Source of the DNA: Pseudomonadota bacterium | GTDB taxonomy: Bacteria; Pseudomonadota; Gammaproteobacteria; UBA9214 | DNA: 64,000 nucleotides | Assembly: GCA_039714975.1 (NCBI GenBank) | Contig: JBDLIH010000003.1 | Span: 10,197 to 74,196 of the forward strand | Direction of reading: 5' to 3' | In this document: positions 1-64,000 of the stretch, piece by piece | How positions within the stretch are numbered: the stretch's first letter is position 1 | Layout: each line of letters opens with the position of its first letter | Position numbers and translations under genes: made by a program | Notes under the pieces: model-generated | Told to the model about the DNA's origin: nothing | Seen by the model: only the letters and a program-made list of their open reading frames with translations | Databases searched by the model: none

Positions 1-204
1 CGTTCGATCACCCGACCACGACAGATTGCCATGTCGCTGGCAAAAGAATTGACGACTCACAGCCTGCCGGAAATCGGTGATGCCTTCGGTGGACGTGATC
101 ACACCACAGTACTGCATGCAACACGCAAGGTGGTTGAATTACGTGACAGTGACATACGTATAAACGAGGATTACAACAACCTGTTGAGAACTCTGACGAC
201 ATAG
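1..204 (+). CDS. dnaA: Chromosomal replication initiator DnaA, C-terminal fragment (5' end outside window)
   Basis: Frame-1 translation gives ...[37 protein letters not shown]..., the conserved DnaA domain IV tail, with a stop at 202-204. It is followed by dnaN-recF-gyrB. Confidence 0.9.
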
Positions 205-215
205 CGTGGAAATCC

Positions 216-224
216 TGTGGATAA
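216..224 (-). promoter_or_regulatory. DnaA box (TGTGGATAA, complement of the TTATCCACA consensus)
   Basis: Exact 9-mer consensus in the dnaA-dnaN intergenic region. Confidence 0.7.
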
Positions 225-249
225 TTTTTGGCAGTTAACTTATCCCCTG

Positions 250-258
250 TTATCCACA
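250..258 (+). promoter_or_regulatory. DnaA box (TTATCCACA)
   Basis: Exact consensus 9-mer 26 bp from the first box, followed by an AT-rich dnaN promoter region (260-411). Confidence 0.7.
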
Positions 259-411
259 ACTTTCCAACAAGCCATCAGACCACCGGGTGCCGACTTATCA
301 TTAACACAAGACATTGATATCATTATTGTTTATTGGGTTATACACAACTTTATGGGTGCTTAATAAACATTATTACAAAAGAAACTAACTTAAAAACATT
401 AATTATTAATT

Positions 412-1512
412 ATGAAATTCAGCATACAAAGAGAAGCGTTATTAAAACCTCTTCAACATGTCATCGGTGTTGTTGAACGACGTCAGACATTACCTGTATT
501 GGGCAATGTGTTATTGAATGCCACCAGGAAAAATATACGCCTGACGGCAACCGACCTGGAGGTTGAACTGCAGGCACAGGTAGCGGTGTCTGTTACGGAA
601 ACCGGTGACATCACCTTGCCGGCGCGCAAGCTGCTTGATATTTGCCGGACCTTGCCTGAAGAAGCCCAGCTGGATATTTCTGTCAAAAAGGACCGTGCCC
701 TGGTGAGTTCAGGCAAGAGCCGTTTCACGCTGTCGACATTGCCGGCCACAGAATTCCCTGTCATTGATAAAATAAAAAGTGCCCGAAAATTTTCGTTACC
801 CGAAAAACAGCTGCACAGTTTGATTGAAAGTACCGGCTTTGCGATGGCACAGCAGGATGTCCGTTATTACCTGAACGGACTGATGCTGGAACCCGATGGT
901 GCCGTGTTGCGTGCAGTCGCGACGGATGGTCATCGGCTCGCACTTTGTAACCTGGCGACCGATGTGGGTGAGGGCGTTAATCAGCAGGTCATCGTACCGC
1001 GTAAGGGGGTACAGGAATTACTGCGCCTGCTGGAACAGAGAGACGCCGAACTGGATATCGAAATCGGCAGTAACCATATTCGCATTACCACCAGTGAATT
1101 GCGTTTCACCTCTAAACTGATCGATGGACGATTTCCTGATTATCAACGTGTCATCCCCAAAGATCTCGACAAAAAACTGTTAATCAATCGCGACTCGCTA
1201 CGCCAGGCATTGACACGCACATCAATTCTGTCCAATGAAAAATATCGTGGGATTCGTCTTGATATATCTAAAAATAACATTAAAATACAAGCACATAACC
1301 CAGAGCAAGAAGAGGCTGTCGAAGAAATCGATGCCACCTATGATTACGATCCGATCGTGATTGGCTTTAATGTGACCTATCTGCTGGAAGTGCTCAACGT
1401 CCTTGATTCAGACGAGGTGGAAGTCTTCCTGAGTGATGCCAATAGCAGCGCTGTGATCAACCGACCGGGTAATGATGACTGTCGATATGTGGTCATGCCG
1501 ATGCGGTTGTAG
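412..1512 (+). CDS. dnaN: DNA polymerase III beta sliding clamp
   Basis: 366 aa. N-terminus MKFSIQREALLKPLQHVIGVVERRQTLPVLGNVLL is typical of DnaN, and the position after dnaA fits. Confidence 0.95.
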   Translation: MKFSIQREALLKPLQHVIGVVERRQTLPVLGNVLLNATRKNIRLTATDLEVELQAQVAVSVTETGDITLPARKLLDICRTLPEEAQLDISVKKDRALVSSGKSRFTLSTLPATEFPVIDKIKSARKFSLPEKQLHSLIESTGFAMAQQDVRYYLNGLMLEPDGAVLRAVATDGHRLALCNLATDVGEGVNQQVIVPRKGVQELLRLLEQRDAELDIEIGSNHIRITTSELRFTSKLIDGRFPDYQRVIPKDLDKKLLINRDSLRQALTRTSILSNEKYRGIRLDISKNNIKIQAHNPEQEEAVEEIDATYDYDPIVIGFNVTYLLEVLNVLDSDEVEVFLSDANSSAVINRPGNDDCRYVVMPMRL

Positions 1513-1701
1513 TGAGATTTACCTAAGTCCGACAGGCTCCCGGGTTGCGTTCGTCCAGAAAGAATAACTCTCGCCAAGACGCCAAGATCGCAAAGTTGTA
1601 ACTGATCGTCATCAAAAGTATACAAAAATTTTTCTTGGCATCTTTGCGCCTTTGCGAGAGACATTCCAGCGTTTATCGATAGACACAGTGGATAGTTACC
1701 C

Positions 1702-5260
<3,559 letters not shown>

Positions 5261-5337
5261 CATTAGCCGGATATTGTCTTGGTAAGAAGAAATATAGATA
5301 TTATCTTATTAAATTTAATGTAATTAATGTTAATTAT

Positions 5338-5355
5338 AACCCTATTTATAGGGTT
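5338..5355. repeat. Perfect palindrome AACCCTAT-TT-ATAGGGTT inside a 160-bp AT-rich spacer between convergent gyrB and plsC
   Basis: Read directly. The 8-bp arms are exact reverse complements, and the surrounding sequence 5261-5420 is about 80% AT. Confidence 0.6.
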
Positions 5356-5421
5356 TACATTAATATTATTTCTGGTAATTATTTTACCCGTGCAGGAGCA
5401 CCTTGCAGCATGTACATGGGC

Positions 5422-6171
5422 TTACTTAAGCGTCGTGATCTCGGCCATGCGGGCTTCAATCCAGTCGGCGGCTTCATTCAGGATCTGTTGAGCTGATTTT
5501 CCGGCGGGATCAATCGCCGCGCCGATGCGGACCTGAATGACACCCGGACGCTTGATGAAACTGCGCCGTGGCCAGTACTCACCGGCATTGTGTGCAACCG
5601 GGATAATGGGATAACCGGTTTGATCTGCCAGCACGGCACCCCCGATGCGGTAGCGACCGCGTTGTCCAGCCGGGATCCGGGTACCTTCCGGGAAGATCAC
5701 GATCCAGATACCTTCGTCCAGTCTGGTCTTGCCCTGTGTTACCAATTGTTTGACCGCAGCCTTGCCCGTGCCGCGTTTGATGTGAATGCATTTCATCAGG
5801 GCAAGGCCCCAGCCAAAAAACGGTATCCACATCAATTCACGTTTGGCCACCCACACCTGTAGCGGAAAGATTTGCTGCAGCGCAATGGTCTCCCAGGTCG
5901 ACTGGTGCTTGGAAAAAACGATGCCGGCCTCCGGGGTGATATGTTCATTGCCCTGAACCTCGTGAGTAAGCTTGCAGGTGACCTTCAGCCACCAGAGGAT
6001 AAAGTGCACCCATATCTGTACCAGTTGCCAGCGTGTATTGAGTGAAAAAAACACGGTAAACAGCAGCAGACTGGCAAAAATGACCAGTGAAACAGGGAAC
6101 ACAATCCAGAACGCCAGTGAGCGTAACCAGAGTACGGGGTAGGGGGAGTTGTCAGGGGTTGTGGAGGCCAT
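5422..6171 (-). CDS. plsC: 1-acyl-sn-glycerol-3-phosphate acyltransferase (lysophosphatidic acid acyltransferase)
   Basis: The conserved acyltransferase body has an HxxxxD-type region and a FPEGTR motif. The likely start is the internal Met of MASTTPDN (6171) rather than the ORF start at 6237. Confidence 0.8.
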   Translation of the reverse strand: MASTTPDNSPYPVLWLRSLAFWIVFPVSLVIFASLLLFTVFFSLNTRWQLVQIWVHFILWWLKVTCKLTHEVQGNEHITPEAGIVFSKHQSTWETIALQQIFPLQVWVAKRELMWIPFFGWGLALMKCIHIKRGTGKAAVKQLVTQGKTRLDEGIWIVIFPEGTRIPAGQRGRYRIGGAVLADQTGYPIIPVAHNAGEYWPRRSFIKRPGVIQVRIGAAIDPAGKSAQQILNEAADWIEARMAEITTLK

Positions 6172-6733
6172 CAGGATGCCAAGTGTAGTGTACCTGCAAG
6201 TCGAGTAAATGGTTAACGGCACTGTAGAGGTCATCAAATACCGCTATGCCCGGACCCAGTTCCGGGCTGCTCACGGTACCAAATCCCTTACCGGTTTTAA
6301 CCAGTATCGGTGTGGCACCTGCCGCCTCGGCAGCCTGGATATCACGCAGTGAATCACCGATTGCAGGCACGCCCTGTAAATCGATATGCAGTCGTTCCGC
6401 AATATCGTGAAACATGCCAGGCTTTGGTTTACGACAGTCGCAACCATCATCCGGGCCGTGCGGACAGAAAAATACCGCATCGATCATACCGCCGCTTTCG
6501 ATGATGCGCCGGTGCATGGTTTCGTGAATGCGGGCCAGCGTATCCAGGCTAAACAGTTTGCGTGCAATGCCTGACTGGTTGGTTGCCACCACCACTTGCC
6601 AGCCTGCCCGATGCAATTGCGCAATGGCCTCCAGGCTGCCGCGAATCGGTTGCCACTCCGTAGGCGACTTGATGAATTCATCGGAGTCTTCATTGATGAC
6701 GCCGTCGCGGTCCAGGATGATCAGTTGCATCAC
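6152..6733 (-). CDS. gmhB: D-glycero-beta-D-manno-heptose-1,7-bisphosphate 7-phosphatase-like HAD phosphatase
   Basis: HAD motif I LILDRDGVIN; 193 aa; GmhB-like Cys/His zinc-binding cluster CPHGPDDGCDCRKP. Confidence 0.8.
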   Translation of the reverse strand: MMQLIILDRDGVINEDSDEFIKSPTEWQPIRGSLEAIAQLHRAGWQVVVATNQSGIARKLFSLDTLARIHETMHRRIIESGGMIDAVFFCPHGPDDGCDCRKPKPGMFHDIAERLHIDLQGVPAIGDSLRDIQAAEAAGATPILVKTGKGFGTVSSPELGPGIAVFDDLYSAVNHLLDLQVHYTWHPDGLHNP

Positions 6734-7065
6734 ATGCCCCTGAATTCAGATACCCGGATACGACCGTTGATCATGCGTGACTCACGCTGTTCGAGTTTTT
6801 TCATCTTGGCCCAGAAGGCGTCATCAAGATTGAAGTCAGCCGCGATGGCGGTACCCAGCAGCAGGATCAGCAGGTCTGCACATTCCTCGGCGAGCTTGTC
6901 CGTATCCTTGCCCTTGGTAACGCAGGCCGAAATTTCGCCGAGTTCCTCTGTCATCAGTGCGATGCGATAGGCCAGCTCTTCACCTCCAGTGTTCTTGAAG
7001 TCATGCTTGTCATGGAAGGCCTGTACGGCCGTGAGCATGTCTCTGTAAGTGTCTTTGGTCGTCAT
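6730..7065 (-). CDS. MazG-like nucleotide pyrophosphohydrolase domain protein
   Basis: 111 aa. EELGE...E..DLL acidic motifs resemble the small MazG/NTP-PPase fold. Its stop overlaps the gmhB start. Confidence 0.6.
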   Translation of the reverse strand: MTTKDTYRDMLTAVQAFHDKHDFKNTGGEELAYRIALMTEELGEISACVTKGKDTDKLAEECADLLILLLGTAIAADFNLDDAFWAKMKKLEQRESRMINGRIRVSEFRGM

Positions 7066-7106
7066 GTTTTACAATAAATCATGTATGTTATATGAATACA
7101 GGCAGG

Positions 7107-9182
7107 TCATCCGTGGAGCAGGGATATGTCGGCTACCTGTAGAAACAGATCAGACAGCGCCTGCAGCAGGGCGAGTCGATTGTCGCGTAACGCCTCGTCA
7201 TCCGCCATGACCATCACGTTATCAAAAAAGGCATCCACCGGTGTTTGCAAGGCAGCCAGTTTGCACAAGGCGCTGGTGTAGTCCCGCTGTTTGAACAAGG
7301 GCGTTGTCAGTGTGTCCAGTTCTTCCAGCGCGGCTGCAAGCGCCTGTTCCGCGGGTTCCTGAAACAGGGTCTTGTCGTAATGCCCTGGAATGGCAGTCTC
7401 GGCCTTGCGCAGAATATTACGGATACGTTTGTTGGCTGCTGACAGGCTGTCGGCTTCAGACAGGTCACGAAATGTCCTGACTGCGCGCATGCGTTGATCA
7501 AAGTCCAGCGGCCGTGTCGGTTGACGTGCGAGCACGGCTTCAAACACATGCACTTCATAGCCGGCATCCAGATACCAGGCACGCAGGCGCTCCATCATGA
7601 AGGCAAACAGGTCGTTACTTATATTCGCTGCCTCCAGTCCTTCCGGAAATTGCAACGTGGCAGTTTCGATCAGGAGGCGCAGGTCCAGGTCGAGTTGTTT
7701 CTCTATCAGGATACGCAGCAGCCCGAGCGCCGAACGTCGCAGTCCGAACGGGTCCCTGTCGCCGGTCGGCCGCTGACCAATGGCAAAGATACCCGTGAGG
7801 GTATCCAGTCGTTCAGCAATTGCCAGTGCCTGCCCGGTAGCCGTTGCCGGCAGCTCATCACCTGCATGTCGTGGTTGATACTGTTCATCCAGTGCCATCG
7901 CAACTTCACTGGCCTCACCGTCATGGCCTGCATAATAGCGTCCCATGATGCCCTGTAATTTCGGGAACTCGTTCACCATGCTGGTCAGCAGGTCTGACTT
8001 GCATAAGTGAGCCGCACGTTCAGCATGCGATACGCTTGATCCGATGGCCGCGGCAATATCCGTGGCGATGGTCTTGATACGCTCCTGTTTCATGAGCAGC
8101 GAACCGAGTTGCTTCTGGAAGATAACGCCGTCCAGCATGGATAAACGGTCTTCAAGTGACTGCTTGCGATCCTGCTCCCAGAAGAACGCGGCATCCTCCA
8201 GACGTGGCCGGATGACGCGCTCGTTGCCGGCCTTTATCTGCTCCGGGTCCTTGCTGGCGATATTGGCGACCGTGATGAAGTGAGGCAGCAGATTGCCCTG
8301 CTCATCGACCACGGGAAAATACTTCTGGTGGTCCTGCATGCTGGAAATCAGGGCTTCTGCCGGGACCTCGAGAAAGCGCGGGTCATAACTGCCGCTGATG
8401 GCAACCGGCCATTCCACCAGTGCGGTGACTTCGTCCAGTAATGCTGTATCAATCAGGGTCTGACCACCGAGTGCAGCACCGGCCTCGGTGATCTGGGTGC
8501 GGATGGACTCGCGCCGCCGTTCCATGTCCACCTCGACCATGCCATCCTGTTCCAGCGTCTCGGCATAGGCGCCTGGCGTGGTGATCTCGATGGGCTTGTT
8601 GTGATGAAAGCGGTGTCCACGAGAGTAACGGTCACTGTCGACGCCAAGGATGTTTGCAGCCACGGGTTCCTCACCAAACAGCAGTACTACCCAGTGTAGC
8701 GGGCGCACAAATTCAATCTCTGAATTGCCCCAGCGCATCCGCTTTGGCATTGGTAATGCTTTCAGTGCCTTTTCAAGCAATGCGGGAATGATGTCTGTGG
8801 CGGCCTTGCCGGTCTCGGTGCTTTTGTATACCAGCCAGCTTCCCCTGGCGGTCTGCATCTCTTCCAGGTCGCTGACCACTACGCCGCAGGAGCGTGCGAA
8901 GCCTTCGGCCGGCCTGGTGGGATTACCCTCGGCATCAAAGGCGGCTTTCACTGCCGGGCCGCGTTTCATTATGTCACGGTCGGCTTGTGCGACGGGTACG
9001 TCCCTGATGACCACTGCCAGCCGGCGCGGTGTGGCATAGGCATGGCTGTCACCGTGTGCCAGGCCATTTTCATCCAGTTGTGTATCCAGCAAAGACTGCA
9101 GGGCATCACGCATGTGGCCCAGTGCCCCTGGAGGCAATTCCTCGGTACCGATCTCGATCAGCAGGTCACGGGTCGCCGTCAT
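7107..9182 (-). CDS. glyS: Glycine--tRNA ligase beta subunit
   Basis: 691 aa; N-terminus [21 protein letters not shown] is typical of GlyS; its stop overlaps the glyQ start. Confidence 0.93.
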
Positions 9183-10102
9183 ACTGCACCCCCGTCGCCA
9201 GTGAGCATGGGGAAGCCCAATGTCTCGCGCGTGGCATAGTAGGCGTCCGCCACCTGTCGGGACAGGGTACGCACTCTCAGGATGTAGCGTTGCCGCTCGG
9301 TAACTGAAATGGCATTGCGTGCATCCAGCAGGTTAAAGGTGTGTGAGGCCTTGAGCACCATTTCATAGGCCGGCAAGGGCAGGTCGGCCTCGATCAGGCG
9401 ATTGCTTTCACGCTCACAGGTGTCGAACCAGTCGAACAATGAGGAAGTGTCGGCGTACTCGAAATTGTAGGTCGACATTTCGACCTCGTTCTGGTGGAAC
9501 ACATCCCGGTAGGTCACGGGACCGTCCGGACCCTCGGTCCACACCAGGTCAAAGACACTTTCGGCTTCCTGCAGGTACATGGCAATACGTTCCAGACCAT
9601 AGGTCAACTCGCCGCTGACCGGTCGGCATTCCAGGCCGCCGACCTGCTGAAAATAGGTAAATTGCGAAATTTCCATGCCGTTCAGCCAGATCTCCCAGCC
9701 CAGGCCCCAGGCACCCAGGGTGGGGGACTCCCAGTTGTCCTCGACAAAACGTATGTCGTGCACCAGGGGATCGATACCCAGTTCACACAGTGAACCCAGG
9801 TACAGTTCCTGTATGTCCAGGGGTGACGGTTTCAGTACGACCTGGAACTGGTAGTAGTGCTGCAGCCGGTTGGGGTTTTCACCGTAGCGGCCGTCGGTCG
9901 GGCGGCGCGAGGGCTGCACATAGGCTGCACGCCAGGGCTCCGGACCGATGGCACGCAGGAAAGTGGCCGGGTGAAAGGTACCGGCACCGACCTCCATATC
10001 GTAGGGTTGTAGCAAGGCACAGCCCTGCCGGCTCCAGTAGTCTTGCAGAGCAAGAATCAGGCCCTGAAATGTCTTAGGTGTCTGTGGCACGGTTTTTTTC
10101 AC
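9179..10102 (-). CDS. glyQ: Glycine--tRNA ligase alpha subunit
   Basis: Conserved [18 protein letters not shown]...[28 protein letters not shown]. The canonical N-terminus corresponds to GTG 10102. The ORF extends to ATG 10303 with a non-conserved extension. Confidence 0.85.
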
Positions 10103-10301
10103 TTGTTTGGCAAGCAGTATGCAAGCCGGGCAGTATAACGTGCGGTGCCGTAAATTTCCCCACGGCTGTGAACAGGCCCTTATTTTTATGGCACTTCCGT
10201 GACAAGCTGCGTGTCCATATGGTAAAGATGGTAGTCGCCGACTGTTCAAGCTGCACAGACGGGCGGTCGACACATTATTACTATCCCGGTGGAGGAAAAG
10301 C

Positions 10302-10868
10302 ATGTCACGGCTAATTCTCGAACCTACCCCGCAGGCCCAGTGGCAGGCACTGGTGCATGAAGCACAAACTGCCTGCGACCGGAATCTGGATGAATCACTG
10401 GAAAGTTACCTGGTGTTTTTGCTGATGCGTTTCGCTGACAGGCCGGAGTGTACGGTGCGCATCATGGCCGAAGACTATCTCAGGTCTCAATCACTTCGTG
10501 GCGAACAGCAGGCCGGGCAACTGCGTGAAGTCGGTGATCATTGCCTGTTGTTCTCCGGGTTATTCCCGCAGCTTGCTGAACGCCGCCTGGTGCATGTCAG
10601 TTATTTTGTCAACATTGGACGGGCCTCCTACCAGCAGTTATCGGCTGTTATGGATCGTGGCTGGGCATCCGTGTATCAGCGTCTGTCAGAGGCCTTCATC
10701 GTGCTGATGGATATCCTGCATGCCATGCGTGGACTGGGGGGTGATACCGTGCTGACACCACTCCAGGCCATGGACCTGTGGCAGGAGACCGGTAGTCGCC
10801 GCTGCTATGAACAGATGTGCGCTGAAGGCCGGCTAAGCCCGGTTCCCGCGGCCACTGAAAAACACTGA
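10302..10868 (+). CDS. Hypothetical protein (188 aa), divergent from glyQS
   Basis: Clean ORF with coding-like composition and no antisense gene. I recognise no family. Confidence 0.5.
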
Positions 10869-10970
10869 ATCACCCGGTATTCTGCCGGGTTTTCTGCCGC
10901 AGCGGTCCTCGCTTGCGGTAGAATCCGTTCGTTCAAATGTTCTCGCGTCAAGCACGCCTGTTGATACACC

Positions 10971-12014
10971 ATGCCCAAACAAGCAAAAGCTGTTGCACTG
11001 ATTTCCGGTGGCCTCGATTCGCTGCTCGCGGCACGTGTGGTGATGGAGCAGGGGGTGCATGTCGAGGGGATCAATTTCTTTACCGGTTTCTGTGTCGAAG
11101 GCCACACCCATGCCATACGTAAAAAAGATCACAAACGGCCGAAACGCAATAATGCCTTGTGGTCAGCAGAACAGCTCGGTATCAAGCTGCATATCGTCGA
11201 TATTATCGAGGAGTACAAGGATGTCGTTATCAACCCTAAACACGGTTACGGCAGCAACCTGAATCCGTGCCTGGACTGCAAGATTTTCATGGTCAACAAG
11301 GCGCGTGAATGGATCGATGCAAACGGCTTTGATTTCATCATCACCGGTGAAGTGATCGGGCAGCGGCCCATGTCGCAGCGCAAGGATACGATGCCGGTCA
11401 TTGCACGTGACTCGGGTGCCGGTGAGCGGCTGGTGCGACCCCTGTGTGCAAGGAACTTGCCGCCAAGCCTGGCGGAGATCGAGGGCTGGCTGGCTCGTGA
11501 CCGCCTGTATGCCTTCAATGGCCGTTCACGCAAGCCGCAAATGGCGCTGGCAAAACAGTTCGGTTTCGAGGATTACGCTCAACCGGCGGGTGGCTGTTGT
11601 TTCCTTACCGATAAACAGTATGCAGTGAAGCTGACAGACTTGTGGAGCACACGCGGCAAGCGTGAATATGACCTCGATGACATCATGCTTTTGAAGGTGG
11701 GCAGGCACCTGCGGCCACGACCGAATTTTAAAATCATCGTCGGTCGTGAAGAAGGCGAGAATCGCTTTCTGGAAGGTTATAGAAAGCGATTTGTGCACAT
11801 GATTCCCACCAGCCATACGGGTCCTTTAGTGCTGCTGGACGGCGATATTTCAGCGGCTGATATCGAGTTGGCGGCACGCCTGACGGCGCGCTTCAGCCAG
11901 GGCCGGGATGCCGAGCGGGTGACCATTGAAGTGAATCCGAAGGGCAGTGCCACACACAGCCTGGTCGTGGTGCCGCTGCCGACAGATGAAATTCCTGCAG
12001 GCTGGTACCTGTGA
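10971..12014 (+). CDS. PP-loop ATP pyrophosphatase of the MnmA/TrmU thiouridylase family (divergent paralog)
   Basis: PP-loop SGGLDS near the N-terminus. NPCLDCKIFMVNKAREWIDANGFDFIITGE aligns with MnmA NPDILCNKEIKF...ADYIATGH. A second Cys region, GGCCF, aligns with MnmA STGICF. Confidence 0.55.
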   Translation: MPKQAKAVALISGGLDSLLAARVVMEQGVHVEGINFFTGFCVEGHTHAIRKKDHKRPKRNNALWSAEQLGIKLHIVDIIEEYKDVVINPKHGYGSNLNPCLDCKIFMVNKAREWIDANGFDFIITGEVIGQRPMSQRKDTMPVIARDSGAGERLVRPLCARNLPPSLAEIEGWLARDRLYAFNGRSRKPQMALAKQFGFEDYAQPAGGCCFLTDKQYAVKLTDLWSTRGKREYDLDDIMLLKVGRHLRPRPNFKIIVGREEGENRFLEGYRKRFVHMIPTSHTGPLVLLDGDISAADIELAARLTARFSQGRDAERVTIEVNPKGSATHSLVVVPLPTDEIPAGWYL

Positions 12015-12244
12015 GCATTACGGTCGTCGATGCACGTAATCTGCTTTGTCCGCTCCCCGTCATCAGGACACAGGACAGCGTCGCAAAACTGCAGCCGGGT
12101 GATGTGGTCCAGGTGCTGTGTACCGACCCGGGTGTTGTCCATGACATCCCGGCCTGGTGCAGGGTGCATGGGCATGAAGTGCGCGCAATAAAGGAACGGG
12201 AATATGAAATTATTATCGATATTCGCGTGGGTAGCGGCGGCTAG
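12011..12244 (+). CDS. TusA-like sulfur carrier protein
   Basis: 77 aa with the LLCPLPV (CPxP) active-site motif of the TusA/SirA family. Its GTG start overlaps the upstream stop in a GTGA junction. Confidence 0.75.
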   Translation: MSITVVDARNLLCPLPVIRTQDSVAKLQPGDVVQVLCTDPGVVHDIPAWCRVHGHEVRAIKEREYEIIIDIRVGSGG

Positions 12245-12251
12245 CTGAATC

Positions 12252-13424
12252 ATGGGACATTCACATTTACCGGATTCGCTTGACGCGCGTTACCTGCACG
12301 TCCGCAAGGTGACGCTGATTGGTGCGGTTGTCGACCTGCTACTGGGCGTGGCGAAGATTGTTGTCGGTGTCACGGCGGGTTCACAGGCACTGGTTGCCGA
12401 TGGCATACACTCATTCTCCGATCTGGCGACTGACTTCCTGGTGCTGTTCGCTGCCAAGCACGCGCATCGCGAGGCCGATACCGAGCACCCCTACGGCCAT
12501 GGTCGTATTGAGACGGTTGCCACGGTGGTGCTGGGCGTGGCGCTGGTGCTGGTTGCCATTGGCATAGCCTGGGATGCGGCACGGCGCTTGCTGGATCAGG
12601 ATTTGCTGCTGCATCCGGGCTGGCTGGCGCTGGTCGTGGCCGTGATCTCGGTGTTGTCTAAAGAGGTGATTTACCACTACACGGCACGGGCAGCGCGCCG
12701 GCTGCGTTCAAAGATGTTGCTCGCCAATGCCTGGCACAGTCGCAGTGATGCCATTTCATCCATCATTGTGGTTATCGGTGTATTGGGTACGATGGCGGGT
12801 TATCCCTACCTGGATGCGGTTGCGGCTATTGCGGTTGGCCTGATGATTGCGAAGATCGGTTGGGAGCTGTTGTGGAAGAGTCTGCAGGAGTTGATCGATA
12901 GCGCGCTGGATCCGGAACAGGTCGAGGCGATACGCAGGACCATCATGGCGGTTGACGGTGTGCGTGCCTGTCATATGCTACGTACACGCCATAGTGGCAG
13001 CGACGCACTGGTGGATGTACATATCCTGGTTGATCCGGTATTGAGTGTCTCGGAGGGGCATCAGATTGGTGAAGCCGTTCGCGGGCACCTGATAGAGACC
13101 ATGGAAAATATCTCGGACGTCACGGTGCATATTGATCCCGAGGATGATGAGCGTGCCTCGCCCTGTCACGATTTGCCGTTACGGGATGAAATTCTGCGGC
13201 GACTCGAACAGCAGTGGCAGCCCCTGGGTATCGGGGAGCGACTCGACAAGGTCGTGCTGCATTACCTGGACGGCAAGGTCCATATCGATGTGTTCCTGAA
13301 GGACGGCGGCCAGGAGCTACAACAGCTGGTTAAACTGACCAGGCTGATACGTGAAGCGGCACATAAGGCGCAGGATATCGGTGATGTCAATGTCTATATC
13401 CAGCACCAGCGCGCACAATTATAG
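12252..13424 (+). CDS. Cation diffusion facilitator family transporter (FieF/YiiP-like) with a C-terminal extension
   Basis: 390 aa. Six TM helices with CDF signature HSFSDLATD and H/D-rich motifs, a cytoplasmic C-terminal domain and an extra roughly 80-aa tail. Confidence 0.85.
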   Translation: MGHSHLPDSLDARYLHVRKVTLIGAVVDLLLGVAKIVVGVTAGSQALVADGIHSFSDLATDFLVLFAAKHAHREADTEHPYGHGRIETVATVVLGVALVLVAIGIAWDAARRLLDQDLLLHPGWLALVVAVISVLSKEVIYHYTARAARRLRSKMLLANAWHSRSDAISSIIVVIGVLGTMAGYPYLDAVAAIAVGLMIAKIGWELLWKSLQELIDSALDPEQVEAIRRTIMAVDGVRACHMLRTRHSGSDALVDVHILVDPVLSVSEGHQIGEAVRGHLIETMENISDVTVHIDPEDDERASPCHDLPLRDEILRRLEQQWQPLGIGERLDKVVLHYLDGKVHIDVFLKDGGQELQQLVKLTRLIREAAHKAQDIGDVNVYIQHQRAQL

Positions 13425-13460
13425 TGCGTCAGTCTGTCTGCATGCACTATAATTGTGCGC
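13411..13460. promoter_or_regulatory. Perfect 17-bp inverted repeat forming two tandem NtrC-type sites (cGCAC-N7-GTGCg and TGCAC-N7-GTGCg); also a possible terminator hairpin for the CDF gene
   Basis: GCGCACAATTATAGTGC at 13411-13427 and GCACTATAATTGTGCGC at 13444-13460. Each arm matches the NtrC consensus TGCAC-N7-GTGCA. The centres are about 31 bp apart, roughly 100 and 130 bp upstream of the glnA sigma-54 promoter. Confidence 0.7.
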
Positions 13461-13522
13461 TATCATTCTGTCCTGGTTCGTTAACACCGTGAATAATAGG
13501 GAGTTGCTCGTCATATCTGCCG

Positions 13523-13538
13523 TGGCATAATTCGTGCT
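13523..13538 (+). promoter_or_regulatory. Sigma-54 (-24/-12) promoter for glnA: TGGCAT-N5-GTGCT
   Basis: GG and GC are spaced 10 nt apart, matching TGGCAC-N5-TTGCA. It lies about 90 bp upstream of the glnA ATG and downstream of the NtrC sites. Confidence 0.65.
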
Positions 13539-13626
13539 TCGTCAAGAACAGAGATTTTAGTGTGCGCCGTTGTCGCCTGATAACGGCGTCTTATTTTTTT
13601 GCGCAAGTTGATTTGGAGGAGTTGTA

Positions 13627-15036
13627 ATGTCTGCAACAAAAGTTATGAAGATGATGAAGGACAACGAGGTTGTATACGTTGACCTGCGTTTTACCGATAC
13701 CATTGGCAAGGAACAACATGTCACGATGCCAGCCAGCCAGGCGGGCAGCAGCCTGTTCAAGGACGGCAAGATGTTTGACGGTTCCAGCATCTCCGGCTGG
13801 AAGGGTATTAACGAATCAGACATGGTGCTGATGCCGGATACCACCACAGCTGTGATGGACCTGTTCAGCGATGAGCCGACCCTGATTATCCGTTGCGACA
13901 TTCTTGAGCCGACGACCATGCAGGGTTACGAACGTGATCCGCGTTCCATCGCCAAACGTGCCGAGGCCTACCTGAAATCCACCAAGGTTGCCGACACCGC
14001 TTTCTTTGGTCCCGAGCCGGAATTCTTTGTGCTGGACGATGTACGCTGGGGTGCCGACATGAGTGGCTCCTTCTGCAAGGTGGATTCGGAGGAAGCCTCC
14101 TGGAACTCCGAACGCGTTTTTGAAGACGGCAACATCGGTCATCGTCCGACCGTGAAGGGTGGTTATTTCCCGGTGCCGCCGGTTGATTCCCTGCATGACC
14201 TGCGTGGTGCCATGTGTCTTGGGCTGGAGGAGATGGGTGTCGCAGTGGAAGTCCATCACCATGAAGTGGCGACTGCCGGTCAGTGCGAAATCGGTACCCG
14301 CTTCGATACCCTGGTAAAGCGTGCTGATCAGAACCAGATTCTCAAGTACGTGGTACACAATGTGGCACACGGCTACGGCAAGACCGCCACTTTTATGCCC
14401 AAACCGATTGTGGGTGATAACGGTAGTGGTATGCATGTGCACCAGTCGCTGGCCAAGGCCGGCAAGAACATCTTCACCGGTAACAAGTACGGCGGCCTGT
14501 CACAGCAGGCACTGTATTACATCGGCGGTATCTTCAAACACGCACGTGCCCTGAATGCCTTTACCAATGCCAGTACCAACAGCTACAAGCGCCTGGTACC
14601 GGGGTTCGAAGCACCGGTGATGCTGGCCTACTCGGCCCGCAACCGTTCCGCCTCGGTACGTATTCCGTTTGAATCCAATCCGAAAGGCCGCCGCGTAGAG
14701 ATACGTTTTCCGGATTCCGCAGGTAACCCTTACCTGTGTTTTGCTGCCATGATGATGGCCGGTCTGGACGGCATCAGGAACAAGATCGATCCGGGCGATG
14801 CCATGGACAAGGATCTGTATGACCTGCCGCCGGAGGAAGGGAAGAAGATTCCGACCGTGTGCAGTTCGCTGGACGAGGCACTGGAAGCACTCGACGCTGA
14901 CCGTGAGTTCCTGACCGCCGGTGGCGTGTTCACTGACGATATGATCGACGGCTATATCGATCTGAAGATGGAAGAAGTTACGCGCCTGCGCATGACCACG
15001 CATCCGGTCGAGTTTGATATGTACTACAGTCTCTAG
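13627..15036 (+). CDS. glnA: Glutamine synthetase type I
   Basis: 469 aa; [32 protein letters not shown] is a GS-I N-terminus; adenylylation-site region present. Confidence 0.95.
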
Positions 15037-15058
15037 GCAGTCAGTGGTGTTGTACCAT

Positions 15059-15092
15059 AAAGCCCCGCTCTGGTAGCGGGGCTTTATTTTTT
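15059..15092 (+). terminator. Rho-independent terminator after glnA
   Basis: AGCCCCGCT-ctggt-AGCGGGGCT stem followed by TTTATTTTTT. Confidence 0.8.
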
Positions 15093-15313
15093 CCGCGGCA
15101 GTCATGGTGGATGTAGCTGAAGCCGCAGCTGATTAATTCACCCCGGTCCAGGGAGGATGAAGGCCGCGCACCAATCTGGTGCGTCTTTACGGCATCGGTT
15201 ATACTGCGGTGGCTCCCCCTGAGTATCCATATGTCCCTCATACTGAGTAAGCTACTGTATTTATTTGGTTATATTATATTTTCGGGCAGGGTTTCCCATT
15301 TGATGATGTTGGT

Positions 15314-16420
15314 TTGGTTCTTGCAATGAACCCTGCTATGCCAGGAGAGACCGTGCCACCTGAACTGAACGCCGATCGAATACTCGAGAGCATGGGCACG
15401 GCCGTATTGGTGTTCGATGCCCGGTGTCGGCTGATAACCATTAACCAGGCGGGTGAGATCATGCTTGCCCACAGCGCACGTCACGTCTGCGGTCGCCCGG
15501 TCCGGGAACTGGTTATCAATGCGGAAGTAATGGTCGAGCAAATCACCAACACCCTGACCTCCGAGCAGGTGGTGACGCAGCGCGGTTGTCTGCTGGAGTT
15601 ACCCGATGCGCCTGACTTGCGTGTTAACTGCACCTTTACACCGATGACGGACAATGCCGGCCGGCCCCGTGTACTGGTGGAACTGCGCCAGATCAATCAC
15701 CACCTGCGCATTGAGCAGGAGGAACGCCTGATTACACAACAGCAAGCCACGCATGAACTGTTGCGCGGGCTTGCACACGAAATCAAGAACCCGCTGGGCG
15801 GCTTGCGTGGTGCTGCGCAATTACTGGAACGCGAAATCAGCGATGATGCGTTGCAGGAATATACACATATCATTATCAGCGAGGCAGATCGCCTGCAGGC
15901 ATTGCTGGACCGTATGCTGGGCCCCAACAGTTTGCCCAGCGTCCAGGCAGTCAATATCCATGATGTGCTCGAGCATGTGCGTGAACTGGTACAGGTCGAG
16001 GCGGGTGATGGCTTGCAGCTTCGCCAGGACTATGACCCGAGCCTGCCGGATCTGCAGGCCGACCGTGATCTGCTGCTGCAAGCCATGCTTAACATCGTGC
16101 GCAATGCGGCGCAGGCGCTGGAAAACGACGGTGTTATCACTTTGCGTACCCGCATACGGCGTAGTTTTAATATCGGCAGCCGCAAGCATCGCCTCGTTGC
16201 ATGTATAGAAGTGATTGATAACGGCCCCGGTATTAAAGAAGAGCTGCGCAAGCAGATTTTTTACCCGATGATTACCGGTCGCAGTGACGGTACTGGCCTG
16301 GGGCTTTCCATCGCACAGGCGCTGATCAGCCGTCACCAGGGGCTGATTGAATGTACCAGTCAACCGGGTGAAACCGTGTTTACCATATTGCTACCACTGG
16401 AAGGAGAGCATGAATCATAA
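15314..16420 (+). CDS. glnL: Nitrogen regulation sensor histidine kinase NtrB (NRII)
   Basis: H-box HELLRGLAHEIKNPLGGLRGAAQLL; HATPase N/G boxes; followed by ntrC. The start is ambiguous: TTG 15314, ATG 15326 or ATG 15338. Confidence 0.88.
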   Translation: MVLAMNPAMPGETVPPELNADRILESMGTAVLVFDARCRLITINQAGEIMLAHSARHVCGRPVRELVINAEVMVEQITNTLTSEQVVTQRGCLLELPDAPDLRVNCTFTPMTDNAGRPRVLVELRQINHHLRIEQEERLITQQQATHELLRGLAHEIKNPLGGLRGAAQLLEREISDDALQEYTHIIISEADRLQALLDRMLGPNSLPSVQAVNIHDVLEHVRELVQVEAGDGLQLRQDYDPSLPDLQADRDLLLQAMLNIVRNAAQALENDGVITLRTRIRRSFNIGSRKHRLVACIEVIDNGPGIKEELRKQIFYPMITGRSDGTGLGLSIAQALISRHQGLIECTSQPGETVFTILLPLEGEHES

Positions 16421-17819
16421 CGAGACAATCTGTGTCATTGATGATGACAGTTCCATTCGCTGGGTGCTGGACAAGGCGCTCGGTAATGCAGGATTGAAGG
16501 TCGAGGGGTTCGAGTCTGCTGACAGTGCGTTGCTGGCCATCAGCAAGCAGGAGCCGGCAGTCATCATTACCGATATACGCATGCCTGGCATGGACGGGAT
16601 GGCACTGCTGGATCACATCAATAGCCATTACCCGGATGTGCCGGTCATTATCATGACGGCCCATTCCGATCTTGATAGCGCCGTATCCGCCTATAAAGGT
16701 GGTGCCTTCGAGTATCTGCCGAAACCGTTTGATGTGGACGAGGCCGTGGCACTGGTCACCCGGGCACTGGAGGTGCGTACCCGGCAAGCTGTTGGAACCG
16801 CACCGCAGGCAATAGAGGAAACACCGGAAATCATTGGCAAGGCACCGGCGATGCAGGAGGTGTTTCGCGCCATTGGCCGTCTGGCACACTCCAATGCCAC
16901 GGTACTGATCAATGGTGAATCGGGGACCGGAAAAGAGTTGGTGGCACAGGCGCTGCATCAGCACAGCGCGCGTGCGCAGCAGCCATTTGTGGCACTGAAC
17001 ATGGCGGCAATCCCCCGTGATCTGCTGGAATCCGAGCTGTTTGGTCATGAGCGGGGTGCCTTCACCGGGGCGCAAAACCGCCGTGCCGGACGTTTTGAAC
17101 AGGCCAATGGCGGTACGCTGATGCTCGATGAGATCGGTGATATGCCGGCCGAGCTGCAGACCCGCCTGTTACGGGTACTGGCGGACGGTGAGTTTTACCC
17201 GGTGGGCGGGCATACACCGAAGAAGGTCGATGTCCGTATTATCGCAGCAACCCACCAGAACCTGGAACAGCGTGTGCGGGACGGGCAGTTTCGTGAAGAC
17301 CTGTTTCATCGCCTGAATGTGATTCGCATCCAGATCCCGCCGCTGCGTGAACGCCGCGAGGACATCCCGCTGCTCATGCAACACTTCCTGCAACAGGCTG
17401 CGGTTGAACTTGAAGTCGAGACGAAGACGCTGACCGCCGCTGCGGCATCCAGGCTGTCGACACTGGACTGGCCCGGTAATGTACGCCAGCTTGAAAATTT
17501 ATGTCGCTTGTTAACGGTGATGGCACCCGGTCAGGAAATCCATATCGAGGACCTGCCGGGTGAATTGCTTGAGGCAGAGGCCAGCGGGTCTGAGGCGTCA
17601 GCAGACTGGCGAGGCTTATTGCGTCAATGGGCGCAACAGCAGCTGGCGGGAGGGGCAGAGCGCCTGCTGGATGAGGCATTGCCGGACTTTGAGCGCGTAC
17701 TCATAGACGTTGCGCTGCAGCAGACCGGCGGGCGTCGCCAGGATGCGGCACGCTTGCTGGGGTGGGGGCGGAATACCCTCACACGCAAGCTGAAGGAGTT
17801 TGAAGGCACAAATTCCTAG
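16410..17819 (+). CDS. glnG: Nitrogen regulation response regulator NtrC (sigma-54-dependent)
   Basis: Receiver domain, AAA+ ESGTGKE and the GAFTGA loop, C-terminal HTH. ATG 16410 is preceded by AAGGAGAG and overlaps the ntrB stop by 11 nt. Confidence 0.93.
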   Translation: MNHNETICVIDDDSSIRWVLDKALGNAGLKVEGFESADSALLAISKQEPAVIITDIRMPGMDGMALLDHINSHYPDVPVIIMTAHSDLDSAVSAYKGGAFEYLPKPFDVDEAVALVTRALEVRTRQAVGTAPQAIEETPEIIGKAPAMQEVFRAIGRLAHSNATVLINGESGTGKELVAQALHQHSARAQQPFVALNMAAIPRDLLESELFGHERGAFTGAQNRRAGRFEQANGGTLMLDEIGDMPAELQTRLLRVLADGEFYPVGGHTPKKVDVRIIAATHQNLEQRVRDGQFREDLFHRLNVIRIQIPPLRERREDIPLLMQHFLQQAAVELEVETKTLTAAAASRLSTLDWPGNVRQLENLCRLLTVMAPGQEIHIEDLPGELLEAEASGSEASADWRGLLRQWAQQQLAGGAERLLDEALPDFERVLIDVALQQTGGRRQDAARLLGWGRNTLTRKLKEFEGTNS

Positions 17820-17948
17820 CCTGGATGGACGCCTGCTAGCGAGTGTGATTCAATCCGCCTGTTTTTACAGGCAGATGCTTTACATTCAGAATGACTGTTC
17901 GCAGCCATAAACTGCACAAACCGTATCTTGACCGGCTGACCGTGCCTG

Positions 17949-19955
17949 ATGCGGCCTGAGAGGTTGACGAGTCGGCTCCGTCTGGTGCTCAGGTGCGGTT
18001 CCCTTGCCTGCCTGATCAGTACCATGACATACCCTGTGGCTGCCGAAACAACTGATGCCCCCGGGTCTGAGGCTGATCCAGCCGCAGCCTATGTAGACCA
18101 GTTGATTGAACCGCAGGCAGCGGACGGCGAGTTGTTCCCGGAGTATGAAGAGGTACAGGAGCCGGAAGGTTATCGCAGCTTCAGCACCGAGTATCGCCAT
18201 TATCAGCAAGACCTGGACCGTGCCGGCAAGTCCTATGAGGATGGCCTGATCTTTCATGGTCGCCATGAAACGCGTGATTATGGTGAGTTCGAAATGCTGG
18301 CGACGGCACGCTATATGCGCCCGCCTGGCAGTCTGCAGGAGAGCGACAACAGCGGCGGTCGCCTGACTTTGCGGCAGTACGGCTTTGCGGTCAATGAAGA
18401 CTGGCTGCTCGATAACAGCCTCGGTATCCTGCGCAGTGATACAGACCCGCTATTGAGCAGCAGTTATCGTATTAATCTGCCCTCGACGCTTGTATCGGGC
18501 CTGAGAAACTGGTCGCGCAACGACCGTAGCAGTGTGCGATTCAGTGCCGGGAAGATCGGTATCCTGGGTGTCGGGCGTATCGAGGATTTTGAATTCACTT
18601 CCGGCACCATGGCGTCGATGGGCTTGAGCCACTCGCTGAATCCCCGCTGGCATGCGGCGGCACAACTGATTGCCGTTAATGATTCCGATACCGTTGCGGA
18701 TCATGAGAGTGGCGCCATGGTGCTGCAATACCAGAGTCAGGATAAACGTCACCGTTACACGGGTCATGCATTATTCGACAGCGAGGGCAGTAACGGCATC
18801 TGGCTGGATGGTGATGACCGGCTGGGTCGCTGGCGGCATCGCTACGGCATCTTCAGGCTGGACCCGGATCTGCTGTGGAGTGATGCCACCATTACCGATG
18901 ACCAGCAGGGTCTCTATACGCGTTCGGAATTACGTTCACCACGCTACAACCTGACGGTTGGCACCGACTTCAATGAGAACAATGTGGAGAATCGTGCAGA
19001 CCGGCCACTAAGCCGGACAAGCAACCTGTTTGTCACCGGCAACCGCCGCTTTCTGCGATCCACGAGCCTGGGCGGTACCGCGAGCGTTAACAGGGTGGAC
19101 CCGCGCAATACCCTTGCCGGCGAGGAAAAACGTGCGCTCAGGCTGTCGACTTATGTCCAGCAGCGATTCGGATTCGGCACCAGTCGACTCGAGGTCTTCA
19201 TCGCCGCTATCGAGGAGGGCAGTGACGAGGGTGATGTGCACGGCGTCATCTGGGACCAGAGCTGGAACCTGTCACGGCAGTTATCGCTATCGACGACACT
19301 GTCCCACGAAAAGAGTGACGGTCTGGTCAGTGATGAGCAACGTGACTCGGCCAGTATCCTTTTTTCTCACAGTATTACCCCTGATCTGGACTGGAATGGC
19401 AGCGCCAACTACACCCGTGTGAAAACAGCAGGCCGTGCCGATACGGACAATTACAATGCTACGCTCGGGGCGGGGTGGCAGTTCCTGCGCAACTGGGCTG
19501 CGCGTCTGGATTTAACCTGGACCCAGGCCGAGGAGTCCGTCGGTGTCCTGGCAGACGCCTTTAATGTTAACGAAAAAACGCTGCTGCTGAGTATCAGGCA
19601 CAGCGTGCGTGGTGGCCGGCCGTTTATGACTGCCGGAAACCGTACCGGCTCATCCGGCTACGGTGAGATCAGTGGCGAGGTGTTCTATGACGCCAACCGC
19701 GACGGTGAGCGCCAGGCTGGCGAGCGCCCTGCCAGCGGTGTGTTTGTCTATCTGGACGGGCGCTATGAGCGGGTCACGGACAAGCAGGGACGTTTTACCT
19801 TTAACACGGTCCCGGCCGGTGAGCATGCCGTCAGGCTTGCCATTGAAGACCTGCCATTGCCGTGGGGGCTGGAGGATGAATCACCGCTGCCAGTGGTGGT
19901 GTCCGTGCGTCAGGACAGCGTGGTCAATTTTGCACTGACACGTATTAACGAATAA
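17949..19955 (+). CDS. Secreted or outer-membrane hypothetical protein (668 aa) with a C-terminal Cna-B/SdrD-B/carboxypeptidase-regulatory-like beta-sandwich domain
   Basis: N-terminal signal peptide. The long central region is rich in amphipathic beta-strand-like segments, suggesting a barrel. The C-terminus GEISGEVFYDANRDGERQAGERPASGVFVYLDG...KQGRFTFNTVPAGEHAVRL matches the Cna-B/CarboxypepD_reg pattern. Confidence 0.55.
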   Translation: MRPERLTSRLRLVLRCGSLACLISTMTYPVAAETTDAPGSEADPAAAYVDQLIEPQAADGELFPEYEEVQEPEGYRSFSTEYRHYQQDLDRAGKSYEDGLIFHGRHETRDYGEFEMLATARYMRPPGSLQESDNSGGRLTLRQYGFAVNEDWLLDNSLGILRSDTDPLLSSSYRINLPSTLVSGLRNWSRNDRSSVRFSAGKIGILGVGRIEDFEFTSGTMASMGLSHSLNPRWHAAAQLIAVNDSDTVADHESGAMVLQYQSQDKRHRYTGHALFDSEGSNGIWLDGDDRLGRWRHRYGIFRLDPDLLWSDATITDDQQGLYTRSELRSPRYNLTVGTDFNENNVENRADRPLSRTSNLFVTGNRRFLRSTSLGGTASVNRVDPRNTLAGEEKRALRLSTYVQQRFGFGTSRLEVFIAAIEEGSDEGDVHGVIWDQSWNLSRQLSLSTTLSHEKSDGLVSDEQRDSASILFSHSITPDLDWNGSANYTRVKTAGRADTDNYNATLGAGWQFLRNWAARLDLTWTQAEESVGVLADAFNVNEKTLLLSIRHSVRGGRPFMTAGNRTGSSGYGEISGEVFYDANRDGERQAGERPASGVFVYLDGRYERVTDKQGRFTFNTVPAGEHAVRLAIEDLPLPWGLEDESPLPVVVSVRQDSVVNFALTRINE

Positions 19956-19969
19956 CGCCCGGTGAAGAC

Positions 19970-20773
19970 CTATTCCAGCGTGGTGTCCACCTTCTGCCGG
20001 CCGCCCTGCCATTCGATCAGCCCCTTGAGTTTAAGCGGGGGCGTCAGGGTGACGGCCTTTTCACCTTCCGCGGTTGCTTGCCAGAGGGTGACAGGGCGTG
20101 TTTGCCCGGGAAGAATCGGCGTCTGGGCCAGGATGAAATCAATCTTTTGACCACGGGCATCGCGGCCTTGCAGAAAGCCGTCAGGCCGGCCATGGGCGTT
20201 ACCGGTGTTTTCCAGCAAGGCCACCGGTGTCAGTTGTTCGTTAACGTTCCGCAGTTCCAGTGACTGCAGCGACAGCACCGGTGCGGCATCGCCTACTGTG
20301 ACGTAGATAATAATTGCGATGCGTCCTTCTACCGGAAAACGGATATTCCTGGCGCGTGCCATGACACCTTCATCATCACCGGGTTCAATGAGTATCGCCA
20401 GGCGACATTCACCGGCAGGGGCCTGCTCCGGAATATGCAATTCAAAACGGTAGCGTTTTCCCGACTGTGGTTGCAGGCGTATTGCGCGCCGTTCAATGCG
20501 TGCCCAGGGGCGACAACTGCCCGGTTGCAGTTCGGGTGGAAAGATGGTCAGTCCGCCGCCCTCCGACAGGTCCCAGTCGGCTGTGCGGATCGAGTATACA
20601 GCCGCAGTATCACCGGCATTTTCGATGTCGACGATTTCGCGAACCACTGAGCCGGCTTTACCGTGCAGTTCGAAACGCGGCGGGGACACCATGGCCGAAA
20701 AACCGGCCCCCCAGGCACTGTTTACAAGGCAGGCAAGGATGAAAACCAGCAGGCAGGAAGACTTTTTTGGCAT
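19970..20773 (-). CDS. Periplasmic pilus/fimbrial assembly chaperone-like protein (PapD-like N-domain)
   Basis: Signal peptide. AMVSPPRFELHGKAGSVVREIVDIENAGDTAAVYSIRTADW resembles the PapD_N pattern (V.P.R.x. ...V.N.G. ...W). 267 aa, similar to CsuC/PapD sizes. Confidence 0.55.
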   Translation of the reverse strand: MPKKSSCLLVFILACLVNSAWGAGFSAMVSPPRFELHGKAGSVVREIVDIENAGDTAAVYSIRTADWDLSEGGGLTIFPPELQPGSCRPWARIERRAIRLQPQSGKRYRFELHIPEQAPAGECRLAILIEPGDDEGVMARARNIRFPVEGRIAIIIYVTVGDAAPVLSLQSLELRNVNEQLTPVALLENTGNAHGRPDGFLQGRDARGQKIDFILAQTPILPGQTRPVTLWQATAEGEKAVTLTPPLKLKGLIEWQGGRQKVDTTLE

Positions 20774-20775
20774 GA

Positions 20776-21252
20776 TTAGAACGTTTCGATATCAAACAGG
20801 GGTTGAAAGCGCAGGTTGTTGTATACCTGCCGGGCATCGATGTCAAAGGTGATGTCAAAGACATCGCTCATGACGGGTTCGGTAATCTCGCCCTCAAACA
20901 ACTTGGCGCGGTTGCCGGCCGTTATGGCGCCATTCGAGAACAGGCCATTGGTTTGCCAGCTCATGCGCAAGGCGGATGAGTCGCCGGTGCCGCGGATATT
21001 GATGGGCAGGCGGATGAAGATCTTGCCGCGCTTGCCAACAAAACGCCTCGTGTTCAGGCGGATTTCAACACGACGTGCACGGGCCGTGAGGGCGTTCAGT
21101 TCCCGTTCGTCGAGGTTTTCAGTATTTCGTGTCTGTTTCCAGTCGAGATCAAGGTCAAACTGTTGTTGTGTAGAGAGGCTGTCATCGAGCCTTTCAGCGC
21201 AGGCCGGCAGGACATTGAATACGAGCAACAGAAGCAGCAGGCCGTTTTTCAT
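20776..21252 (-). CDS. Secreted hypothetical protein (158 aa), third gene of the chaperone operon
   Basis: Signal peptide MKNGLLLLLLVFNVLPACA. It overlaps the upstream gene by 4 nt and lies 2 nt from the chaperone start. Confidence 0.5.
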   Translation of the reverse strand: MKNGLLLLLLVFNVLPACAERLDDSLSTQQQFDLDLDWKQTRNTENLDERELNALTARARRVEIRLNTRRFVGKRGKIFIRLPINIRGTGDSSALRMSWQTNGLFSNGAITAGNRAKLFEGEITEPVMSDVFDITFDIDARQVYNNLRFQPLFDIETF

Positions 21253-21812
21253 GGCACGGCAAAGGTGTAGGTGGCACGCCCTTTGTAGGTGCCCGCTTCG
21301 AGCGCCAGCGTGTTGGCATAACGGAAGGTGAGAATGTCATCGAGGTTGTGCGGCGAACCGGGGAAGTCCACGATCGGCTGGTCGATGCTGCCGGTAAAGG
21401 TGCCTGACGGAATGTCACCGTCCCGTGCGGTCCAGCTGATCTGGGAAAACGGGATGGTACCGGTGCTGCCGGGATCATCGATCGCAAGCGGATTTGTGAA
21501 CGAATCGACCGTCAGAAAGGCCGTCAGCGGGTTGGCAGCGGATGCGCGTAATCGCGCGTGGATTCTGATGGTGGGTGTTCCGGTAATGGCACTGCCGTCA
21601 CCCACCCGTCCTGCCGGGACAGAGAAGGCAACCTCGCTGATGTTCCCGCCTCCGTCACCGACGCGGATATACAGCCGGGGAACGGCCCTGTTGTTCAGGT
21701 TAAAAATGATGGCATCGACAGTGGATGACCACAGTGCACAGCAGATCAGGGCACTTTTGCATAGCGATCGCAGACGACACCCGGACAAGATTGGCAACAA
21801 TGGCTGCATCAT
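21249..21812 (-). CDS. Secreted pilin-like subunit (187 aa), paralog of the 206-aa protein
   Basis: Signal peptide and an N-terminal alternating-hydrophobic segment IIFNLNN..PRLYIRV. Gly/Ser/Thr-rich core. C-terminal motif YKGRATYTFAVP is shared with the neighbour (QVTYTAAIP). Confidence 0.5.
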   Translation of the reverse strand: MMQPLLPILSGCRLRSLCKSALICCALWSSTVDAIIFNLNNRAVPRLYIRVGDGGGNISEVAFSVPAGRVGDGSAITGTPTIRIHARLRASAANPLTAFLTVDSFTNPLAIDDPGSTGTIPFSQISWTARDGDIPSGTFTGSIDQPIVDFPGSPHNLDDILTFRYANTLALEAGTYKGRATYTFAVP

Positions 21813-21909
21813 GTTTTCAATGCTACCTTTATGTGCCTGTAAACACCAAGGGCCGCGGCTGAAATCAGCGACGGCCCCGGGTTGCTACCGGTTGATATTC
21901 TGGGAGACG

Positions 21910-22530
21910 CTAGGGTATTGCTGCCGTGTAGGTAACTTGACCACCGGTTGCCACGGCACCGTCACCGTAGGTACCTGCCGGGTAATCAGCGGTGTGGTCG
22001 TAAACATAGGTCCAGACGGTATTGTAATTGGTTATTTTGGCATTTATGTTCGGCATCGGTGTTGAGGTGCCACCACCGGCATTCGAGAGTGTGGGGGGAC
22101 TAAAAGCGGGGATACCACTTGACGCAAGGATTTCGGAGTAGGGGATTTGGTCTCCGAAACCGTTGCCGAGCCCCGCACCACCACTGTTATTGGTTTCAGT
22201 GATGATGACATCTCCGGCATTGCTGAACAGGGCTGCGGTGACGGCACCACCACCCTGATCACCACCGCTACCCGTGATATCGGTGCTGCCAATGGCGCCA
22301 TTACCCACGTCGGTAGCTTGCAGGTTGAATTCAATAAGGTCTATGTTACCGGTACCTGCCTCACCGACCTGAAAGCGCAGTACACCGGGGATGGTAATAC
22401 GGAAATCCAGTTTTGCAGACGCAGAAGGATTTGCACCGTTGTCACTGTTTGATTCGGCCAGCAGCGTGCCAGGCAGGCCGCTGATCACCACAAAAAATGC
22501 CGTAAGACAATGTTTATAAAAGTTTTTCAT
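21910..22530 (-). CDS. Secreted pilin-like subunit (206 aa), first gene of the operon
   Basis: Signal peptide. AKLDFRITIPGVLRFQV is donor-strand-like. Gly-rich core. C-terminus TYGDGAVATGGQVTYTAAIP. Confidence 0.5.
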   Translation of the reverse strand: MKNFYKHCLTAFFVVISGLPGTLLAESNSDNGANPSASAKLDFRITIPGVLRFQVGEAGTGNIDLIEFNLQATDVGNGAIGSTDITGSGGDQGGGAVTAALFSNAGDVIITETNNSGGAGLGNGFGDQIPYSEILASSGIPAFSPPTLSNAGGGTSTPMPNINAKITNYNTVWTYVYDHTADYPAGTYGDGAVATGGQVTYTAAIP

Positions 22531-22671
22531 GATGCTCCCTGTTTGTCTGAGATAATTCGGATATAAATTTAACTACTTACGCTTCACTAAGTATCGGACA
22601 GCACTGCGGGAGCTTTAGAATGACGTCAATCAATGCAGCTGGCCTGGACCTGCCTGGAAATACCGGCTTGG

Positions 22672-23640
22672 TCAGGGTGCGGTCGGCGGGGTATTCAGGG
22701 TCAGGCTGCCAGTGAGATCACAGACCGAGGTCAGTTCATGCCGGTGAAGGTAATCCGCGATGCCACGGTTTATCCTGTTGCAGACCAGCGGGTCGTAGAA
22801 CAGGGCGGTACCGACGCCGACGGCGGTTGCCCCCGCAATCAAAAACTCAAGGGCGTCTTCTGGGGAAGTTATACCGCCCTGGCCGATAATGGGGATGTTA
22901 TGTGGTTTGCAGACCTGGTGAACCTGGTGCACTTTTAGCAAGGCCACCGGTTTGATGGCCGGGCCGGACAAGCCACCCTGGTTGTTGCCGATCACCGGTG
23001 TGCGTTGCTCGATATCGATGGCCATGCCCATCAGGGTATTGATGACCGCAAAGCCGTCGCTACCGGCCTCGATGCAGCGGCGTGCATTGTCCGCAATATC
23101 GGTCTGGTTGGGTGATAATTTGGTAATCAGCGGCTTACTGGTGACCCTGCGACAGGCAGCCACCACGCGGGCTGACATAGCCGGGTCGTTGCCGAAGGTG
23201 ACCCCGCCTTCCTTTACATTCGGGCAGGAAATATTGATTTCGATGGCGTCGATGGGTGAGTTGTCAAAGCGACGGGTCACCTCTGCATATTCTTCAACCG
23301 TGGAACCTGAAACATTGGCAATAAAGCGCGTCTCGGTGAAATCGAGTGACGGCAGGATTTCATTGATCACGTAATCCGTGCCGGGGTTTTGCAGACCGAT
23401 GGCATTGAGCATGCCGGCGGGTGTCTCTGCAATGCGGTGCGGTCTGTTGCCCAGCCGGGGTTCCAGTGTCGTGCCCTTCAGGCAGACGGCACCGGCATCC
23501 CGGTTGGAAAAGCCGGTAACCCGGGTATATTCTTCGCCGAAGCCGACGCAGCCGGATAGCAGGACCAGTGGTGACGTCAGCGCGAGTCCGCAAAAGTCCA
23601 CTGCCAGTTTTTGCTGTTCAGTCTCTGTCATTGGAATCAA
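22672..23640 (-). CDS. Dihydroorotate dehydrogenase family protein (class 1-type catalytic subunit; PyrD/PreA-like)
   Basis: 322 aa. [28 protein letters not shown] and [29 protein letters not shown] match class-1 DHOD/DHPD FMN-barrel motifs. Confidence 0.75.
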
Positions 23641-23668
23641 GGCAATTTCAGACTACAGGGGTCCCCTG

Positions 23669-24133
23669 ATGTTTCATATCGTGCTTTACCAGCCGGAGAT
23701 ACCGCCCAACACGGGCAACATCATACGCCTTTGCGCAAATACCGGCAGTGCCCTGCACCTGATTCATCCGCTGGGATTTGAACTGGATGATCGCAAGTTG
23801 CGTCGTGCGGGGCTTGATTACCGCGAGTGGGCAACAGTGCACGAGCATGAATCACTGGATGCCTTTAGAAATACCGTCAAGCCGTTACGTCTATGGGCTG
23901 TGTCGACCCGGGGCACACAGTCTTATTCAGAGCCCTGTTACGAGCCGGGTGATGCCTTCCTGTTCGGACCGGAAACGCGAGGCTTGCCCGAAAATATGCT
24001 GCAGGCATTAGGCCACACAGCTGTTTTGCGTGTGCCGATGATAGCGAACAGCCGCAGCCTGAATCTCTCGAATACCGTTGCCATACTGGTATACGAGGCC
24101 TGGCGACAACAGGCCTTTAAGGGTTCAGCCTGA
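23669..24133 (+). CDS. trmL: tRNA (cytidine/uridine-2'-O)-methyltransferase, SpoU/TrmL family
   Basis: 154 aa. [26 protein letters not shown]...[10 protein letters not shown]...[14 protein letters not shown] are SPOUT motifs. The ORF upstream extension from 23378 is probably not translated. Confidence 0.85.
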
Positions 24134-25132
24134 AGTCTCTGATTTGCTATCACGTGACAGCAGGTTTTTCACGGCTTCAGCGGGCGCCAGGCCTTCGTGC
24201 AGCACCCGGTAGACCTGTTCGCAAATCGGCAATTCAACCCGGTAGTGTTTGGCCAGCTGCATCACTTCCCGGGCCGTATTGAAACCCTCGACGACCTGTC
24301 CTATATCCTCTAACGCCACATCGATAGCTGTTCCGCGGCCCAGGGCCAGTCCCAAACGCCGGTTGCGCGACTGGTCATCGGTACAGGTGAGGATCAGGTC
24401 ACCGACACCGGCCAGTCCCATCAGGGTTTCACGGCGCGCACCCATGGCATCACCCAGGCGGATGATTTCCGCAAGCCCGCGCGTAATCAGTGCCGCGCGG
24501 CCGTTGGCGCCCAGTTGCATGCCATCGGTAATGCCCGAGGCAATTGCGAGAACATTCTTCACTGTTCCGCCCAGCTGCACGCCTGTCATATCGTCACTGG
24601 TGTAGGCACGCATGGTGTCGCCATGCAGTCGGCTCGCCATATCATTGGCAAACACCGGGTTGTTGGAGGCGACCGTCAGCGCTGTTGGTAATCCGGCGGC
24701 GACCTCTTTGGCGAAGGTGGGGCCGGATACCACGGCGGCCGGATATTTCGAACCCAGGACATCCTCGAATACATCACTCATGAACTTGCCGCTGCCGTAT
24801 TCCAGTCCCTTGGTGGCCCAGGCGAGGCGTGATTGTTCGTCAAGAAACGGCGCCAGTCCGGTCAGTACTTCACGAAAGGCGTGGCTGGGGACGACCATTA
24901 ACAGGTCGCGGTTGGCCTGAACAGCCTCGGCCAGACTGGTCTCCAGGGCCAGGTTTTCAGGAAAGTGAAAGCCGGGGAGATATTGCTGGTTCCGGCGTTC
25001 CCGGGACAGCGTCGCCATGAAATCCGCTTCGTGGCCCCACAGGCAGGTGGTGTTGTGGTTGCTTGCCAGGCGTATGGCAAGCGCAGTACCCCAGGAGCCG
25101 GCACCCAGGACAGTTATTCCGTGATCGCGCAT
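24125..25132 (-). CDS. gpsA: NAD(P)H-dependent glycerol-3-phosphate dehydrogenase
   Basis: 335 aa; [14 protein letters not shown] Rossmann fold; GpsA body; secB-gpsA synteny. Confidence 0.93.
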
Positions 25133-25177
25133 TAATTCACAGGGGTTGTCGATTGATGATAAGCCGGATGAGAAAAG

Positions 25178-25663
25178 CTAGTCTTCTGTTGAAGTCGCCG
25201 CAGCAGCCTGAGCTTCTTCAAGCCGCCTTTTATACATAAGGTCAAAGTTGACTGGTGCCAGGAGTAACTGCGGGAAACCACCCCTGGTTACCAGGTCGGA
25301 TATTGCTGCACAGGCATAGGGATAAAGGAAACGATTGCAAAAGACATTATGAATGCGTTGAACTTCTTCGGGACTGTGACCGGTAATAGAAAAAATTCCT
25401 GCCTGCTGTACTTCGGCAAGATAGGCGGCTTCACCATCTACGGTTACTGTGGCAGTCAGTGCGAGTACGACCTCGTGGTGACCATCATTGGTCAATGCTG
25501 CTCTGTGACCGAATTCTATTTCAAGGCGCGGCTTCCATTCCTTCAGGAAAATGGCGGGCGAGTTCGGTGTCTCAAATGATACATCTTTAAGGTAGATTTT
25601 TTGAGGCTGAATGAATTTCTGTTCTCCCTCGTTCTGAGGGGCTGCCTGTTGTTCATCTGCCAT
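25178..25663 (-). CDS. secB: Protein-export chaperone SecB
   Basis: 161 aa with an acidic C-terminus; FQIQRIYLKD-like N-region (KIYLKDVSFETPNSP). Confidence 0.92.
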   Translation of the reverse strand: MADEQQAAPQNEGEQKFIQPQKIYLKDVSFETPNSPAIFLKEWKPRLEIEFGHRAALTNDGHHEVVLALTATVTVDGEAAYLAEVQQAGIFSITGHSPEEVQRIHNVFCNRFLYPYACAAISDLVTRGGFPQLLLAPVNFDLMYKRRLEEAQAAAATSTED

Positions 25664-25690
25664 GGGTAGGATTCCTGTTGTTTATTCCGG

Positions 25691-26122
25691 TTAACCGGCT
25701 TTGGTCAATGGCAGTTCCGCTTTTTGCCAGGCCAGTACACCGCCTTGCAGATTATAGACCGACTCAAACCCCTGCTTGCTGAGGTTGTTGCAGACTGCCG
25801 TTGATTGCTGCCCCCGCTGGCAGTAAACAATCACCGGGCGTTCACGGTATTTGTTCAGGGTGGCCGGTATTTTGCCCTTGCTTTCCGGCATATTCACTGC
25901 ATTGACAATATGACCTTCACGATAGTCCTTGTCACTGCGCATATCAATCATGATGGCATTATCATGGTTGAGCAGGCGGGTTGCTTCACCGGGACTGACT
26001 GCTTTGACGTGACTGAGGCGCTGTTGCAGCTCTGTTACGATCAGCATCCCGAGAATCGCAAACAGTGCCAGCACCAGCAGGGTATGGTTACCGGCAAATT
26101 CGATCAGCTGCTGTGTATTCAT
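25691..26122 (-). CDS. Membrane-anchored rhodanese-domain sulfurtransferase (YibN-like)
   Basis: N-terminal TM helix followed by a rhodanese domain with the catalytic loop VYCQRGQQS. The start is taken at MNTQQLIEF. Confidence 0.8.
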   Translation of the reverse strand: MNTQQLIEFAGNHTLLVLALFAILGMLIVTELQQRLSHVKAVSPGEATRLLNHDNAIMIDMRSDKDYREGHIVNAVNMPESKGKIPATLNKYRERPVIVYCQRGQQSTAVCNNLSKQGFESVYNLQGGVLAWQKAELPLTKAG

Positions 26123-26183
26123 TGGTGGTGAATGATTTGTCGTGAAGAAAAATAAAACAGGATGCTGAACAATGAAGGGTAGC

Positions 26184-26498
26184 TCAGATACTGTGGCAAA
26201 ATACTTCACGCATCATGCCGATCAATTGCAGTGTGCGTGAGTCGCCGACGCGGTAGTAAACACGGTTGGCGTCCTTGCGTGATGCGAGAATACCCTTGTC
26301 TCGCAGAATAGCCAGGTGCTGGGAAATATTGCTTTGCGAAGTGCCGACACGCTCGACAATATCCTGTACGCTCAATTCCTGATCACCAAGGGTGCAGAGA
26401 ATTTTCAGCCGAAGCGGGTGTGACATTGCCTTGAGGGAGCGTGAGGCGCGGTCGATGTCTTCATCACGTGTGATGAGTGTTTCAGTGCTAACAACCAT
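26184..26498 (-). CDS. ArsR/SmtB family transcriptional regulator
   Basis: 104 aa. HPLRLKILCTL...SQSNISQHLAILRDKGIL is a winged HTH of the ArsR family. Confidence 0.85.
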   Translation of the reverse strand: MVVSTETLITRDEDIDRASRSLKAMSHPLRLKILCTLGDQELSVQDIVERVGTSQSNISQHLAILRDKGILASRKDANRVYYRVGDSRTLQLIGMMREVFCHSI

Positions 26499-26690
26499 TC
26501 TTTCCCCCTCAAATACCTGATTTAATTATAGCTTACTGCATTCATTACTAAAACATTATACAATAATAAACCGTTTCTGCTACAGCTAAGGTGCTGAAAC
26601 ATCAGCATCGTGCTCAGACGGTTTTTACCGACTGATTGTTGGTAACGATGGAAATCGGGTAGCAACCTGACTTAGACTCTTTCTAGATAT

Positions 26691-28313
26691 ATGAGCGAAC
26701 AGCAACAAAAATCATCCAGCAATAGCGCCGCAAGGCCAATGGTACTGCTTATCCTCGATGGTTGGGGCCACAGCGAGACACCGCAGCATAATGCACTTTC
26801 GGCAGCGAACAAGCCTGTCTGGGACAGGCTCTGGAATAACAATCCGCATACCTTGATCCGCACCTCGGGTGCCGCTGTCGGCTTGCCTGCCGGTCAGATG
26901 GGGAATTCCGAGGTCGGACACCTGAACCTCGGTGCCGGTCGTGTGGTGTACCAGGAATTTACCCGCGTCAGCCGCGCCATTAAAACCGGTTCCTTCTTCA
27001 GGAATCGCACCCTGACCGACGCGGTTGATCTTGCCATAGAAAATGACAAGGCAGTCCATCTGCTCGGCCTGCTATCACCCGGTGGCGTGCACAGCCACGA
27101 AGACCATATTCATGCCATGGTGGAGATGGCGCGTCAGCGTGGCGCAAAAAATGTCTACCTGCATGCCTTCCTGGATGGGCGGGATACACCCCCGCGCAGT
27201 GCAGCTTCGTCTATTGAGTCCATGCAACAGCTGTTCAACAAACTCGGGGGTGGCCGGTTTGTTTCCATCATTGGCCGTTACTATGCCATGGACCGTGACC
27301 ACCGCTGGCCGCGCATTCAGGCGGCCTATGACCTGATTACCCAGGGAAAGGCGGAATTCGAGGCCCTGGATCCCATGAGCGCCCTGGAAATGGCCTATGC
27401 CCGTGACGAGGGTGATGAATTCGTCAAGGCAACTGCGATTGTTCCTGCCGGGGCACAGCCGGTCAGTGTCGAGGATGGCGATGTGATGGTGTTTATGAAC
27501 TATCGTTCGGATCGTGCGCGGCAGATTACCCGCCCGTTTATAGAACCTGATTTTGACGGTTTTGAACGCGAACGTGAACCCAAACTGGGAAGCTTTGTGA
27601 GTCTGACCGAGTATAAGGCCGATTTTGATGTGCCGGTCGCCTATCCAGCCGAGCGCCTCAAGAACGTGTTTGGTGAATACGTCGCAAAGAACGGTCTGCG
27701 GCAGTTACGACTGGCCGAAACCGAGAAGTATGCACACGTCACATTCTTCTTCAACGGTGGACAGGAAAAGCCGTTTGAAGGGGAAGAACGGATACTGGTG
27801 AAGTCACCCATGGTACCCACCTATGATCTGCAACCGGAGATGAGTGCACCCGAGGTGACTGACAACCTGGTCGCTGCGATCGGGAGCGGCACTTATGACG
27901 TTATTATCTGCAATTACGCCAATCCTGACATGGTGGGCCATACCGGTAAATTTGATGCCGCGGTGAAAGCCATCGAGGCTATCGACAGCTGCCTGGGCCG
28001 TATCACGGACGCACTGGAAAACTCGGGTGGTGAGATGCTGGTGACCGCCGACCATGGCAATGCCGAACTGATGCTGAATAATGAGACAGGCCAGCCATTT
28101 ACCGCTCATACGACGAATCCTGTGCCGCTGATATACGTCGGGCGTCCGGCAAAGTTACTGGAACACGGTGCACTGTCTGATATTGCGCCGACCATGCTGT
28201 ACCTGATGAACATGTCATTGCCGCCGGAGATGACCGGCACTCCGCTGGTTGAGCTGTTGGCTGATGTCAATGAGGTCAGTGGGCAGGAAACTGTTGCCGA
28301 CGCACATGACTGA
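26691..28313 (+). CDS. gpmI: 2,3-bisphosphoglycerate-independent phosphoglycerate mutase
   Basis: 540 aa. [10 protein letters not shown]...[13 protein letters not shown]... are iPGM catalytic motifs. Confidence 0.95.
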
Positions 28314-29532
28314 TGTGCACTGGCCGCCAGGTTACCTCCGTCCTGTAACCACCGAAGCACTCTTTTACCCCCGTCTGATCCTGCTGTGTGTTCTTGCGCT
28401 GGTGTTTATTCCGGCCGGGGCGGCGGAAGATCTTGCCGTTCAGACAAAAAAGCTGCAGCAGTTGCAGAAGCATATTAATGGCATCAAGACTGAACTCGCA
28501 TCCATGCATGGTCAGCGCAATACCGTACAGGCTGAACTGGAAAAAACAGAAAAGAAAATTGGCCGTGTCACAGCCGGGTTGCATCGGCTCGATGCCGATG
28601 CGGATATCGCGCATCAGAAAATGCAGTCCCTTAACAAGGACCGAACCACGGAAAGCCACACGCTAGCTTCCCTGCGCAAGACGCTGTCGCGGGACTTGCA
28701 GTCGGCCTATACGGCAGGAAGGCAGCAGCGAATCAAGTTGTTACTGAACCAGCAGGATCCCGCCCAGGTTGGGCGGATGATGACCTATCATGGTTTTTTC
28801 ACCCGCGCACGTGCCAACCGCTTGCAGGAATTACGTACCACGCTGGCCAGGATCGATGGCATCGAGCATGCACTCGTCGAGCAGCAGGCAGAAATAAAAC
28901 AGCTGCAATTGCAGCAGCAGGAAGAATCAGCGCGGCTGACGACCGAGCAGAATAATCGACATAAAATACTTGTACAGCTGCAGCGTGACTTGCAGGTCAA
29001 AAAGACCGAATTATCCACCTTGCAAGAGGATGAGTTACGCTTGCAGGCTCTGGTGCAATCATTGCAGCAAGCCATGCGTGAAATTTCACCGCAGAGTGGT
29101 AACTTTACCTCACTGCGTCAGCTCAAGGGGAAGTTACGCTGGCCGGTAGCGGGACGTTTAACGCGCCGTTACGGTTCGAAGCAGTCTTCAGAGGGGCTGC
29201 AGTCCCGAGGCGTTCTTATAAGCTCGCGTGCCGGTGCTGATGTACATGCCATTGCCGCAGGCCAGATTGTATTTGCCGACTGGTTACGGGGATTCGGACT
29301 GTTGCTGATAGTCGATCATGGCCACGGATATATGTCTCTTTACGGGCAGAATCGCAGTCTCTACAAGGACGTCGGCGCATGGGTAAAACGCGATGAAGTC
29401 GTGGCCGCCGCCGGCAGCAGCGGCGGACGGGACCAGGACGGTCTTTACCTGGAGCTGCGCAAGGATGGACGGCCGTTCAACCCGACTGCCTGGTTTGATG
29501 GCCGACCGTTACCGCAACGGGCGGGTCGCTAG
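28306..29532 (+). CDS. envC: Murein hydrolase activator EnvC-like (coiled-coil plus M23/LytM domain)
   Basis: Signal peptide, long coiled-coil, C-terminal [15 protein letters not shown]... M23 domain. ATG 28306 overlaps the gpmI stop out of frame. gpmI-envC synteny. Confidence 0.85.
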
Positions 29533-29748
29533 CAATACCCCCGTTTACTGTGGAATTAAGCTGCTGATGCAATGTCAGAACTCAGGTAAGTGGCGTAATA
29601 CCGGCGGATGAAAGCTTTCCGGGCGGACGCCGATACCGCTGTAACCGGTGCTGTGATATGGTCACATTGTCTTGTCAGCGGCGCTACTTAACTCTCATTT
29701 ACAGGAAGCTGGTTTGCATTAGCCGTTGACCTTGTCTGGAAGAACTAC

Positions 29749-31062
29749 ATGAAACCCAAAATACAGAATTATCTGCTGGTACTGACCGGGCTTCTTGCCG
29801 GTGTGCTGGTATCAATTGGCCACGGTGTGTTTGCCGAACGCGAGAGTAGCCAGGCAACCTTGCCAGTTGAGGAATTACGCACTTTCAGTGATGTTTTTGG
29901 GCGCATCAAGAATGACTATGTTGTCGATGTAGACGACAAGGAATTGATAGAAAATGCTATCCGCGGCATGTTGTCCGGCCTGGATCCGCACTCTTCCTAC
30001 CTGGATGCTGAACAGTTTACCGAGCTGCAGGTTGGCACCACCGGTCAGTTTGGCGGCCTGGGTATCGAGGTGGGTATGGAAAACGGTTTTGTCAAGGTCA
30101 TCGCACCGATTGATGACACGCCTGCACAACGTGCCGGTGTCGAGGCCGGTGACCTGGTCATTCGACTGGACGACACACCGGTCAAGGGGATGACGCTCAA
30201 CGAAGCGGTCAAGGTGATGCGCGGTGAGCCCGGGTCTGATATTGAACTGACCATTGTACGGGAAGGCCTCGATCAACCCCTCAAGATCAAGATCACGCGT
30301 GATGTCATCAAGGTGAAGAGCGTCAGGGCGCGTATGCTTGAGCCTGGTTTTGGCTATTTACGCATCTCCCAGTTCCAGTCCAAGTCTGCAGAAAACATGG
30401 TCGACGCCATCGAGGATCTGAAGAAAGAGAACAAGGGTCCGATGCACGGTCTGGTACTGGATCTTCGCAACAATCCCGGTGGTGTGCTGAATGGCGCGGT
30501 GGCCGTTTCTGACGCCTTTCTCAAGAAGGGTATGATCGTCTACACCGAGGGACGTATTGCTGACTCCAGGTTGCGATTCAATGCGACCCCGGATGATGTT
30601 ATTAATGGCGCACCATTGGTCGTGCTGGTAAACCAGGGTTCCGCCTCTGCCTCGGAAATTGTGGCCGGTGCATTGCAGGATCATAAGCGCGCCATCATCG
30701 TGGGTGTTAAAACGTTCGGCAAAGGGTCAGTGCAGACTATTTTGCCGCTCAGCAGCGAGTCTGCGCTGAAGTTGACTACTGCACGCTATTACACTCCGTC
30801 AGGTAAATCGATCCAGGCGGAGGGTATAACGCCGGATATCGAACTGGAGAGTATTGAAGTCGCTTCCATCGAGCGGAATATCGAGCCATTGAAGGAAGCG
30901 GACCTGTCGGGCCATCTGGAAAATGGTAACGGAAAGGACGAAAAAAAATCCGCTGATGCAGAAGAAGATGACGTTTCGTTATCACCTGCAGATGACTACA
31001 TGTTGTACGAGGCACTGAATCTGCTGAAGGGCCTGGTGATTCTGCAGGAACGCATGCAGTAA
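29749..31062 (+). CDS. Carboxy-terminal processing protease (S41 family, Prc/CtpA)
   Basis: Signal/TM segment, PDZ domain, S41 catalytic region GSASASEIVAGALQD...K. Confidence 0.9.
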   Translation: MKPKIQNYLLVLTGLLAGVLVSIGHGVFAERESSQATLPVEELRTFSDVFGRIKNDYVVDVDDKELIENAIRGMLSGLDPHSSYLDAEQFTELQVGTTGQFGGLGIEVGMENGFVKVIAPIDDTPAQRAGVEAGDLVIRLDDTPVKGMTLNEAVKVMRGEPGSDIELTIVREGLDQPLKIKITRDVIKVKSVRARMLEPGFGYLRISQFQSKSAENMVDAIEDLKKENKGPMHGLVLDLRNNPGGVLNGAVAVSDAFLKKGMIVYTEGRIADSRLRFNATPDDVINGAPLVVLVNQGSASASEIVAGALQDHKRAIIVGVKTFGKGSVQTILPLSSESALKLTTARYYTPSGKSIQAEGITPDIELESIEVASIERNIEPLKEADLSGHLENGNGKDEKKSADAEEDDVSLSPADDYMLYEALNLLKGLVILQERMQ

Positions 31063-31072
31063 TCACCAGGGG

Positions 31073-31903
31073 ATGAATCTGAACCCTGTCATATGGCGCT
31101 TCATTATTACCCTGTGGCTGGGCTTGCAGTCGTTTGTGGCCGTAGCTGCCAACAGCTTTCCTGCTGATGCTGAAAAAAACCTGCCCGCCATAGCACTGAT
31201 TATTGATGATCTCGGTAATCAGAGACATCTGGGTATGCGCGCAGTCATGCTGCCCGGTCCGGTAGCCTGTGCCTTTCTGCCCTATGGACCATTCACCAAC
31301 GCGCTTGCCCGGCAGGCGCACGGCTATCACAAGGAGGTCATGCTGCACCTGCCGATGCAGGCTGTTGATCATGAAGACAGGCGCGTGGAAAAAGGCACGC
31401 TGACACTTGAGATGACAGAGCAACAGTTTTTGGAGGCAACGGCGCACGAGATTGCGGCCGTTCCACATGTCAGCGGTCTGAACAATCACATGGGCAGTTT
31501 GCTGACACGCCACCCCGGTAATATGGCGTGGCTGATGCAGGCCATTAACAAGCACGGCGGTCTTTTTTTTGTAGACAGTCGGACTACCACTGCAACTGTC
31601 GCGAGGCAACTTGCAGTAGAGTATGGCGTGCCAAACAGTTCCCGAAATGTTTTCCTTGATAACGATCCTGATCCCGTGGCTGTACGTGCACAATTCCGGA
31701 AGCTGGTCGCAATTGCCAAACGCGATGGCACTGCGCTGGGGATCGGACATCCGCTGACAGGCACGCTGAACGTACTGACGGAAGAACTTGCAAATCTGCA
31801 TCGGCAGGGGGTGCAGTTGCTGCCGGTGTCGCGTCTGATTGCACAACAGAACGAACAGCAGAACAAACCGAGAGTCGCATGGCAAGGGTCCTTGTCCCGT
31901 TAG
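31073..31903 (+). CDS. Divergent polysaccharide deacetylase family protein (YibQ-like)
   Basis: 276 aa with signal peptide; LIIDDLGN and HLPMQ motifs of the YibQ family; envC-ctpA-yibQ context. Confidence 0.8.
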   Translation: MNLNPVIWRFIITLWLGLQSFVAVAANSFPADAEKNLPAIALIIDDLGNQRHLGMRAVMLPGPVACAFLPYGPFTNALARQAHGYHKEVMLHLPMQAVDHEDRRVEKGTLTLEMTEQQFLEATAHEIAAVPHVSGLNNHMGSLLTRHPGNMAWLMQAINKHGGLFFVDSRTTTATVARQLAVEYGVPNSSRNVFLDNDPDPVAVRAQFRKLVAIAKRDGTALGIGHPLTGTLNVLTEELANLHRQGVQLLPVSRLIAQQNEQQNKPRVAWQGSLSR

Positions 31904-32430
31904 CCCAGGGTTGTGAGGAGCTGGAGGCGGTTACCGTGGTCGACCTGCTGCGGCGTGCCGGCATTGAGGTGGTTACGGCCGGGCTGGATGAACAGCCGGT
32001 GCATGCTTCACGTGGCCTGGTGCTGGTGCCTGATACGACGCTTGGCCGTGCATTACAGCAGGAATACGACATGATCGTGCTGCCCGGCGGCCTGCCGGGC
32101 GCGGACAACCTTAGAGATGACGACCGTATTATTGAACGGCTGCGGAGCATGTCTGCCGCAGGCAAATATACCGCGGCGATCTGCGCCGCACCCAAAGTAC
32201 TGGCGCATGCCGGACTGCTTCATGGCAAACGGGCTACCAGCTTCCCGGGTGCGCTGGAGACGGGCAGTATTCCGGGGCTTGATTATCTGGAAACACCGGT
32301 AGTCCTGGATGGCAATGTCATTACCTCACGCGGGCCTGGCACAGCGATGGATTTTGCACTGACCTTGATCGAGCTGCTCGCCGGTAAACAAAGACGTGAT
32401 GAGGTTGAAGCAGGCTTGCAGCGTGCCTGA
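31879..32430 (+). CDS. DJ-1/PfpI family protein (YajL/ThiJ-like)
   Basis: 183 aa. The AICAAP nucleophile-elbow cysteine motif and an overall DJ-1 fold pattern. Confidence 0.88.
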   Translation: MARVLVPLAQGCEELEAVTVVDLLRRAGIEVVTAGLDEQPVHASRGLVLVPDTTLGRALQQEYDMIVLPGGLPGADNLRDDDRIIERLRSMSAAGKYTAAICAAPKVLAHAGLLHGKRATSFPGALETGSIPGLDYLETPVVLDGNVITSRGPGTAMDFALTLIELLAGKQRRDEVEAGLQRA

Positions 32431-32462
32431 CTTCAGGTTGCTCCTGTCGGGTACCCGACACA

Positions 32463-33455
32463 ATGCGTCTTATTGAAATCGTTGCGGATGCAGGACATCT
32501 GGATACCCTGACCGGTATTGCAGAGCAGCATCAGGTCACCGATTTCTGGCACGGCGCTGAAGGTGAAGACGGGCGCATCGCTTTAAGGATGCTGGTCGAT
32601 GATGACATCCGTCAGGCAGTCATTGATGCCATCCTGAATGTACTGGCAACCATCGAAACGGCCCGTATTATTATTCTCCCTGTTGAAGCCGCGTTGCCGC
32701 GCGTGGATGACGACACCGAGCCTGAAAAAAGGAAGACTGCAAACGGGACCCAGACACGTGAGGAACTTTACGATCGTATTGAACGGGATGCGCGACTGGA
32801 CAGCAATTATTTATTGATGGTGTTTTTGTCAACGATTGTTGCCTCCATCGGCCTGATCGAAAACAACGTCGCTGTCATTGTGGGTGCCATGGTGATCGCG
32901 CCCCTGCTGGGCCCCAATATATCACTGGCATTTGCCACTTCGCTTGGCGATGGCGAGTTGATGTGGCAATCATTGAAAACCAACCTGGCAGGTCTGGCGC
33001 TTGCCTTGCTGATGGCGCTAGCGATTGGTTTTATCTGGCCCGACCATCTGCAAAGCAGTGAGATCCTGGTGCGCACCGATGTCGGCCTGGATGGTGTGCT
33101 GCTGGCACTTGCCTCGGGTGCAGCCGCGGTGCTTTCGCTGACCACCGGCCTGTCCAGTGCGCTGGTCGGCGTCATGGTCGCAGTGGCATTACTGCCGCCG
33201 ACAGCGACCCTGGGCATGATGCTTGGCAGTGGTCAGTTGAACCTGGCGCTGGGCGCCGGTTTGTTACTGGCCGTCAATGTGGTGTGCATCAACCTGTCGG
33301 CCAAGTTGATGTTCCTGCTCAAGGGCGTTAAACCACGTACCTGGCTGGAAAAACGCAAGGCCCGCCAGTCAGTTACTATTTACATCCTTATCTGGATCGT
33401 GACACTGGGAATCTTGCTGACGGCCATCATGGTTCGTCACCAGCTGGGTAGCTGA
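32463..33455 (+). CDS. DUF389/TIGR00341-family integral membrane protein
   Basis: 330 aa. A soluble N-domain followed by multiple TM helices with Gly/Ala-rich repeats typical of the family. Confidence 0.65.
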   Translation: MRLIEIVADAGHLDTLTGIAEQHQVTDFWHGAEGEDGRIALRMLVDDDIRQAVIDAILNVLATIETARIIILPVEAALPRVDDDTEPEKRKTANGTQTREELYDRIERDARLDSNYLLMVFLSTIVASIGLIENNVAVIVGAMVIAPLLGPNISLAFATSLGDGELMWQSLKTNLAGLALALLMALAIGFIWPDHLQSSEILVRTDVGLDGVLLALASGAAAVLSLTTGLSSALVGVMVAVALLPPTATLGMMLGSGQLNLALGAGLLLAVNVVCINLSAKLMFLLKGVKPRTWLEKRKARQSVTIYILIWIVTLGILLTAIMVRHQLGS

Positions 33456-33481
33456 TTACCGCACCTGCAGCATACGCAGTT

Positions 33482-35140
33482 TTAATCGCTGTTTCCCGGC
33501 CAGTTGAGAAGCAGCAAGAATATCCCCAGACCTCCGCTTATCCAGCTAAGCAGTGGAGCACCCAGAACCATAAATGGTGCATGGCCATCAAGGCCATAGA
33601 TGATTGCTGCGGTTACAATAAGTCCGGTGCCAATGATGGCGTTAAAGCTGCGTCGATTGGCGCGGCGTACTTCAACTCTCAGGTGCTTGAGATCACGTGA
33701 AGTCCATTCCAACTGCAGTTTCCCGCTGGTCGCCTGCTCCAGGAAACGGTGAGCCAGTATCGGCATGTCCGGCAAGGTGTCGCTTAACGCAGGTATGCCT
33801 GCTTTCAGATTACGCAGCAATGAACGTGCCCCCAGCTGTTCACTCATGGTACGTTCCAGAAACGGTTTGGCGGTTTTCCAGAGATCCAGCGCGGGATACA
33901 GTTGTCTGCCCAGCCCCTCTATATTCAGCAGGGTTTTTTGTAACAGTACCAGTTGCGGCTGTACTTCCATGTTAAACCGGCGTGCCGTTTGAAACAGTCG
34001 CAGCAACACGTTGCCGAATGAAATTTCATTCAGCGGCTTTTCAAAGATCGGTTCGCATACGGTACGAATCGCGGCCTCGAATTCATCCACACGGGTGCCT
34101 TCGGGAACCCATTCCGATTCGACATGCAGTTCTGCCACACGTCGGTAGTCACGGTTGAAAAAGGCCAGAAAATTCTCTGCAAGATAGCGTTGATCAACGG
34201 GGTTGAGGCTGCCCATGATGCCAAAGTCCACGGCCATGTAGCGGCCGTCGGTACCGACAAAGATATTACCGGGGTGCATATCGGCATGGAAGAAGTTGTG
34301 GCAGAAAACCTGTGTGAAAAAGATCTCAACACCACGTTCAGAGAGTATTTTCAGGTCAATATTTTGCCTGCGAAGCTCGGCTATATTGCTGATTTGTATT
34401 CCATATATACGCTCCATCACCATCACGTCGGGTCGGCACCACGGCCAGTATACTTCCGGAACATAGAGCAGGTTGGTGCCACTGAAATTGCGCCTGAGTT
34501 GCGAGGCATTGGCGGCTTCGCGCAACAGGTCGAGTTCGTCGTAAAGGACCTTTTCAAATTCGGCAATGACTTCACGTGGTCGCAAGCGGCGACCGTGTTG
34601 CCAGTAACGTTCTGCCAGTCCTGCAAGCGTGTACAGGAGATTCAGGTCACGCGTAATTTGCTGGCGGACATTGGGGCGCAGCACCTTGATGACAACAGTC
34701 GTGCCATCCTTGAGTTGCGCAGCGTGTACCTGCGCGATAGAAGCAGATGCCAGGGGCGTTTCGTCGAATTGCCGGAAGATATCTTCTATCGGAGCCTCCA
34801 GCGAGGCCTCGATCACGGCACGCGCCTGGGTACCGGGAAAAGGTGGTACGTGATCCTGCAGGCGTGCCAGTTCCTCAGCGATATCATCCGGCAACAGGTC
34901 CCGGCGTGTTGACAGAATTTGTCCAAACTTTACGTAGATGGGTCCCAGATCTTCCAGTGCACGCCGGATACGGACACCCCGTGGTCCACGCGCCCGTGGT
35001 ACCCAGTTCCACGGTGCCAGGTAGTAGAGAAAGCGGAACGGCCGGAATAAATGCGTTGCGAGGATAATTTCATCCAGTCCATGGCGCGCCAGTACAAAAT
35101 TAATATGTACCAGTCGTGTGATTTGTGCCGGACGGATCAT
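33482..35140 (-). CDS. ubiB: Ubiquinone biosynthesis protein kinase-like UbiB
   Basis: 552 aa. ABC1/ADCK kinase motifs (KVLRP, ADMHPGN, VDFG). ubiE-ubiJ-ubiB synteny. Confidence 0.93.
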
Positions 35141-35736
35141 GTGAGGCGTTTCAGCCGGGCTGTGAGGCGGTCAACATCCATGCTGATGCGGGTGACATCT
35201 GCGCTGAAATTTTCTGTTTCTATGCGGCTTGGCAGCACCCGCAGCTCTTCCTGCAGGTACTCACCGATATCTTTTTCAAGGGTGGCAAGGCCGTGCCGGA
35301 ATGCGCGGCGACCAAGGCGCGCGGTGTTACCCAGCTGGTGGGCGATGACATCGCCGGTCAGTCTGGAGAGCTGTTCTTCCCAGTCAATATCCAGTCCATC
35401 CAGTATGCCCTTGAAGGCCTGCCCGGTTTCAACATCACCTTCGATGACCACATCACCGGAAAACAGGGTCTTTTCTGTATTGCCGCCGAGGCCGAGACGC
35501 GCCATGCCCAGCGGTGTACCCCGCAATACCGTATCCGCTTCACCCTCTATATGGTCCTTGAGTTGAATACCGTGTTCAGCGGGGAAGATGAACAGGGTCA
35601 TATCAAGCCCGCGGAGGTCGATGCCAATACAGCGTCCGGACAAGGCTGCCATACGCGGTCCGATATCCGGATCAAGCCGCAGGTAGCGGTTGATAAGCGC
35701 TTCAAGCCCCGAGATCGCACTGGCGGACAGTTGCAT
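35137..35736 (-). CDS. ubiJ: Ubiquinone biosynthesis accessory factor UbiJ (SCP2 domain)
   Basis: 199 aa between ubiE and ubiB; SCP2-like N-domain; overlaps ubiB by 4 nt. Confidence 0.8.
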
Positions 35737-35788
35737 CAGCGGCCTCCTGCAGGCGCGGACAACATCGGGGCCTGTTGCGTGTCACGCA

Positions 35789-36532
35789 TCAAAATTTGTA
35801 GCCGCGGTGAAGCGCTACGATCCCGCCCGCCAGGTTATGGTAATCACAGCGTTCAAAGCCGGCCTGTTCCAGCATACCTTGCAGTGTCTGCTGGTCCGGG
35901 TGCATGCGAATGGACTCGGCCAGGTAGCGATAGCTGGGCCCATCATGCGCAATGAGTTGCCCCAGTTTTGGCAGGATGTTAAATGAATAAAAATCATAGG
36001 CTGGTTTTAATGCAGCCACCGGCCTTGAAAATTCCAGTACCAGCAGGCGGCCACCGGGCTTGAGCACACGGAAGATAGACCCCAGTGCGCGTTGTTTGTC
36101 CGTGACATTGCGCAGGCCAAATGCCATGGTCACCAGGTCGAAGCGGTTATCTGCGAACGGTAACTGCTCGGCATTGACCTGGGCAAAGGTGATATTCCCG
36201 GAGACGCCCTTGTCCAGCAGCTGACGGCGCCCGTTTTCCAGCATGGCGGCATTGATATCCGCCAGCACGATGTGTCCGTTGGAGCCCACACCGGGTGCCA
36301 TCAGTCGCGTCAGATCACCGGTACCACCGGCCAGGTCCAGCACCTGCTGCCCCGGCTTCGGTGCAGCCATGTTGATGGCAAACCGTTTCCACAAGCGGTG
36401 GATGCCGAACGACATCAGGTCGTTCATCAAGTCATAGTTGTCCGCAACGGAATCAAACACCTGCCGGACATGCCCGGTCTTTTCGGAGACGGGCACATTG
36501 CGAAAGCCGAAATGTGTGGTTTTGTCTGGCAT
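35789..36532 (-). CDS. ubiE: Demethylmenaquinone/2-methoxy-6-polyprenyl-1,4-benzoquinol methyltransferase
   Basis: 247 aa; SAM motif [11 protein letters not shown]; UbiE N-terminus [11 protein letters not shown]. Confidence 0.93.
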
Positions 36533-36582
36533 GGGTGGTTTTATTATGGCCTTATTTGGAAAGTTGCCGCAAAGAAACTGCT

Positions 36583-36951
36583 TTAGCTTCTTTCCCTGTG
36601 TTTGTGACCGGCTTTTTCCAGTTTTTCCAGATAGCGCTTCCAGTAGTTGTCCCTGTTCTTGCCCAGGTCATAGAGGGTTTCCCAGGAATAGATACCGGTA
36701 TCATGGCCATCATCAAAGGTCGGCTGGATGGCATAACTGCCGACCGGTTCGATGTGGGAGATCATGGCGTCTTCCTTGCCGACCTGCAGTACCCCCTGAC
36801 CCGGGCCGTGGCCCTGAACCTCTGCGGAGGGTGAGTGCACACGCAGAAACTCGTAGCTGAGTTCGAAACGTTCGCCATCTGAATAGCTGATTTCCAGTAT
36901 CCGGGATTTTTGATGCAGGTTGATCTCAACCGGTTTGGGTGCGTCTGTCAT
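36583..36951 (-). CDS. DUF971 domain protein (gamma-butyrobetaine hydroxylase-like N-terminal domain)
   Basis: 122 aa with a His/Cys-containing small domain pattern. Moderate recognition. Confidence 0.5.
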
Positions 36952-36970
36952 GGTGTCATTACTCTTGTGT

Positions 36971-38299
36971 TTACAGTATATAACGGCTCAGGTCTTCATC
37001 CTCGACCAGTGCTTCGAGGTGTTCGTCGACGTAGGCCGCATCAATCATCAGTGTACTGCCGGCACTGTCAGTGGCCTCAAAGGAAATGGTCTCCAGCAAG
37101 CGTTCCATGACGGTGTGCAGGCGGCGGGCACCGATATTTTCCGTACGTTCATTGACCTGGCTGGCGATCTCGGCAATGCGTGATATACCGTTCTCCGAGA
37201 ACTCCAGTGTGACCTGCTCGGTCGCCATGAGTGCACTGTACTGTTCCGTCAGGGAGGCATCCGGTTCGGTCAGGATGCGGCTGAATTCACTGGCACCCAG
37301 GGCATCGAGTTCAACCCTGATGGGCAGTCGCCCCTGCAGTTCCGGGATCAGGTCCGAGGGCCTGGACAGGTGAAACGCGCCGGATGCAATAAACAGGATA
37401 TGGTCTGTTTTGACCATGCCGTGCTTGGTTGAGACGGTGCTGCCTTCGACCAGCGGTAACAGGTCTCGCTGAACACCTTCACGTGAGACGTCCGGTCCGC
37501 TGGATTCCCCGCGCCGGGTGACCTTGTCGATTTCATCGAGAAATACGATGCCGTTTTGCTCGACGTTATCCAGGGCGTTCTGCTTGAGGTCATCCTCGTT
37601 AATCATTCGGGCGGCCTCTTCGTCACACAGCAGTTTGCGCGCGTCCCTGATGCGCAGTTTGCGGGACTTGGTACGGTTGCCGCCCATGTTCTGGAACATA
37701 CCCTGCAGCTGGCTGGTCATTTCTTCCATGCCGGGAGGGGCCATGATTTCCACGCCCACGGGCGTGACCGAGACCTCGATCTCGATTTCCCTGTCATCCA
37801 GGGTACCCTCACGGAGACGTTTGCGAAATTTCTGCCGGGTTTCAGAGGACCTGCTGTCCGCATCATCCGGTGCAATGCTTTTGGGTGGCGGCAGCAGGGC
37901 GTCAAGGATGCGGTCTTCGGCGGCATCTTCGGCGCGGTGGCGCACCTTGTCCATGGCGGTCTCACGTGCCAGCTTGATCGCGGCATCGGCCAGATCACGC
38001 ACAATGGATTCGACGTCACGCCCGACATAACCGACCTCGGTAAACTTGGTGGCCTCGACCTTGATGAAGGGGGCGTTGGCGAGTCGTGCCAGGCGACGCG
38101 CGATCTCTGTTTTGCCGACGCCGGTGGGACCGATCATCAGAATATTCTTCGGTGTGATCTCGGCACGCAGTTCTTCATCGACCTGCATGCGCCGCCAGCG
38201 GTTACGCAAGGCAATGGCCACAGCGCGTTTGGCGGCATCCTGGCCGATAATATGTTTGTCCAGTTCCTGGACGATTTCTCTTGGGGTCATTTCTGACAT
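36971..38299 (-). CDS. hslU: ATP-dependent protease ATPase subunit HslU
   Basis: 442 aa. [37 protein letters not shown], Walker A GPTGVGKT. Confidence 0.95.
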
Positions 38300-38352
38300 G
38301 TTTGCTTCAATCTTTGAGTATTTAGGGGGTGTTTGTTGCCATTTGTTGATAA

Positions 38353-38931
38353 TTAGACGCTTAATTCCTCAAGCGTCAGATGTCGGTTCGTATAGATACA
38401 GATATCAGCGGCAATGCCCAGGGCTGTTTTCGTGATGGCCGGCGCGTCCATGTCTGTATTGTCCAGCAGTGCGCGAGCGGCCGCCTGTGCAAAGGGTCCG
38501 CCCGAGCCAATCGCCATTAGCGAATTTTCCGGTTCGATCACATCACCATTGCCACTGATAATCAACGAGGTTTCCCTGTCAGCCACGGCCAGCAGGGCCT
38601 CGAGGTTGCGCAGCATCTTGTTGCTGCGCCAGTCCTTTGCCAGCTCAACGGCTGCGCGTGTCAGTTGACCGCTGTGTGACTCCAGCTTGCCTTCAAACAG
38701 TTCGAACAGGGTAAAGGCATCCGCTGTTCCGCCGGCGAAACCGGCAATCACCTTGTCATTGTAGAGGCGGCGTACCTTGCGGGCATTGCCCTTCATGACG
38801 GTGTCGCCCATTGTGACCTGGCCATCGCCCCCAATGGCAACGGTATTGCCGCGCCGGACTGACAGGATGGTTGTACCGCGAAATTGGTCCACGTTGGAGC
38901 TCCGAAAAAGGGGCGTTCGATTGTACACCAT
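38353..38931 (-). CDS. hslV: ATP-dependent protease subunit HslV
   Basis: [23 protein letters not shown]...[14 protein letters not shown] is near-identical in pattern to E. coli HslV. No canonical start lies immediately before the catalytic Thr (see findings). The ORF coordinates are given. Confidence 0.85.
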
Positions 38932-39026
38932 TAGATTGGGCCAATCAGGCTGAATATAAAGGGATTTTATATCTATTCAGCACACCACAAAGACAAAGAG
39001 GTGAATGGCGCATACATCAATATCTT

Positions 39027-39108
39027 GCCACGGAAGCACACGGAATGACACGGAAGAAAAATGCCTTTAAAAGATTTATTTCCGTGTTTTTCCGTGTGCT
39101 TCCGTGGC
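39027..39108. repeat. Composite inverted repeat: 3 helically phased copies of CACGGAA, a 24-bp AT-rich spacer, then 3 phased copies of TTCCGTG
   Basis: gccaCGGAAgcaCACGGAAtgaCACGGAAg aaaaatgcctttaaaagatttat TTCCGTGtttTTCCGTGtgcTTCCGTGgc. The units recur every 10 bp and the arms are 27/29 complementary. Confidence 0.7.
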
Positions 39109-39134
39109 CAATGTGATTTTTGAACGGCTTGTCG

Positions 39135-40037
39135 TTATTTTGATTTGCGGGCGCGCGGGTGTGCGTTGTCGTAGACCTGTGCGAGGTGCTGGAAATCAAG
39201 GTGGGTATAGACCTGTGTGGTGCTGATATCCGCGTGACCAAGCAATTCCTGCACGGCACGCAGGTCGCCGCTGGATTCCAGCAGGTGGCTGGCGAAGGAG
39301 TGTCGCAGGGTGTGCGGGTGCAGGTCGCCGGGCACGCCCTGTCGGCGTGCCCAGTCCTTGACGCGTTGCTGCACCGTGCGTACCCCGATCCGCTTGCCAC
39401 TGCGCGCGGTAAAGATGGCGGGCTCGCTACGATCAGGGTGCTGCGGCCGCACCTGCTGCCAGGCACGCAAGGCGGTAATGGCCTTGTCACCCACGGGTAA
39501 TACCCGCGTCTTTGCGCCCTTGCCGGTGACGCGCACGGTGCGGTCATTAAAATCCACATCACCGCAGTTCAGTCCGACCAGTTCAGACAGTCGCAGACCG
39601 GATGAGTACATCAATTCCAGCATGGCAAGATCGCGCAGTGCCAGTGTGTCCCTGCTGCTGACATTCAGCAGGCTGGCGATGTCATCCACGCTCAGGGTGT
39701 CGGGCAGATGCTGTTCTGATTTGGGCGCAGGCACGTCCAGACCGGGGTTCAGGGTAACGGCCTGTTCTCGCAGCAGGTAATTGTAGAAGCTGCGCAGTGC
39801 TGACAGCCTTCGCTGGATGCTGCGCCCGCTCAGGCCACGGCGGTGACAGCGGGCCGCATAGTGCCTTACCTGCCGGGTATCGAGATCACGCCAGTGTTTG
39901 AGTCCGGCTTTGTCACACCAGTCCTGTAACTCCAGCAGATCACGCTGATAGTGTTTGCAGGTATTGTCAGACAGTCGCCGTTCGGTCTGCAGATGATGCA
40001 GGAACCTGTCGATCCAGTGACGGCCGGGGTTTGCCAC
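39135..40037 (-). CDS. xerC: Tyrosine site-specific recombinase XerC
   Basis: 300 aa. N-terminal core-binding domain, C-terminal catalytic R..HxxR..Y (HTLRHSFASHLL...TQVYTHL). dapF-yigA-xerC synteny. Confidence 0.9.
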   Translation of the reverse strand: MANPGRHWIDRFLHHLQTERRLSDNTCKHYQRDLLELQDWCDKAGLKHWRDLDTRQVRHYAARCHRRGLSGRSIQRRLSALRSFYNYLLREQAVTLNPGLDVPAPKSEQHLPDTLSVDDIASLLNVSSRDTLALRDLAMLELMYSSGLRLSELVGLNCGDVDFNDRTVRVTGKGAKTRVLPVGDKAITALRAWQQVRPQHPDRSEPAIFTARSGKRIGVRTVQQRVKDWARRQGVPGDLHPHTLRHSFASHLLESSGDLRAVQELLGHADISTTQVYTHLDFQHLAQVYDNAHPRARKSK

Positions 40038-40067
40038 GGTCTTCAGTGGTGCCGTTCAGTCCCGGTT

Positions 40068-40790
40068 TCAGTCCGTGAGCGGGGTGTCAGGGTTGAGATG
40101 TTCCGTCAGCAACAGGTCCATCAGCTCCCCCAGATGTGTCAGGAACAGCGTGCCCATGCCGGGATGGAAGCGACTGGCTTCCTGGCTGCCGATAGCCAGC
40201 AGGCCGTGTTTGCTGTGATGGCCCAGCGGTATCAGGGCGACCGATTCAATCGCCTGTGCCTGGTCACCAAACAGGTATTGCAGTTGCTCGGGTTTGAAGC
40301 GCCCGCACTGTGGTCGTGAGGTCTTCAGGAATGTTTCAAAATGCTGCAGCTCCGGGTCGTCCGGATCATAGAGGTCGACACCGCATTCACGTGTGAGTGC
40401 TTCAGCCATGCCGGCCAGACGCATGATGACGGTATCGGCCTTGAATTCACCAAGCAGGTTTTCACGCAGGGTATCCAGCAGCGTTTCCAGCGAGTGTGAC
40501 TTGATCAGGCCCAGTGTCAGCTGGTGCATGCGTTCATTGAGGCGATTGTTGTCCCGGGCGACATGCACCAGGTCCATGAGTTTGCGCTTCAGCTGACTGT
40601 TTTGATCACGCAATACCCTGACCTGGTATTCAACCAGCGAAACGGCGGGGCCTACGGCATGCGGGATTTGCAGGGAGGCCAGCAGACTGGCGTTGTTTTG
40701 GAAGAATTCCGGATTATCCCGCAGGTAATCGGCAACCGTTTTCTCTTCCAGAGGCAGTACCGGTGACTGAGTCTGCTGCGATGTCGTCAT
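40068..40790 (-). CDS. DUF484 family protein (YigA-like)
   Basis: 240 aa; conserved position between dapF and xerC; GAF-like C-terminal region. Confidence 0.8.
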
Positions 40791-41623
40791 AGTTCAATGC
40801 GTCCCTGGTAGACCGTGGTGGCAGGCCCGGTCATCAGCACCGGTTGCCCTTCGCCGGCCCAGCTTACCACAAGTTCACCGCCGTTCAGGATAACTTTGAC
40901 GCTTTCCGCCAATTGCTCCCGCAGGCGGCCGGCAACCACGGCCGCGCAGGCACCACTGCCGCAGGCCATCGTTTCCCCGGCGCCGCGTTCAAACACCCGC
41001 AAGCGGATGCTGCCTTCATCCACAAGCTGCATGAAACCGACATTGACGCGTTCGGGAAAGCGGGGATGATTTTCAATCGCCGGGCCAAGGCGGGCCACGG
41101 GGGCGGTCTCGATGTCATCGACCAGCAGCACGGCATGCGGATTGCCCATGGAGAGGGCCGCGATCTCGAGGTGCCGGTCAAGGACATCCAGCGTATAGGC
41201 CGTCTCGCGGCTGGGTGCAGCAAAGGGAATATCAGCCGGTTCCAGCCTTGGTACACCCATGTCGACGGTAATCCGGCCATCGGCCTGTTGTATGAGTTGC
41301 AGCGGGCCGCCAGCGGTTTCTACCTGTAGCTGTGATTTGTCCGTCAGTCCCTGGTCACGTACAAACTGCATGAAGCAGCGCGCACCATTGCCGCATTGTT
41401 GCACCTCACCCCCATCGGCATTGTAGATGCGGTAACGGAAGTCAGCCTCCGTGGTGGTGGCAGCCTCTACCAGCAACAGCTGGTCACAACCGATGCCGAA
41501 GTGGCGGTCAGCCAGCTGCCGGACCTGCTGTTGCGTCAGCGATACTGACTGGTTGATGGCGTCAATGACGACAAAGTCATTGCCAAGGCCGTGCATTTTG
41601 GTGAAGTTCAATGTCATTGTCAT
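40787..41623 (-). CDS. dapF: Diaminopimelate epimerase
   Basis: 278 aa. [15 protein letters not shown]; catalytic Cys motifs (GNGARC, SGACA). Confidence 0.95.
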
Positions 41624-42873
41624 CAGGACGGCAACAGCTGTTCGTGACGATAAAGATCATCCAGGGTTTCGCGCTCACGAATGACAAAGGCCTGGTCACC
41701 ATCCACCATGACCTCGGCAACACGCGGGCGTGAATTGTAATTTGAGCTCATGGTGAAGCCGTAGGCGCCGGCGGAGCGTACTGCCAGCAGATCGCCTGCG
41801 GCCAGCACCAGTTCCCGCGCCTTGCCAAGGAAGTCACCCGTTTCGCAAATCGGACCCACGACATCATAGCGCGTCGGCCTGCCCTCACGCGGTCGCACCG
41901 GCACGATGTCGTGCCAGGCATCGTACAGCGCCGGGCGTTGCAGGTCGTTCATGGCGGCATCGACAATGGCAAAATTCTTGTGCGCAGCAGCTTTCAGGTA
42001 CTCCACACTGGTCAGCAGAATGCCGGCATTACCGGCAATGGCGCGGCCCGGTTCCAGCAGCAGTTCCTGCGGGCGGTCTGCCATACGGGCCAGCAGCGCC
42101 CGTGCATAGGTATCCGGCGGCGGCGGACTGTCCTGTGCCTCATAGGGGATGCCCAGACCGCCACCGAGGTCGATATGGGCCAGTTCAATACCGGCTGACT
42201 GCAGCCGGTCCACCAGTTGCAACACACGATCAAAGGCATCCACAAACGGTGCGATATCGGTCAGCTGTGAACCGATGTGGCAGTCAATACCGGTCACGTT
42301 CAGATGTGGCAGTTCGGCCGCGCGCCGATACACCTCCAGCGCCCGGTCGACATCAATTCCGAACTTGTTATCGCGCAAACCGGTAGAGATGTAGGGGTGT
42401 GTCTGTGCGTCGACATCGGGATTGACACGAATCGACACCGGTGCCCGGTGTCCGGTTTCGGCAGCAACGGCCTCCAGTCGGTCAAGTTCGGCCTCCGATT
42501 CCACATTAAAGCAGCGAATGCCCACCTCGAGGGCGCGTCGCATCTCGGCCGCACGTTTGCCGACACCGGAAAATACAATGCGTGAGGGATCGCCACCGGC
42601 CCGCAGTACACGCTCCAGCTCACCTGCCGAGACGATGTCGAAACCGGAGCCCAGACGCCCCAGTACCTGTAGCACGGCCAGGCTGGAATTGGCCTTCACG
42701 GCATAACAAATCAGGTGCGGGTGGCTGCCAAGTGCCGCGTCGAAGACATGCCAGTGGCGCTCAAGGGTTGCACGCGAATAGACATAACAGGGCGTGCCAA
42801 AGCGCTCGGCAATCTCGCCAAGATCAACGTCTTCGGCCTGCAGGCGGCCATTGTGATAGCTGAAGTAATCCAT
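41623..42873 (-). CDS. lysA: Diaminopimelate decarboxylase
   Basis: 416 aa; PLP motif YAVKAN; C-terminal EPGR and CETGD motifs. Confidence 0.95.
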
Positions 42874-42882
42874 GCGGGTGGT

Positions 42883-43026
42883 TCAGCTGTCGGGAGACTC
42901 GCTTTTCCCGGTCCCTGCTGACGGTTCTTGTTTATCGGGCAGGTACAGTGGTCCTTTCTGGCCACAGCCAGCCAGTACCATGGCGAAGACCAGCAACAGC
43001 AATCGGGTTGTAAGACGAGTTCTCAT
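42883..43026 (-). CDS. lptM: LPS-assembly lipoprotein LptM (YifL family)
   Basis: 47-aa lipoprotein with lipobox LAGC followed by GQKGPLYLP, directly upstream of lysA. The alternative start is 43035. Confidence 0.75.
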   Translation of the reverse strand: MRTRLTTRLLLLVFAMVLAGCGQKGPLYLPDKQEPSAGTGKSESPDS

Positions 43027-43105
43027 GGGGTGCATCCTGAATTTGTGACACCAGTATACGGTTAGAATGCGGCAAACCCAATGCCAAGCCGGCATACTAC
43101 GTGGC

Positions 43106-43789
43106 ATGAGCAAACTGTATCTTGAAGCTGTCGAAATCAATCCGGCCGGCACCCCGCGCGCCTGCATTATCTGGTTGCATGGCCTGGGTGCTGACGGCCA
43201 TGATTTCGAGTCGTTAATCCCGCAGCTGGGAATTGTTGAAACGCTGGGTGTGCGTGTGGTCCTGCCGCATGCGCCTCGCCGTCCCGTGACGATTAACGGG
43301 GGCATGGAAATGCCTGCCTGGTATGACATCAGGGCAACCGATTTCCAGCAGGGCCAGGACAGTGCGGGTATTCATGAATCCGAACAACAATTGCGGAACC
43401 TGATCCAGCGGGAAGTGGACAGTGGTATCCCGGTCGGGCACATCCTGCTTGCGGGGTTTTCACAGGGGGGGGCGATTGTATTACATACCGGGTTGCGTTA
43501 TCCGCAGCCACTGGCCGGTATCCTGGCCCTGTCCACCTATGTGCCCCTGGCAGATACCCTGGCGACGGAAGCTGCGGCTGCAAACAGCAAGATTCCGATT
43601 TTGATGGCGCATGGTATGCAGGATCCCGTGGTGCCTGTGAAACTCGCGCTGCAGTCACGTGACCTGCTGACAGGACTTGGCTATCACGTGAGCTGGCACA
43701 GCTACCCGATGCCGCATGCGGTGTGCCCGGAGGAGATCGGCGATGTGCGCGACTGGCTGCTGCTGCGGCTGGATCAGGGGCGTGCCTGA
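43106..43789 (+). CDS. Alpha/beta hydrolase, carboxylesterase/phospholipase family (YpfH-like)
   Basis: Nucleophile elbow GFSQGG; the motif HG..D at the catalytic Asp/His region; about 227 aa from MSKLYLE. Confidence 0.8.
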   Translation: MSKLYLEAVEINPAGTPRACIIWLHGLGADGHDFESLIPQLGIVETLGVRVVLPHAPRRPVTINGGMEMPAWYDIRATDFQQGQDSAGIHESEQQLRNLIQREVDSGIPVGHILLAGFSQGGAIVLHTGLRYPQPLAGILALSTYVPLADTLATEAAAANSKIPILMAHGMQDPVVPVKLALQSRDLLTGLGYHVSWHSYPMPHAVCPEEIGDVRDWLLLRLDQGRA

Positions 43790-43810
43790 CGGCCAGGCTT
43801 CGGTTCAGTC

Positions 43811-44629
43811 CTATATCTGGTTCGCGATCACGGTGCCACTGTCATTCTGACGTGCATCCGAGAGTGCCGACTCGGCACGCTCCAGCATGGATTCTACGTC
43901 ATCATTCTTCTGGCATTCGGTAATACCATAACAGGCGCGGATCGGGTGCTCCGCTGAATTGTTCATTTGTGTGATACGAGTTGCCAGCTTGTCGACCAGT
44001 TGCAATGCAGCACCCTGGGTTGTTTCCTGGAGGACCAGGATGAAATCATACCCGGCAGTGCAGCCCACCAGGTCTGCCCAGCGCGTCTGATCTTTCAGCA
44101 GGTAACTGATTTTGGTGATCGCCTTGTCACGCTCCTGGCCGGAATCAATGCTGATGTACACCAATGAAAGGGGGGTGTTGTAACGGCGGCTACGTGACAC
44201 CAGTGGCTCCAGTGAAATTTCTATCCCGTAGCGGCTTAACAGGCCGGGTAGTTGTTCATCCTTGAGGGCCTGCTTTTTGAGTTCCCGTTGCAGTGCATCG
44301 CGTTCTTTTTTAAGGCGCAGTTTTTCCGTGACATCCTGATAAAAACGCACGGTAATCCCGGGGGCATCATCGATGGTGCAGGTCTCAACCGCCAGCCAGC
44401 GTTCATCGCCATCCGGCATGATCCAGTTAATGACAGCGCCCGGTCCCAGCAGGGAGGTGACCAGCCCGTCCGCTTGCGATGCACCTTGCAGTGTGGCTGC
44501 AGCCTCACCGAGCAGTGCGGCGAAGGCGCTGTTAAGACCCTGTATTATGCCATTGTCATCGATCAGCAGCATGGCGGTCGGGTTGCTTTGCAGTAATGAT
44601 AGTGTTGCTGCATGTGAGAGGTCTTTCAT
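43811..44629 (-). CDS. PAS-domain protein with a degenerate GGDEF-like C-terminal domain
   Basis: N-terminal PAS-like region. The C-terminal region ...ISIDSGQERD...CTAGYDFILVLQET... resembles a GGDEF fold, with AGYDF in place of GG(D/E)EF. Confidence 0.5.
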   Translation of the reverse strand: MKDLSHAATLSLLQSNPTAMLLIDDNGIIQGLNSAFAALLGEAAATLQGASQADGLVTSLLGPGAVINWIMPDGDERWLAVETCTIDDAPGITVRFYQDVTEKLRLKKERDALQRELKKQALKDEQLPGLLSRYGIEISLEPLVSRSRRYNTPLSLVYISIDSGQERDKAITKISYLLKDQTRWADLVGCTAGYDFILVLQETTQGAALQLVDKLATRITQMNNSAEHPIRACYGITECQKNDDVESMLERAESALSDARQNDSGTVIANQI

Positions 44630-44667
44630 AGGCCTGATATAGCTCCGTTCTGTTAAAAGGGGTGACG

Positions 44668-46068
44668 TCAGGGAATGGCTTCCAGCCGTTGCCGTGCGGC
44701 ACTCACTGCCTTGCGTACCTGCTCGGGTGCGGTTCCGCCCGGATGGTTGCGTGCCGCCATGGAACCCTCCAGCTTGAGTACTGCGAATACGTCGTTTTCA
44801 ATCTCGCCGGAAAAGGTTTGCAACTCCTGCAATGACATGACGGACAAATCCCTGTTGCTGTCGATGCCAAAGCGTACGGCGCGGCCAACGATTTCATGTG
44901 CATCCCGGAAGGCAATGCCCTTGCGTACCAGGTAATCGGCAAGATCTGTGGCCGTTGAAAAGCCCTGTAATGCGGCGCTGGCCATGCTGTCACGATGTAC
45001 GGTGACCGCGGGCATCATGTCGCCGAATACACGCAGTGAACCCTGCAGGGTATCGATGGTATCGAACAAAGGTTCCTTGTCTTCCTGATTGTCCTTGTTA
45101 TAGGCGAGCGGCTGGCCCTTCATCAGCATCAACAGGCTGACCAGGTGCCCGGTCACCCGGCCGCTCTTGCCGCGGACCAGTTCCGGAACGTCCGGGTTTT
45201 TCTTTTGCGGCATGATGCTGGAGCCGGTACAGAAGCGGTCCGGCAGTTCAATAAAGTTAAATTGTGCCGATGACCAGAGTATCAGCTCCTCTGAAAAACG
45301 GGACAGGTGCATCATGACAAGTGCCGCTGCCGCACTGAATTCAATGACGAAATCCCGGTCACTGACGGCGTCCAGTGAATTGGCAGCGACACTGTCAAAG
45401 CCAAGCAGCCCTGCCGTATATTCCCGGTCAATGGGAAAACCGGTCCCGGCCAGCGCCGCTGCACCCAGCGGCATCACATTGATCCGTTTACGCACATCGA
45501 GCAGGCGCTGATGATCACGCGCCAGCATCGCTTCCCAAGCCAGCATGTGATGCCCGAAGCTGACAGGCATGGCCACCTGCAGGTGGGTAAAGCCCGGCAT
45601 AATCGTGTCGGCTTCACGCGCGGCGATATCGACCAGTGCGGTCTGCAGCCGGTTGATTGCACGGCACAGGCTGTCAACTTCATCCCGCAGATAGAGCCGC
45701 AGATCGGTCGCGACCTGGTCATTACGGGAACGGCCGGTATGGAGCTTTTTCCCGGTCTCGCCGATGCGCTCGATGAGCCGCGCCTCGATATTCATGTGTA
45801 TATCTTCGAGTGCTGTGGACCAGGCAAAATCGCCCGCCTCGATGTCGGCGAGGATGCCTTCCAGCCCGTCCACGATGTCAGCGCTTTCGGCCTCACTGAT
45901 AATGCCGACATGCGCCAGCATGCGCGCATGTGCAATGGAGCCGGCGATATCGTGCCGGTAGAGCCGCCGGTCAAAGTCGATCGATGCGGTAAAGTCCTCG
46001 ACGAATGCGTCCGTCGACTCGGTGAAGCGCCCGCCCCAGGGCTTTTCTGAAGGATTGTCGTCTGTCAT
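44668..46068 (-). CDS. argH: Argininosuccinate lyase
   Basis: Conserved [20 protein letters not shown]-terminus at ATG 46068 and the fumarate-lyase signature [12 protein letters not shown]. The ORF upstream extension to 46332 is non-conserved. Confidence 0.93.
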
Positions 46069-46211
46069 GTGGTTAACCGGAATGCCTGTTTTGCCGCAGT
46101 ATAACCAATCCGGGTCTGGTTTGCGTTTGCTAACTGCGCAGCGGTTAACAGCAGTAGGGCGAGTGACGTGAAACACTTGCATGCCGGGAAGACAGGGTTG
46201 ACACTGCTGCC

Positions 46212-47288
46212 ATGAGTTCAGACCAGCCAGCTGAAAATATCGCCATCGAGACGGCCGAGTCGTTCTTTCTGCCCAGCTTCTGTGATGTACGTATGGTGTT
46301 TGCGGTTGTGGTGATTGCCGAGTTGCTGGCATTTATCATGACCCTGGTAAGTCCGGGCGTACTGGAAAATCCGTGGGAAAATCTCGGCCTGATCTCGGTA
46401 TTCATGCAGTGGGTCTCACTGACCAGTGCGGCCCTGCTGTGTGTGTCCCGGCCGATGCTGGCGCGTCTGGGTAATGCGGTGGCTGCCCTGGTGAGCTACC
46501 TTCTGGTGTTGCTGGTCACGGCGATTATCAGTGAACTTGCTTTCCGTTTAATGATTTCAAGTACACTGTTTCCGGATGTTGGCGTTCAGCAGCATGCCGT
46601 TTTTCTGTTGCGTAACCTGATTATCAGTGCCGTCATTGCGGCGGTCGTGTTGCGTTACCTGTATGTTCAGTTCCAGTGGCGGCAGCAACTGAAGGCCGAA
46701 GCACGTGCGCGAATCCAGGCCCTGCAGGCACGGATACGCCCGCATTTTCTGTTTAACAGCATGAATACCATCGCCGCATTGACCCGCACTGCGCCAGAGC
46801 TTGCTGAAGCTGCCACAGAAGATCTGTCCGACCTGTTTCGTGCATCGTTAAACAGTTCACACGAACAGAGCACCCTGGCGGATGAACTGACACTGGCAAA
46901 CCGTTATCTCAATATTGAAACCCTGCGTCTCGGCGAACGTCTGTCAGTGCAGTGGAACATGGAGAGGATACCGCCGGGTGTAAGCATGCCCCCGTTGACC
47001 CTGCAGCCGCTGCTGGAGAACGCGATCTATCACGGGATCGAACGACTGCCCGAGGGCGGGACCATCCATGTCAGTGGCGATTGTCAGCAGGACAGTGTGG
47101 AAATTGCTATCAGTAATCCGGTACCGGATGCCACACGCGGCGGGCAGCACGAGGGTAACCGTATTGCCCAGGAAAACATCCGGCAACGGCTGCAGATCGC
47201 TTTTGGCGGGCGTGCAGCGCTGTTAACCTCACTTGAGGATGGTGTGTATACCGTCATTCTCAGGTTCCCGGAGGTGGGTATCGCATGA
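46212..47288 (+). CDS. algZ: LytS/AlgZ(FimS)-type sensor histidine kinase
   Basis: N-terminal TM region. His_kinase motif [17 protein letters not shown]. HATPase [12 protein letters not shown]. argH-algZ-algR-hemCD synteny. Confidence 0.85.
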
Positions 47289-48025
47289 AAGTACTGGTTG
47301 TTGACGATGAAGCACCGGCACGCGCACGATTGCGGGGAATGCTGGAGGAAATCGGTGGCTATGAGGTTTGTGGTGAAGCGGCCAATGGTCGTGAAACGCT
47401 GGAACATTGCGAGAAACACCAGCCGGATGTACTGCTACTGGATATCCGGATGCCGGGAATAGACGGGCTGGAGGCGGCACAGCATCTGCAGTCCTTGCAG
47501 CAGCCACCGGCCATCATATTTACCACGGCCTACAATGATTATGCGCTGCAGGCATTCGAGACGCATGCCGTTGATTACCTGTTGAAACCGGTACGACTGG
47601 AACGTCTGCAAGAAGCGCTGCTGCATGCGCGGCGCCTGACACGGGTTCAGGCGGCATCTGTGCAAGAGGGCGGGGAGCAATCCGGCAAACGGCAGCGTAT
47701 TTGTGCAAATGTACGTGGCAGCCTGCAACTCATTCCGGTTGAAGAGATACGGTATTTTCAGGCTGACCAGAAATATGTCGTCGTTGGTACGGGTGAAACA
47801 CAATTGCTGATCGAGGAGACCCTGAAGTCACTGGAACAGGAATTCGCCGATCAGTTTGTGCGTATCCATCGTAACGCGCTGGTAGCCAGGCATTACATTA
47901 TCGGGCTTGGAAAAGACGAGGATGGACATGCGCAGGTAAGTCTGGCGGGGGTTGAGCAGACACTGGAAGTCAGCCGGCGCCACATTGCCGATGTTCGCAA
48001 GCTCGTCAAGGCACTGCAGTCCTGA
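47285..48025 (+). CDS. algR: LytTR-family response regulator AlgR
   Basis: Receiver domain MKVLVVDDE...DIRMP plus a C-terminal LytTR DNA-binding domain; 4-nt overlap with algZ. Confidence 0.88.
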   Translation: MKVLVVDDEAPARARLRGMLEEIGGYEVCGEAANGRETLEHCEKHQPDVLLLDIRMPGIDGLEAAQHLQSLQQPPAIIFTTAYNDYALQAFETHAVDYLLKPVRLERLQEALLHARRLTRVQAASVQEGGEQSGKRQRICANVRGSLQLIPVEEIRYFQADQKYVVVGTGETQLLIEETLKSLEQEFADQFVRIHRNALVARHYIIGLGKDEDGHAQVSLAGVEQTLEVSRRHIADVRKLVKALQS

Positions 48026-48566
48026 AGATCGTATCGCTGTTTGCAGCATGCTCCAGCTGACAGCCGCTTATGCTGGCGGCCATCCCGGGATTCCTGATCT
48101 GCAGCAAGGCCGTCTCAATGCAGGCGTCCAGGTAGCCGCCAAACAGTTCCGGTGTATTAATACCGACCATGCGTTCGGCAAGCTCCTTGCCGTTACCGTC
48201 GACAAACAACAGGGTCGGCGTAACGAATACCCGGTAGCGGTCAGAGAGTTCGCTGCCAGTGACCCGCTGACCATTAAAACCGGTGACGGTGTTGCCATAG
48301 TCCACTTCCAGTTTCCGGATAATGACCTTGTCACGGTATTCTCCGCCAAGCAGCATGGGTTGCAGGAAATCCTGTTCCAGCTGTTCACAGTAACTGCATA
48401 TCATTGAAGTGAATGTCAGCAGTATCGGCAGTTCCCGGGAGAGCGCCTGGTTGCCGTCTCGCTGCAGGTCGGTTGCAACAGGCACGGTCACCTCTGCATG
48501 CAGGGTGGTGATTGCCAGCCACAATGAGGCAGCCAGGAACGCAAGCAGCTTGTATAATCGTTTCAC
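48006..48566 (-). CDS. Secreted thioredoxin-fold protein (CxxC motif CSYC)
   Basis: Signal peptide MKRLYKLLAFLAASLWLAITTLHA; the CxxC motif CSYC; 186 aa. Its 3' end overlaps the algR 3' end by 20 nt (convergent). Confidence 0.6.
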   Translation of the reverse strand: MKRLYKLLAFLAASLWLAITTLHAEVTVPVATDLQRDGNQALSRELPILLTFTSMICSYCEQLEQDFLQPMLLGGEYRDKVIIRKLEVDYGNTVTGFNGQRVTGSELSDRYRVFVTPTLLFVDGNGKELAERMVGINTPELFGGYLDACIETALLQIRNPGMAASISGCQLEHAANSDTIFRTAVP

Positions 48567-48594
48567 TAACCCCTATTAAGTGGCGAGATAGCTA

Positions 48595-49530
48595 TTGATG
48601 TCAACAGAACCAATACGTATTGCAACACGTAAAAGTCCGCTTGCCTTGTGGCAGGCAGAGCATGTGCGTGACCGATTGCTGGCCTTGCATCCCGGGCTGC
48701 AGGTCGAATTACTGAAGATGAGCACCCAGGGTGATCGCATCCTGGACAGTCCGCTGGCAAAGATTGGTGGCAAGGGCCTGTTCGTAAAGGAACTGGAGCA
48801 GGGCATGCTGGATGGCCGTGCGGATCTTGCCGTGCATTCAATGAAGGACGTGCCGGCCGAGTTACCGGCCGGGCTGTGCCTTGGTGCCATACTGGAACGC
48901 GAGGATCCCCGGGATGCCTTTGTCTCCAGGCAGTACTCATGCGTTGATGATTTGCCTGCAGGCGCACGTGTGGGGACTTCCAGCCTGCGACGCCAGTGCC
49001 AGTTGCGTGCCGGGCGCCCCGACCTGCAGATTCTGGACCTGCGTGGCAATGTGGGTACCCGCCTCGGCAAGCTGGATGCCGGGGATTATGACGCGATCGT
49101 GCTGGCCTGCGCCGGCCTGAAACGCCTCGGTTTGTCAGAGCGCATCACCCGTGCATTGACGCCTGAAGAAATGTTACCGGCAATTGCCCAGGGCGTGATT
49201 GGTATTGAATGCCGCGTTGATGATGCGCGCGTCAGAAGCCTGATCGAGCCATTGAACCATCATGAAACAGGGCAGCGGACAGAGGCCGAACGTGCCATGA
49301 ATGCCACGCTGGCAGGTGGTTGCCAGGCGCCGGTCGCCGGGTATTCGCTACTGAATGCCGGTGTTCTTGAACTGCGTGGTCTGGTGGGTCAGCCGGATGG
49401 CAGCAAGGTCATTCGCGGTGACGTCCGTGGTTCTGCGGTGCATGCCGAGGTACTGGGGAAACAACTTGCCGAGGATTTGTTATCACGCGGTGCCCGCACG
49501 ATTCTTGATGAGTTGCTGAATGACGGCTAG
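48595..49530 (+). CDS. hemC: Porphobilinogen deaminase (hydroxymethylbilane synthase)
   Basis: 311 aa. [18 protein letters not shown] and [13 protein letters not shown] motifs. Confidence 0.95.
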
Positions 49531-50266
49531 ACGTATACTGGTCACGCGGCCAGCCGCGCAGGCGAGGCATCTGTGCAGCTTGCTTGAAGCGGCAGGCCAT
49601 GAGGCCATTTCCCTGCCGAGCATCGAAATTCTCAAGCCCGCTGATAACTACCGGATTGAAGCGCTGACAGATATGCTTGAGGAATATGACCTGGCGGTAT
49701 TCGTCAGTGTCAATGCCGTCAGAATGGGCGTTGAGTTTATCCTCAATCGGCGCGACTGGCCCGAGAATACCCGTATTGCCACGGTCGGTGCGTCTTCCGC
49801 AGAAGCCCTGTTGCCATACGGGCTGTCAGTCGACGTGGTGCCCGAACATCAGTATAGCAGCGAGGCCTTGCTGGCACTGGACGAGCTTCAGGATATGTCG
49901 GGTCAGTGTGTCGTCATATTCCGTGGCAACGGTGGTCGTGAATTACTGCGCGATACGCTGCTTGCACGCGGTGCTGATGTTGACTATGTAGAGGTTTATC
50001 AGCGTGCCTGTCCGGCAGTGGATGCGCAACGCATGCAGACACTGTTACAACCGGATTACCTTGATTGCATCACGATTACCAGTAACGAGGCATTGCAGAA
50101 CCTGTATGCCATGGCCGGACCCGAAGGACAGCCGCTGTTACTGAAAATTCCACTGGTCGTTATCGGTCATCGCCAGGCAAGGCTGGCGCAGCAACTGGGG
50201 TTTGTTCAGCAGCCGGTTATCGCGGCCAATGCAGGCGACGAAGCGATCGTTGCGGCCATTCAATAA
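49520..50266 (+). CDS. hemD: Uroporphyrinogen-III synthase
   Basis: 248 aa HEM4 fold. It overlaps the hemC stop and hemC-hemD synteny holds. Confidence 0.85.
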
Positions 50267-50274
50267 CGCTGGAT

Positions 50275-51303
50275 TTATTTCAGCTTGTCAGAGGGCGCGG
50301 CGTATTCGAAGGCGTCTGAAAAGAAGCGGTTTTCATCCAGGCCGTGCTTCAGGAACAGCCTGTGTCCGGCCTCTACCATCACCGGTGGCCCACTCATGTA
50401 GACGTCGTATCCCGACAGGTCCGGGTACTGCCTGACGACGCTGTCGCTCACAAAGCCGGTTTCACCCTGCCAGTTGTCCGCGGCGACAGGTTCAGACAGG
50501 ACCGGGGTGTAGTGGAAATTATCATGAGACTGCTGCCATTGCTCGGGTAGTGCCTTCAGGTACAAATCACGTGTGGCGCGTACTCCCCAGAACAGGTGCA
50601 GGGGCTTGTCGATTGACGTATAAAAGGCGTGTTCCAGCATTCCCTTGAGTGGAGCAAAGCCGGTGCCGCCACCGATAAGGATCGCGGGACGTTCACTGTT
50701 TTCACGCAGAAAAAAAGTACCCAGGGGGCCCTTTATGCGCAGCATGGCTTTTTCCTGCATCTGGTTGAATACCTGTGCACTGAAATAGCCGCCGCTTACA
50801 TTGCGAATGTGCAGTTCGATAAAGTCATCATCATGCGGCGCATTGGCAATTGAAAACGCACGCGGCGCATGGTCCTTGAGGAGCACGTCAATGTACTGAC
50901 CGGCAAGAAACTGCAAGCGTTCGGATTCAGGGATTTTCAGATAAATGCGGATGACGTCATGTGCCAGGTGTTCAAGTCTGTTGACCCGGCAGGGCAGGGT
51001 TCTGACCTCGATGTCCCTGGCGGCATCGACTTCACGTACTTTTATGGTCAGGTCAGTGTTTGGCCGCGCCTGGCAGAACAGAACCTTGTTCCTTGCGGCG
51101 TCTTCGGCATTGAGTGCCGCTGGCAGTCCCTGCTGGTAGTCAACCGACCCCGTGATGATGTCACCCATGCAGGAACCGCAATTACCATGGCGGCACCCGT
51201 AGGGCAGTATAATGCCCTGGCGCAACGCGGCATCGAGAACGGTCTCGGATGGCTCGACATTAAAGGTATGACCGCTGGACGCTATGGTGACCTGATAAGA
51301 CAT
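50275..51303 (-). CDS. 2Fe-2S ferredoxin / FAD-NAD(P) oxidoreductase (CDP-6-deoxy-delta-3,4-glucoseen reductase AscD-like)
   Basis: N-terminal plant-type ferredoxin CRHGNCGSC...C, then a flavin-binding RAFSIAN and NAD-binding GGTGFAP. The start is taken at MSYQVTIASS (51303). Confidence 0.75.
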   Translation of the reverse strand: MSYQVTIASSGHTFNVEPSETVLDAALRQGIILPYGCRHGNCGSCMGDIITGSVDYQQGLPAALNAEDAARNKVLFCQARPNTDLTIKVREVDAARDIEVRTLPCRVNRLEHLAHDVIRIYLKIPESERLQFLAGQYIDVLLKDHAPRAFSIANAPHDDDFIELHIRNVSGGYFSAQVFNQMQEKAMLRIKGPLGTFFLRENSERPAILIGGGTGFAPLKGMLEHAFYTSIDKPLHLFWGVRATRDLYLKALPEQWQQSHDNFHYTPVLSEPVAADNWQGETGFVSDSVVRQYPDLSGYDVYMSGPPVMVEAGHRLFLKHGLDENRFFSDAFEYAAPSDKLK

Positions 51304-51348
51304 GTAATAAAAAAACTCAACGGAAACGGGCATTGTCGCTGATTTAAT

Positions 51349-52236
51349 ATGCAAGATAAACCATATAAAACTGTGCTAATCACGGGTTGCGGCTATATCG
51401 GCAGGCGTGTGGCCGGTTTGTTGCGGGCGGAGAATTACACGGTCACGGGTTGCGTCCGCAGCAAGGAAAGTGCTGCGGAACTCGATCGTACCGGCATCCG
51501 GGCTATCACAGTTGATCTGGAACAGTCTGTGGCGAAGTCTGTATGGGCGCATGGGTTTGATGTCGTGTTTTATTTTGCACCACCTCCAGCGCAGGGAGAG
51601 CAGGACCCGCGCATGCAGACTTTTCTTCAGGCGCTGGATGTTAAGGCGCCGCCGCGTCGCATTGTCTACATCAGTACCAGTGCGGTATATGGCGATTGTC
51701 AGGGGGCATGGATAAGCGAGTCGCAGGTTGTCAACCCGGCCACGGCACGCGGTCACCGCCGCCTGGATGCAGAACAGCGGCTAAGAGCGTGGTGCCATGC
51801 ACACGACACACAATGGATACTGTTGCGTGTGCCCGGTATCTACGGGCCGGGAAAATTGCCACTGGCACGTTTGCGCAAGGGTACACCTGTATTACGTGAG
51901 CAGGATTCGCCCTATACCAACCGTATACATGCCGATGACCTGGCACATATCTGTGTGGCGGCCATCAAGAGTTCCCATGCCAACACGGTCTACAATGTCA
52001 GTGATGGCCATCCCAGCAATATGACGGATTACTTTTTCAAGGTAGCCGACGCTGCCGGGCTGCCCCGGCCACCGACCGTCAGCCGTACCGAGGCACAGGA
52101 GGTGCTTTCTGCAGGCATGCTCTCATTCCTGAAAGATTCCAGGCGCATGAGCAATTCGAAAATGCTGGATGAACTGGCAGTGACGTTGCAATACCCTGAT
52201 CTTGGTGCGGGCCTGCCATCCTGTTTTACAGCGTAA
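51349..52236 (+). CDS. NAD-dependent epimerase/dehydratase family (extended SDR) protein
   Basis: Rossmann LITGCGYIGRRV; catalytic YxxxK region (VYGD...); 295 aa. Confidence 0.8.
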   Translation: MQDKPYKTVLITGCGYIGRRVAGLLRAENYTVTGCVRSKESAAELDRTGIRAITVDLEQSVAKSVWAHGFDVVFYFAPPPAQGEQDPRMQTFLQALDVKAPPRRIVYISTSAVYGDCQGAWISESQVVNPATARGHRRLDAEQRLRAWCHAHDTQWILLRVPGIYGPGKLPLARLRKGTPVLREQDSPYTNRIHADDLAHICVAAIKSSHANTVYNVSDGHPSNMTDYFFKVADAAGLPRPPTVSRTEAQEVLSAGMLSFLKDSRRMSNSKMLDELAVTLQYPDLGAGLPSCFTA

Positions 52237-52993
52237 ATTCCGCAATAACCGGTGTATGGTCAGACGGTCGTTCCAGGCTGCGGGGTTCCTTGTCAATCAA
52301 GCAAGCAGTGCACTTGTCTGACAGGGATTGACTGGCCAGTATCAGATCAATGCGCAGTCCGTGATTACGCCTGAAACCGGCGGCTCGATAATCCCACCAG
52401 CTGTAACTTTTCCCGGGCTGATCAAACAGGCGAAAGGTATCGGTGAGGCCGAGAGCAATGATCTTTTGCAAGGCTTCGCGTTCCGGCGTGCTGCACAGAA
52501 TGCGCTCATGCCAGGCCTCCGGGTCATAAACATCACGGTCGTCAGGTGCAATATTAAAGTCACCGACGACCACGAACCGCTCATGCTGTTGCAGCTGCTC
52601 GTTGATGTACCCGGAGACCGTCTCCAGCCAGTGCAGCTTATGGGCATATTTCTCACTGCCCACTTCCTGCCCGTTGACTACATACAAATCAAGCACCCGT
52701 ACCCCGCCGATGGTGGCACCCAGTATGCGGCGTTGCGGGTCATCCAGTCCGGGAATATCGGTGATGATATCCGTTGCCGGTTGCTTGCTGATAATGGCGA
52801 CACCGTTGTAGGTCTTTTGTCCCGAGTACACTACCTGGTAACCGGCGGCCTCTATCTCATCGACGGGAAAGTTCTCGTCGGTCGTCTTGGTTTCCTGCAG
52901 ACACAGGATGTCGGCCTGTGAGGTAGCCAGCCAGTCCTGTACGTGCGGCAGACGTACCTTGAGGGAATTAACATTCCAGGTGGCAATTTTCAT
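52226..52993 (-). CDS. xthA: Exodeoxyribonuclease III
   Basis: 255 aa. MKIATWNVNSLKVR...LCLQETK is an EEP-family AP endonuclease. Confidence 0.93.
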   Translation of the reverse strand: MKIATWNVNSLKVRLPHVQDWLATSQADILCLQETKTTDENFPVDEIEAAGYQVVYSGQKTYNGVAIISKQPATDIITDIPGLDDPQRRILGATIGGVRVLDLYVVNGQEVGSEKYAHKLHWLETVSGYINEQLQQHERFVVVGDFNIAPDDRDVYDPEAWHERILCSTPEREALQKIIALGLTDTFRLFDQPGKSYSWWDYRAAGFRRNHGLRIDLILASQSLSDKCTACLIDKEPRSLERPSDHTPVIAEFTL

Positions 52994-55032
52994 TATGCCG
53001 CCAGACCGCAGTGGCGCAGCAGCGCATCAATGGTCGGTTCGCGGCCGCGGAACTCTACAAAAAGTTCCATCGGTTCGCGTGAACCGCCTTGCTCCAGTAT
53101 GCACTCGAGAAATTGTTTTCCGGTCTCACGGTTAAAGATGCCGCTTTCCTCGAAGGCTGAAAAGGCATCGGCAGACAGGACTTCTGCCCACTTGTAGCTG
53201 TAGTAACCGGCCGCGTAACCACCCCCGAAAATATGCGTGAAACCGTTTTCAAAACGATTAAATGCCGGTGGCTGTATGACAGCATACTGTTTGCGTACAT
53301 CCTGCAGCGTGGCATGGATGCGTGCGCCCTTATCTGTGTCGTAGTCGCGGTGGATGCGGAAGTCGAAAATAGCAAATTCCAGCTGTCGCATCATCTGCAT
53401 GGCAGACTGGAAATTTTTCGCCTGCTGCATGCGTTGATACAGTGTCTCCGGTATCTTTTCACCGCTTTCGAAATGACCGGAAAACAGGTCCAGCGCCTCG
53501 CGCTCCCAGCACCAGTTTTCCATGAACTGGCTGGGCAGTTCTACCGCATCCCAGGCCACGCCGCTGATACCGGATACCCCGGCATAGTCTATCTGCGTCA
53601 GCATGTGGTGCAGGCCATGTCCGAACTCATGGAACAGGGTGATGACTTCATCATGGGTAAACAGCGCGGGTTTGTCGCCGATGGGCGGTGAAAAATTACA
53701 GGTCAGATAGGCGACCGGTATCTGCAGATCCGAGGCACTGCGACGGCGGGAGATACACTCATCCATCCAGGCACCCCCGCGTTTGTGCGGGCGCGCATAC
53801 AGGTCGAGATAGAATTCGCCGCGTACTTCACCCGCATCATCCCGGATGTGATAGAAGGCAACGTCCTCGTGCCAGGTGTCGACGCCTTCAACGGCCTCGA
53901 TTTGCAGCCCGTACAGCCGGCCAACGATGGCAAACAAGCCGCTGACAACGCGCGGTTCTGGGAAATAGGGTTTCAGTTCTTCCTGTGAAATGGCGTATTT
54001 TTTCTGCCGCAGTTTTTCCGAGTAATAGGGTATGTCCCAGGCCAGCAGGTCTTCGTGGTCATGGTGCTCGCGGGCAAAGTTGCGAACCTCTTCCAGTTCG
54101 CGTTGTGCGGCAGGTCTTGAGCGTTCCGCCAGGTCTTCCAGGAAGCCCATGACCTGGTCAGTTGATTCCGCCATCTTGGTGGCCAGGGAGCGTTCTGCAT
54201 AGTTGCAGTACTCCAGTAACTGCGCGGCTTCGTGGCGCAGCGCCATGATCTTTTCCATGGTTTCGGTATTGTCCCACTGGTCGGCATGCGGGCCCTGGCC
54301 GGAGGCACGTGTTACATAGGCGGAATACAGTTCTTCACGCAATTCACGGTTGTCGGCGTAGGTCAAAACCGGGTAATACGAGGGAAATTCCAGTGTAAGC
54401 ACCCATCCATCCAGCTCGCGCTGTTCGGCTGTTTGCCTGGCCAGTGAGCGCGCACTTTCGGGCAGCCCCGTGAGCAGGGACTCGTCCGTCAACTGCTTAT
54501 ACCAGGCATTGGTGGCATCCAGCACGTTGTCACTGTATTGCGAGGTGAGCCTTGAGAGTTCCTGCTGTATGGTCTTGTAGCGATCGCGGGCAGCCTGGTC
54601 CAGTTCGATGCCGGAGAGACGGAAATCCCGCAGCGCATTATTGATGACCTTTTTTTGTGCCGTGTCGAGGCGCTGGTATTCGTCGCCATCCGCAATAGCC
54701 CGGTAGGCCCTGAACAGACCCTCGTGTTGTCCCATTTCGGTGCCGTATTCACTGAGGATGGGCAGGCATTCATTATAGGTCTCACGCAATGCCTCACTGT
54801 TGACGACCGAGTTCATATGGCTGACCGGCGACCAGGCACGATTGATACGGTCGTCCATCTCATCCAGCGGTTCGACAAGATTATCCCAGCTATACCGGCT
54901 GTTCTGCAGCAGCAGTTGTTCAACCAGTTGTCGACTCTCGGCCAGCAGGGCCTCTATGGCCGGCTTCACATGTTCCGGTTTGATCTTTGAGAAAGGCGGC
55001 AGGCCGTTCTGGTCCAGCAGGGGATTCGTCAT
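52993..55032 (-). CDS. prlC: Oligopeptidase A (M3 family)
   Basis: 679 aa. HEFGHGLHH zinc motif and an OpdA-type N-terminus MTNPLL...LPPF. Confidence 0.93.
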   Translation of the reverse strand: MTNPLLDQNGLPPFSKIKPEHVKPAIEALLAESRQLVEQLLLQNSRYSWDNLVEPLDEMDDRINRAWSPVSHMNSVVNSEALRETYNECLPILSEYGTEMGQHEGLFRAYRAIADGDEYQRLDTAQKKVINNALRDFRLSGIELDQAARDRYKTIQQELSRLTSQYSDNVLDATNAWYKQLTDESLLTGLPESARSLARQTAEQRELDGWVLTLEFPSYYPVLTYADNRELREELYSAYVTRASGQGPHADQWDNTETMEKIMALRHEAAQLLEYCNYAERSLATKMAESTDQVMGFLEDLAERSRPAAQRELEEVRNFAREHHDHEDLLAWDIPYYSEKLRQKKYAISQEELKPYFPEPRVVSGLFAIVGRLYGLQIEAVEGVDTWHEDVAFYHIRDDAGEVRGEFYLDLYARPHKRGGAWMDECISRRRSASDLQIPVAYLTCNFSPPIGDKPALFTHDEVITLFHEFGHGLHHMLTQIDYAGVSGISGVAWDAVELPSQFMENWCWEREALDLFSGHFESGEKIPETLYQRMQQAKNFQSAMQMMRQLEFAIFDFRIHRDYDTDKGARIHATLQDVRKQYAVIQPPAFNRFENGFTHIFGGGYAAGYYSYKWAEVLSADAFSAFEESGIFNRETGKQFLECILEQGGSREPMELFVEFRGREPTIDALLRHCGLAA

Positions 55033-55175
55033 TCGTATATTACCTCGTTATTTGCGGGTGTAATGCCTACGGGCTCGCTCGTTAAAGTGTACTGTCTGAT
55101 ACTATCCGGCGGTAGTTCTTTTCAGATGGGTGCTATATTCGGCAGTCATTGTCAGGTACGTAACAGGGGTAGTTT

Positions 55176-55709
55176 GTGAGTGTAAGAAAATTTGAGAGTA
55201 GTGAACCGCGTATCGCGAACAGCGCCTACGTGGATGAAACGGCGCTGGTAATCGGTAATGTTACACTCGAGGAAGATGTCTCGCTGTGGCCAAAGGTGGT
55301 TGCCCGGGGTGATGTCAATTCCATTGTCATCGGGGCGCGGACCAACATACAGGACGGCAGCATTTTACATGTCAGTCATGACAGTGAATTTGCACCCGGT
55401 GGATTTGCCTTGCACATCGGTGCCGATATCACGGTGGGCCACCAGGCTATATTGCATGGCTGTACTGTGGAAGATCGTTGCCTGATTGGCATGGCAGCCA
55501 CTGTTATGGATGGTGCGGTTATCCATTCGGGCGCTATCGTGGGTGCCGGTAGCCTGGTGCCACCCGGCCGGGAGCTTGAGGGTGGTTTCCTCTGGGTGGG
55601 TTCACCCGCACGCAAGGCGCGTGCTTTACGTCCGGAAGAAGAGGGTTTCCTTGATTATTCTGCGGCACATTATGTGGAGCTGAAAAACCGTCACCGGGCC
55701 AATCGCTGA
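55176..55709 (+). CDS. Gamma-class carbonic anhydrase family protein (hexapeptide repeat, YrdA/PaaY-like)
   Basis: 177 aa. Left-handed beta-helix hexapeptide repeats; conserved His ligands (HVSHD, HGC). Confidence 0.85.
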   Translation: MSVRKFESSEPRIANSAYVDETALVIGNVTLEEDVSLWPKVVARGDVNSIVIGARTNIQDGSILHVSHDSEFAPGGFALHIGADITVGHQAILHGCTVEDRCLIGMAATVMDGAVIHSGAIVGAGSLVPPGRELEGGFLWVGSPARKARALRPEEEGFLDYSAAHYVELKNRHRANR

Positions 55710-57595
<1,886 letters not shown>

Positions 57596-57888
57596 CTACA
57601 GTTTACCGTGACCGGTGAGCGTGGTCAGTTAGAATCTTATCGATGACGACCCGGTTTATTAAGAGCCTATAAAACACATTATTATCAATAGGATAAGCTA
57701 TATGTTCCACGCGTGTGATGAGTGCTAAAGATTGTCATCCTGGCGCCGATAGCCAATTCAGACAGTGATTCAATAGTGCACTGTGACATGGTTCCTGAAA
57801 TATGAAGGCAGTACAGGATCTATCTCAGAGAAGATTTTGTCATGCACAGCAGTAGAAAGGCTCCTCCGACGCTGAAAAGCGTTTTCAA

Positions 57889-57912
57889 CCCGCCGAAAGG
57901 CGGGTTTTTTTT
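57889..57912 (+). terminator. Rho-independent terminator-like hairpin (CCCGCC-GAAA-GGCGGG + T8), possibly bidirectional
   Basis: A perfect 6-bp GC stem with a GAAA tetraloop and an 8-T run on the plus strand. It lies 26 bp downstream of the minus-strand cytochrome c gene stop. Confidence 0.6.
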
Positions 57913-57937
57913 GCCTGCAGGGTGTGAGCATACTGGC

Positions 57938-58354
57938 CTAGTGTTTCCCCGGGGACATTGCCACGCCGCGGCGTTCGAAATTGATATAGGCCTGCAGTGC
58001 AATCATCTTTGCATCATCAGCGGCCAATGGATCACTCTCCAGCGGATTCATGATGCACCAGTTAATCATCTCCCACTGTTGTGCGACCTTGCCCAGTTGT
58101 TGCTGGAACTTGGGATAGGTCTCAGGGTGTGTGTTGCTGGCATTCGGGTGGCACTGATCGCAGGACATGGTATTGGCATTCCCGAGTCCACCGTGAAAAA
58201 GTTTTTCACCTTGTTGTACCACTGATTCAAATTCCGCCTGCCAGCGACCCAGATCTCCCCGGGTAAATTCATCTGCAGCGGCTGTCGACAGAACGCTAAT
58301 GGCGAAAGCTGTGACTACAGTACGAATGCCTGTCCGTGTGATGCGTGTATGCAT
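57938..58354 (-). CDS. Periplasmic monoheme c-type cytochrome
   Basis: Signal peptide; single CxxCH (CDQCH); 138 aa. Confidence 0.7.
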   Translation of the reverse strand: MHTRITRTGIRTVVTAFAISVLSTAAADEFTRGDLGRWQAEFESVVQQGEKLFHGGLGNANTMSCDQCHPNASNTHPETYPKFQQQLGKVAQQWEMINWCIMNPLESDPLAADDAKMIALQAYINFERRGVAMSPGKH

Positions 58355-58370
58355 GATTATTTCCCCGGAA

Positions 58371-59444
58371 CTAGTAGTTGTCTTGTGGCGGTATACGTTT
58401 GTCGGTTGCCTGGTATTGAGTGTCTACCGGGTGTCCGAGTTTGCTGTCATAGGCGACAACACGATTGCGGTTGTCCGGCAACTGATAATTAGCGGCCACA
58501 TCACCATTTGCCATGTTAATGAACTGCCAGCCGGTGGCATCCCTTTCAAAGAACGGGTCGGCGCGATTCATTTCCACGGTAAGCCTGGGTAGCAATGATG
58601 CTTGTTGGCTGTATGTTGCCGGGTAGGGCCACGGCCAGGCGGTAGCCATGGCGGCATGGAAACTGATGTTGCCAATCTGGTTGGTCTGAATCTGGTGTAC
58701 ATGACCATACAGCACAGTGACCTTGTCAAACGGTTTCAGCAGCGCCTGCACCTGTTCGGCATCATCGGTCCAGAAGTTCCAGCCCTTGTAGATCTTTTGC
58801 AGCGGGGAATGTGACAGTACAACCAGTGGTGTGTCCTCACTGACCTTGCCGAGGTCCTCCTGCAACCAGTCGCGCTGTGCCTTGCCTACCATGAACGGCG
58901 AACCTTGCGGATTGTCCAGGCGAGCCATCTGGCCCATACGTTCCTTGCCACTGGACCATTTGTCATACATCCAGTCGTCGAATGTCAGAATGCTGTTAAG
59001 CACGACAAAGTGCACACCCTTGTGATCGAAACTGTAGTGGTCGGGACCGAGTTGTTTGCGCCAGTATTCACCGAGGTCCAGGTAGTAGTCATGTTCGCCC
59101 ATGACGTAGTAGGTTTTATCACGCAGGCCGGAGAGTATTTCCAGGCCGTGGTCGATTTCCTCTTTTTTGCCCAGTTGGGCAATGTCGCCACCATAAAATA
59201 CGAAGTCAGGCCGCGGATCCATCAGATTGGTTTCAGCTACGGCCCGTATCAAGCCACGGTCCCAGTTACGTACAAACTGATTGTCCTTGATATGGGTAAT
59301 GTGCGAGTCCGAGATATAGGCAAAGGTAAAGTTCTGTGAATTGTTTTTTCCAAAGGCAACTTCTACCAGGCTGAGTGGCAGAGTGCTGGCAGCCAGGACT
59401 GCACCGCCCTGCTTGAGAAAACTGCGCCGATTAATTTTTTTCAT
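58371..59444 (-). CDS. TAT-exported calcineurin-like metallophosphoesterase
   Basis: Twin-arginine motif NRRSFLKQGG. Metallophosphoesterase motifs (DSH, GGD, GEHD, VLSHSP, GHVH). The start is taken at MKKINRRSF. Confidence 0.7.
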   Translation of the reverse strand: MKKINRRSFLKQGGAVLAASTLPLSLVEVAFGKNNSQNFTFAYISDSHITHIKDNQFVRNWDRGLIRAVAETNLMDPRPDFVFYGGDIAQLGKKEEIDHGLEILSGLRDKTYYVMGEHDYYLDLGEYWRKQLGPDHYSFDHKGVHFVVLNSILTFDDWMYDKWSSGKERMGQMARLDNPQGSPFMVGKAQRDWLQEDLGKVSEDTPLVVLSHSPLQKIYKGWNFWTDDAEQVQALLKPFDKVTVLYGHVHQIQTNQIGNISFHAAMATAWPWPYPATYSQQASLLPRLTVEMNRADPFFERDATGWQFINMANGDVAANYQLPDNRNRVVAYDSKLGHPVDTQYQATDKRIPPQDNY

Positions 59445-60609
59445 GGGTTTTCTCCTTGCCGGCTGCTGCTGAGGCCAGGTGTGCATATTCCGGGCTGGTT
59501 AATGCATTGAGGAAATTAACCAGGTCAGTTTGTTCATCCTCGGTCAGTTCCAGGGGTTTAATGCCGCCACTCATGAACGGCGACAGGGGATCGCTCTCTT
59601 TTTCACGGCCGCCGTTGTTGTAAAACGTTACTACATCATCAAGCGTCTTCAGGCTGCCGTCATGCATGTAGGGCTGTGTGACTGCTATATTTCTCAGTGT
59701 GGGGGTCTTGAAAGCGCCGACCTGTGTGGGATTCTCGGTCACGGCGAAGCGCCCCAGTTCGGACATGTTTTCCTGTGTCAGCACGGTAACATCCACATCT
59801 GCACCTTTTCGTTTTGCCTTTATGAGTGCTGCAGCCGTGACTGCTTCCTTGCCTTGCACACGCTTGAAGCCGACACCGATATTATGAAACCGGTTGTCGG
59901 TGAACAGGGCTGTCGTTTGTTCGATGCGGTGGCAGGACACGCAGCGTCCCTTGCCAAGAAACAGGGAGAGACCACGTTGCTGTGAATCATTCAGTGCCTC
60001 TGTTTCTCCACCATACTGGTAGCGATCAAAGGGTGAGTTCCCCGCGATAACAGTACGTTCAAATGAAGCGATGGCCTTTGCAACATGATCCATGGTGATG
60101 CCATCGCCACTTTTTCCGAACACCTTTTTAAACTGTCGGATATATTCAGGGTCGCTGCGGACGACTTCAAGAATCGGGTCGTAGTCCTTCAGTCCCATTT
60201 CAACCGGGTTAAGCGGCGGCTGTATTGACTGTCCCTCGAGATCAGGTTCACGACCATCCCAGAACTGGGTCTGCATGTAGGCGGAATTTATCACCGTGGG
60301 TGCATTGCGGGTGCCGGTGAGTTTATGAATGCCTTCGGAAACACGCAGGTTGTCAGTGAAGCCTTTTTCACGTGCATGGCATGTGCTGCAACTGACTTCA
60401 GCGGTAGCACTGAAGCGCGTGTCATGAAACAGTTTGTCACCCAGCTTTATTTTATTTTCTGTCTGCGGGTTGTCTGCGGGAACGGGAACTTCGGGCAGGC
60501 CCAGCGGTGCAGCCTGTGCAAGGCCGGCAAAGGATGCCAGCAAAAGGGGGTATAACAGTCGGTTCATGTCAGCTCCTGATGCTCTATGGACGCGATTGGT
60601 GGCCATCAC
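59431..60609 (-). CDS. Di-heme cytochrome c peroxidase family protein (CcpA/MauG family)
   Basis: Signal peptide; two CxxCH motifs (CSTCH, CVSCH); the typical length and GREP/FDRY-type motifs of bacterial CCPs. Confidence 0.85.
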   Translation of the reverse strand: MMATNRVHRASGADMNRLLYPLLLASFAGLAQAAPLGLPEVPVPADNPQTENKIKLGDKLFHDTRFSATAEVSCSTCHAREKGFTDNLRVSEGIHKLTGTRNAPTVINSAYMQTQFWDGREPDLEGQSIQPPLNPVEMGLKDYDPILEVVRSDPEYIRQFKKVFGKSGDGITMDHVAKAIASFERTVIAGNSPFDRYQYGGETEALNDSQQRGLSLFLGKGRCVSCHRIEQTTALFTDNRFHNIGVGFKRVQGKEAVTAAALIKAKRKGADVDVTVLTQENMSELGRFAVTENPTQVGAFKTPTLRNIAVTQPYMHDGSLKTLDDVVTFYNNGGREKESDPLSPFMSGGIKPLELTEDEQTDLVNFLNALTSPEYAHLASAAAGKEKTHEKN

Positions 60610-60775
60610 CTGGGCTGCTTAAGAGCATAGAACTGGAACTAGAATAAGTCTAGTACTATTTACAACTAATTATAATATCAATATTAATATTCTATATGTT
60701 CTGGAAAATCAACCGATTATCCGGTTCTGCCGTACCGCAGGTAGTCCTGGCAGGAAGGAGAAATCTCCAGGGTTC

Positions 60776-61717
<942 letters not shown>

Positions 61718-61743
61718 TCAGTCATTGTTTGGAAGTATGTGAT

Positions 61744-62301
61744 TCAGGCGTTACTGCGCAGCAGTTCCCCTGTCAGACCATTTCGTATCTGGCTGGGCCT
61801 GTTGGTGCTACCGTGCGTCCCGTGCAGGATATAGTCAAGCCGCCCGTTAAATGCCCTGCGTACGGCAAGCGGAGTGGTTGCGGGCCGTTGTCCGTGAATG
61901 TTTGCGCTGCTCGAAACCAGCGGCCCGCCCCAGTGTCTGCAAAGTGCTGCAGTAACAGGATGGTTGCTCACTCTGATGGCCAGTGAATCATGCGTGCCAC
62001 GCAGCCATGCAGGTATCTCTGGCAGGCAGGGTAGCACCCAGGTGACAGGTGACTTGCCTGGTCGGTCAACACGCTTTCTGACGGTTGCTGTTAACGGGCA
62101 CAGGAGCGGCTCCAGCTGTTCGAAATGACTGGCGACAAGGATCAGTCCCTGATCAATGTTTCTTTTTTTTAACGCAATCAGATGCAGCGCTGCATGACCA
62201 TTGAACGGATCACATCCCAGTCCGTACAGCGTTTCTGTGGGATAGGCGATAACACCACCGGAGGCGAGCTGCCGGACGGCTTCTCTGATATGCCAGGTCA
62301 T
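61744..62301 (-). CDS. tsaC: L-threonylcarbamoyladenylate synthase (YrdC/TsaC family)
   Basis: 185 aa. AYPTETLYGLGCDP...SSSANIHG are YrdC-domain motifs. Confidence 0.88.
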   Translation of the reverse strand: MTWHIREAVRQLASGGVIAYPTETLYGLGCDPFNGHAALHLIALKKRNIDQGLILVASHFEQLEPLLCPLTATVRKRVDRPGKSPVTWVLPCLPEIPAWLRGTHDSLAIRVSNHPVTAALCRHWGGPLVSSSANIHGQRPATTPLAVRRAFNGRLDYILHGTHGSTNRPSQIRNGLTGELLRSNA

Positions 62302-62347
62302 GATGTCGCTGGTAATGAATCGCCGTTACCGCGCAGATGAACGGCTG

Positions 62348-64000
62348 CTAATCTTCAGCATTTTCTGCAGCGGGTATCGGTTCATCCCAGGGCTCGACAA
62401 ATTTGCAGTCCTGCTGCGGGCACACGCGTTGCGTGCCGGAACGCTTGGTGGTCTTGATAGAGGTGATTGGCCAGTGGCACTTCGGGCAGGGTTGTGCCAG
62501 CGGCTGATTCCAGATGGCGTACTTGCAATCCGGGTAACGCTCGCAGGAAAAGAAGACCTTGCCACGCCGTGACTTGCGCTTCAGGATATTGCCTTTTTTG
62601 CATTCCGGACATTGCACACCGGTATCTTCAGGTTTTTCCAGCGGCTCGATATATTTGCACGCAGGATAGCTGCTGCAGCCGATAAATTTGCCATAGCGGC
62701 CGGAGCGGATAATCAGGTCTGACTCGCATTTCGGACAGCTGCGCCCCTCCACGACTTCCGGTGCCGCGCTTTCACGGGATTCATCTACATTACGGGTGTA
62801 CTTGCAGTCCGGGTAGCCGGAGCAGCCGATAAAGAAACCGCCGCGGCCGAGGCTCATTTGCAATGGTTTGCCGCAGTCGGGGCATTTTTCATCAATGGGT
62901 TTCGGATAGGGCCGTGAATAGTCTTTACCAATCAGCTGGTTGAACGGCTTCCAGAACTCGTTCATTAACGGGATCCAGTCTTTTTCTCCGCGTGAAACGG
63001 CATCCAGTTCGTCTTCCAGACCGGCCGTAAAGTCATAATCCACATACGAGGTGAAATTTTCAGTCAGGAACTCGATGACAACGCGGCCGACGTCCGTCGG
63101 GTAAAAACGTTTCTTCTCGAGGGTGACATACTCGCGTGCCTGCAATGTAGAAATAATGGTGGCATAAGTCGATGGTCGTCCGATGCCATGTTCTTCCAGT
63201 GACTTGACCAGGCTTGCCTCCGAATAACGTGGTGGTGGCTCGGTAAAATGCTGGTCGGCGCGAATGGCTTTCAGTGAGCAGCTGTCACCCTTTTCAAGGG
63301 GGGGCAGCATCGTCTCATCGCCACCACCTTTTTTATCATCTTCGCCTTCCTGGTAGACAGCCATGAAACCCGGGTCGACAATGGTTGAGCCATTGGCGCG
63401 AAACAGATTTCCCTCGCCACATTTGAAATCCACGCTGACGGTATTAATCGTGGCGTGGATCATCTGACAGCTGACGGTGCGTTTCCAGATCAGGTCATAG
63501 AGTTTAAACTGTTCTGCGGACAAATATTTCCTGATGTCATCCGGTGTGTTGCGAATGGTGGTAGGCCGGATCGCCTCATGGGCTTCCTGGGCGTTTTTTG
63601 CCTTGGTTTTATAGGTGCGTGCTTCCACAGGTAACGCATCCTTGCCATAGCGTTCAGGTATGAAGATGCGCAGCTCATCCAGTGCATCCTGTGCCAGATT
63701 GACCGAGTCGGTACGCATGTAGGTAATCAGGCCGGCCGTGTCGCCACCAATTTCCATGCCTTCATAGAGTTGCTGTGCGACACGCATGGTGCGGCTGGCC
63801 GTGAAGCCCAGTTTTCGCGAGGCTTCCTGCTGCAGTGTGGAGGTTGTAAACGGTGCCGTCGGGTTGCGCTTGCGCTGTTTCTTTTCAACCTTCTCTACGA
63901 CCAGTTTGCCGTCGGCGGCCGTGAGTAACTCATCCCTGGCCTTGTTGGCGCTGCTGTCATCGGTGATGGAAAACTGCTTGAGTTTTTCTCCATGCAGTTG
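62348..64000 (-). CDS. topA: DNA topoisomerase I, C-terminal portion (5' end outside window)
   Basis: Multiple C-terminal zinc-ribbon motifs (CPDCG, CPKCESD, CPECKKG). The reading frame stays open upstream of Met 63787 to the window edge (...KRNPTAPFTTSTLQQEASRKLGF...), which is the TOPRIM/cap region. Confidence 0.88.
   Translation of the reverse strand, partial: QLHGEKLKQFSITDDSSANKARDELLTAADGKLVVEKVEKKQRKRNPTAPFTTSTLQQEASRKLGFTASRTMRVAQQLYEGMEIGGDTAGLITYMRTDSVNLAQDALDELRIFIPERYGKDALPVEARTYKTKAKNAQEAHEAIRPTTIRNTPDDIRKYLSAEQFKLYDLIWKRTVSCQMIHATINTVSVDFKCGEGNLFRANGSTIVDPGFMAVYQEGEDDKKGGGDETMLPPLEKGDSCSLKAIRADQHFTEPPPRYSEASLVKSLEEHGIGRPSTYATIISTLQAREYVTLEKKRFYPTDVGRVVIEFLTENFTSYVDYDFTAGLEDELDAVSRGEKDWIPLMNEFWKPFNQLIGKDYSRPYPKPIDEKCPDCGKPLQMSLGRGGFFIGCSGYPDCKYTRNVDESRESAAPEVVEGRSCPKCESDLIIRSGRYGKFIGCSSYPACKYIEPLEKPEDTGVQCPECKKGNILKRKSRRGKVFFSCERYPDCKYAIWNQPLAQPCPKCHWPITSIKTTKRSGTQRVCPQQDCKFVEPWDEPIPAAENAED

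Follow-up and report, generated by a model that had tools for sequence, protein, structure and literature searches.

Two overlapping genes in the window, the 64,000-nucleotide stretch of gammaproteobacterial DNA analyzed here, appear to encode a sulfur-relay and thiolase module of the family in which a ThiI-like PP-loop domain is joined to an NFACT-R domain, a reading to which we assign a probability of about 0.6. Its parts are not equally firm: membership in the family is close to secure, thiolation of an RNA uridine by the enzyme together with its TusA-like carrier is very likely, and s4U8 in tRNA is the somewhat favored product. The 347-residue protein is predicted to be a ThiI-like PP-loop ATP-pyrophosphatase with a C-terminal NFACT-R_2 domain, acting as an RNA (tRNA) uridine sulfurtransferase. 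Within its family the gene pair is unexceptional and syntenic. The idea behind the module predates the sequence-only reading of this DNA: the fusion, its TusA neighborhood and the prediction of a route to tRNA s4U8 that involves neither THUMP nor rhodanese had already been published by Burroughs and Aravind in 2014 (RNA Biol 11:360, PMC4075521), and the module is typical of a known family whose function is so far predicted.

Both open reading frames, the PP-loop motif SGGLDS, the GTGA overlap and the carrier motif LLCPLPV had been reported in the sequence-only reading, and all of them are present where it had placed them (Table 1). The overlap of stop and start codons indicates, as far as can be judged from the sequence, that translation of the enzyme and of the TusA-like carrier is coupled. 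The hairpin upstream of the enzyme gene (−13.6 kcal/mol and z −3.2 by RNA folding) is probably a terminator that marks the 5′ limit of the operon. No terminator-like site was seen between the end of tusA at 12244 and the start of the CDF gene at 12252, a terminator-like hairpin is found downstream of the CDF gene at 13564–13589, and the transporter gene is probably cotranscribed with the enzyme-TusA pair. A CDF gene is likewise placed in 37 of the 80 gammaproteobacterial loci and in Cycloclasticus, and is missing from all four distant loci that have gene calls. A search for a regulatory RNA or tRNA near the operon gave no Rfam or tRNA match in the 64-kb window, which also has no second PP-loop thiolase or TusA elsewhere.

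Table 1. Features of the enzyme-TusA gene pair and its surroundings, in window coordinates
Feature	Position	Strand	Basis or remark
Hairpin with U-run	10867..10899	+	Directly 3′ of the stop of a 188-aa upstream ORF; RNA fold
PP-loop enzyme gene	10971..12014	+	ATG start, 347 aa; ORF list
PP-loop motif S12-G-G-L-D-S17, ATP binding and adenylation	11004..11021	+	Read from sequence
C100-x-x-C103, putative [4Fe-4S] ligands	11268..11279	+	Invariant in alignments A1 and A3
Loop motif G184-R-x-R-x-x-Q190	11520..11540	+	Specific to the ThiI+NFACT-R family (PMC4075521)
C210, putative catalytic residue or cluster ligand	11598..11600	+	Invariant in alignments A1 and A3
NFACT-R_2 domain, predicted RNA-binding (residues 244-346)	11700..12008	+	Pfam PF18297
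GTGA start/stop overlap, enzyme/TusA	12011..12014	+	TGA is the enzyme stop, GTG the TusA start
TusA-like carrier gene	12011..12244	+	GTG start, 77 aa; ORF list
TusA active-site Cys13 in L-L-C-P-L-P-V	12047-12049	+	Aligned to E. coli TusA
CDF-family metal-efflux transporter gene	12252..13424	+	Pfam Cation_efflux and ZT_dimer; 7 nt past tusA

Of 80 gammaproteobacterial loci, 72 have a TusA gene immediately 3′ of the enzyme gene and in the same orientation, and two of the eight that do not are truncated contigs; start and stop overlap in 53 of these 72 pairs, by 4 nt in 36 of them. Among the distant metagenomic loci, 56 are informative in that 600 nt or more are available downstream, and 41 of these have TusA within 3 kb; across all 80 distant loci 51 TusA copies were found within this distance, 42 of them downstream and on the same strand, with the cysteine codon typically about 33 nt past the enzyme stop. 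The 77-residue carrier itself matches Pfam TusA (PF01206) with 75.1 bits (cut-off 28.6, E 4e-21), and its residues 6–59 align with residues 12–65 of E. coli TusA (1dcj, 3lvj; E 4e-9), Cys13 taking the position of Cys19. Counting the window copy, 73 gammaproteobacterial sequences were compared and 72 keep this cysteine; 48 of the 51 distant copies have a CPxP-type motif. All NCBIfam equivalog scores lie below cut-off (TusA, 42.2 versus 78; YedF, 34.7 versus 79; TsuB/YeeD, 25.4 versus 147.5), and the sequences share conserved motifs of their own, LLCPxPVI(R/K)xQ and DPGxxxDIPAWxRxxGH; the carrier belongs to a separate TusA-like group rather than being an ortholog of E. coli TusA, YedF or YeeD. 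The earlier suggestion that a dedicated TusA-like carrier is coupled to the enzyme is borne out by these comparisons, and the separate thiolation route proposed with it is the best reading of the pair.

Only three Pfam families match the enzyme: ThiI (PF02568; residues 4–158, 42.6 bits, cut-off 20.5, E 6.8e-11), tRNA_Me_trans (PF03054; residues 7–127, 40.8 bits, E 2.6e-10) and NFACT-R_2 (PF18297; 118.5 bits, cut-off 26.9, E 1.8e-34, with model positions 1–104 of 104 covered). The first two agree with the original assignment of the protein as a PP-loop thiolase. The C-terminal third, which is the NFACT-R_2 domain and defines the family, had been overlooked in the sequence-only reading. Among 50 diverse family members NFACT-R_2 is found in all, and the ThiI and MnmA (tRNA_Me_trans) families match in near equal numbers, 49 and 48. 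The PP-loop motif SGGxDS, the residues G184, R185, R187 and Q190, and R245 and R259 of NFACT-R_2 are invariant in an alignment of 50 such members and E169 is nearly so; the TxxE motif of the family is represented in the window by S166-x-x-E169, the consensus at 166 being Thr. According to Pfam, THUMP and rhodanese domains are absent from the enzyme, whose PP-loop begins at residue 12, near the N terminus. Sequence searches returned homologues up to 96% identical, and the family comprises 866 clusters at 50% identity with E ≤ 1e-30.

The enzyme had also been described as a divergent member of the MnmA family. Its distance from orthodox MnmA is confirmed by the NCBIfam equivalogs, which score 42.5 bits versus a cut-off of 284 (NF001138), 38.7 versus 236.95 (TIGR00420) and 27.1 versus 680 (NF011258), but the family label is not specifically justified, the Pfam scores for ThiI and MnmA being 42.6 and 40.8 bits. 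The ThiI model TIGR00342 gives 43.1 bits versus a cut-off of 264.5 and aligns over model positions 172–313 only. Sequence and fold do not tell a ThiI-like from an MnmA-like enzyme: the family profile scores 48.6 bits with MnmA and 42.3 bits with ThiI in the PDB, and an AlphaFold model built with the 38 sequences of alignment A2 (pLDDT 90.1; it was used in place of a single-sequence model with pLDDT 36.9) matches MnmA at 1.8e-7 and ThiI at 2e-6 in Foldseek, with [4Fe-4S]-LarE, TtuA and RqcH (7aqc) also among the matches. MnmA is thus the best match to the N-terminal PP-loop domain among solved structures in both sequence and fold. This match would suit a divergent MnmA paralogue that makes s2U34 with sulfur taken straight from TusA, without TusBCD and TusE along the short-circuited route of the sequence-only reading, as would the place of TusA as first carrier in the E. 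coli s2U34 relay (PMC4075521) and the names given to homologues, “tRNA U34 2-thiouridine synthase MnmA/TrmU” or [quoted passage not shown] We regard such a paralogue as improbable in view of the sub-threshold equivalog scores and of the MnmA alignments, which are confined to residues ∼4–130; the central and C-terminal MnmA domains have no Pfam match, and NFACT-R_2 is there instead. The MnmA/TrmU names in databases arise because of the N-terminal match to PF03054 alone, and these and the “methyltransferase” names are wrong for the architecture of the enzyme. Orthodox MnmA was rejected on the missing domains and the scores.

The NFACT-R_2 domain takes the place of the central and C-terminal domains of MnmA and of the THUMP domain of ThiI. 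It is homologous with the NFACT-R domains of the ribosome-associated quality control proteins RqcH, NEMF and FbpA, the family profile matching residues 457–534 of RqcH (4e-6) and FbpA (5h3w, 1e-4). The RqcH domain touches helix 38 of the 23S rRNA, and the NFACT-R domain therefore binds RNA. Because NFACT-R_2 points to an RNA substrate, the thio-cofactor that had been listed among the candidate products is unlikely. A role in inserting sulfur into a small molecule or cofactor, in the manner of LarE or of enzymes related to the thiamine or molybdopterin pathways, would fit the rank of [4Fe-4S]-LarE among the top fold matches (8cp4 and 8cnz; E 6e-7, target TM 0.48) and the cofactor-related roles of ThiI and TusA in E. 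coli (PMC4075521, PMC9825150). Nevertheless, it is highly improbable given the full-length NFACT-R fused in 50 of 50 members scanned and the lack of a rhodanese, the ThiI domain used in thiamine synthesis (PMC9825150). Moreover, lar, thi or moa genes were not found as conserved neighbors in the gammaproteobacterial loci, Cycloclasticus or the distant loci with gene calls. With an RNA-binding domain fused to the enzyme and no conserved cofactor-pathway genes beside it, a LarE or cofactor role was rejected.

Within RNA, s4U8 is taken as the most likely product on the strength of the phyletic case made in 2014, in which the fusion stands in for THUMP-ThiI and the two have almost mutually exclusive distributions (PMC4075521). 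Since this assignment is a prediction only, thiolation of another RNA target (s2U34, s2C32, s2U54 or an rRNA nucleotide), with NFACT-R setting the specificity, has to be weighed; the catalytic domain is equally near to MnmA, which thiolates C2, and to ThiI, which thiolates C4, and the only structurally documented contact of an NFACT-R domain, that of RqcH, is with rRNA and not tRNA. Such a target is unlikely in the light of the phyletic pattern and of the alignment with ThiI, which in the case of Bacillus anthracis ThiI extends through the GE-x-GQ-x-SQ and RPL motifs, whereas that with MnmA ends near residue 130. We also know of no thiolated rRNA nucleotide in bacteria. It is distinctly doubtful that the enzyme is not a ThiI substitute at all and that a [4Fe-4S] thiolase is sent by NFACT-R to a different RNA site, which could be an rRNA helix, as for RqcH, or a tRNA position at which thiolation is not known in bacteria.

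Three cysteines exactly, C100, C103 and C210, are invariant in the family; C209, which adjoins the last of these, is not conserved across it. The first two lie in NPCLDC (N98–C103, nt 11262–11279) and the third in GGCCF (G207–F211). The alignments with E. coli MnmA that had been claimed for NPCLDCKI with NPDILCNK and for DFIITGE with DYIATGH were recovered with phmmer, placing C100 and C103 opposite D99 and C102, and C100-x-x-C103 also aligns with NPCVMC of the MnmA chain 9hln. The further match claimed between GGCCF and STGICF does appear against an MnmA chain, but in a nonsignificant second stretch of 1.7 bits. The enzyme has the CxxC…C triad of [4Fe-4S]-dependent PP-loop thiolases (TtuA, NcsA, C-type MnmA and archaeal TtuI), which holds an essential [4Fe-4S] cluster in the TtuI of M. 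maripaludis and P. furiosus (PMC9825150) and binds one in C-type MnmA and TtuA (PMC7025502). The identity of the motif suggests that the enzyme probably uses a [4Fe-4S] cluster. It should be noted that the cysteine-bearing loops are the least confident parts of the AlphaFold model, C210 lying in a low-confidence flexible loop (residues 201–210).

A cluster-free route with the same enzyme and RNA target is possible but less probable. Its chemistry would be that proposed for E. coli MnmA (C199/C102) and ThiI (C344/C456): TusA-SSH would hand its sulfur to C210, and C103 or C100 would then resolve the persulfide, freeing sulfide to react with the adenylated uridine. In its favor, C103 and C210 fall opposite C102 and C199, the catalytic pair of E. 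coli MnmA, persulfide carriers, of which TusA is one, are the natural sulfur source for such a route, many carriers of the family are aerobic, Cycloclasticus and Methylobacter among them, and Fe-S assembly genes adjoin the enzyme in none of the 80 gammaproteobacterial loci. However, the invariant C100 sits where the cluster-free D-type MnmA, exemplified by that of E. coli, has Asp, the full CxxC+C triad binds [4Fe-4S] in every characterized case (PMC9825150, PMC7025502), and Fe-S assembly neighborhoods do occur in distant lineages, although in only about 8 of 66 loci: in some distant loci genes for NifU_N, thioredoxin, FeS_assembly_P, Rrf2 and IscS lie upstream and those for DsrE_2 and TusA downstream, and in others the enzyme gene is beside Mrp and FeS_assembly_P genes.

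In the preferred reading, that of a [4Fe-4S] thiolase supplied by its own TusA, a cysteine desulfurase encoded elsewhere would put a persulfide on Cys13 of the carrier, NFACT-R_2 would bind the RNA substrate, most likely tRNA, in the role that THUMP has in ThiI, and the PP-loop (S12–S17) with ATP would adenylate the exocyclic oxygen of the target uridine, as expected from the superfamily. Sulfur delivered by TusA would then displace the adenylate. To judge from the motif, C100, C103 and C210 would most likely hold the cluster, and its free iron would carry the sulfur, a transfer of the kind proposed for C-type MnmA, TtuA and archaeal TtuI/ThiI, the last of which is proposed to adenylate its substrate and then to transfer sulfur from the free iron of the cluster (PMC9825150).

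The window copy shares with the family described in 2014 the PP-loop, the CxxC and internal Cys, the GRxRxxQ motif and an NFACT-R with two arginines; like that family it has no THUMP or rhodanese and has a neighboring TusA with a catalytic cysteine. TusA is a separate, overlapping gene here and is fused to the enzyme in Francisella philomiragia, and IscS and IscU, which are nearby in members from Aquificae, are not nearby here. The window copy is gammaproteobacterial and is followed after TusA by a CDF transporter, but nothing essential differs from the 2014 family. The NFACT DxxxH motif is absent from the PP-loop-fused NFACT-R, which has two conserved arginines instead (PMC4075521), R245 and R259 in the present enzyme; compared with RqcH it also lacks NFACT-N, HhH and the coiled coil, and unlike RqcH, NEMF and FbpA it has no link to ribosome rescue. 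Archaeal TtuI/ThiI resembles it in the PP-loop, the CXXC+C triad and the lack of a rhodanese (PMC9825150), but binds tRNA through ferredoxin-like and THUMP domains at its N terminus, in contrast to the C-terminal NFACT-R and dedicated TusA found here. According to He et al. (2022), ferredoxin-like and THUMP domains are common to every TtuI enzyme (PMC9825150), so that the ThiI-like/NFACT-R class lies outside the characterized set. E. coli ThiI has a PP-loop domain and, as product, the s4U8 predicted here; it has THUMP and a fused rhodanese, whereas the present enzyme has neither and the persulfide would reside on a separate TusA-fold protein, and it has a single cysteine in the PP-loop domain as opposed to three. 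The PP-loop domain and the use of TusA as carrier are shared with MnmA, and the CxxC-C triad matches that of the C-type enzyme (Thermus thermophilus); the tRNA-binding central and C-terminal domains of MnmA are missing here, and TusBCD and TusE genes are not linked to the pair.

The literature that was found on the fusion consists of the 2014 prediction and one preprint in which the domain pair serves as a genomic marker; experimental work on the NFACT-R/ThiI fusion family was not found, nor was a usable link between s4U8 in Aquifex and the PP-loop/NFACT-R family. The present analysis adds to the 2014 paper the pairing counts, the signature of three invariant cysteines and the few loci with Fe-S operons.

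If the prediction is true, the module would be the source of s4U8 in many bacteria and some archaea that have no ThiI. This nucleoside acts as the near-UV sensor of tRNA and as a structural stabilizer. The family would then represent a further class of U8 sulfurase, with NFACT-R in place of THUMP, TusA in place of rhodanese and probably a [4Fe-4S] cluster, a class that is not listed in the most recent enzymology paper (PMC9825150), and TusA would hand sulfur directly to the thiolase with no TusBCD/TusE relay between them. In genome surveys the MnmA/TrmU misnaming can conceal that ThiI is truly missing or lead to too many MnmA enzymes being counted. If instead NFACT-R directs the enzyme to a different RNA site, some genomes, at the least, would be expected to have it alongside canonical ThiI and MnmA, and thousands of “MnmA” annotations would be concealing a new thio-modification of RNA or a new writer.

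The PP-loop protein (the thiolase) and the TusA-like protein (the carrier) are encoded by overlapping genes, the tetranucleotide GTGA containing both the GTG start of the carrier gene and the TGA stop of the thiolase gene. Since all of the motifs quoted in the sequence-only reading were found in place (see table), the pairing that it described is confirmed, but it overlooked the domain that defines the family of the thiolase: in Pfam, residues 244-346 match the full length of NFACT-R_2 (PF18297, E 1.8e-34). The N-terminal region matches both ThiI (PF02568, residues 4-158, 42.6 bits) and the MnmA N-terminal domain (PF03054, residues 7-127, 40.8 bits), and Pfam detects no THUMP, rhodanese, or MnmA central or C-terminal domain. 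The NCBIfam equivalogs for ThiI and MnmA score only 27-43 bits against cut-offs of 237-680. The carrier has the TusA fold (PF01206, 4e-21 in Pfam) and aligns with Escherichia coli TusA at 4e-9, its Cys13 falling on the position of the catalytic Cys19; it is below the NCBIfam equivalog cut-offs for TusA, YedF, and YeeD.

Features of the thiolase-TusA locus and of the surrounding window
Feature	Position	Strand	Description
ORF	412-1512		dnaN, presumed
ORF	2696-5260		gyrB, presumed
188-aa ORF	10302-10868	+	between divergent glyQ and thiolase gene
Thiolase ORF	10971-12014	+	ATG start, 347 aa
SGGLDS	thiolase residues 12-17		PP-loop; from sequence
NPCLDC	thiolase residues 98-103		from sequence
DFIITGE	thiolase residues 120-127		from sequence
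GGCCF	thiolase residues 207-211		from sequence
TusA-like ORF (carrier)	12011-12244	+	GTG start, 77 aa
LLCPLPV	carrier		contains Cys13; from sequence
CDF-family metal-efflux transporter gene	12252-13424	+	390 aa, 7 nt past tusA
Terminator-like hairpin	13564-13589		3' of CDF gene
Rhodanese-domain protein (172 aa) and ArsR-family regulator	25691-26498	-	adjoin secB and gpsA

Exactly this fusion of a ThiI-like PP-loop domain with DUF814, now NFACT-R, was described by Burroughs and Aravind (RNA Biol 2014, PMC4075521), who noted that the family retains the ATP-binding residues, a CxxC motif, and an internal cysteine, that GRxRxxQ and TxxE motifs are specific to it, and that its NFACT-R domain carries a conserved pair of arginines. 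The one gene conserved beside it encodes TusA, and in Francisella philomiragia the two are fused; IscS and IscU sometimes adjoin as well. From these motifs, the TusA neighbor, and a phyletic pattern almost mutually exclusive with that of THUMP-ThiI, they predicted a variant pathway of tRNA 4-thiouridylation in which TusA takes the place of rhodanese and NFACT-R that of THUMP (PMC4075521). When 50 representatives (35-61% identity to the window thiolase) are aligned, each published motif is reproduced, and S12-S17, C100, D102, C103, G184, R185, R187, Q190, C210, R245, and R259 are invariant; at the TxxE position the window thiolase has S166 and the family T. At the level of sequence, the window thiolase has every feature that marks a member of this family.

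The family is large, with 2410 clusters in the representative library at E ≤1e-3 and 866 at ≤1e-30. Its homologues carry public names such as "tRNA U34 2-thiouridine synthase MnmA/TrmU," [quoted passage not shown] and "thiamine biosynthesis protein"; these track the N-terminal Pfam match and disregard NFACT-R, and the mis-annotation is therefore systematic. A literature search for experimental work linking NFACT-R or DUF814 with PP-loop, ThiI, or thiouridine returned only the 2014 prediction. To mark 4-thiouridylation in the genomes of Thaumarchaeota, a 2021 preprint relies on "K04487 and PF02568-PF18297," and a 2022 study of U8 sulfurase enzymology, according to which all TtuI carry ferredoxin-like and THUMP domains, does not mention the NFACT-R class (PMC9825150).

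The association with TusA was followed in gammaproteobacterial genomes, at 80 loci (64-75% identity) from Thiohalobacter, Cycloclasticus, Methylococcales, Sedimenticolaceae, Methylophaga, OM182, and others. A TusA gene lies immediately 3' of the thiolase gene on the same strand in 72 of the 80, two of the other eight being truncated contigs. Of these 72 pairs, 53 have overlapping start and stop, the overlap being 4 nt in 36, and the carrier cysteine is kept in 72 of the 73 sequences, one of which is the window copy. The earlier proposal of a dedicated TusA is supported. Distant lineages were checked independently by a metagenome scan with an alignment headed by a protein of candidate division TA06. 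There, a TusA ORF lies ≤3 kb from the thiolase in 41 of the 56 loci with ≥600 nt downstream; over all 80 distant loci, 51 TusA copies lie within 3 kb (42 downstream on the same strand, 9 upstream), 48 of them with a CPxP-type motif, and the cysteine codon is typically ∼33 nt past the thiolase stop. The pair is therefore an operon conserved across phyla, in agreement with the 2014 publication.

In two of the distant loci, L086 (5552-5800) and L083 (TA06; 5165-5413), the called TusA genes (61 aa) begin at the Met within CPMP and so lose the catalytic cysteine, but the open frame extends upstream through GLLCPMP; an error of gene calling or a non-canonical start is the probable cause. Between thiolase and TusA, L086 also has a DsrE_2-family protein (5052-5546) and L083 an unannotated 59-aa ORF (5004-5183), hinting that some lineages have added a further sulfur-relay component.

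The gene order around the thiolase is plsC, gmhB, glyS, and glyQ (minus strand), then thiolase, tusA, the CDF gene, glnA, ntrB, and ntrC, and is identical in Cycloclasticus pugetii. Right after the stop of the 188-aa ORF there is a terminator-like hairpin with a U-run (−13.6 kcal/mol, z −3.2); it suggests that transcription of the thiolase gene starts from a separate promoter between 10895 and 10970. This ORF has no Pfam or NCBIfam match; a counterpart with 40-63% identity exists in 12 of the 80 gammaproteobacterial loci, its position often, but not always, kept. There is no terminator-like site between tusA and the CDF gene. The CDF protein, nearest to but below the cut-offs of the NCBIfam models MamB, MamM, and FieF, has ∼90 residues past ZT_dimer that lack a domain match. 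Of the 80 gammaproteobacterial loci, 37 have the CDF gene in this place, and none of the four distant loci for which genes were called has it there; it is treated as lineage-specific synteny outside the thiolase-TusA system. The rhodanese gene, the second sulfur-carrier-type gene of the window, lies ∼13 kb from the TusA module in an arrangement shared with Cycloclasticus, and no evidence was seen tying it to the thiolase. Two further ORFs look, from their N-terminal sequences as recognized by eye, like dnaN and gyrB; if this is right, the window adjoins the chromosomal replication origin region.

The thiolase had been placed in a divergent MnmA family. Of the 50 diverse members, the ThiI model detects 49 and the MnmA N-terminal model 48, at comparable best E-values, and the family profile scores 48.6 bits with a CxxC-type MnmA chain and 42.3 bits with Bacillus anthracis ThiI. 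The ThiI alignment reaches residue 158 through the TGE-x-GQ-x-SQ and RPL motifs, and the MnmA alignments end at about residue 130. With a confident structural model (pLDDT 90.1, pTM 0.85) as the query, Foldseek matches to MnmA, [4Fe-4S]-LarE, ThiI, TtuA, and QueC are spread over about two orders of magnitude, and RqcH matches the C-terminal domain. These data favor neither a ThiI-like nor an MnmA-like reading; the MnmA assignment therefore holds at the superfamily level, but not as a specific label, and the thiolase represents a separate clade whose defining trait is the NFACT-R fusion.

Only C100, C103, and C210 are invariant cysteines in both alignments; C209, the first cysteine of GGCCF, is variable. 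In E. coli MnmA, C103 aligns with Cys102 and C210, in an alignment weak by itself, with Cys199, and a cluster-free persulfide mechanism in the manner of that enzyme is a less likely alternative; C100, however, is at the position of Asp99. In the TtuI of Methanococcus maripaludis and Pyrococcus furiosus (PMC9825150) and in C-type Thermus MnmA and TtuA (PMC7025502), a CxxC+C triad placed in the same way ligates a [4Fe-4S] cluster that is essential. The two loops containing the invariant cysteines are the least confident regions of the thiolase model, an observation also made for the cluster ligands of the archaeal enzyme (PMC9825150). Some distant loci lie in Fe-S assembly operons (NifU_N, thioredoxin, FeS_assembly_P, Rrf2, (IscS), thiolase, (DsrE_2), TusA; in another, Mrp, FeS_assembly_P, thiolase). 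Such neighbors occur at only about 8 of 66 metagenomic loci, and the gammaproteobacterial loci lack them. By analogy with the characterized enzymes, the triad and these contexts favor a [4Fe-4S] cluster-dependent mechanism, with a probability of roughly 0.6, in which the PP-loop would first adenylate uridine and the TusA persulfide would then supply sulfur, bound at the free iron of the cluster.

The predicted product, s4U8, rests on the published phyletic complementarity with THUMP-ThiI (PMC4075521). The only structurally documented NFACT-R contact, that of RqcH, is with an rRNA (helix 38 of 23S rRNA), and a non-tRNA or non-U8 target is therefore conceivable, though unlikely. The 64-kb window has neither a further PP-loop thiolase nor a TusA paralogue, no tRNA gene, and no Rfam match at gathering level. 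In proposing a separate thiolation route served by a dedicated TusA, the sequence-only reading was right in spirit; its specific MnmA label is not supported, it missed the NFACT-R domain, and the system had been described computationally before. The locus is a typical member of a kind described in 2014, whose function is a computational prediction, and the thiolase-TusA family as a whole is a good experimental target.

Follow-up and report, generated by a model that had tools for sequence, protein, structure and literature searches.

A predicted plug-less outer-membrane barrel linked to a WxLIP-related secreted protein as a candidate usher-like translocon of an uncharacterised assembly pathway

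What does an outer-membrane protein do when its gene abuts, on the opposite strand, a small operon for secreted proteins that resembles a fimbrial operon in its layout? This question is raised by a 64,000-nucleotide stretch of DNA (the window), for which a preliminary description had suggested a short and divergent fimbrial usher, or else an unrelated outer-membrane protein, next to a chaperone operon. We call the protein OMP, its chaperone-like neighbour CH, the subunit-like proteins W and the small orphan s158. The features of the locus are as follows.

17949..19955, + strand: OMP gene, putative usher-like outer-membrane barrel with C-terminal Ig-like domain (from the ORF, an AlphaFold2 (AF2) model, homologues and operon linkage)
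17949..18044, + strand: probable Sec signal peptide of OMP, residues 1–32, cleavage after VAA (read by eye)
18087..18110, + strand: conserved motif A-Y-V-D-Q-L-I-E of OMP, residues 47–54, inside the disordered N-terminal lead
18174..19613, + strand: predicted 26-stranded transmembrane β-barrel of OMP, residues 76–555 (DSSP of the AF2 model)
19659..19943, + strand: C-terminal SdrD_B/Cna-B-type β-sandwich of OMP, residues 571–665 (Pfam, PDB profile matches, AF2)
19970..20773, − strand: CH, 267-aa secreted protein, the "chaperone"; a WxLIP (DUF916/DUF3324) homologue, not PapD by sequence
20776..21252, − strand: s158, single-copy 158-aa secreted orphan (alignment, copy count)
21249..21812, − strand: W paralog of 187 aa, subunit-like secreted protein ending ...ATYTFAVP (iterated profiles)
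21910..22530, − strand: W paralog of 206 aa, first gene of the operon, ending ...VTYTAAIP (AF2 pLDDT 87.2)

The OMP ORF starts with ATG, encodes 668 aa and is separated from the convergent CH ORF by a 14-bp spacer (19956–19969), exactly as first described. It can be regarded as real, since a word-index search found 62 homologue clusters (31–100% identity) and an exhaustive profile search hundreds of full-length representatives. The signal peptide of the preliminary description is probable: read by eye, the N-terminus (MRPERLTSRLRLVLRCGSLACLISTMTYPVAA, with ETT following the cleavage site) resembles a Sec signal peptide, and homologues have equivalent N-termini. The identical protein from a MAG (P0001) starts later in the NCBI annotation and is 639 aa long. 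With this start the signal peptide would be lost, and it is probably too short.

Residues 1–67 have pLDDT <50 and form a variable Pro/Ala-rich linker that carries one short conserved motif, itself at pLDDT <50 in the monomer AF2 model. The family consensus of the motif, Y-x-D-[QRH]-[LY]-I, was present in every lineage inspected; Y48, D50 and L52 are invariant in alignment A1, and in the diverse alignment A9 the Y and D are nearly so. The motif is a candidate docking or plug peptide. A LysM-like N-terminal domain (GYWIV..GEHL...) considered for long OMP homologues had no Pfam support at E ≤ 1 and was withdrawn.

The AF2 model of OMP (mean pLDDT 82.1, pTM 0.75) places 26 long β-strands in residues 76–555, most of them with pLDDT >90, and the outer-membrane barrel proposed earlier is thus borne out at the level of prediction. 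Longer connections between strands (mean ∼7.6 residues) alternate with short turns (mean ∼3.3 residues), the pattern that extracellular loops and periplasmic turns would give. As the strand number is even, both termini would lie on one side of the membrane, which in the model is inferred to be the periplasmic side. The longest connection has only 18 residues (163–180), and the barrel therefore has no inserted plug domain; of the barrel or plug that a structure prediction might have revealed, the first is predicted and the second is not. A barrel-only HMM aligned over its whole length in 86 loci and needed no large insertions, and the barrel plus Ig layout is conserved in all lineages.

The last ∼90 residues had been described as an SdrD_B/Cna-B or CarboxypepD_reg sandwich. 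Residues 576–630 match Pfam SdrD_B (PF17210) with 31.1 bits against a gathering score of 29.7 (E 2.8e-7), whereas residues 592–663 reach 22.7 bits for CarboxypepD_reg, below its threshold of 32.3. A diverse OMP family profile also matches the B-domains of SdrD and UafA in the PDB (E 4.8e-12 and 1.6e-8), and the sandwich was found in 83 of 89 barrel ORFs. From the predicted topology this Ig-like domain should be periplasmic. The PEP-CTERM system-associated outer-membrane protein model TIGR03016 gave 26.4 bits, with a cut-off of 90.85 and a match confined to 84 barrel residues, and no PEP-CTERM genes were found within the module. Neither Pfam nor NCBIfam has a family for the barrel, W or s158.

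CH had been taken for a chaperone, but by sequence it is not PapD-like. PapD_N was matched by 0/39 CH family members at E ≤ 1, the family profile retrieved no FimC, PapD, Caf1M or CsuC from the PDB at E ≤ 10, and hhalign against FimC gave a probability of 0.7%. Sequence comparison instead relates CH to the WxL-interacting protein (WxLIP) of Gram-positive bacteria, to which it is homologous at the family level. Among families CH reaches only WxLIP_PGBD (PF06030), in about half of its members (20/39, best E 1e-7). The CH family profile matches EfmWxLIP1 (PDB 9i25_C, E 2e-4; its structure is also in entry 9i1y, and 9i25 contains a WxL protein as well), and hhalign against two genuine WxLIPs gave a probability of 88.9% (E 2.4e-6, 195 columns). 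The window's own copy of CH had no Pfam match at E ≤ 10. Basic residues that are invariant in CH include R33, R88, R95, R109 and R124. Some JGI records label CH family members "fimbrial chaperone" or "PapD".

WxLIPs consist of two perpendicular Ig-like domains, with a β-hairpin that is predicted by AlphaFold2 to insert into the WxL partner, and they are defined by a C-terminal transmembrane anchor together with clustering with at least two WxL-domain proteins (PMC10599100). Neither the anchor nor such neighbours were found for CH; its C-terminus (...IEWQGGRQKVDTTLE) has no hydrophobic tail and no transmembrane helix.

The W proteins form one family, as iterated profiles started from the 187-aa and 206-aa proteins (p187 and p206) converge on the same set of ORFs. 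The paralogs fall into distinct N-terminal classes but have an invariant C-terminus, ...V-T-Y-T-x-x-x-P, in which the last residue is Pro in 189 of 199 ORFs, position −6 is Tyr in 164 and position −5 is Thr in 190. Proteins encoded by the first gene carry a conserved alternating-hydrophobic N-terminal segment, e.g., H-V-D-F-x-I-V-I-P; in the mature N-terminal region of the 206-aa protein (W206), which is likely the major subunit, it reads K-L-D-F-R-I-T-I-P. W proteins had no Pfam or PDB sequence match, Fimbrial (PF00419) included, and hhalign against FimA/I/F/G gave a probability of 4%. In a Foldseek search with the W206 model, chaperone-usher pilins took 6 of the 8 best places among PDB entries (three of them FimG, the others CS20, ETEC type I and the pilin domain of PapG), all of them weak (best probability 0.96, best E 6.7e-3, TM 0.3–0.45). 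That W might be WxL domains was considered and is not supported (hhalign against genuine WxL proteins 4.9%; Pfam WxL in 0/38 alignment members at E ≤ 1; no WxL protein among the fold matches listed for W). The C-terminal motifs of the two are superficially alike, AGTYxGRVTYTxxxP for W and AKSYxTTLTWxLSNTP for WxL.

For s158, present as a single copy in 77/80 loci and with the mature N-terminus x-R/F-L/V-D-D-S, no relationship to the PDB, Pfam or the W family was found. Two identities were tried and rejected. A diverged W paralog gave an hhalign probability of 6%, and an LptE-like lipoprotein plug is at odds with the Cys of the "LPAC" sequence in the window, which is not conserved; the homologues have ordinary AxA signal-peptidase I sites.

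Together these genes make up a self-contained five-family module with W in 2–5 copies and s158, CH and OMP in one copy each. In most lineages the genes form a co-directional operon in the order W paralogs (2–3), s158, CH, OMP, and outside the window's clade the OMP gene lies co-directional and immediately 3′ of the CH gene. Co-occurrence with the neighbouring operon, which the preliminary description had named as one of the checks, proved essentially obligate in both directions. When loci were fetched via CH, an OMP homologue was directly adjacent in 78/80 genome loci, 49 co-directional (mostly with 0–4 bp spacing) and 29 convergent as in the window; when they were fetched via OMP, CH was linked in 68/68 evaluable metagenome loci. 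The CH–OMP linkage is kept where the flanking genes differ completely (loci L003 and L004), and no other gene family near the module occurred in more than 17/80 loci. In locus L084, relaxed HMM searches for OMP were negative, and a hidden divergent copy was rejected, the large downstream ORFs being an IclR regulator, a molybdopterin oxidoreductase and one other ORF. A sigma-54 promoter tying the module to ntrBC was also rejected: neither the OMP gene nor the W operon has a match on its 5′ side, matches across the window were as frequent as by chance, and synteny with ntrBC is lineage-specific.

Environmental Gamma- and Betaproteobacteria carry the module widely, with hundreds of 50%-identity clusters for OMP and >2,000 clusters at 90% identity for CH. 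One carrier, Lysobacter sp. CA199 (L086), is cultured. Our literature searches for a prior description of the module returned nothing specific, and found no paper that joins DUF916 with Gram-negative bacteria and the outer membrane.

Because OMP is always found with four genes for small secreted proteins, it is probably the export pore of a pilus-like surface-assembly system, and we consider it reasonably probable that it is a translocon of a new, usher-like kind, serving a fibre or surface-assembly pathway that has yet to be characterised. Several lines of evidence point this way. Sec-exported β-rich subunit paralogs, a chaperone-like protein and a large barrel follow one another as in the operons of chaperone-usher systems (FimC/FimD, PapD/PapC and the archaic CsuC/CsuD), and the linkage across loci shows that the genes are coupled. 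The OMP model combines a 26-stranded barrel with a presumably periplasmic β-sandwich, as ushers do, in all lineages, and FimD and PapC lead its Foldseek ranking against the PDB. The best folds for W are mostly pilin domains (FimG, CS20, PapG). The C-terminal residues of W, which include a conserved aromatic, are strictly fixed and bring to mind chaperone-usher pilins, whose C-terminus is anchored. The first-gene W proteins bring the alternating-hydrophobic segment, and CH the homology to a protein that is predicted to insert a β-hairpin into its partner.

We infer a conduit role for OMP, strand complementation, polymerisation of W and gating of the plug-less barrel, and the pathway may run as follows. 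W and s158 would be exported by Sec. CH would then hold the W subunits in the periplasm by β-strand complementation, anchoring their invariant C-terminus, and the CH:W complex could dock on the periplasmic face of OMP through the SdrD_B-type domain and/or the N-terminal Y-x-D-Q-L-I peptide. Folded W subunits might cross the wide 26-stranded barrel to the cell surface and polymerise there, probably through donor-strand exchange via the alternating-hydrophobic segment near their N-terminus, giving a thin fibre or an array on the surface.

Among the other explanations, the one that survives best is that OMP is no export pore and acts instead as a sheath or anchor. The barrel would then permanently enclose s158 or a W protein, as MtrB encloses MtrA and LptD encloses LptE, and the result would be a static complex spanning the outer membrane, such as a receptor at the surface, an adhesin stalk or a conduit for non-protein substrates, with CH as assembly factor. 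MtrB and LptD share with OMP the predicted number of strands and the size, and are wide barrels with room for a protein partner in the lumen; MtrB (PDB 6r2q) has the highest TM-score of all PDB matches to OMP (0.44/0.45). The absence of a plug in OMP itself and the strictly single copy of s158, as for a stoichiometric plug or partner, would suit such a complex, and the WxLIP relatives of CH sit in static surface complexes, not pili (PMC10599100, PMC9772566). Yet neither MtrB nor LptD has sequence similarity to OMP or a C-terminal SdrD_B domain, and the module holds no cytochromes, haem-binding features or LptE-like lipoprotein, the Cys in the s158 signal peptide not being conserved. The 2–5 W paralogs, which differ in N-terminal class and share an invariant C-terminus, look more like the major and minor subunits of a polymer, and their best fold matches are pilins. 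We regard the sheath as unlikely.

A true but extremely divergent classical usher, kin to FimD, PapC and CsuD, that has lost its plug and N-terminal domain is improbable. The fimbrial usher is a 24-stranded translocation barrel with a plug (a β-sandwich of ∼80–90 aa) between strands 6 and 7, a folded N-terminal periplasmic domain (∼125 aa) that recruits chaperone–subunit complexes, and two C-terminal periplasmic Ig-like domains, CTD1 and CTD2. Feature by feature, the OMP model has 26 strands, no plug, only a short peptide in a disordered lead where ushers have a folded N-terminal domain, and a single C-terminal domain of SdrD_B type instead of PapC_C. Usher (PF00577), PapC_N and PapC_C had no Pfam match at E ≤ 0.01 in the window's OMP and 10 distant members, and profiles A1 and A9 (Neff 6.3) returned no usher from all PDB sequences at E ≤ 10. 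Hhalign of the OMP family against FimD gave a probability of 0.06–0.2%, a test weakened by a FimD template that was a single sequence. The Foldseek comparison with ushers that had been proposed as a check gave a divided answer. FimD and PapC do rank first by E-value (8e-13 to 1e-9, probability 1.00), but the superpositions are poor (TM ∼0.4, rmsd 17–19 Å) and no better than that with the 26-stranded MtrB, and the large unrelated barrels Cir, PirA, BtuB and the Occ porins likewise reach probability 1.00. The operon logic and the order of barrel and β-sandwich are shared with chaperone-usher systems, but no component of the module has detectable sequence or profile homology to theirs (PapD_N/C, PF00345/PF02753, and Fimbrial are absent as well), the chaperone-like partner is of the WxLIP (DUF916) family, and s158 is an extra single-copy orphan. 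The usher candidate of the preliminary description thus stands as the dedicated partner of the abutting operon, with fimbrial-like gene order, and falls as a family member: OMP does not belong to the ushers, and we propose that it serves a functionally usher-like system.

The module could also be a diderm version of the WxL/Csc complex, in which CH binds peptidoglycan and W in the periplasm, and OMP tethers the complex to the outer membrane via its periplasmic Ig domain without any protein export. In the WxL/Csc clusters of Bacillota, CscA is the WxLIP (DUF916, DUF3324 or PF11797, and a transmembrane helix), CscB and CscC are WxL proteins, and CscD is a small LPXTG protein. In favour of such a complex, CH is homologous to WxLIP, and WxLIP has a first domain with a peptidoglycan-binding annotation; the gene content is also parallel, with several small secreted paralogs (∼150–280 aa), one DUF916-type protein and one small accessory protein (PMC1534035). 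However, the host of the module is a diderm with an outer-membrane barrel added, CH lacks the membrane anchor, and no LPXTG protein or sortase belongs to the module. W proteins lack the D-x-R-G/W-x-L motif pair and detectable similarity to genuine WxL domains (hhalign probability 5%), and the WxL fold 9i25_A, whose presence in the Foldseek library is unconfirmed, is not among the 50 structural matches listed for W. A 26-stranded barrel of ∼480 residues would moreover be an extravagant tether, and we give this explanation little credence. That OMP is an unrelated outer-membrane protein, placed by chance beside the operon on the opposite strand and directly after glnA-ntrB-ntrC in the window, is refuted by adjacency in 78/80 and 68/68 loci of varied context and both orientations, down to 0–4 bp co-directional spacing, with the glnA-ntrBC synteny confined to the lineage.

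The usher-like pathway that we favour also bears comparison with the Pam pili of the Candidate Phyla Radiation, non-canonical donor-strand-exchange pili whose chaperone-usher-like chaperones fall outside the classical families and which extend the known diversity of such pathways beyond the textbook set (bioRxiv 10.64898/2026.03.03.709456). As described there, they differ from the module in being CPR-specific, in having membrane-anchored chaperones that are PapD/FimC-like by structure, and in having no outer-membrane barrel.

Tentatively, the module may represent a new class of chaperone-assisted donor-strand pathway for fibre or surface assembly in diderms, with a WxLIP-related chaperone and an independently evolved, plug-less, 26-stranded "usher" that has an SdrD_B-type periplasmic domain. 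Chaperone-usher pili are the textbook case of fibres assembled across the outer membrane without ATP, and to our knowledge all known classes (classical, alternative and archaic) share homologous ushers and PapD-like chaperones. The same logic without detectable homology would suggest that the strategy either is far older and more divergent than thought or has been invented more than once. If the proposal is true, usher function arose at least twice, and WxL/Csc clusters and the module are one ancient principle of assembly in its monoderm and diderm forms. The role of WxLIP/DUF916 proteins in WxL clusters is still debated, and the module offers a functional hypothesis for those of Gram-positive bacteria, namely that they would be strand-donating chaperones; with Lysobacter sp. 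CA199 as a carrier in culture, experiments on the system are feasible.

The barrel protein under study (OMP) is encoded by a real ORF, and 14 bp separate its stop from that of a convergent gene for a chaperone-like protein (CH), as noted in the preliminary description. Together with the small secreted protein s158 and two paralogous small secreted proteins (the W family), they make up the module, which in the window consists of:

17949–19955, plus strand, OMP, 668 aa
19970–20773, minus strand, CH, 267 aa, convergent with OMP
20776–21252, minus strand, s158, 158 aa, signal-peptide-like N-terminus
21249–21812, minus strand, W protein p187, 187 aa, signal-peptide-like N-terminus
21910–22530, minus strand, W protein p206, 206 aa, signal-peptide-like N-terminus

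The identical MAG protein at NCBI (P0001; ABFS24_01750, 639 aa) has its annotated start 29 codons downstream, which drops positions 17949–18035 and thereby removes the signal peptide. The N-termini of homologs support the 668-aa ORF as the probable form. OMP is preceded on the plus strand by glnA, ntrB and ntrC. In syntenic relatives (loci L001, L005, and L006) a DUF4124 gene separates glnA from ntrB; in the window, where the stretch 13627–17819 was compared, the two are only 278 bp apart, so this gene is absent from the window genome. Synteny with glnA–ntrBC is specific to the lineage, and the window showed no evident sigma-54 promoter for the module.

The suggested tie between OMP and the neighbouring operon was borne out across genomes. 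Using CH alone, 80 reference-genome loci were fetched, and the five families were mapped with HMMs. These loci belong to Gamma- and Betaproteobacteria (Steroidobacteraceae, Burkholderiales, Usitatibacter, Nevskiaceae, Luteimonas, Oceanococcus, and the isolate Lysobacter sp. CA199). An OMP homolog is directly adjacent to CH in 78 of them. One of the two exceptions is ended by a contig edge, while the other (L084:1–9574) is the only evaluable genome locus without an OMP homolog within 7 kb downstream, though W, s158, and CH are present. After CH, L084 has an extra W gene, followed by genes for an IclR regulator and a molybdopterin oxidoreductase. In the reverse test, 80 metagenome loci were fetched with the OMP alignment of the co-directional clade, and CH was found immediately upstream of OMP in 68/68 evaluable loci. 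Each other gene family near the module occurs in at most 17 of the 80 genome loci.

CH and OMP are convergent, as in the window, in 29 loci and co-directional in 49, typically with a gap of 0–4 bp. Given this co-directional majority, the canonical module is an operon of W paralogs, s158, CH, and OMP, and the last gene is simply inverted in the window's clade. There are two W paralogs in 38 loci and three in 34, and s158 is single copy in 77/80. The most distant OMP homologs from the word index (33% identity; L003 and L004) lie in wholly different genomic contexts, and a convergent gene set of ∼273, 160, 168–200, and 204 aa still abuts them. The linkage holds essentially without exception, and we have very little doubt that OMP is a dedicated partner of the operon. 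A betaproteobacterial MAG contig (L033:1–8742) carries two complete modules back to back in divergent orientation, an apparent duplication of the module. A complete module of the diderm type, with its outer-membrane barrel, was also found on a 5-kb contig of a "Halobacteria archaeon" MAG (L018, JABDRC010000035.1); the haloarchaeal label almost certainly reflects a binning contaminant.

ORF analysis, Pfam, and AlphaFold2 agreed with the earlier picture of OMP as a barrel with a C-terminal Ig-like domain. Pfam matched the C-terminal domain alone (SdrD_B, residues 576–630, 31.1 bits against a cut-off of 29.7), with a sub-threshold CarboxypepD_reg match to the same domain. In NCBIfam, ∼84 barrel residues aligned to a model for PEP-CTERM-associated OMPs, far below threshold (26 bits where 91 are needed). 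The AlphaFold2 model, built with a 60-sequence alignment, is confident (pLDDT 82.1, pTM 0.75) and predicts the following layout, shown with the conserved lead motif:

residues 1–67, disordered lead
window 18087–18110, plus strand, lead motif A47-Y-V-D-Q-L-I-E54, the window copy of Y-x-D-[QRH]-[LY]-I
residues 76–555, 26 long β-strands
between barrel and β-sandwich, short low-confidence linker
residues 571–665, β-sandwich

The inter-strand connections alternate between longer ones of 3–18 residues (mean ∼7.6) and tight turns of 2–5 residues, which fits predicted extracellular loops and periplasmic turns. As the strand number is even, the N-terminal lead and the Ig domain share one side, presumably the periplasm. 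According to this model, OMP is very likely an outer-membrane barrel with a periplasmic Ig domain. The barrel-plus-Ig layout is kept across homologs without large insertions. Their leads (55 to 220 aa) are variable, disordered, and Pro/Ala-rich except for the motif Y-x-D-[QRH]-[LY]-I, which is always present 20–40 residues ahead of the first strand in all lineages (L001–L086) and could be a docking or gating peptide. The homologs in L004, L022, L023, L025, and L029 have an extra conserved segment in their N-terminal ∼60–130 aa (GYWIV..GEHL.LIAQQFF.GDR...GARL.LP); an initial guess that it is LysM-like drew no Pfam match at E ≤ 1, which leaves it unassigned. In L028, L040, and L079 the OMP gene is broken into 2–3 ORFs with the remaining module intact, owing to frameshifts/pseudogenisation or to assembly errors.

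An exhaustive profile search with OMP gave 3,790 representatives at E ≤ 1e-10, of which 719 remained at the stricter E ≤ 1e-30. Among the best 150 matches, ∼110 are full-length, single-stretch proteins of about 620–980 aa, and the remainder are giant SdrD_B-repeat adhesins matched through the Ig domain only.

OMP had been proposed to be a short divergent usher or a secretion partner. The second part stands, as an assembly partner with usher-like logic, whereas membership of the usher family does not. Searches for Usher, PapC_N, or PapC_C gave no signal, also when a Neff-6.3 profile was run against every PDB sequence, and hhalign against FimD was negative. Unlike ushers, which have 24 strands, OMP has 26 predicted strands, no plug, no NTD, and one C-terminal domain of the SdrD_B type. 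By E-value, FimD and PapC led the Foldseek ranking, though at a TM of about 0.4; the best TM was to the 26-strand MtrB, and many unrelated large barrels also reached probability 1.00, so fold similarity is uninformative on ancestry.

The neighbouring gene, previously taken to encode a chaperone, has relatives other than PapD. Its family comprises 2,074 clusters at E ≤ 1e-3. PapD_N was matched by 0/39 members and WxLIP_PGBD (PF06030) by 20/39 (best 1e-7). Against the PDB, the CH profile found no PapD-like chaperones, and its only significant match was EfmWxLIP1 (9i25_C, 9i1y_A; E 2e-4). Alignment of CH with two genuine enterococcal WxLIPs from plasmids gave an hhalign probability of 88.9% (E 2.4e-6, 195 columns). 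The reference material included a WxL cluster (WxLIP and WxL; L088:3001–6530, E. faecalis plasmid NZ_CP124902.1), which adjoins genes for a lytic polysaccharide monooxygenase and a pectate-lyase-like adhesin. WxLIPs have a membrane anchor besides two perpendicular Ig-like domains, and in AlphaFold2 predictions a WxLIP β-hairpin inserts into the WxL partner (PMC10599100); CH differs in having no membrane anchor. This robust homology, the sole one of the module to anything characterised, ties the diderm module to Gram-positive WxL/Csc clusters, which have no outer-membrane component (PMC1534035, PMC9772566, PMC10599100). Our literature search found neither a paper describing the module nor one joining DUF916 with Gram-negative and outer membrane. 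The CH family alignment (A2; window 19970–20773) has invariant cysteines (C87, C123) and an invariant arginine cluster (R33, R63, R88, R95, R109, R124, R196), candidates for a disulfide and for a C-terminal-carboxylate-binding site.

The p187 and p206 profiles arrive at the same W family (∼200 ORFs, 86 loci), for which no sequence relatives were found in Pfam or PDB. By profile comparison, W resembles neither genuine WxL domains (4.9%) nor type 1 pilins (4%). Its C-terminus is fixed, with a final Pro in 189 of 199 ORFs, Tyr at −6 in 164, and Thr at −5 in 190. The first-gene W has a conserved alternating-hydrophobic segment ∼15 residues past the signal-peptide cleavage (e.g., H-V-D-F-x-I-V-I-P; K-L-D-F-R-I-T-I-P in the window), and the last W gene has a different, shorter N-terminus. 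A third, shorter subclass (∼145–160 aa) is first in the operon of Steroidobacteraceae-type loci and ends in ...[VIF]-C-T-V-S-x-P, with Cys in place of the Tyr at −6 (L047:4523–4975, L052:1506–1940, L063:4354–4803, L069:4473–4943, L079:4425–4901). The AlphaFold2 model of p206 is confident (pLDDT 87.2). Its PDB fold matches are all weak (0 at E ≤ 1e-3), and six of the eight best are chaperone-usher pilins (FimG three times, CS20, ETEC type I pilin, and the PapG pilin domain). The orphan s158 is exported by Sec and is not a lipoprotein.

OMP probably serves as an usher-like platform for assembly and export, given the gene order, the obligate coupling, and the wide barrel with its periplasmic β-sandwich. 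The CH relatives predicted to donate a strand argue for the same reading, as do the subunit-like W paralogs, whose C-terminus is invariant and whose best fold matches are pilin-like. In the periplasm, W subunits would be capped by CH, and the resulting CH:W complex would bind OMP at either its SdrD_B domain or its Y-x-D-Q-L-I peptide. Folded W subunits would then be threaded through the barrel and polymerise at the cell surface. The data show the linkage, the CH–WxLIP homology, and, as a prediction, the architecture; export, its gating, strand complementation, and polymerisation are inferences. Outside this module, the CPR Pam pilus (preprint 10.64898/2026.03.03.709456) is an example of a non-canonical donor-strand pilus whose chaperones are anchored. 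We lean toward an export pore or usher-like function for OMP, and a donor-strand-exchange fibre as the module product is a more tentative proposal, somewhat short of even. The chief rival reading is that the module forms a static complex (a sheath or anchor like MtrAB or LptDE) or else a WxL-like surface complex of diderms.

The overall case is built from comparative genomics and predicted structures. It describes a conserved, widespread, and unannotated chaperone-usher-like module, in which the chaperone-like protein is related to WxLIPs and the predicted barrel is plug-less with 26 strands.

Follow-up and report, generated by a model that had tools for sequence, protein, structure and literature searches.

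A conserved, unannotated five-gene envelope module of Beta- and Gammaproteobacteria as a candidate chaperone-plus-pore pathway for donor-strand subunits

Do the four tightly spaced open reading frames (ORFs) on the minus strand at positions 19970-22530 of the window (the whole 64,000-nucleotide stretch of DNA analyzed here) encode a chaperone/usher-type fiber system, as the initial annotation proposed, and what would serve as its outer membrane pore? The genes are referred to here as A to D, together with the neighboring gene E and one RNA feature:

21910-22530, minus strand: A, 206 aa; secreted, presumed major subunit
21249-21812, minus strand: B, 187 aa; secreted paralog of A, presumed minor subunit
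20776-21252, minus strand: C, 158 aa; secreted small protein
19970-20773, minus strand: D, 267 aa; periplasmic chaperone-like protein with two predicted beta-sandwich domains
17949-19955, plus strand: E, 668 aa; predicted outer-membrane protein, candidate usher equivalent
21836-21891, minus strand: GC-rich RNA hairpin then UUGGUGUUU, in the 97-nt gap 3' of A

The coordinates first reported for A to D were exact, including the 4-nt overlap between B and C (21249-21252) and the 2-nt spacer between C and D (20774-20775). Signal peptides, likewise claimed for all four products, can be seen in the translations, with cleavage read as ...GLPGTLLA/ESNS in A, ...WSSTVDA/IIFN in B, ...VLPACA/ERLDD in C and ...VNSAWG/AGFS in D; E also carries one. 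In the window, E ends 14 nt from the D stop codon; it is convergent with D, as in the lineage to which the window belongs, and therefore lies outside the operon here. The initial annotation was literally correct that the operon contains no canonical usher, but it overlooked E, a conserved outer-membrane partner beyond the four genes that it described.

The suggested gene-neighborhood comparison was performed on 84 loci retrieved through D-family proteins, and identified A/B, C, D and E as the only protein families common to at least 82 of them. Any other neighbor occurred in at most 32 loci, the next-ranked groups resembling spurious antisense ORFs, and no enzymes, transporters or polysaccharide genes were co-conserved across the 84. 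E adjoins the cluster in 82 loci and C is found in 83. In most of the distant lineages, all five genes share one strand in the order A-B-C-D-E, E being co-directional with D and directly after it. The median gap between C and D across loci is -4 nt, and the two are translationally coupled; for the other intergenic gaps, ORFs called too long in GC-rich loci confound the statistics. The GC content of A to D resembles that of the flanks, and the order ntrC-[E D C B A]-DHOD-SpoU-gpsA-secB is repeated in 11 to 14 related loci. The locus is therefore not the accessory island without synteny that it was first taken for, and its context is conserved across a lineage. A scan of one genome per species in GTDB release 232 matched 162 stretches that carry relatives, and relatives also occur in more than 2,000 metagenomic protein clusters, mostly from Proteobacteria of soil, sediment and water. 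The genes examined were without exception labeled hypothetical or named for a generic domain. The locus is thus a conserved five-gene module, [A/B subunits]n-C-D-E, that is unannotated in public records.

Structure prediction for D was confident (pLDDT 88) and yielded two beta-sandwich domains in the two-domain, boomerang-type PapD-like Ig fold. The model matched CfaA, CsuC, EcpB, FimC, PapD and the Enterococcus WxLIP (a Gram-positive WxL-interacting protein) equally well (Foldseek E values of 4e-10 for WxLIP, ~2e-9 for CfaA and CsuC, and ~1e-6 for FimC, Caf1M and DraB). Alignments to chaperone/usher chaperones span both domains (160-185 residues), and the structural matches include a WxLIP bound to a long WxL protein (PDB 9i25). 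The PapD-like character first ascribed to D therefore holds for its predicted fold, but not for its family. By sequence, D is a WxLIP/DUF916 relative and not a PapD-family protein: PF06030 (WxLIP_PGBD, DUF916) matched 21 of 42 D-family members (best E value, 1e-7), with the window's own D alone falling below Pfam detection for it, whereas neither PapD_N nor PapD_C matched the window's D or any of the 42 members at E ≤ 1. The D-family profile matched EfmWxLIP1 in the PDB (E = 5e-5), and the family aligned with six plasmid WxLIPs (hhalign probability 94.8%, E = 5e-8) up to the start of domain 2. Sequence and profile searches with D recovered no chaperones from the PDB. The PapD N-domain signature noted initially is present only as a loose match (V29.P31.R33, I50.N52.G54, W67). 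Some D homologs carry the JGI label "fimbrial chaperone/PapD." D stops at residue 267 right after domain 2, in a beta-strand and with no hydrophobic tail; the lack of a C-terminal transmembrane helix is what a soluble chaperone would show. DUF3324 was not detected in D-family members, and Cys87-Cys123 and two arginines (R33 and R124) are invariant. The only internal segment of D with low pLDDT (residues ~132-151) aligns with the stretch containing the WxLIP hairpin, a disordered element that, in the prediction of Hassan et al. (2023; PMC10599100), turns into the strand completing the beta-sandwich of WxL. The literature searched contained no paper tying DUF916/WxLIP to Gram-negative chaperone/usher-like systems.

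A and B were initially described as paralogs, which pairwise BLASTP suggests weakly (25% identity, E = 7e-5) and comparison of their family profiles makes decisive (hhalign probability 100%, E = 8e-46, 151 columns). The terminal motifs noted at the time also proved to be conserved. In A, the N-terminal alternating-hydrophobic stretch is LDFRITIP (residues 41-48), with L41, D42, F43, I47 and P48 nearly invariant among 60 homologs; a Gly/Ser/Thr-rich core follows, and the C-terminal end is VTYTAAIP. Mature B begins directly at IIFNLNN...RLYIRVG and ends in ATYTFAVP. The last residue is proline in 170 of 179 A/B-family ORFs, within the pattern h-T-h-T-h-T-h-P-COOH, and related loci hold two to five A/B paralogs each. 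The predicted structure of A was confident (pLDDT 87.6), and the best structural matches of the subunits were donor-strand-exchange fiber subunits, suggesting a pilin-like Ig fold. A is probably the major subunit because it is the first gene, and B is probably a minor one. The proposed resemblance to Csu/SCPU or DUF4402-style pilins did not extend to sequence: SCPU, DUF4402, Fimbrial and WxL (PF13731) matched none of 60 A-family and 30 B-family members, and A and B appear to fall outside every Pfam family searched. The 30 B-family members matched nothing in Pfam or among PDB sequences, PDB sequences yielded nothing meaningful for A, B and C, whether queried by single sequence or by profile (a match of the A-family profile to borneol dehydrogenase was spurious), and the window's own A, B, C and D had no Pfam or NCBIfam match. 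Chaperone-free donor-strand fibers (TasA, archaeal threads and cannulae, and TLP-1; PMC11494351) differ from the module in having neither a two-domain chaperone nor an outer-membrane pore, and A shares no sequence similarity with their proteins. TLP-1, which forms pond fibrils of unknown origin (PMC11494351), was rejected as a relative of A, as the similarity is at fold level only and TLP-1 relatives are Flavobacteriales proteins. The cyanobacterial CT pilus is unrelated to the module.

Protein C appears to be an obligatory small component of the module. It is always a stand-alone protein encoded directly upstream of D, had no Pfam or PDB match, and was unrelated to A, B and D by hhalign. Its relatives fall into 184 representative clusters at E ≤ 0.001; the longest among the 150 clusters listed is 255 aa, and a single-sequence search returned only stand-alone homologs of ~160 aa, with no informative domain fusion. 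The family alignment shows a conserved mature N terminus (RLDDSxS) and C terminus (FxFEIDxx). C homologs lack the cysteine seen in VLPACA, and C is therefore not a lipoprotein.

Protein E comprises a signal peptide, an amphipathic beta-rich region of ~480 residues and a C-terminal SdrD_B/CarboxypepD_reg-like Ig domain. Hints of an outer-membrane barrel (weak HMM matches and a crude periodicity count) occur together with the C-terminal Ig-like domain in all 31 E-family members; the amphipathic segments in E number ~18, a crude count and not a strand number. PDB relatives found by profile search were limited to the Ig domain, and the Pfam Usher family matched none of the 31 members at E ≤ 1. We regard E, a putative outer-membrane beta-barrel, as a candidate usher equivalent, possibly with an usher-like architecture in the absence of sequence similarity.

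The most likely interpretation is that these genes form a self-contained envelope module whose secreted Ig-like subunits are assembled on the cell surface by a chaperone/usher-like route. More specifically, we propose from computational evidence, at a probability of about 0.5, that Beta- and Gammaproteobacteria use a non-canonical pathway of chaperone plus pore to assemble subunits complemented by donor strands. All five proteins would be exported by Sec, as their signal peptides show. In the periplasm, soluble two-domain D would cap the putatively incomplete fold of A and B, a step that we infer from WxLIP homology and from fold similarity to chaperone/usher chaperones. The strand donor in D would be the flexible F1-G1-like hairpin and the next strand (residues ~132-160), with R33 and R124 as candidates for holding the conserved C-terminal carboxylate of the subunits. 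D-subunit complexes may then dock on the putative barrel of E with its C-terminal Ig-like domain, where the N-terminal alternating-hydrophobic stretch of an incoming subunit would take the place of the strand donated by D (donor-strand exchange) and E would be the exit for the polymer. This pathway is suggested by the co-inheritance of A/B, C, D and E, their order and the coupling of C to D; by the confident D model, its WxLIP homology and its low-pLDDT segment over the WxLIP hairpin; by the confident A model, the conserved subunit termini and the multiple paralogs per locus; and by the barrel hints and Ig-like domain of E. Counting against it are the lack of an Usher match in the E family, the unexplained C, the convergent orientation of E in the window's lineage, and the nature of D's nearest relatives: WxLIPs serve as scaffolds or anchors in surface complexes that are not polymeric, and are not chaperones of pili. 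The stronger proposition, that a WxLIP-type chaperone and a non-usher pore polymerize a new family of donor-strand subunits in a fiber pathway so far unrecognized in Beta- and Gammaproteobacteria, is more tentative.

How far does the comparison with known chaperone/usher pili extend? Like these pili, especially the alternative CFA/I (CfaA-CfaB) and ECP (EcpB) and the archaic Csu and CupE systems, most related loci place small secreted subunit paralogs before a chaperone and an outer-membrane protein. The two-domain PapD-like fold of D, the Ig-like A and B, with hydrophobic residues alternating along an N-terminal extension and a conserved beta-strand that runs to the free carboxylate at the C terminus, the C-terminal Ig-like domain of E, and the number of subunit paralogs per locus, as in pilus operons, all follow the same plan. 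The module could be a strongly diverged but true chaperone/usher system, of the archaic clade (sigma, Csu/SCPU) or of another established one, and CsuC, CsuA/B and CupE are indeed among the structural matches, as is the PapD label among database names of D homologs. We consider such membership very improbable: the profile HMM searches suggested at the outset, like that for Fimbrial, were all negative at E ≤ 1 (PapD_N, PapD_C, SCPU, DUF4402, Fimbrial and Usher, in 42 D, 60 A, 30 B and 31 E members), E is ~670 aa compared to ~800-900 aa in ushers and has no recognizable usher domains, the 158-aa C is an additional obligatory component, and D has its invariant cysteine pair, with WxLIP as the nearest family by sequence. 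The chaperone/usher-type system first proposed thus survives in fold and gene architecture but not in family membership.

An alternative hypothesis is that the module is the diderm counterpart of a WxL/WxLIP complex, in which D acts as a scaffold: A and B would bind to it one-to-one through strand complementation and be retained or presented in the envelope, with no donor-strand-exchange polymer and with E serving only for export or anchoring. As in the WxL/WxLIP clusters of Enterococcus, Lactobacillaceae and Listeria (PMC10599100; PDB 9i1y, 9i25), one D-type protein, homologous to the N-terminal PGBD/DUF916 domain of WxLIP and with the same two-sandwich architecture, is clustered with at least two small secreted beta-rich proteins, and the disordered first-domain hairpin lies in the aligned segment. 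By eye, the final strand of both A and B (..TYTAxxP) also resembles the distal WxL motif (..TLTWxLxxTP), although non-significantly. However, A and B could not be recognized as WxL domains: they lack dual W-x-L motifs and any PF13731 match, and hhalign gave a probability of 1-2% against six small WxL proteins taken from Firmicutes plasmids. D lacks the C-terminal transmembrane helix and DUF3324 signal of WxLIP, the module contains neither an LPXTG protein nor a large multi-domain adhesin, and in its diderm hosts the conserved outer-membrane partner and the two to five subunit paralogs better fit an assembly line, making a scaffold of this kind rather unlikely. Unlikely, too, is a non-fiber envelope module (e.g., a periplasmic/outer-membrane uptake, stress or matrix-binding complex) in which A, B, C and D are binding or structural accessories of a channel formed by E. 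Ig-like folds are generic, as are the annotations of all components, and E has weak similarity to outer-membrane proteins associated with PEP-CTERM/EpsL, which are linked to exopolysaccharide systems. Yet such a role leaves unexplained the conserved N-terminal alternating strand and the invariant free C terminus, the expansion of subunit paralogs and the two-domain chaperone-like partner with its flexible hairpin, and co-conserved enzymes, transporters or polysaccharide genes are lacking.

If a WxLIP-type chaperone and a non-usher pore do polymerize donor-strand subunits, their pathway would connect in evolution the WxL/WxLIP surface complexes of Gram-positive bacteria with the chaperone/usher pili of Gram-negative ones, and some donor-strand fibrils from the environment that have yet to be identified might come from it. 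Because usher phylogeny is the basis on which chaperone/usher pili are classified, that scheme would not register a pathway with a different pore. Should the module build fibers, it would represent a new assembly class, and WxLIP-type and PapD-type strand-donating chaperones would form one continuum across Gram-positive and Gram-negative envelopes. Lysobacter sp. CA199, a cultured bacterium that carries the module (WP_441337795-WP_441337799), would then be a tractable host in which to study it.

Scans for sigma-70 promoters and terminators around these genes gave background levels, and inspection by eye of the sequence upstream of A showed no sigma-54 -24/-12 element. The hairpin at 21836-21891, which was not called by the terminator scan, has a minimum free energy of -32.4 kcal/mol (z = -1.84), and 9 of 200 shuffled sequences folded as well. 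Weak as this signal is, the hairpin could act as an attenuator, raising the proportion of the first subunit.

The window carries one copy of a five-gene module, of which the initial annotation had recognized four genes and overlooked the fifth, E:

21910-22530, minus strand: A, secreted subunit, 206 aa (MAG protein ABFS24_01770, Pseudomonadota bacterium)
21249-21812, minus strand: B, secreted subunit, 187 aa
20776-21252, minus strand: C, small secreted protein, 158 aa
19970-20773, minus strand: D, chaperone-like protein, 267 aa
17949-19955, plus strand: E, predicted outer-membrane protein, ORF with a 668-aa start, convergent with D

The four minus-strand ORFs lie exactly where that annotation had placed them, with a 4-nt overlap between B and C and a 2-nt gap between C and D, and the signal peptides assigned to all four products were borne out by translations and family alignments, in which each begins with a plausible Sec signal peptide. 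Gene E ends 14 nt from the D stop codon. In GenBank, E (ABFS24_01750, 639 aa, P0237) begins 29 codons after the start of the 668-aa ORF (17949-18036, plus strand), so that the annotated protein is missing the signal peptide (MRPERLTSRLRLVLRCGSLACLISTMTYPVAA|E) present when the 668-aa start is used; the longer start is the more plausible for an outer-membrane protein. Within the 97-nt gap after A, the first subunit gene, a GC-rich hairpin with a U-rich tail (21836-21891, minus strand), only marginally more stable than shuffled controls (z = -1.84), could be an attenuator.

A one-genome-per-species scan recovered 162 stretches encoding relatives of D, 80 of which were kept as loci and combined with 4 from metagenome contigs (n = 84). 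Iterated HMM searches of all ORFs placed A/B-type subunits (2 to 5 copies), C, D, and E together in at least 82 of the 84 loci. All-versus-all clustering found no other neighbor common to more than 32 of them, and the groups ranking next resemble spurious antisense ORFs. In most distant lineages (Steroidobacteraceae, Nevskiaceae, Lysobacter, and many Burkholderiales), E follows D on one strand, giving the order A-B-C-D-E. Gamma- and Betaproteobacteria carry the module, and nearly all of these genomes are MAGs; in the sole isolate, Lysobacter sp. CA199, RefSeq labels A to D "hypothetical protein" and E "carboxypeptidase-like regulatory domain-containing protein." At the window locus, GC content across the module (0.53 to 0.60) resembles that of the flanks, and 11 to 14 related gammaproteobacterial loci retain the order ntrC-[E D C B A]-DHOD-SpoU-gpsA-secB, several betaproteobacterial ones also keeping the SpoU-gpsA-secB side. 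Hence the locus has been inherited stably and is no recent island, and its earlier description as accessory was mistaken.

Elsewhere, JANNRY010000206.1 (L031) holds two divergent module copies back to back (E D C B B B / B B B C D E), which shows that duplication can involve the whole module. In L001, from a 5.7-Mb assembly, the E gene (8873-10945, minus strand) is broken into two ORFs (189 aa and 499 aa), reflecting either a frameshift/pseudogene or a sequencing error. A 5056-bp contig binned as "Halobacteria archaeon" (L016, JABDRC010000035.1) carries a complete proteobacterial A-B-C-D-E module whose D is 52% identical to that of the window, and most likely is a bacterial contig assigned to the wrong bin.

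Homologs of D form 2074 clusters, and almost none of these carries a Pfam domain. When 42 of them were combined into a profile, a single relative of solved structure emerged, EfmWxLIP1 of Enterococcus faecium (9i1y/9i25; E = 5e-5), a WxL-interacting protein (WxLIP) of Gram-positive bacteria. The corresponding family, PF06030 (WxLIP_PGBD, formerly DUF916), was matched individually by 21 of the 42 members (best E = 1e-7), and hhalign of the D profile against six WxLIP proteins taken from Firmicutes plasmids gave a probability of 94.8% (E = 5e-8 over 178 columns). The AF2 model of D is confident (pLDDT 88, pTM 0.79) and comprises two β-sandwich domains (residues ~26-160 and ~167-266), for which Foldseek returned WxLIP (E = 4e-10), CfaA (1.6e-9), and CsuC (1.8e-9), then YadV, CupB2, FimC, EcpB, Caf1M, and DraB. 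By these matches D is a protein of PapD-like fold, with WxLIP as its nearest sequence family; as modeled, D looks as much like a chaperone/usher (CU) chaperone as like WxLIP. D differs from WxLIP in lacking a C-terminal transmembrane helix and in giving no detectable DUF3324 signal, which fits a soluble periplasmic protein.

Residues R33, S86-C87-R88, W90, R109, E122-C123-R124, P147, G150-R151, and Y157 of D are invariant. In PapD, Arg8 and Lys112 are the carboxylate-anchoring residues, and we propose R33 and R124 as their counterparts. The D model has a single internal segment of low confidence (residues 132-151, pLDDT 51-59), with a long strand on either side (121-131 and 152-160) and hydrophobic residues at alternating positions (138, 144, 146, 148). 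The HMM alignment pairs it with the stretch of WxLIP that separates the equivalent strands. In CU chaperones, the G1 donor strand follows a flexible F1-G1 loop, and the hairpin-to-strand device of WxLIP is formally the same. A disordered hairpin of WxLIP was predicted to turn into a strand, parallel in orientation, and thereby to complete the WxL sandwich (Hassan et al., PMC10599100); according to its description, PDB 9i25 shows WxLIP in complex with a long WxL.

Pairwise BLASTP between A and B is weak (25% identity, E = 7e-5), and comparison of their family profiles (68 and 116 relatives) by hhalign gave 100% probability (E = 8e-46); judged by these profiles, A and B are paralogs, as initially proposed. 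The N- and C-terminal motifs noticed at the outset are family features: L41, D42, F43, I47, and P48 are nearly invariant in 60 A homologs, and A/B-family ORFs share a free C terminus of the pattern h-T-h-T-h-T-h-P, the final residue being Pro in 170 of 179 ORFs from the 84 loci. Homologs of A form 114 clusters, none annotated, and its AF2 model is confident (pLDDT 87.6). The subunits had been filed with Csu/SCPU/DUF4402 pilins and D with the PapD N-domain. Neither filing is supported as family membership, since even at E ≤ 1 the four proteins matched no model of Pfam-A or NCBIfam, PapD_N and PapD_C matched none of 42 D-type members, and SCPU, DUF4402, and Fimbrial matched none of 60 A-type and 30 B-type members. 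The description that fits A and B best is that of a new pilin-like subunit family with an Ig fold.

Protein C (mature length ~135 residues) has conserved N-terminal RLDDSxS and C-terminal FxFEIDxx motifs and invariant W38, R65, W99, T101, G103, G108, G113, and R115. No relatives were found in Pfam (26 C-type members) or the PDB, and its profile showed no similarity to those of A, B, or D. Exhaustive phmmer of 1.84 billion representatives gave 184 clusters at E ≤ 0.001; the longest homolog among the 150 matches listed is 255 aa, arguing against an informative fusion. Protein E (~670 aa) contains a ~480-residue region with many amphipathic β-like segments by a crude count and weak matches to outer-membrane barrel families (OMP_b-brl, TIGR03016, EpsL, LptD, DUF7840). 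All 31 family members examined have an SdrD_B/CarboxypepD_reg Ig-like domain at the C terminus, and Pfam's Usher family matched none of them. The obvious candidate for the outer-membrane pore for assembly and secretion is E, and its co-inheritance and position suggest that it may work like an usher.

The most economical reading, to which we give a probability of about 0.5, is a chaperone-plus-pore pathway working like chaperone/usher assembly. All components would be exported by Sec; in the periplasm, D would complement A and B by a strand and deliver them to E, the conserved N-terminal stretch could then serve donor-strand exchange, and the polymer would be extruded. The analysis shows the co-inheritance of the five genes, the folds of D and A, the WxLIP homology of D, and the conserved ends of the subunits; all contacts between the proteins, polymerization, and the role of E are inferred. 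The initial chaperone/usher-type interpretation is partly supported: on this reading it named the right kind of machine but the wrong families. Structural matches of D to CsuC and its like notwithstanding, it is very improbable that the module truly belongs to the archaic chaperone/usher clade, because all sequence-family tests failed. The main rival takes the WxLIP homology of D to indicate a nonpolymeric, WxL-like presentation complex; no WxL match was found in the 60 A-type and 30 B-type members, and we regard it as doubtful. A generic, non-fiber envelope function is unlikely. We found no paper describing such a chaperone-plus-pore system, and the module, unannotated and uncharacterized, merits experimental follow-up.

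Among the six Firmicutes plasmid WxLIP loci (L085-L090), a gene for a small WxL-domain or small hypothetical protein directly precedes the WxLIP gene in five, an order that echoes the subunit-then-D order of the module. In the Lactococcus locus (L086), both WxL genes follow the WxLIP gene, and in some of the six a large WxL or LRR protein gene does so. An unannotated protein 60.6% identical to E. faecium WxLIP1 is encoded at 101986-102438 of CP069367.1, a record labeled as a Klebsiella pneumoniae plasmid; such a protein would be odd for a Gram-negative host, which suggests a mislabeled or contaminating Enterococcus plasmid.

Follow-up and report, generated by a model that had tools for sequence, protein, structure and literature searches.

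Genes and features of the locus

We analyzed a window of 64,000 nucleotides (the whole stretch of DNA under study) from a Pseudomonadota bacterium, in which three co-directional ORFs were confirmed on the minus strand at 60567-59431, 59444-58371, and 58354-57938, as the initial annotation had proposed. They code for a di-heme protein, a metallophosphoesterase (MPE)-fold protein, and a small cytochrome, and are given below with the other features of the locus.

59431..60567, minus strand: di-heme CCP/MauG-family gene, predicted to be MauG type; 378-aa precursor with a Sec signal peptide
58371..59444, minus strand: gene for a TAT-exported MPE-fold dimetal protein; 357 aa, GEHD instead of GNHD in motif III
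57938..58354, minus strand: monoheme cytochrome c gene, assigned by sequence to the SoxA/TsdA type; 138 aa, Sec signal, single CxxCH
60568..60775, minus strand: AT-rich promoter/operator spacer from hemF to the trio; GC 42.8%
60637..60655, minus strand: operator-like motif TACTAGACTTATTCTAGTT, from its palindrome and the alignment of upstream regions
57887..57906, minus strand: G+C-rich hairpin 3' of the cytochrome gene, AACCCGCCTTTCGGCGGGTT; 8 pairs, 6 of them G-C
57693..57707, no strand: 15-nt imperfect direct repeat, downstream copy; 13/15 match to the upstream copy
60687..60701, no strand: 15-nt imperfect direct repeat, upstream copy; 13/15 match to the downstream copy

The maximal ORF of the di-heme gene is 59431..60609, with a GTG start; the true start is likely the ATG at 60567, which has AGGAG ahead of it and gives the N terminus MNRLLYPLLLASFAGLAQA. 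The MPE gene begins with the ATG at 59444 after AAGGAG (MKKINRRSFLKQGG) and stops at 58371, and its 5' end overlaps the stop of the di-heme gene (59431-59433) by exactly 14 nt, matching the earlier estimate of about 14 nt. The hairpin at 57887-57906 is likely a terminator; as an A-run precedes it on the minus strand and the plus strand carries a T-run, it may act in both directions. The trio forms a compact operon whose three products are periplasmic, with an AT-rich upstream region and a probable terminator hairpin of its own. A literature search found no published characterization of the trio.

The flanking genes are hemB (ALAD, 1e-144) and hemF (Coprogen_oxidas, 1e-135), and the AT-rich spacers described previously on either side were found as well (46.1% and 42.8% GC, compared with 52.5% for the trio and 55.5% for the whole window). 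These spacers had been taken as a hint of insertion. The slightly lower GC of the block is in line with that idea, as is the fact that hemB and hemF do not lie beside the cassette elsewhere. So are the two direct-repeat copies (ATAAGCTATATGTTC and ATATTCTATATGTTC, 13/15 identical, 2994 nt apart) that bracket the cassette, although the repeat may be due to chance and no sign of a mobile element was found. Insertion of the trio between hemB and hemF is therefore weakly suggested.

Conservation of the trio and the sister clade

The order ccp-mpe-cyt, on one strand, was found in 80/80 retrieved genome loci from several phyla, a count that covers the related loci whose contig extends far enough. 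The same order and strand in all 80 make the arrangement far beyond chance, and the dependence of the grouping on co-occurrence in other genomes, which the initial annotation had set, was resolved in its favor. Among GTDB species-representative genomes, at least 566 of 599 matching stretches encode an MPE relative. The three proteins have correlated pairwise distances (r = 0.60 to 0.75), and the same trio appears at 42 to 55% identity in Thermoguttaceae and in four other sister-clade contigs. The trio has been inherited and transferred as a unit over many phyla. Many of its hosts (Methylobacter, Steroidobacter, Nevskia, and Acidobacteriota) are not known as sulfur oxidizers.

Within this unit, the invariant core is the MPE-cytochrome pair, which is never separated in types A and B. 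In the sister clade ("type B"), the pair occurs without a di-heme gene in the operon and keeps its most conserved motifs, including WPWPY. There it is adjoined by genes for SoxY, SoxZ, flavocytochrome-c sulfide dehydrogenase (FCSD), and heme-copper oxidases, as seen in L161, L167, L168/169, L170, and a Sinorhizobium meliloti megaplasmid. Neither the window nor any of the 80 cassette loci was found to have a SoxY, SoxZ, or FCSD homologue, and membership in a Sox multienzyme system was rejected for the cassette type of the window, which does not encode the SoxYZ carrier that type B clusters alone have. A periplasmic rhodanese gene lies directly 3' of the cytochrome gene in ca. 7 loci of the Steroidobacter/Povalibacter group.

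The di-heme protein

A signal peptide and two CxxCH motifs had placed the first protein in the CCP/MauG family. This was upheld by the motifs CSTCH (60390-60376) and CVSCH (59943-59929) and by a match to CCP_MauG (PF03150) in Pfam (5e-58, 196 bits versus a 25.6-bit cutoff). The best PDB matches were BthA (6e1c, 1e-49) and MacA (4aal, 1e-48), with MauG (3l4m) at 3.5e-31. Tyr316 (59622-59620) aligned with Tyr294 of MauG (phmmer to 3l4m, tfYnn in the window against lfY294n in MauG). A canonical bacterial CCP with a His/Met E heme was rejected, given that Tyr316 takes the position of the Met ligand of MacA in the alignment and is kept in 75/75 cassette orthologues. The choice between His/Tyr and His/Met ligation is a published discriminator, and His/Tyr lowers the potential of the E heme (PMC11892367).

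Among the di-heme orthologues, N88, T297, P299, Q113, P117, and E123 were invariant and W103 was present in 77/78, with T297 and P299 aligning to MauG T275 and P277. The protein therefore has both the inter-heme Trp and the Ca2+-site residues (Trp93, Asn66, Thr275, and Pro277 in MauG) that the initial annotation had singled out as telling. The distal His81 showed no conservation within the family. On these residues, the di-heme protein is assigned to the MauG type, with predicted His/Tyr ligation of the E heme. It is not MauG proper (TIGR03791), to judge from a score of 204 bits versus a 444-bit cutoff, the hemB and hemF neighbors, and the absence of mau genes. The MbnH family (TIGR04039) was its best NCBIfam match but was also rejected (277 versus 363 bits), the adjacent gene being an MPE and not MbnP.

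Compared with the canonical CCPs (Pseudomonas CcpA and Geobacter MacA), the window protein is likewise a periplasmic di-heme member of the same superfamily. It differs in its E-heme Tyr in place of Met and in a distal His that its family does not conserve. The donor of those enzymes is a cytochrome c or a cupredoxin, whereas the candidate donor here would be a low-potential His/Cys heme and not a class I cytochrome.

The MPE-fold protein

The second protein belongs to the MPE superfamily (Pfam Metallophos, PF00149; 1e-10, 42.9 bits versus a 21.5-bit cutoff). The twin-arginine signal and the full set of metal-ligand motifs claimed for it were both recovered. The motifs DSH, GGD, GEHD, SHSP, and GHVH were invariant in 40 orthologues. 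The residues R6, R7, D46, H48, D87, E117, H118, H212, H248, and H250 are invariant, and the TAT_signal profile matched below threshold (18.7 bits versus a cutoff of 22.7). Four of the five family motifs (DxH, GD, GNH[D/E], H, and GHxH) are canonical; in motif III (GEHD), the metal-ligand Asn is replaced by Glu in all of 121 sequences, and most of the farther relatives have GEHD too. The MPE is the slowest-evolving and most conserved of the trio proteins. Its residues 270 to 308 form an invariant Trp/Tyr-rich segment (WPWPYP...GWQF) that AlphaFold did not place.

Similarity to solved structures was weak at the profile level (GpdQ, 5e-7; purple acid phosphatase, 1e-5), and the top Foldseek matches were GpdQ, Rv0805, and mammalian purple acid phosphatase. 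Two of the classes suggested at the outset for the MPE did not hold. The CpdA/Icc cAMP phosphodiesterase (NF008359), which is how databases annotate the protein, was rejected at 36.9 bits versus a 225-bit cutoff, with residues 200 to 273 alone matching. A purple acid phosphatase was rejected on motif II, GGDIAQ, in which Gln90 stands at the position of the GDxxY Tyr (the Fe(III) tyrosinate ligand), and the profile similarity to these enzymes is confined to residues 185 to 262. SoxB identity was rejected too: the protein has 357 aa and lacks the second Pfam domain (5'-nucleotidase C-terminal), and it has only a TAT signal and the superfamily in common with SoxB. Neither its PDB profile matches (E up to 0.1) nor the 50 best Foldseek matches included a SoxB chain.

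Among more distant relatives of the MPE, there are fusions to type-1 Cu cupredoxin, CuA-like, Rieske, or heme c domains. In soil metagenomes, a cupredoxin comes after the MPE in 72/80 loci, either in the same polypeptide or encoded separately, and it does so in Ralstonia and Burkholderia as well. The MPE belongs to a large TAT-exported GEHD clade, the members of which nearly always have a small redox protein as a partner.

The small cytochrome

The third protein had been described as a small CxxCH cytochrome, which is correct as far as its heme motif goes (CDQCH, 58162-58148). Its fold family, SoxA-TsdA_cyt-c (PF21342; Pfam 7e-12, 45.6 bits versus a 27-bit cutoff), makes it by homology a SoxA/TsdA-type domain and not an ordinary electron-donor cytochrome, a role that had been raised as a possibility. 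Cys100 (58057-58055) aligned with Cys114 of SoxA (1h31) and Cys96 of TsdA (4wq7), was invariant in 30 homologues, and is the putative axial heme ligand. The C-terminal PGKH is also conserved (P135, G136, and H138 invariant; K137 in at least 90%). Both SoxA and TsdA have hemes of low potential and form a thiosulfonate adduct on the axial Cys (PMC6879331).

Some sources label the cytochrome "thiosulfate dehydrogenase." A whole SoxA enzyme (TIGR04484) or TsdA was rejected, with 43.5 bits versus a 110-bit cutoff and only 138 aa with one heme domain. The catalytic heme domain of TsdA has the same fold family and the aligned Cys ligand, but TsdA is di-heme and the window cytochrome has one heme, and the latter does not conserve the Arg residues that TsdA has after the aligned Cys ligand.

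Peroxide-related neighbors and an operator-like motif

At least one OxyR-like, PerR-like, peroxiredoxin, or Dps gene was found nearby in 33/80 loci. The most frequent was a divergent OxyR-like gene upstream of the trio (ca. 21 to 22 of 80; best NCBIfam match OxyR, with the GHCFRDQ..C motif), followed by PerR-like genes with 6 loci and peroxiredoxin and Dps genes with 5 each. OxyR occurs in Gammaproteobacteria, and the PerR-like genes occur in Desulfobacterota and Acidobacteriota. No OxyR-like gene lies near the trio of the window.

Upstream of the window trio, a core palindrome of the T-N11-A LysR/OxyR type, CTAGAC-N3-TTCTAG, spans 60653-60639, with a further CTA 9 nt downstream. A scan that allowed up to 1 mismatch found TAGA-N5-TCTA upstream of the di-heme gene in 25/74 loci, mostly within 50 to 150 nt, against a background expectation of 0.046 per region. 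The TAGAC...TCTA palindrome forms an aligned block in the otherwise diverged upstream regions of the window, L001, L007, L021, and L032, extending to TAG-N7-CTA-N9-CTA in 4/5 of them (not in L032). A sigma-70 consensus scan of the spacer (60568-60775) found no promoter-like site. Regulation of peroxidases by OxyR-type proteins is known.

Comparison with known systems

The pairing of the first two genes had been called nonstandard for a CCP, and this stands, yet there is a published precedent. Burkholderia BthA, a MauG-type Tyr/His di-heme protein, is always encoded beside a putative exported phosphatase-like protein, PhosA (Rizzolo et al. 2019, PMC6405878; PDB 6e1c). The likeness extends to a MauG-type di-heme gene adjacent to a phosphatase-fold gene and to BthA being the best PDB match. 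There are also several differences. Neither the inter-heme Trp nor the Ca site is found in BthA (PMC11892367), whereas the window protein has the residues of both, and the gene order is reversed, with bthA downstream of phosA and the window di-heme gene ahead of the MPE gene. No SoxA-like cytochrome has been described for BthA/PhosA. From its description as purple acid phosphatase-like and outer-membrane-exposed, PhosA is also set apart from the window MPE, which has a TAT signal and no GDxxY Tyr.

With MauG/preMADH and MbnH/MbnP, the window system shares a predicted His/Tyr E heme, the inter-heme Trp, Ca-site residues, and distal Gln/Pro/Glu, a partner encoded next door, and H2O2 as the proposed oxidant. 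It differs in scoring under both family cutoffs, in the absence of mau and mbn genes and of MbnP, and in that an MPE-cytochrome pair of its type also exists without a di-heme enzyme. With the Sox system (SoxAX, SoxB, and SoxYZ), it shares a His/Cys-type SoxA-domain cytochrome and a TAT-exported dimetal protein of the MPE superfamily; only in the sister clade are SoxY and SoxZ in the same cluster. In the window, unlike in Sox, the cytochrome is single domain, SoxX and a second SoxA domain are absent, the MPE has no 5'-nucleotidase C-terminal domain or specific similarity to SoxB, SoxYZ is missing, and a peroxide-using di-heme enzyme apparently serves as the electron sink.

Proposed function

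Our preferred reading, to which we give a probability of roughly 40%, is that the MPE and the cytochrome form a Sox-like catalytic pair that passes its electrons, by way of the low-potential MauG-type di-heme enzyme, to H2O2. The His/Cys heme of the cytochrome would draw two electrons from a donor of reduced sulfur, be it thiosulfate, sulfite, or sulfane sulfur, and this donor would become attached to the cysteine that ligates the heme, as happens in SoxA and TsdA. The dimetal MPE would hydrolyze the bound sulfonate group and set sulfate free in the manner of SoxB. The electrons would move on from the His/Cys heme, which is low in potential, to the likewise low-potential His/Tyr heme in the MauG-type enzyme, and that enzyme would reduce H2O2 to water. 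The net outcome would be a self-contained periplasmic "reductant:H2O2 oxidoreductase" turned on by peroxide stress. The sister clade would use an oxidase as its electron sink in place of the di-heme enzyme, with SoxYZ as the carrier.

The peroxide link proposed initially is independently supported by the neighboring OxyR-like, PerR-like, peroxiredoxin, and Dps genes, and the conserved T-N11-A palindrome points the same way. A sulfur link is favored by the Sox, FCSD, and oxidase neighbors of the type B pair and by the rhodanese gene, and SoxB carries a twin-arginine signal, as does the MPE. We infer the sulfur donor solely from the homology of one domain and from the gene neighbors in the sister clade. 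The lack of SoxYZ and FCSD in the window and the 80 loci, the many hosts not known as sulfur oxidizers, the nonconserved TsdA Arg residues, and the lack of special similarity of the MPE to SoxB all speak against a Sox-like reading. Also against the preferred reading are the domain fusions of more distant MPE relatives, which suit a redox-active dimetal site better than a pure hydrolase, and the lack of an OxyR-like gene near the window trio. MauG-type enzymes, moreover, are generally poor peroxidases (PMC11892367), although BthA does turn over H2O2 (PMC6405878). The broader proposal, that the trio is a self-contained periplasmic system in which a minimal Sox-like pair and a MauG-type enzyme use H2O2 as the terminal acceptor for oxidizing an inorganic (probably sulfur) donor, is more tentative.

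Maturation of a partner, suggested from the start, became less likely with the sister clade in hand, and we consider it improbable. Here, the di-heme enzyme would use H2O2 to reach a bis-Fe(IV) state and remotely oxidize aromatic or Cys residues of the MPE (or the cytochrome), generating a protein-derived cofactor or metal site, and the matured pair would be the working enzyme. All MauG-type hallmarks are present and MbnH is the best family match, and known MauG-type enzymes act on the product encoded next door (preMADH and MbnP), as has been proposed for BthA/PhosA (PMC6405878, PMC11892367). MauG-type genes also adjoin methanethiol oxidase genes. The di-heme and MPE genes are translationally coupled, and the unplaced Trp/Tyr-rich segment of the MPE also counts in favor of this reading. 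However, the sister clade keeps both the WPWPY motif and the MPE-cytochrome pair in the absence of the di-heme gene, so the pair can work without such a maturase. In addition, OxyR, PerR, Prx, and Dps neighbors would not be expected for a biosynthetic maturase, and the protein stays below the curated MbnH and MauG cutoffs.

It is likewise unlikely that the MPE is no hydrolase at all and that its Glu-enriched Fe or Mn site oxidizes Fe(II), Mn(II), or an oxyanion (sulfite, arsenite, or phosphite), with electrons flowing through the cytochrome and the di-heme enzyme to H2O2. Flavodiiron proteins are a case of a hydrolase fold recruited to redox chemistry, but we know of no MPE-fold redox enzyme. 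The invariant Glu of motif III, TAT export, which implies metal loading in the cytoplasm, and the Dps neighbors (iron and H2O2 chemistry) agree with a redox role. Given the cupredoxin, CuA-like, Rieske, and heme c fusions of distant relatives, a redox-active dimetal site fits better than a pure hydrolase, and the cupredoxin genes that follow the MPE in soil metagenomes, Ralstonia, and Burkholderia point the same way; a fused or adjacent carrier could, however, serve a partner reaction and not the dimetal site. Against this role, the MPE retains every other hydrolase ligand as well as the general-acid His of motif III, and the potential of a His/Cys heme is too low to receive electrons from Fe(II) or Mn(II).

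Finally, ordinary peroxide detoxification, with the di-heme protein as a periplasmic peroxidase, the cytochrome as its donor, and the MPE as a CpdA/Icc-like phosphodiesterase or phosphatase that shares the operon and is otherwise unrelated, is very improbable. In its favor, BthA reduces H2O2 catalytically (PMC6405878), the neighboring genes are related to peroxide, and databases label the MPE as CpdA or Icc, but the MPE falls far below the CpdA cutoff and, as the most conserved member, never parts from the cytochrome, the E-heme ligand is Tyr instead of Met, and the cytochrome is a catalytic-type His/Cys domain and not a class I donor.

If the broader proposal of a Sox-like pair wired to peroxide is true, the trio would detoxify or respire peroxide by a new route at oxic-sulfidic interfaces, and it would provide a physiological role for "cryptic" MauG-type enzymes such as BthA. 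The GEHD clade of TAT-exported MPEs, with thousands of members, would then be a new class of redox-coupled dimetal enzymes.

Gene organization and genomic setting

The three minus-strand genes of the initial annotation, which encode a di-heme protein of the CCP/MauG family, a TAT-exported metallophosphoesterase-fold protein (MPE; 357 aa), and a small cytochrome c, were all present as open reading frames. On reading the DNA, the likeliest start of the di-heme gene is ATG 60567, with AGGAG 8 nt upstream and MNRLLYPLLLASFAGLAQA as the resulting signal peptide; GTG 60609 is a less likely start. The MPE gene starts at ATG 59444, preceded by AAGGAG, and runs over the stop codon of the di-heme gene (59433-59431) with the 14-nt overlap previously claimed, while the cytochrome gene starts at 58354, 17 nt past the MPE stop. 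The respective Pfam matches were CCP_MauG (5e-58), Metallophos (1e-10, with a subthreshold TAT_signal match), and SoxA-TsdA_cyt-c (7e-12).

The window, from an uncultured Pseudomonadota MAG, is core chromosome, with the order dnaN-recF-gyrB, glyQS, and glnA-ntrBC, and later prlC, aroE, hemB, the trio, hemF, tsaC, and topA. Since it starts with dnaN, recF, and gyrB (412-5260), it adjoins the chromosomal replication origin region. Neither tRNA genes nor Rfam families were found anywhere within its 64 kb. As annotated, hemB (ALAD, 1e-144) and hemF (Coprogen_oxidas, 1e-135) adjoin the trio, and the spacers are AT rich (46.1% and 42.8% GC versus 55.5% for the window); the GC content of the trio is 52.5%. 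A hairpin follows the cytochrome gene. An imperfect 15-nt direct repeat (13/15 match), which could be an insertion trace or a chance match, brackets the cassette:

57906-57887, minus strand, G+C-rich hairpin downstream of the cytochrome gene
57693-57707 and 60687-60701, copies of the 15-nt direct repeat in the two AT-rich spacers

The genomic context of the cassette differs in every other genome. Together with the slightly lower GC content, the AT-rich spacers, and the repeat, this would fit a block that was acquired whole. The earlier hint of an insertion is thus weakly supported, and no integrase, transposase, or tRNA gene lies near the trio.

Conservation and spread of the trio

The MPE has 4,606 database relatives, the best 120 of which show 75 to 90% identity and are nearly all 354 to 359 aa long. 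Among the stretches matched in GTDB species-representative genomes, at least 566 of 599 encode an MPE relative. The best 80 loci (MPE identity of 66 to 83%) span several phyla and come from Gammaproteobacteria (Thiohalobacter, Thiogranum, Woeseiaceae, Sedimenticola, Steroidobacter, Povalibacter, Nevskia, Lysobacterales, Methylobacter, Methylomicrobium, and Competibacteraceae), Betaproteobacteria (Sulfuriferula and Methylophilaceae), Desulfobacterota (Desulfobulbaceae, Syntrophaceae, and Desulfuromonas), Acidobacteriota, Latescibacteria, and Krumholzibacteriota. Every one of these loci with enough contig has the di-heme, MPE, and cytochrome genes in this order on one strand, so the co-occurrence of the three genes holds well beyond this genome. 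The three proteins show correlated pairwise distances (r = 0.60 to 0.75), the MPE being the slowest evolving (mean distance of 0.29 versus 0.40 and 0.42 for the other two). Given that hemB and hemF flank the cassette at no locus other than that of the window, it moves as a unit between contexts.

The sole broken cassette encountered was an orphan MPE gene on the Methylocystis bryophila plasmid pDSM21852-1 (L171, 4935-6011; 63% identity to that of the window), which adjoins IS110 transposase fragments and has neither a di-heme nor a cytochrome gene within 5 kb. A second MPE match in Thiohalobacter thiocyanaticus (L021, 12057-12914, minus strand), considered as a divergent paralogue, is instead a pseudogene remnant from a duplication. 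It comprises the 3' portion of the MPE gene plus the beginning of the cytochrome gene, is degenerate and frameshifted, and lies 5 kb downstream from the trio, which is intact. One database protein (P0296, 567 aa) is nearly identical to the cassette MPE over its first ca. 115 residues, but the remainder is unrelated, rich in Cys, and contains heme motifs; a chimera from assembly or gene calling is the probable explanation.

The di-heme protein

The closest solved relatives of the di-heme protein were BthA of Burkholderia (6e1c, 1e-49), a MauG-type enzyme encoded next to the phosphatase-like protein PhosA, and MacA, a canonical peroxidase (4aal, 1e-48), with a weaker match to MauG (3.5e-31). Whether Met or Tyr is the sixth ligand at the electron-transfer heme tells canonical and MauG-type enzymes apart (PMC11892367). 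Tyr316 (VVTFY) occupies the position of the Met ligand in the MacA alignment, aligns exactly with Tyr294 of MauG, and is conserved in 75/75 cassette orthologues. Thr297 and Pro299 align with the MauG Ca-site residues Thr275 and Pro277; Asn88 of the Ca site and the distal residues Gln113, Pro117, and Glu123 are invariant among cassette orthologues, and the interheme Trp103 is conserved in 77 of 78. His81 was considered as the distal His of canonical enzymes but is not conserved in the family. Judging from these residues, the di-heme protein is MauG type. It forms a separate clade of that type, because it reaches neither curated cutoff, with 277 versus 363 bits for MbnH and 204 versus 444 bits for MauG. 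BthA, in contrast, has neither the interheme Trp nor Ca (PMC11892367).

At three Lysobacterales loci, another di-heme CCP gene, divergent from the first (ca. 32% identity), lies just 3' of the cytochrome gene:

L027, 7689-8702
L031, 7734-8744
L045, 5776-6786

The small cytochrome

When solved structures were searched with the single sequence and with a profile, Cys100 (NWC), an invariant residue of the small cytochrome, aligned with Cys114 at heme 1 of Rhodovulum SoxA and with Cys96 of Allochromatium TsdA, and residue counts in these alignments recovered the published ligand pairs His80/Cys114 (SoxA) and His53/Cys96 (TsdA; PMC6879331). The protein is thus a SoxA/TsdA-type domain with a putative axial cysteine. 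In SoxA and TsdA, the ligand cysteine covalently carries the sulfur substrate and the hemes are of low potential (PMC6879331). The C-terminal PGKH motif is also well conserved (P135, G136, and H138 invariant; K137 in at least 90%). The window-type cytochrome does not conserve the Arg residues found after the Cys ligand of TsdA in the alignment.

The metallophosphoesterase

All five metal-ligand motifs previously listed for the MPE are present and invariant, motif III being GEHD rather than GNH(D/E), and the protein belongs to a distinct clade. The usual annotation of such proteins, CpdA/Icc, was ruled out (36.9 bits versus a curated cutoff of 225), and PhoD, purple acid phosphatase, and SoxB were rejected on profile, curated-model, and structure comparisons. 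Profile classification placed the protein in the Metallophos superfamily and supported none of the CpdA-like, PhoD-like, or purple acid phosphatase-like identities initially considered. Only weak matches among solved structures were obtained with a profile of 40 sequences, with E values of 5e-7 for GpdQ, 1e-5 for purple acid phosphatase, and 3e-3 for Rv0805.

AlphaFold models built from 14 close homologues had a mean pLDDT of 45.6, and those from 121 sequences including the sister clade reached 70. In the latter, the core (residues 40 to 265) was confident, while residues 270 to 306 remained below 50. Foldseek searches of the PDB with this model retrieved GpdQ, Rv0805, and mammalian purple acid phosphatase, generic MPE neighbors that gave no functional clue, and SoxB was not among the top 50 matches. 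The segment with the lowest model confidence is also the most conserved of the protein, which suggests that it may fold against a partner or cofactor:

ca. 58527-58637, MPE residues 270 to 306 (WPWPYP...NRADPFFERDATGWQF)

Wider MPE family and sister-clade clusters

When 1.84 billion cluster representatives were searched exhaustively, 3,125 matched the MPE at E <1e-3, and the sequenced examples retain the TAT signal, GEHD, and the W-rich motifs. Members of this wider family are almost always paired with a small redox protein. Some are fused to type 1 Cu cupredoxin (P0304 and P0335), CuA-like (P0334), Rieske (P0303), or heme c (P0384) domains. A very abundant relative, which we call group 2, has a cupredoxin after it in 72 of 80 soil metagenome loci (L081-L160), either as a fused domain or encoded separately, often also with a DUF2231 membrane protein, an ECF sigma factor, and a zf-HC2 anti-sigma factor. 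The same MPE-cupredoxin arrangement occurs on a Ralstonia solanacearum megaplasmid (L173) and in Burkholderia multivorans (L175). Burkholderia relatives from a plasmid collection, considered as possible PhosA-BthA loci, turned out to be of this type, with no di-heme gene. The fusions to electron carriers suggest an alternative in which the dimetal site of the MPE is itself redox active, which we consider unlikely.

A closer sister clade (36 to 50% identity) occurs in two gene contexts. Type A clusters, in Thermoguttaceae and four other contigs, consist of a di-heme gene, the MPE, and a SoxA-like cytochrome. Type B clusters, from which the di-heme gene is absent, have a cupredoxin-like/CarboxypepD_reg protein, the MPE, a SoxA-like cytochrome, SoxY, and SoxZ, and continue with FCSD and cytochrome c or with heme-copper oxidase genes; on the Sinorhizobium meliloti megaplasmid, soxY and soxZ are annotated as such by NCBI. 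Type B, which lacks SoxB and SoxX, appears to represent a Sox-like gene set not described before. The type B clusters are

L161
L167
L168/L169
L170
L172, Sinorhizobium meliloti megaplasmid

The invariant core is thus the MPE and the SoxA-type cytochrome, with an exchangeable third partner, the MauG-type di-heme enzyme in type A and SoxYZ with oxidases in type B. This bears on the MauG-type maturation of a partner raised in the initial annotation, in which the di-heme enzyme would modify the MPE as MauG and MbnH modify their partners. The MauG-type character of the di-heme protein is in its favor, but the MPE-cytochrome pair and the aromatic motifs persist in type B without any di-heme gene, which weakens this explanation, and we consider it unlikely.

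The gene immediately 3' of the cytochrome gene encodes a signal peptide-bearing rhodanese of one domain (Pfam, 1e-19) in about seven type A loci, all of the Steroidobacter/Povalibacter group. It is a possible fourth cassette gene and connects the cassette with sulfur transfer:

L025, L047, L060, L065, and L067
L064, 7566-8000
L043, from sequence reading

Peroxide-stress neighbors and a candidate operator

The neighborhood of the cassette points to peroxide stress. Clustering of flanking ORFs and tblastn placed a divergent LysR regulator immediately upstream in ca. 21 to 22 of 80 loci; OxyR was by far its best NCBIfam match (232 bits), and it carries the redox motif GHCFRDQ...C. PerR-like Fur-family regulators adjoin the cassette in 6 loci, mostly of Desulfobacterota and Acidobacteriota, and peroxiredoxin and Dps genes lie nearby in 5 each. 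By tblastn count, 33/80 loci have at least one such neighbor, in support of the peroxide role initially put forward, but the window itself has no OxyR-like gene detectable by tblastn.

The upstream spacer contains a palindrome ca. 70 to 85 nt 5' of the start of the di-heme gene:

60653-60639 (within 60637-60655), minus strand, CTAGAC-N3-TTCTAG, of the T-N11-A type

Its pattern TAGA-N5-TCTA (≤1 mismatch) precedes the di-heme gene in 25 of 74 loci, mostly within 50 to 150 nt, against a background expectation of 0.046 per region. When five otherwise diverged upstream regions were aligned, the palindrome formed a block in all five, extended as TAG-N7-CTA-N9-CTA in four. The site at 60637-60655 is probably a LysR/OxyR-type operator. 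We do not claim a full four-element Escherichia coli-type OxyR site (ATAG-N7-CTAT, twice), because the best match in the window was 11/16 in AT-rich DNA. A Fur box sought by eye in the AT-rich upstream region was dropped as a poor match.

Proposed function

We tentatively propose, with a probability of about 0.4, that the trio would act as a peroxide-induced periplasmic reductant:H2O2 oxidoreductase, the donor probably being a reduced sulfur species. The MPE-cytochrome core resembles two catalytic activities of the Sox pathway. The Cys-ligated heme of the cytochrome would oxidatively attach a sulfur anion to a cysteine, and the TAT-exported dimetal MPE would hydrolyze the attached sulfonate, both in a Sox-like manner. 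The predicted His/Cys heme of the cytochrome and the predicted His/Tyr heme of the di-heme protein are a plausible electron-transfer pair because hemes of both kinds are of low potential (PMC6879331 and PMC11892367); the high-potential His/Met heme of a canonical peroxidase would not fit as a partner. We infer all the steps leading from this pair to a substrate. Against this proposal, SoxYZ is absent from type A loci, many cassette hosts are not known as sulfur oxidizers, and profile and Foldseek searches found no specific similarity of the MPE to SoxB; the electron carriers fused to distant MPE relatives, which suggest a redox-active dimetal site, also speak against it.

Novelty and significance

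Genes of the MauG type are also found alongside those for methanethiol oxidase (PMC6548844). Full-text literature searches found no paper describing the trio, the GEHD MPE clade, or the type B clusters. The system is not categorically new, since all three proteins fall in known superfamilies; what appears new is their combination, its conservation, and its likely chemistry. MauG-type di-heme enzymes are noted for long-range oxidative chemistry, but substrates are known for only a few of them, and the BthA class, although widespread, remains “cryptic.” The pairing in the trio is much more widespread and very strongly conserved, and its two partners point to a concrete chemistry, Sox-like oxidation of cysteine-bound sulfur coupled to H2O2. 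A large family annotated as “cAMP phosphodiesterase CpdA/Icc” would be reassigned, and the three-gene module is a well-defined target even if the proposed mechanism is wrong. If it is true, the trio would be a new route of periplasmic peroxide defense or peroxide respiration in sulfur oxidizers, methanotrophs, Desulfobulbaceae, Woeseiaceae, and soil bacteria.
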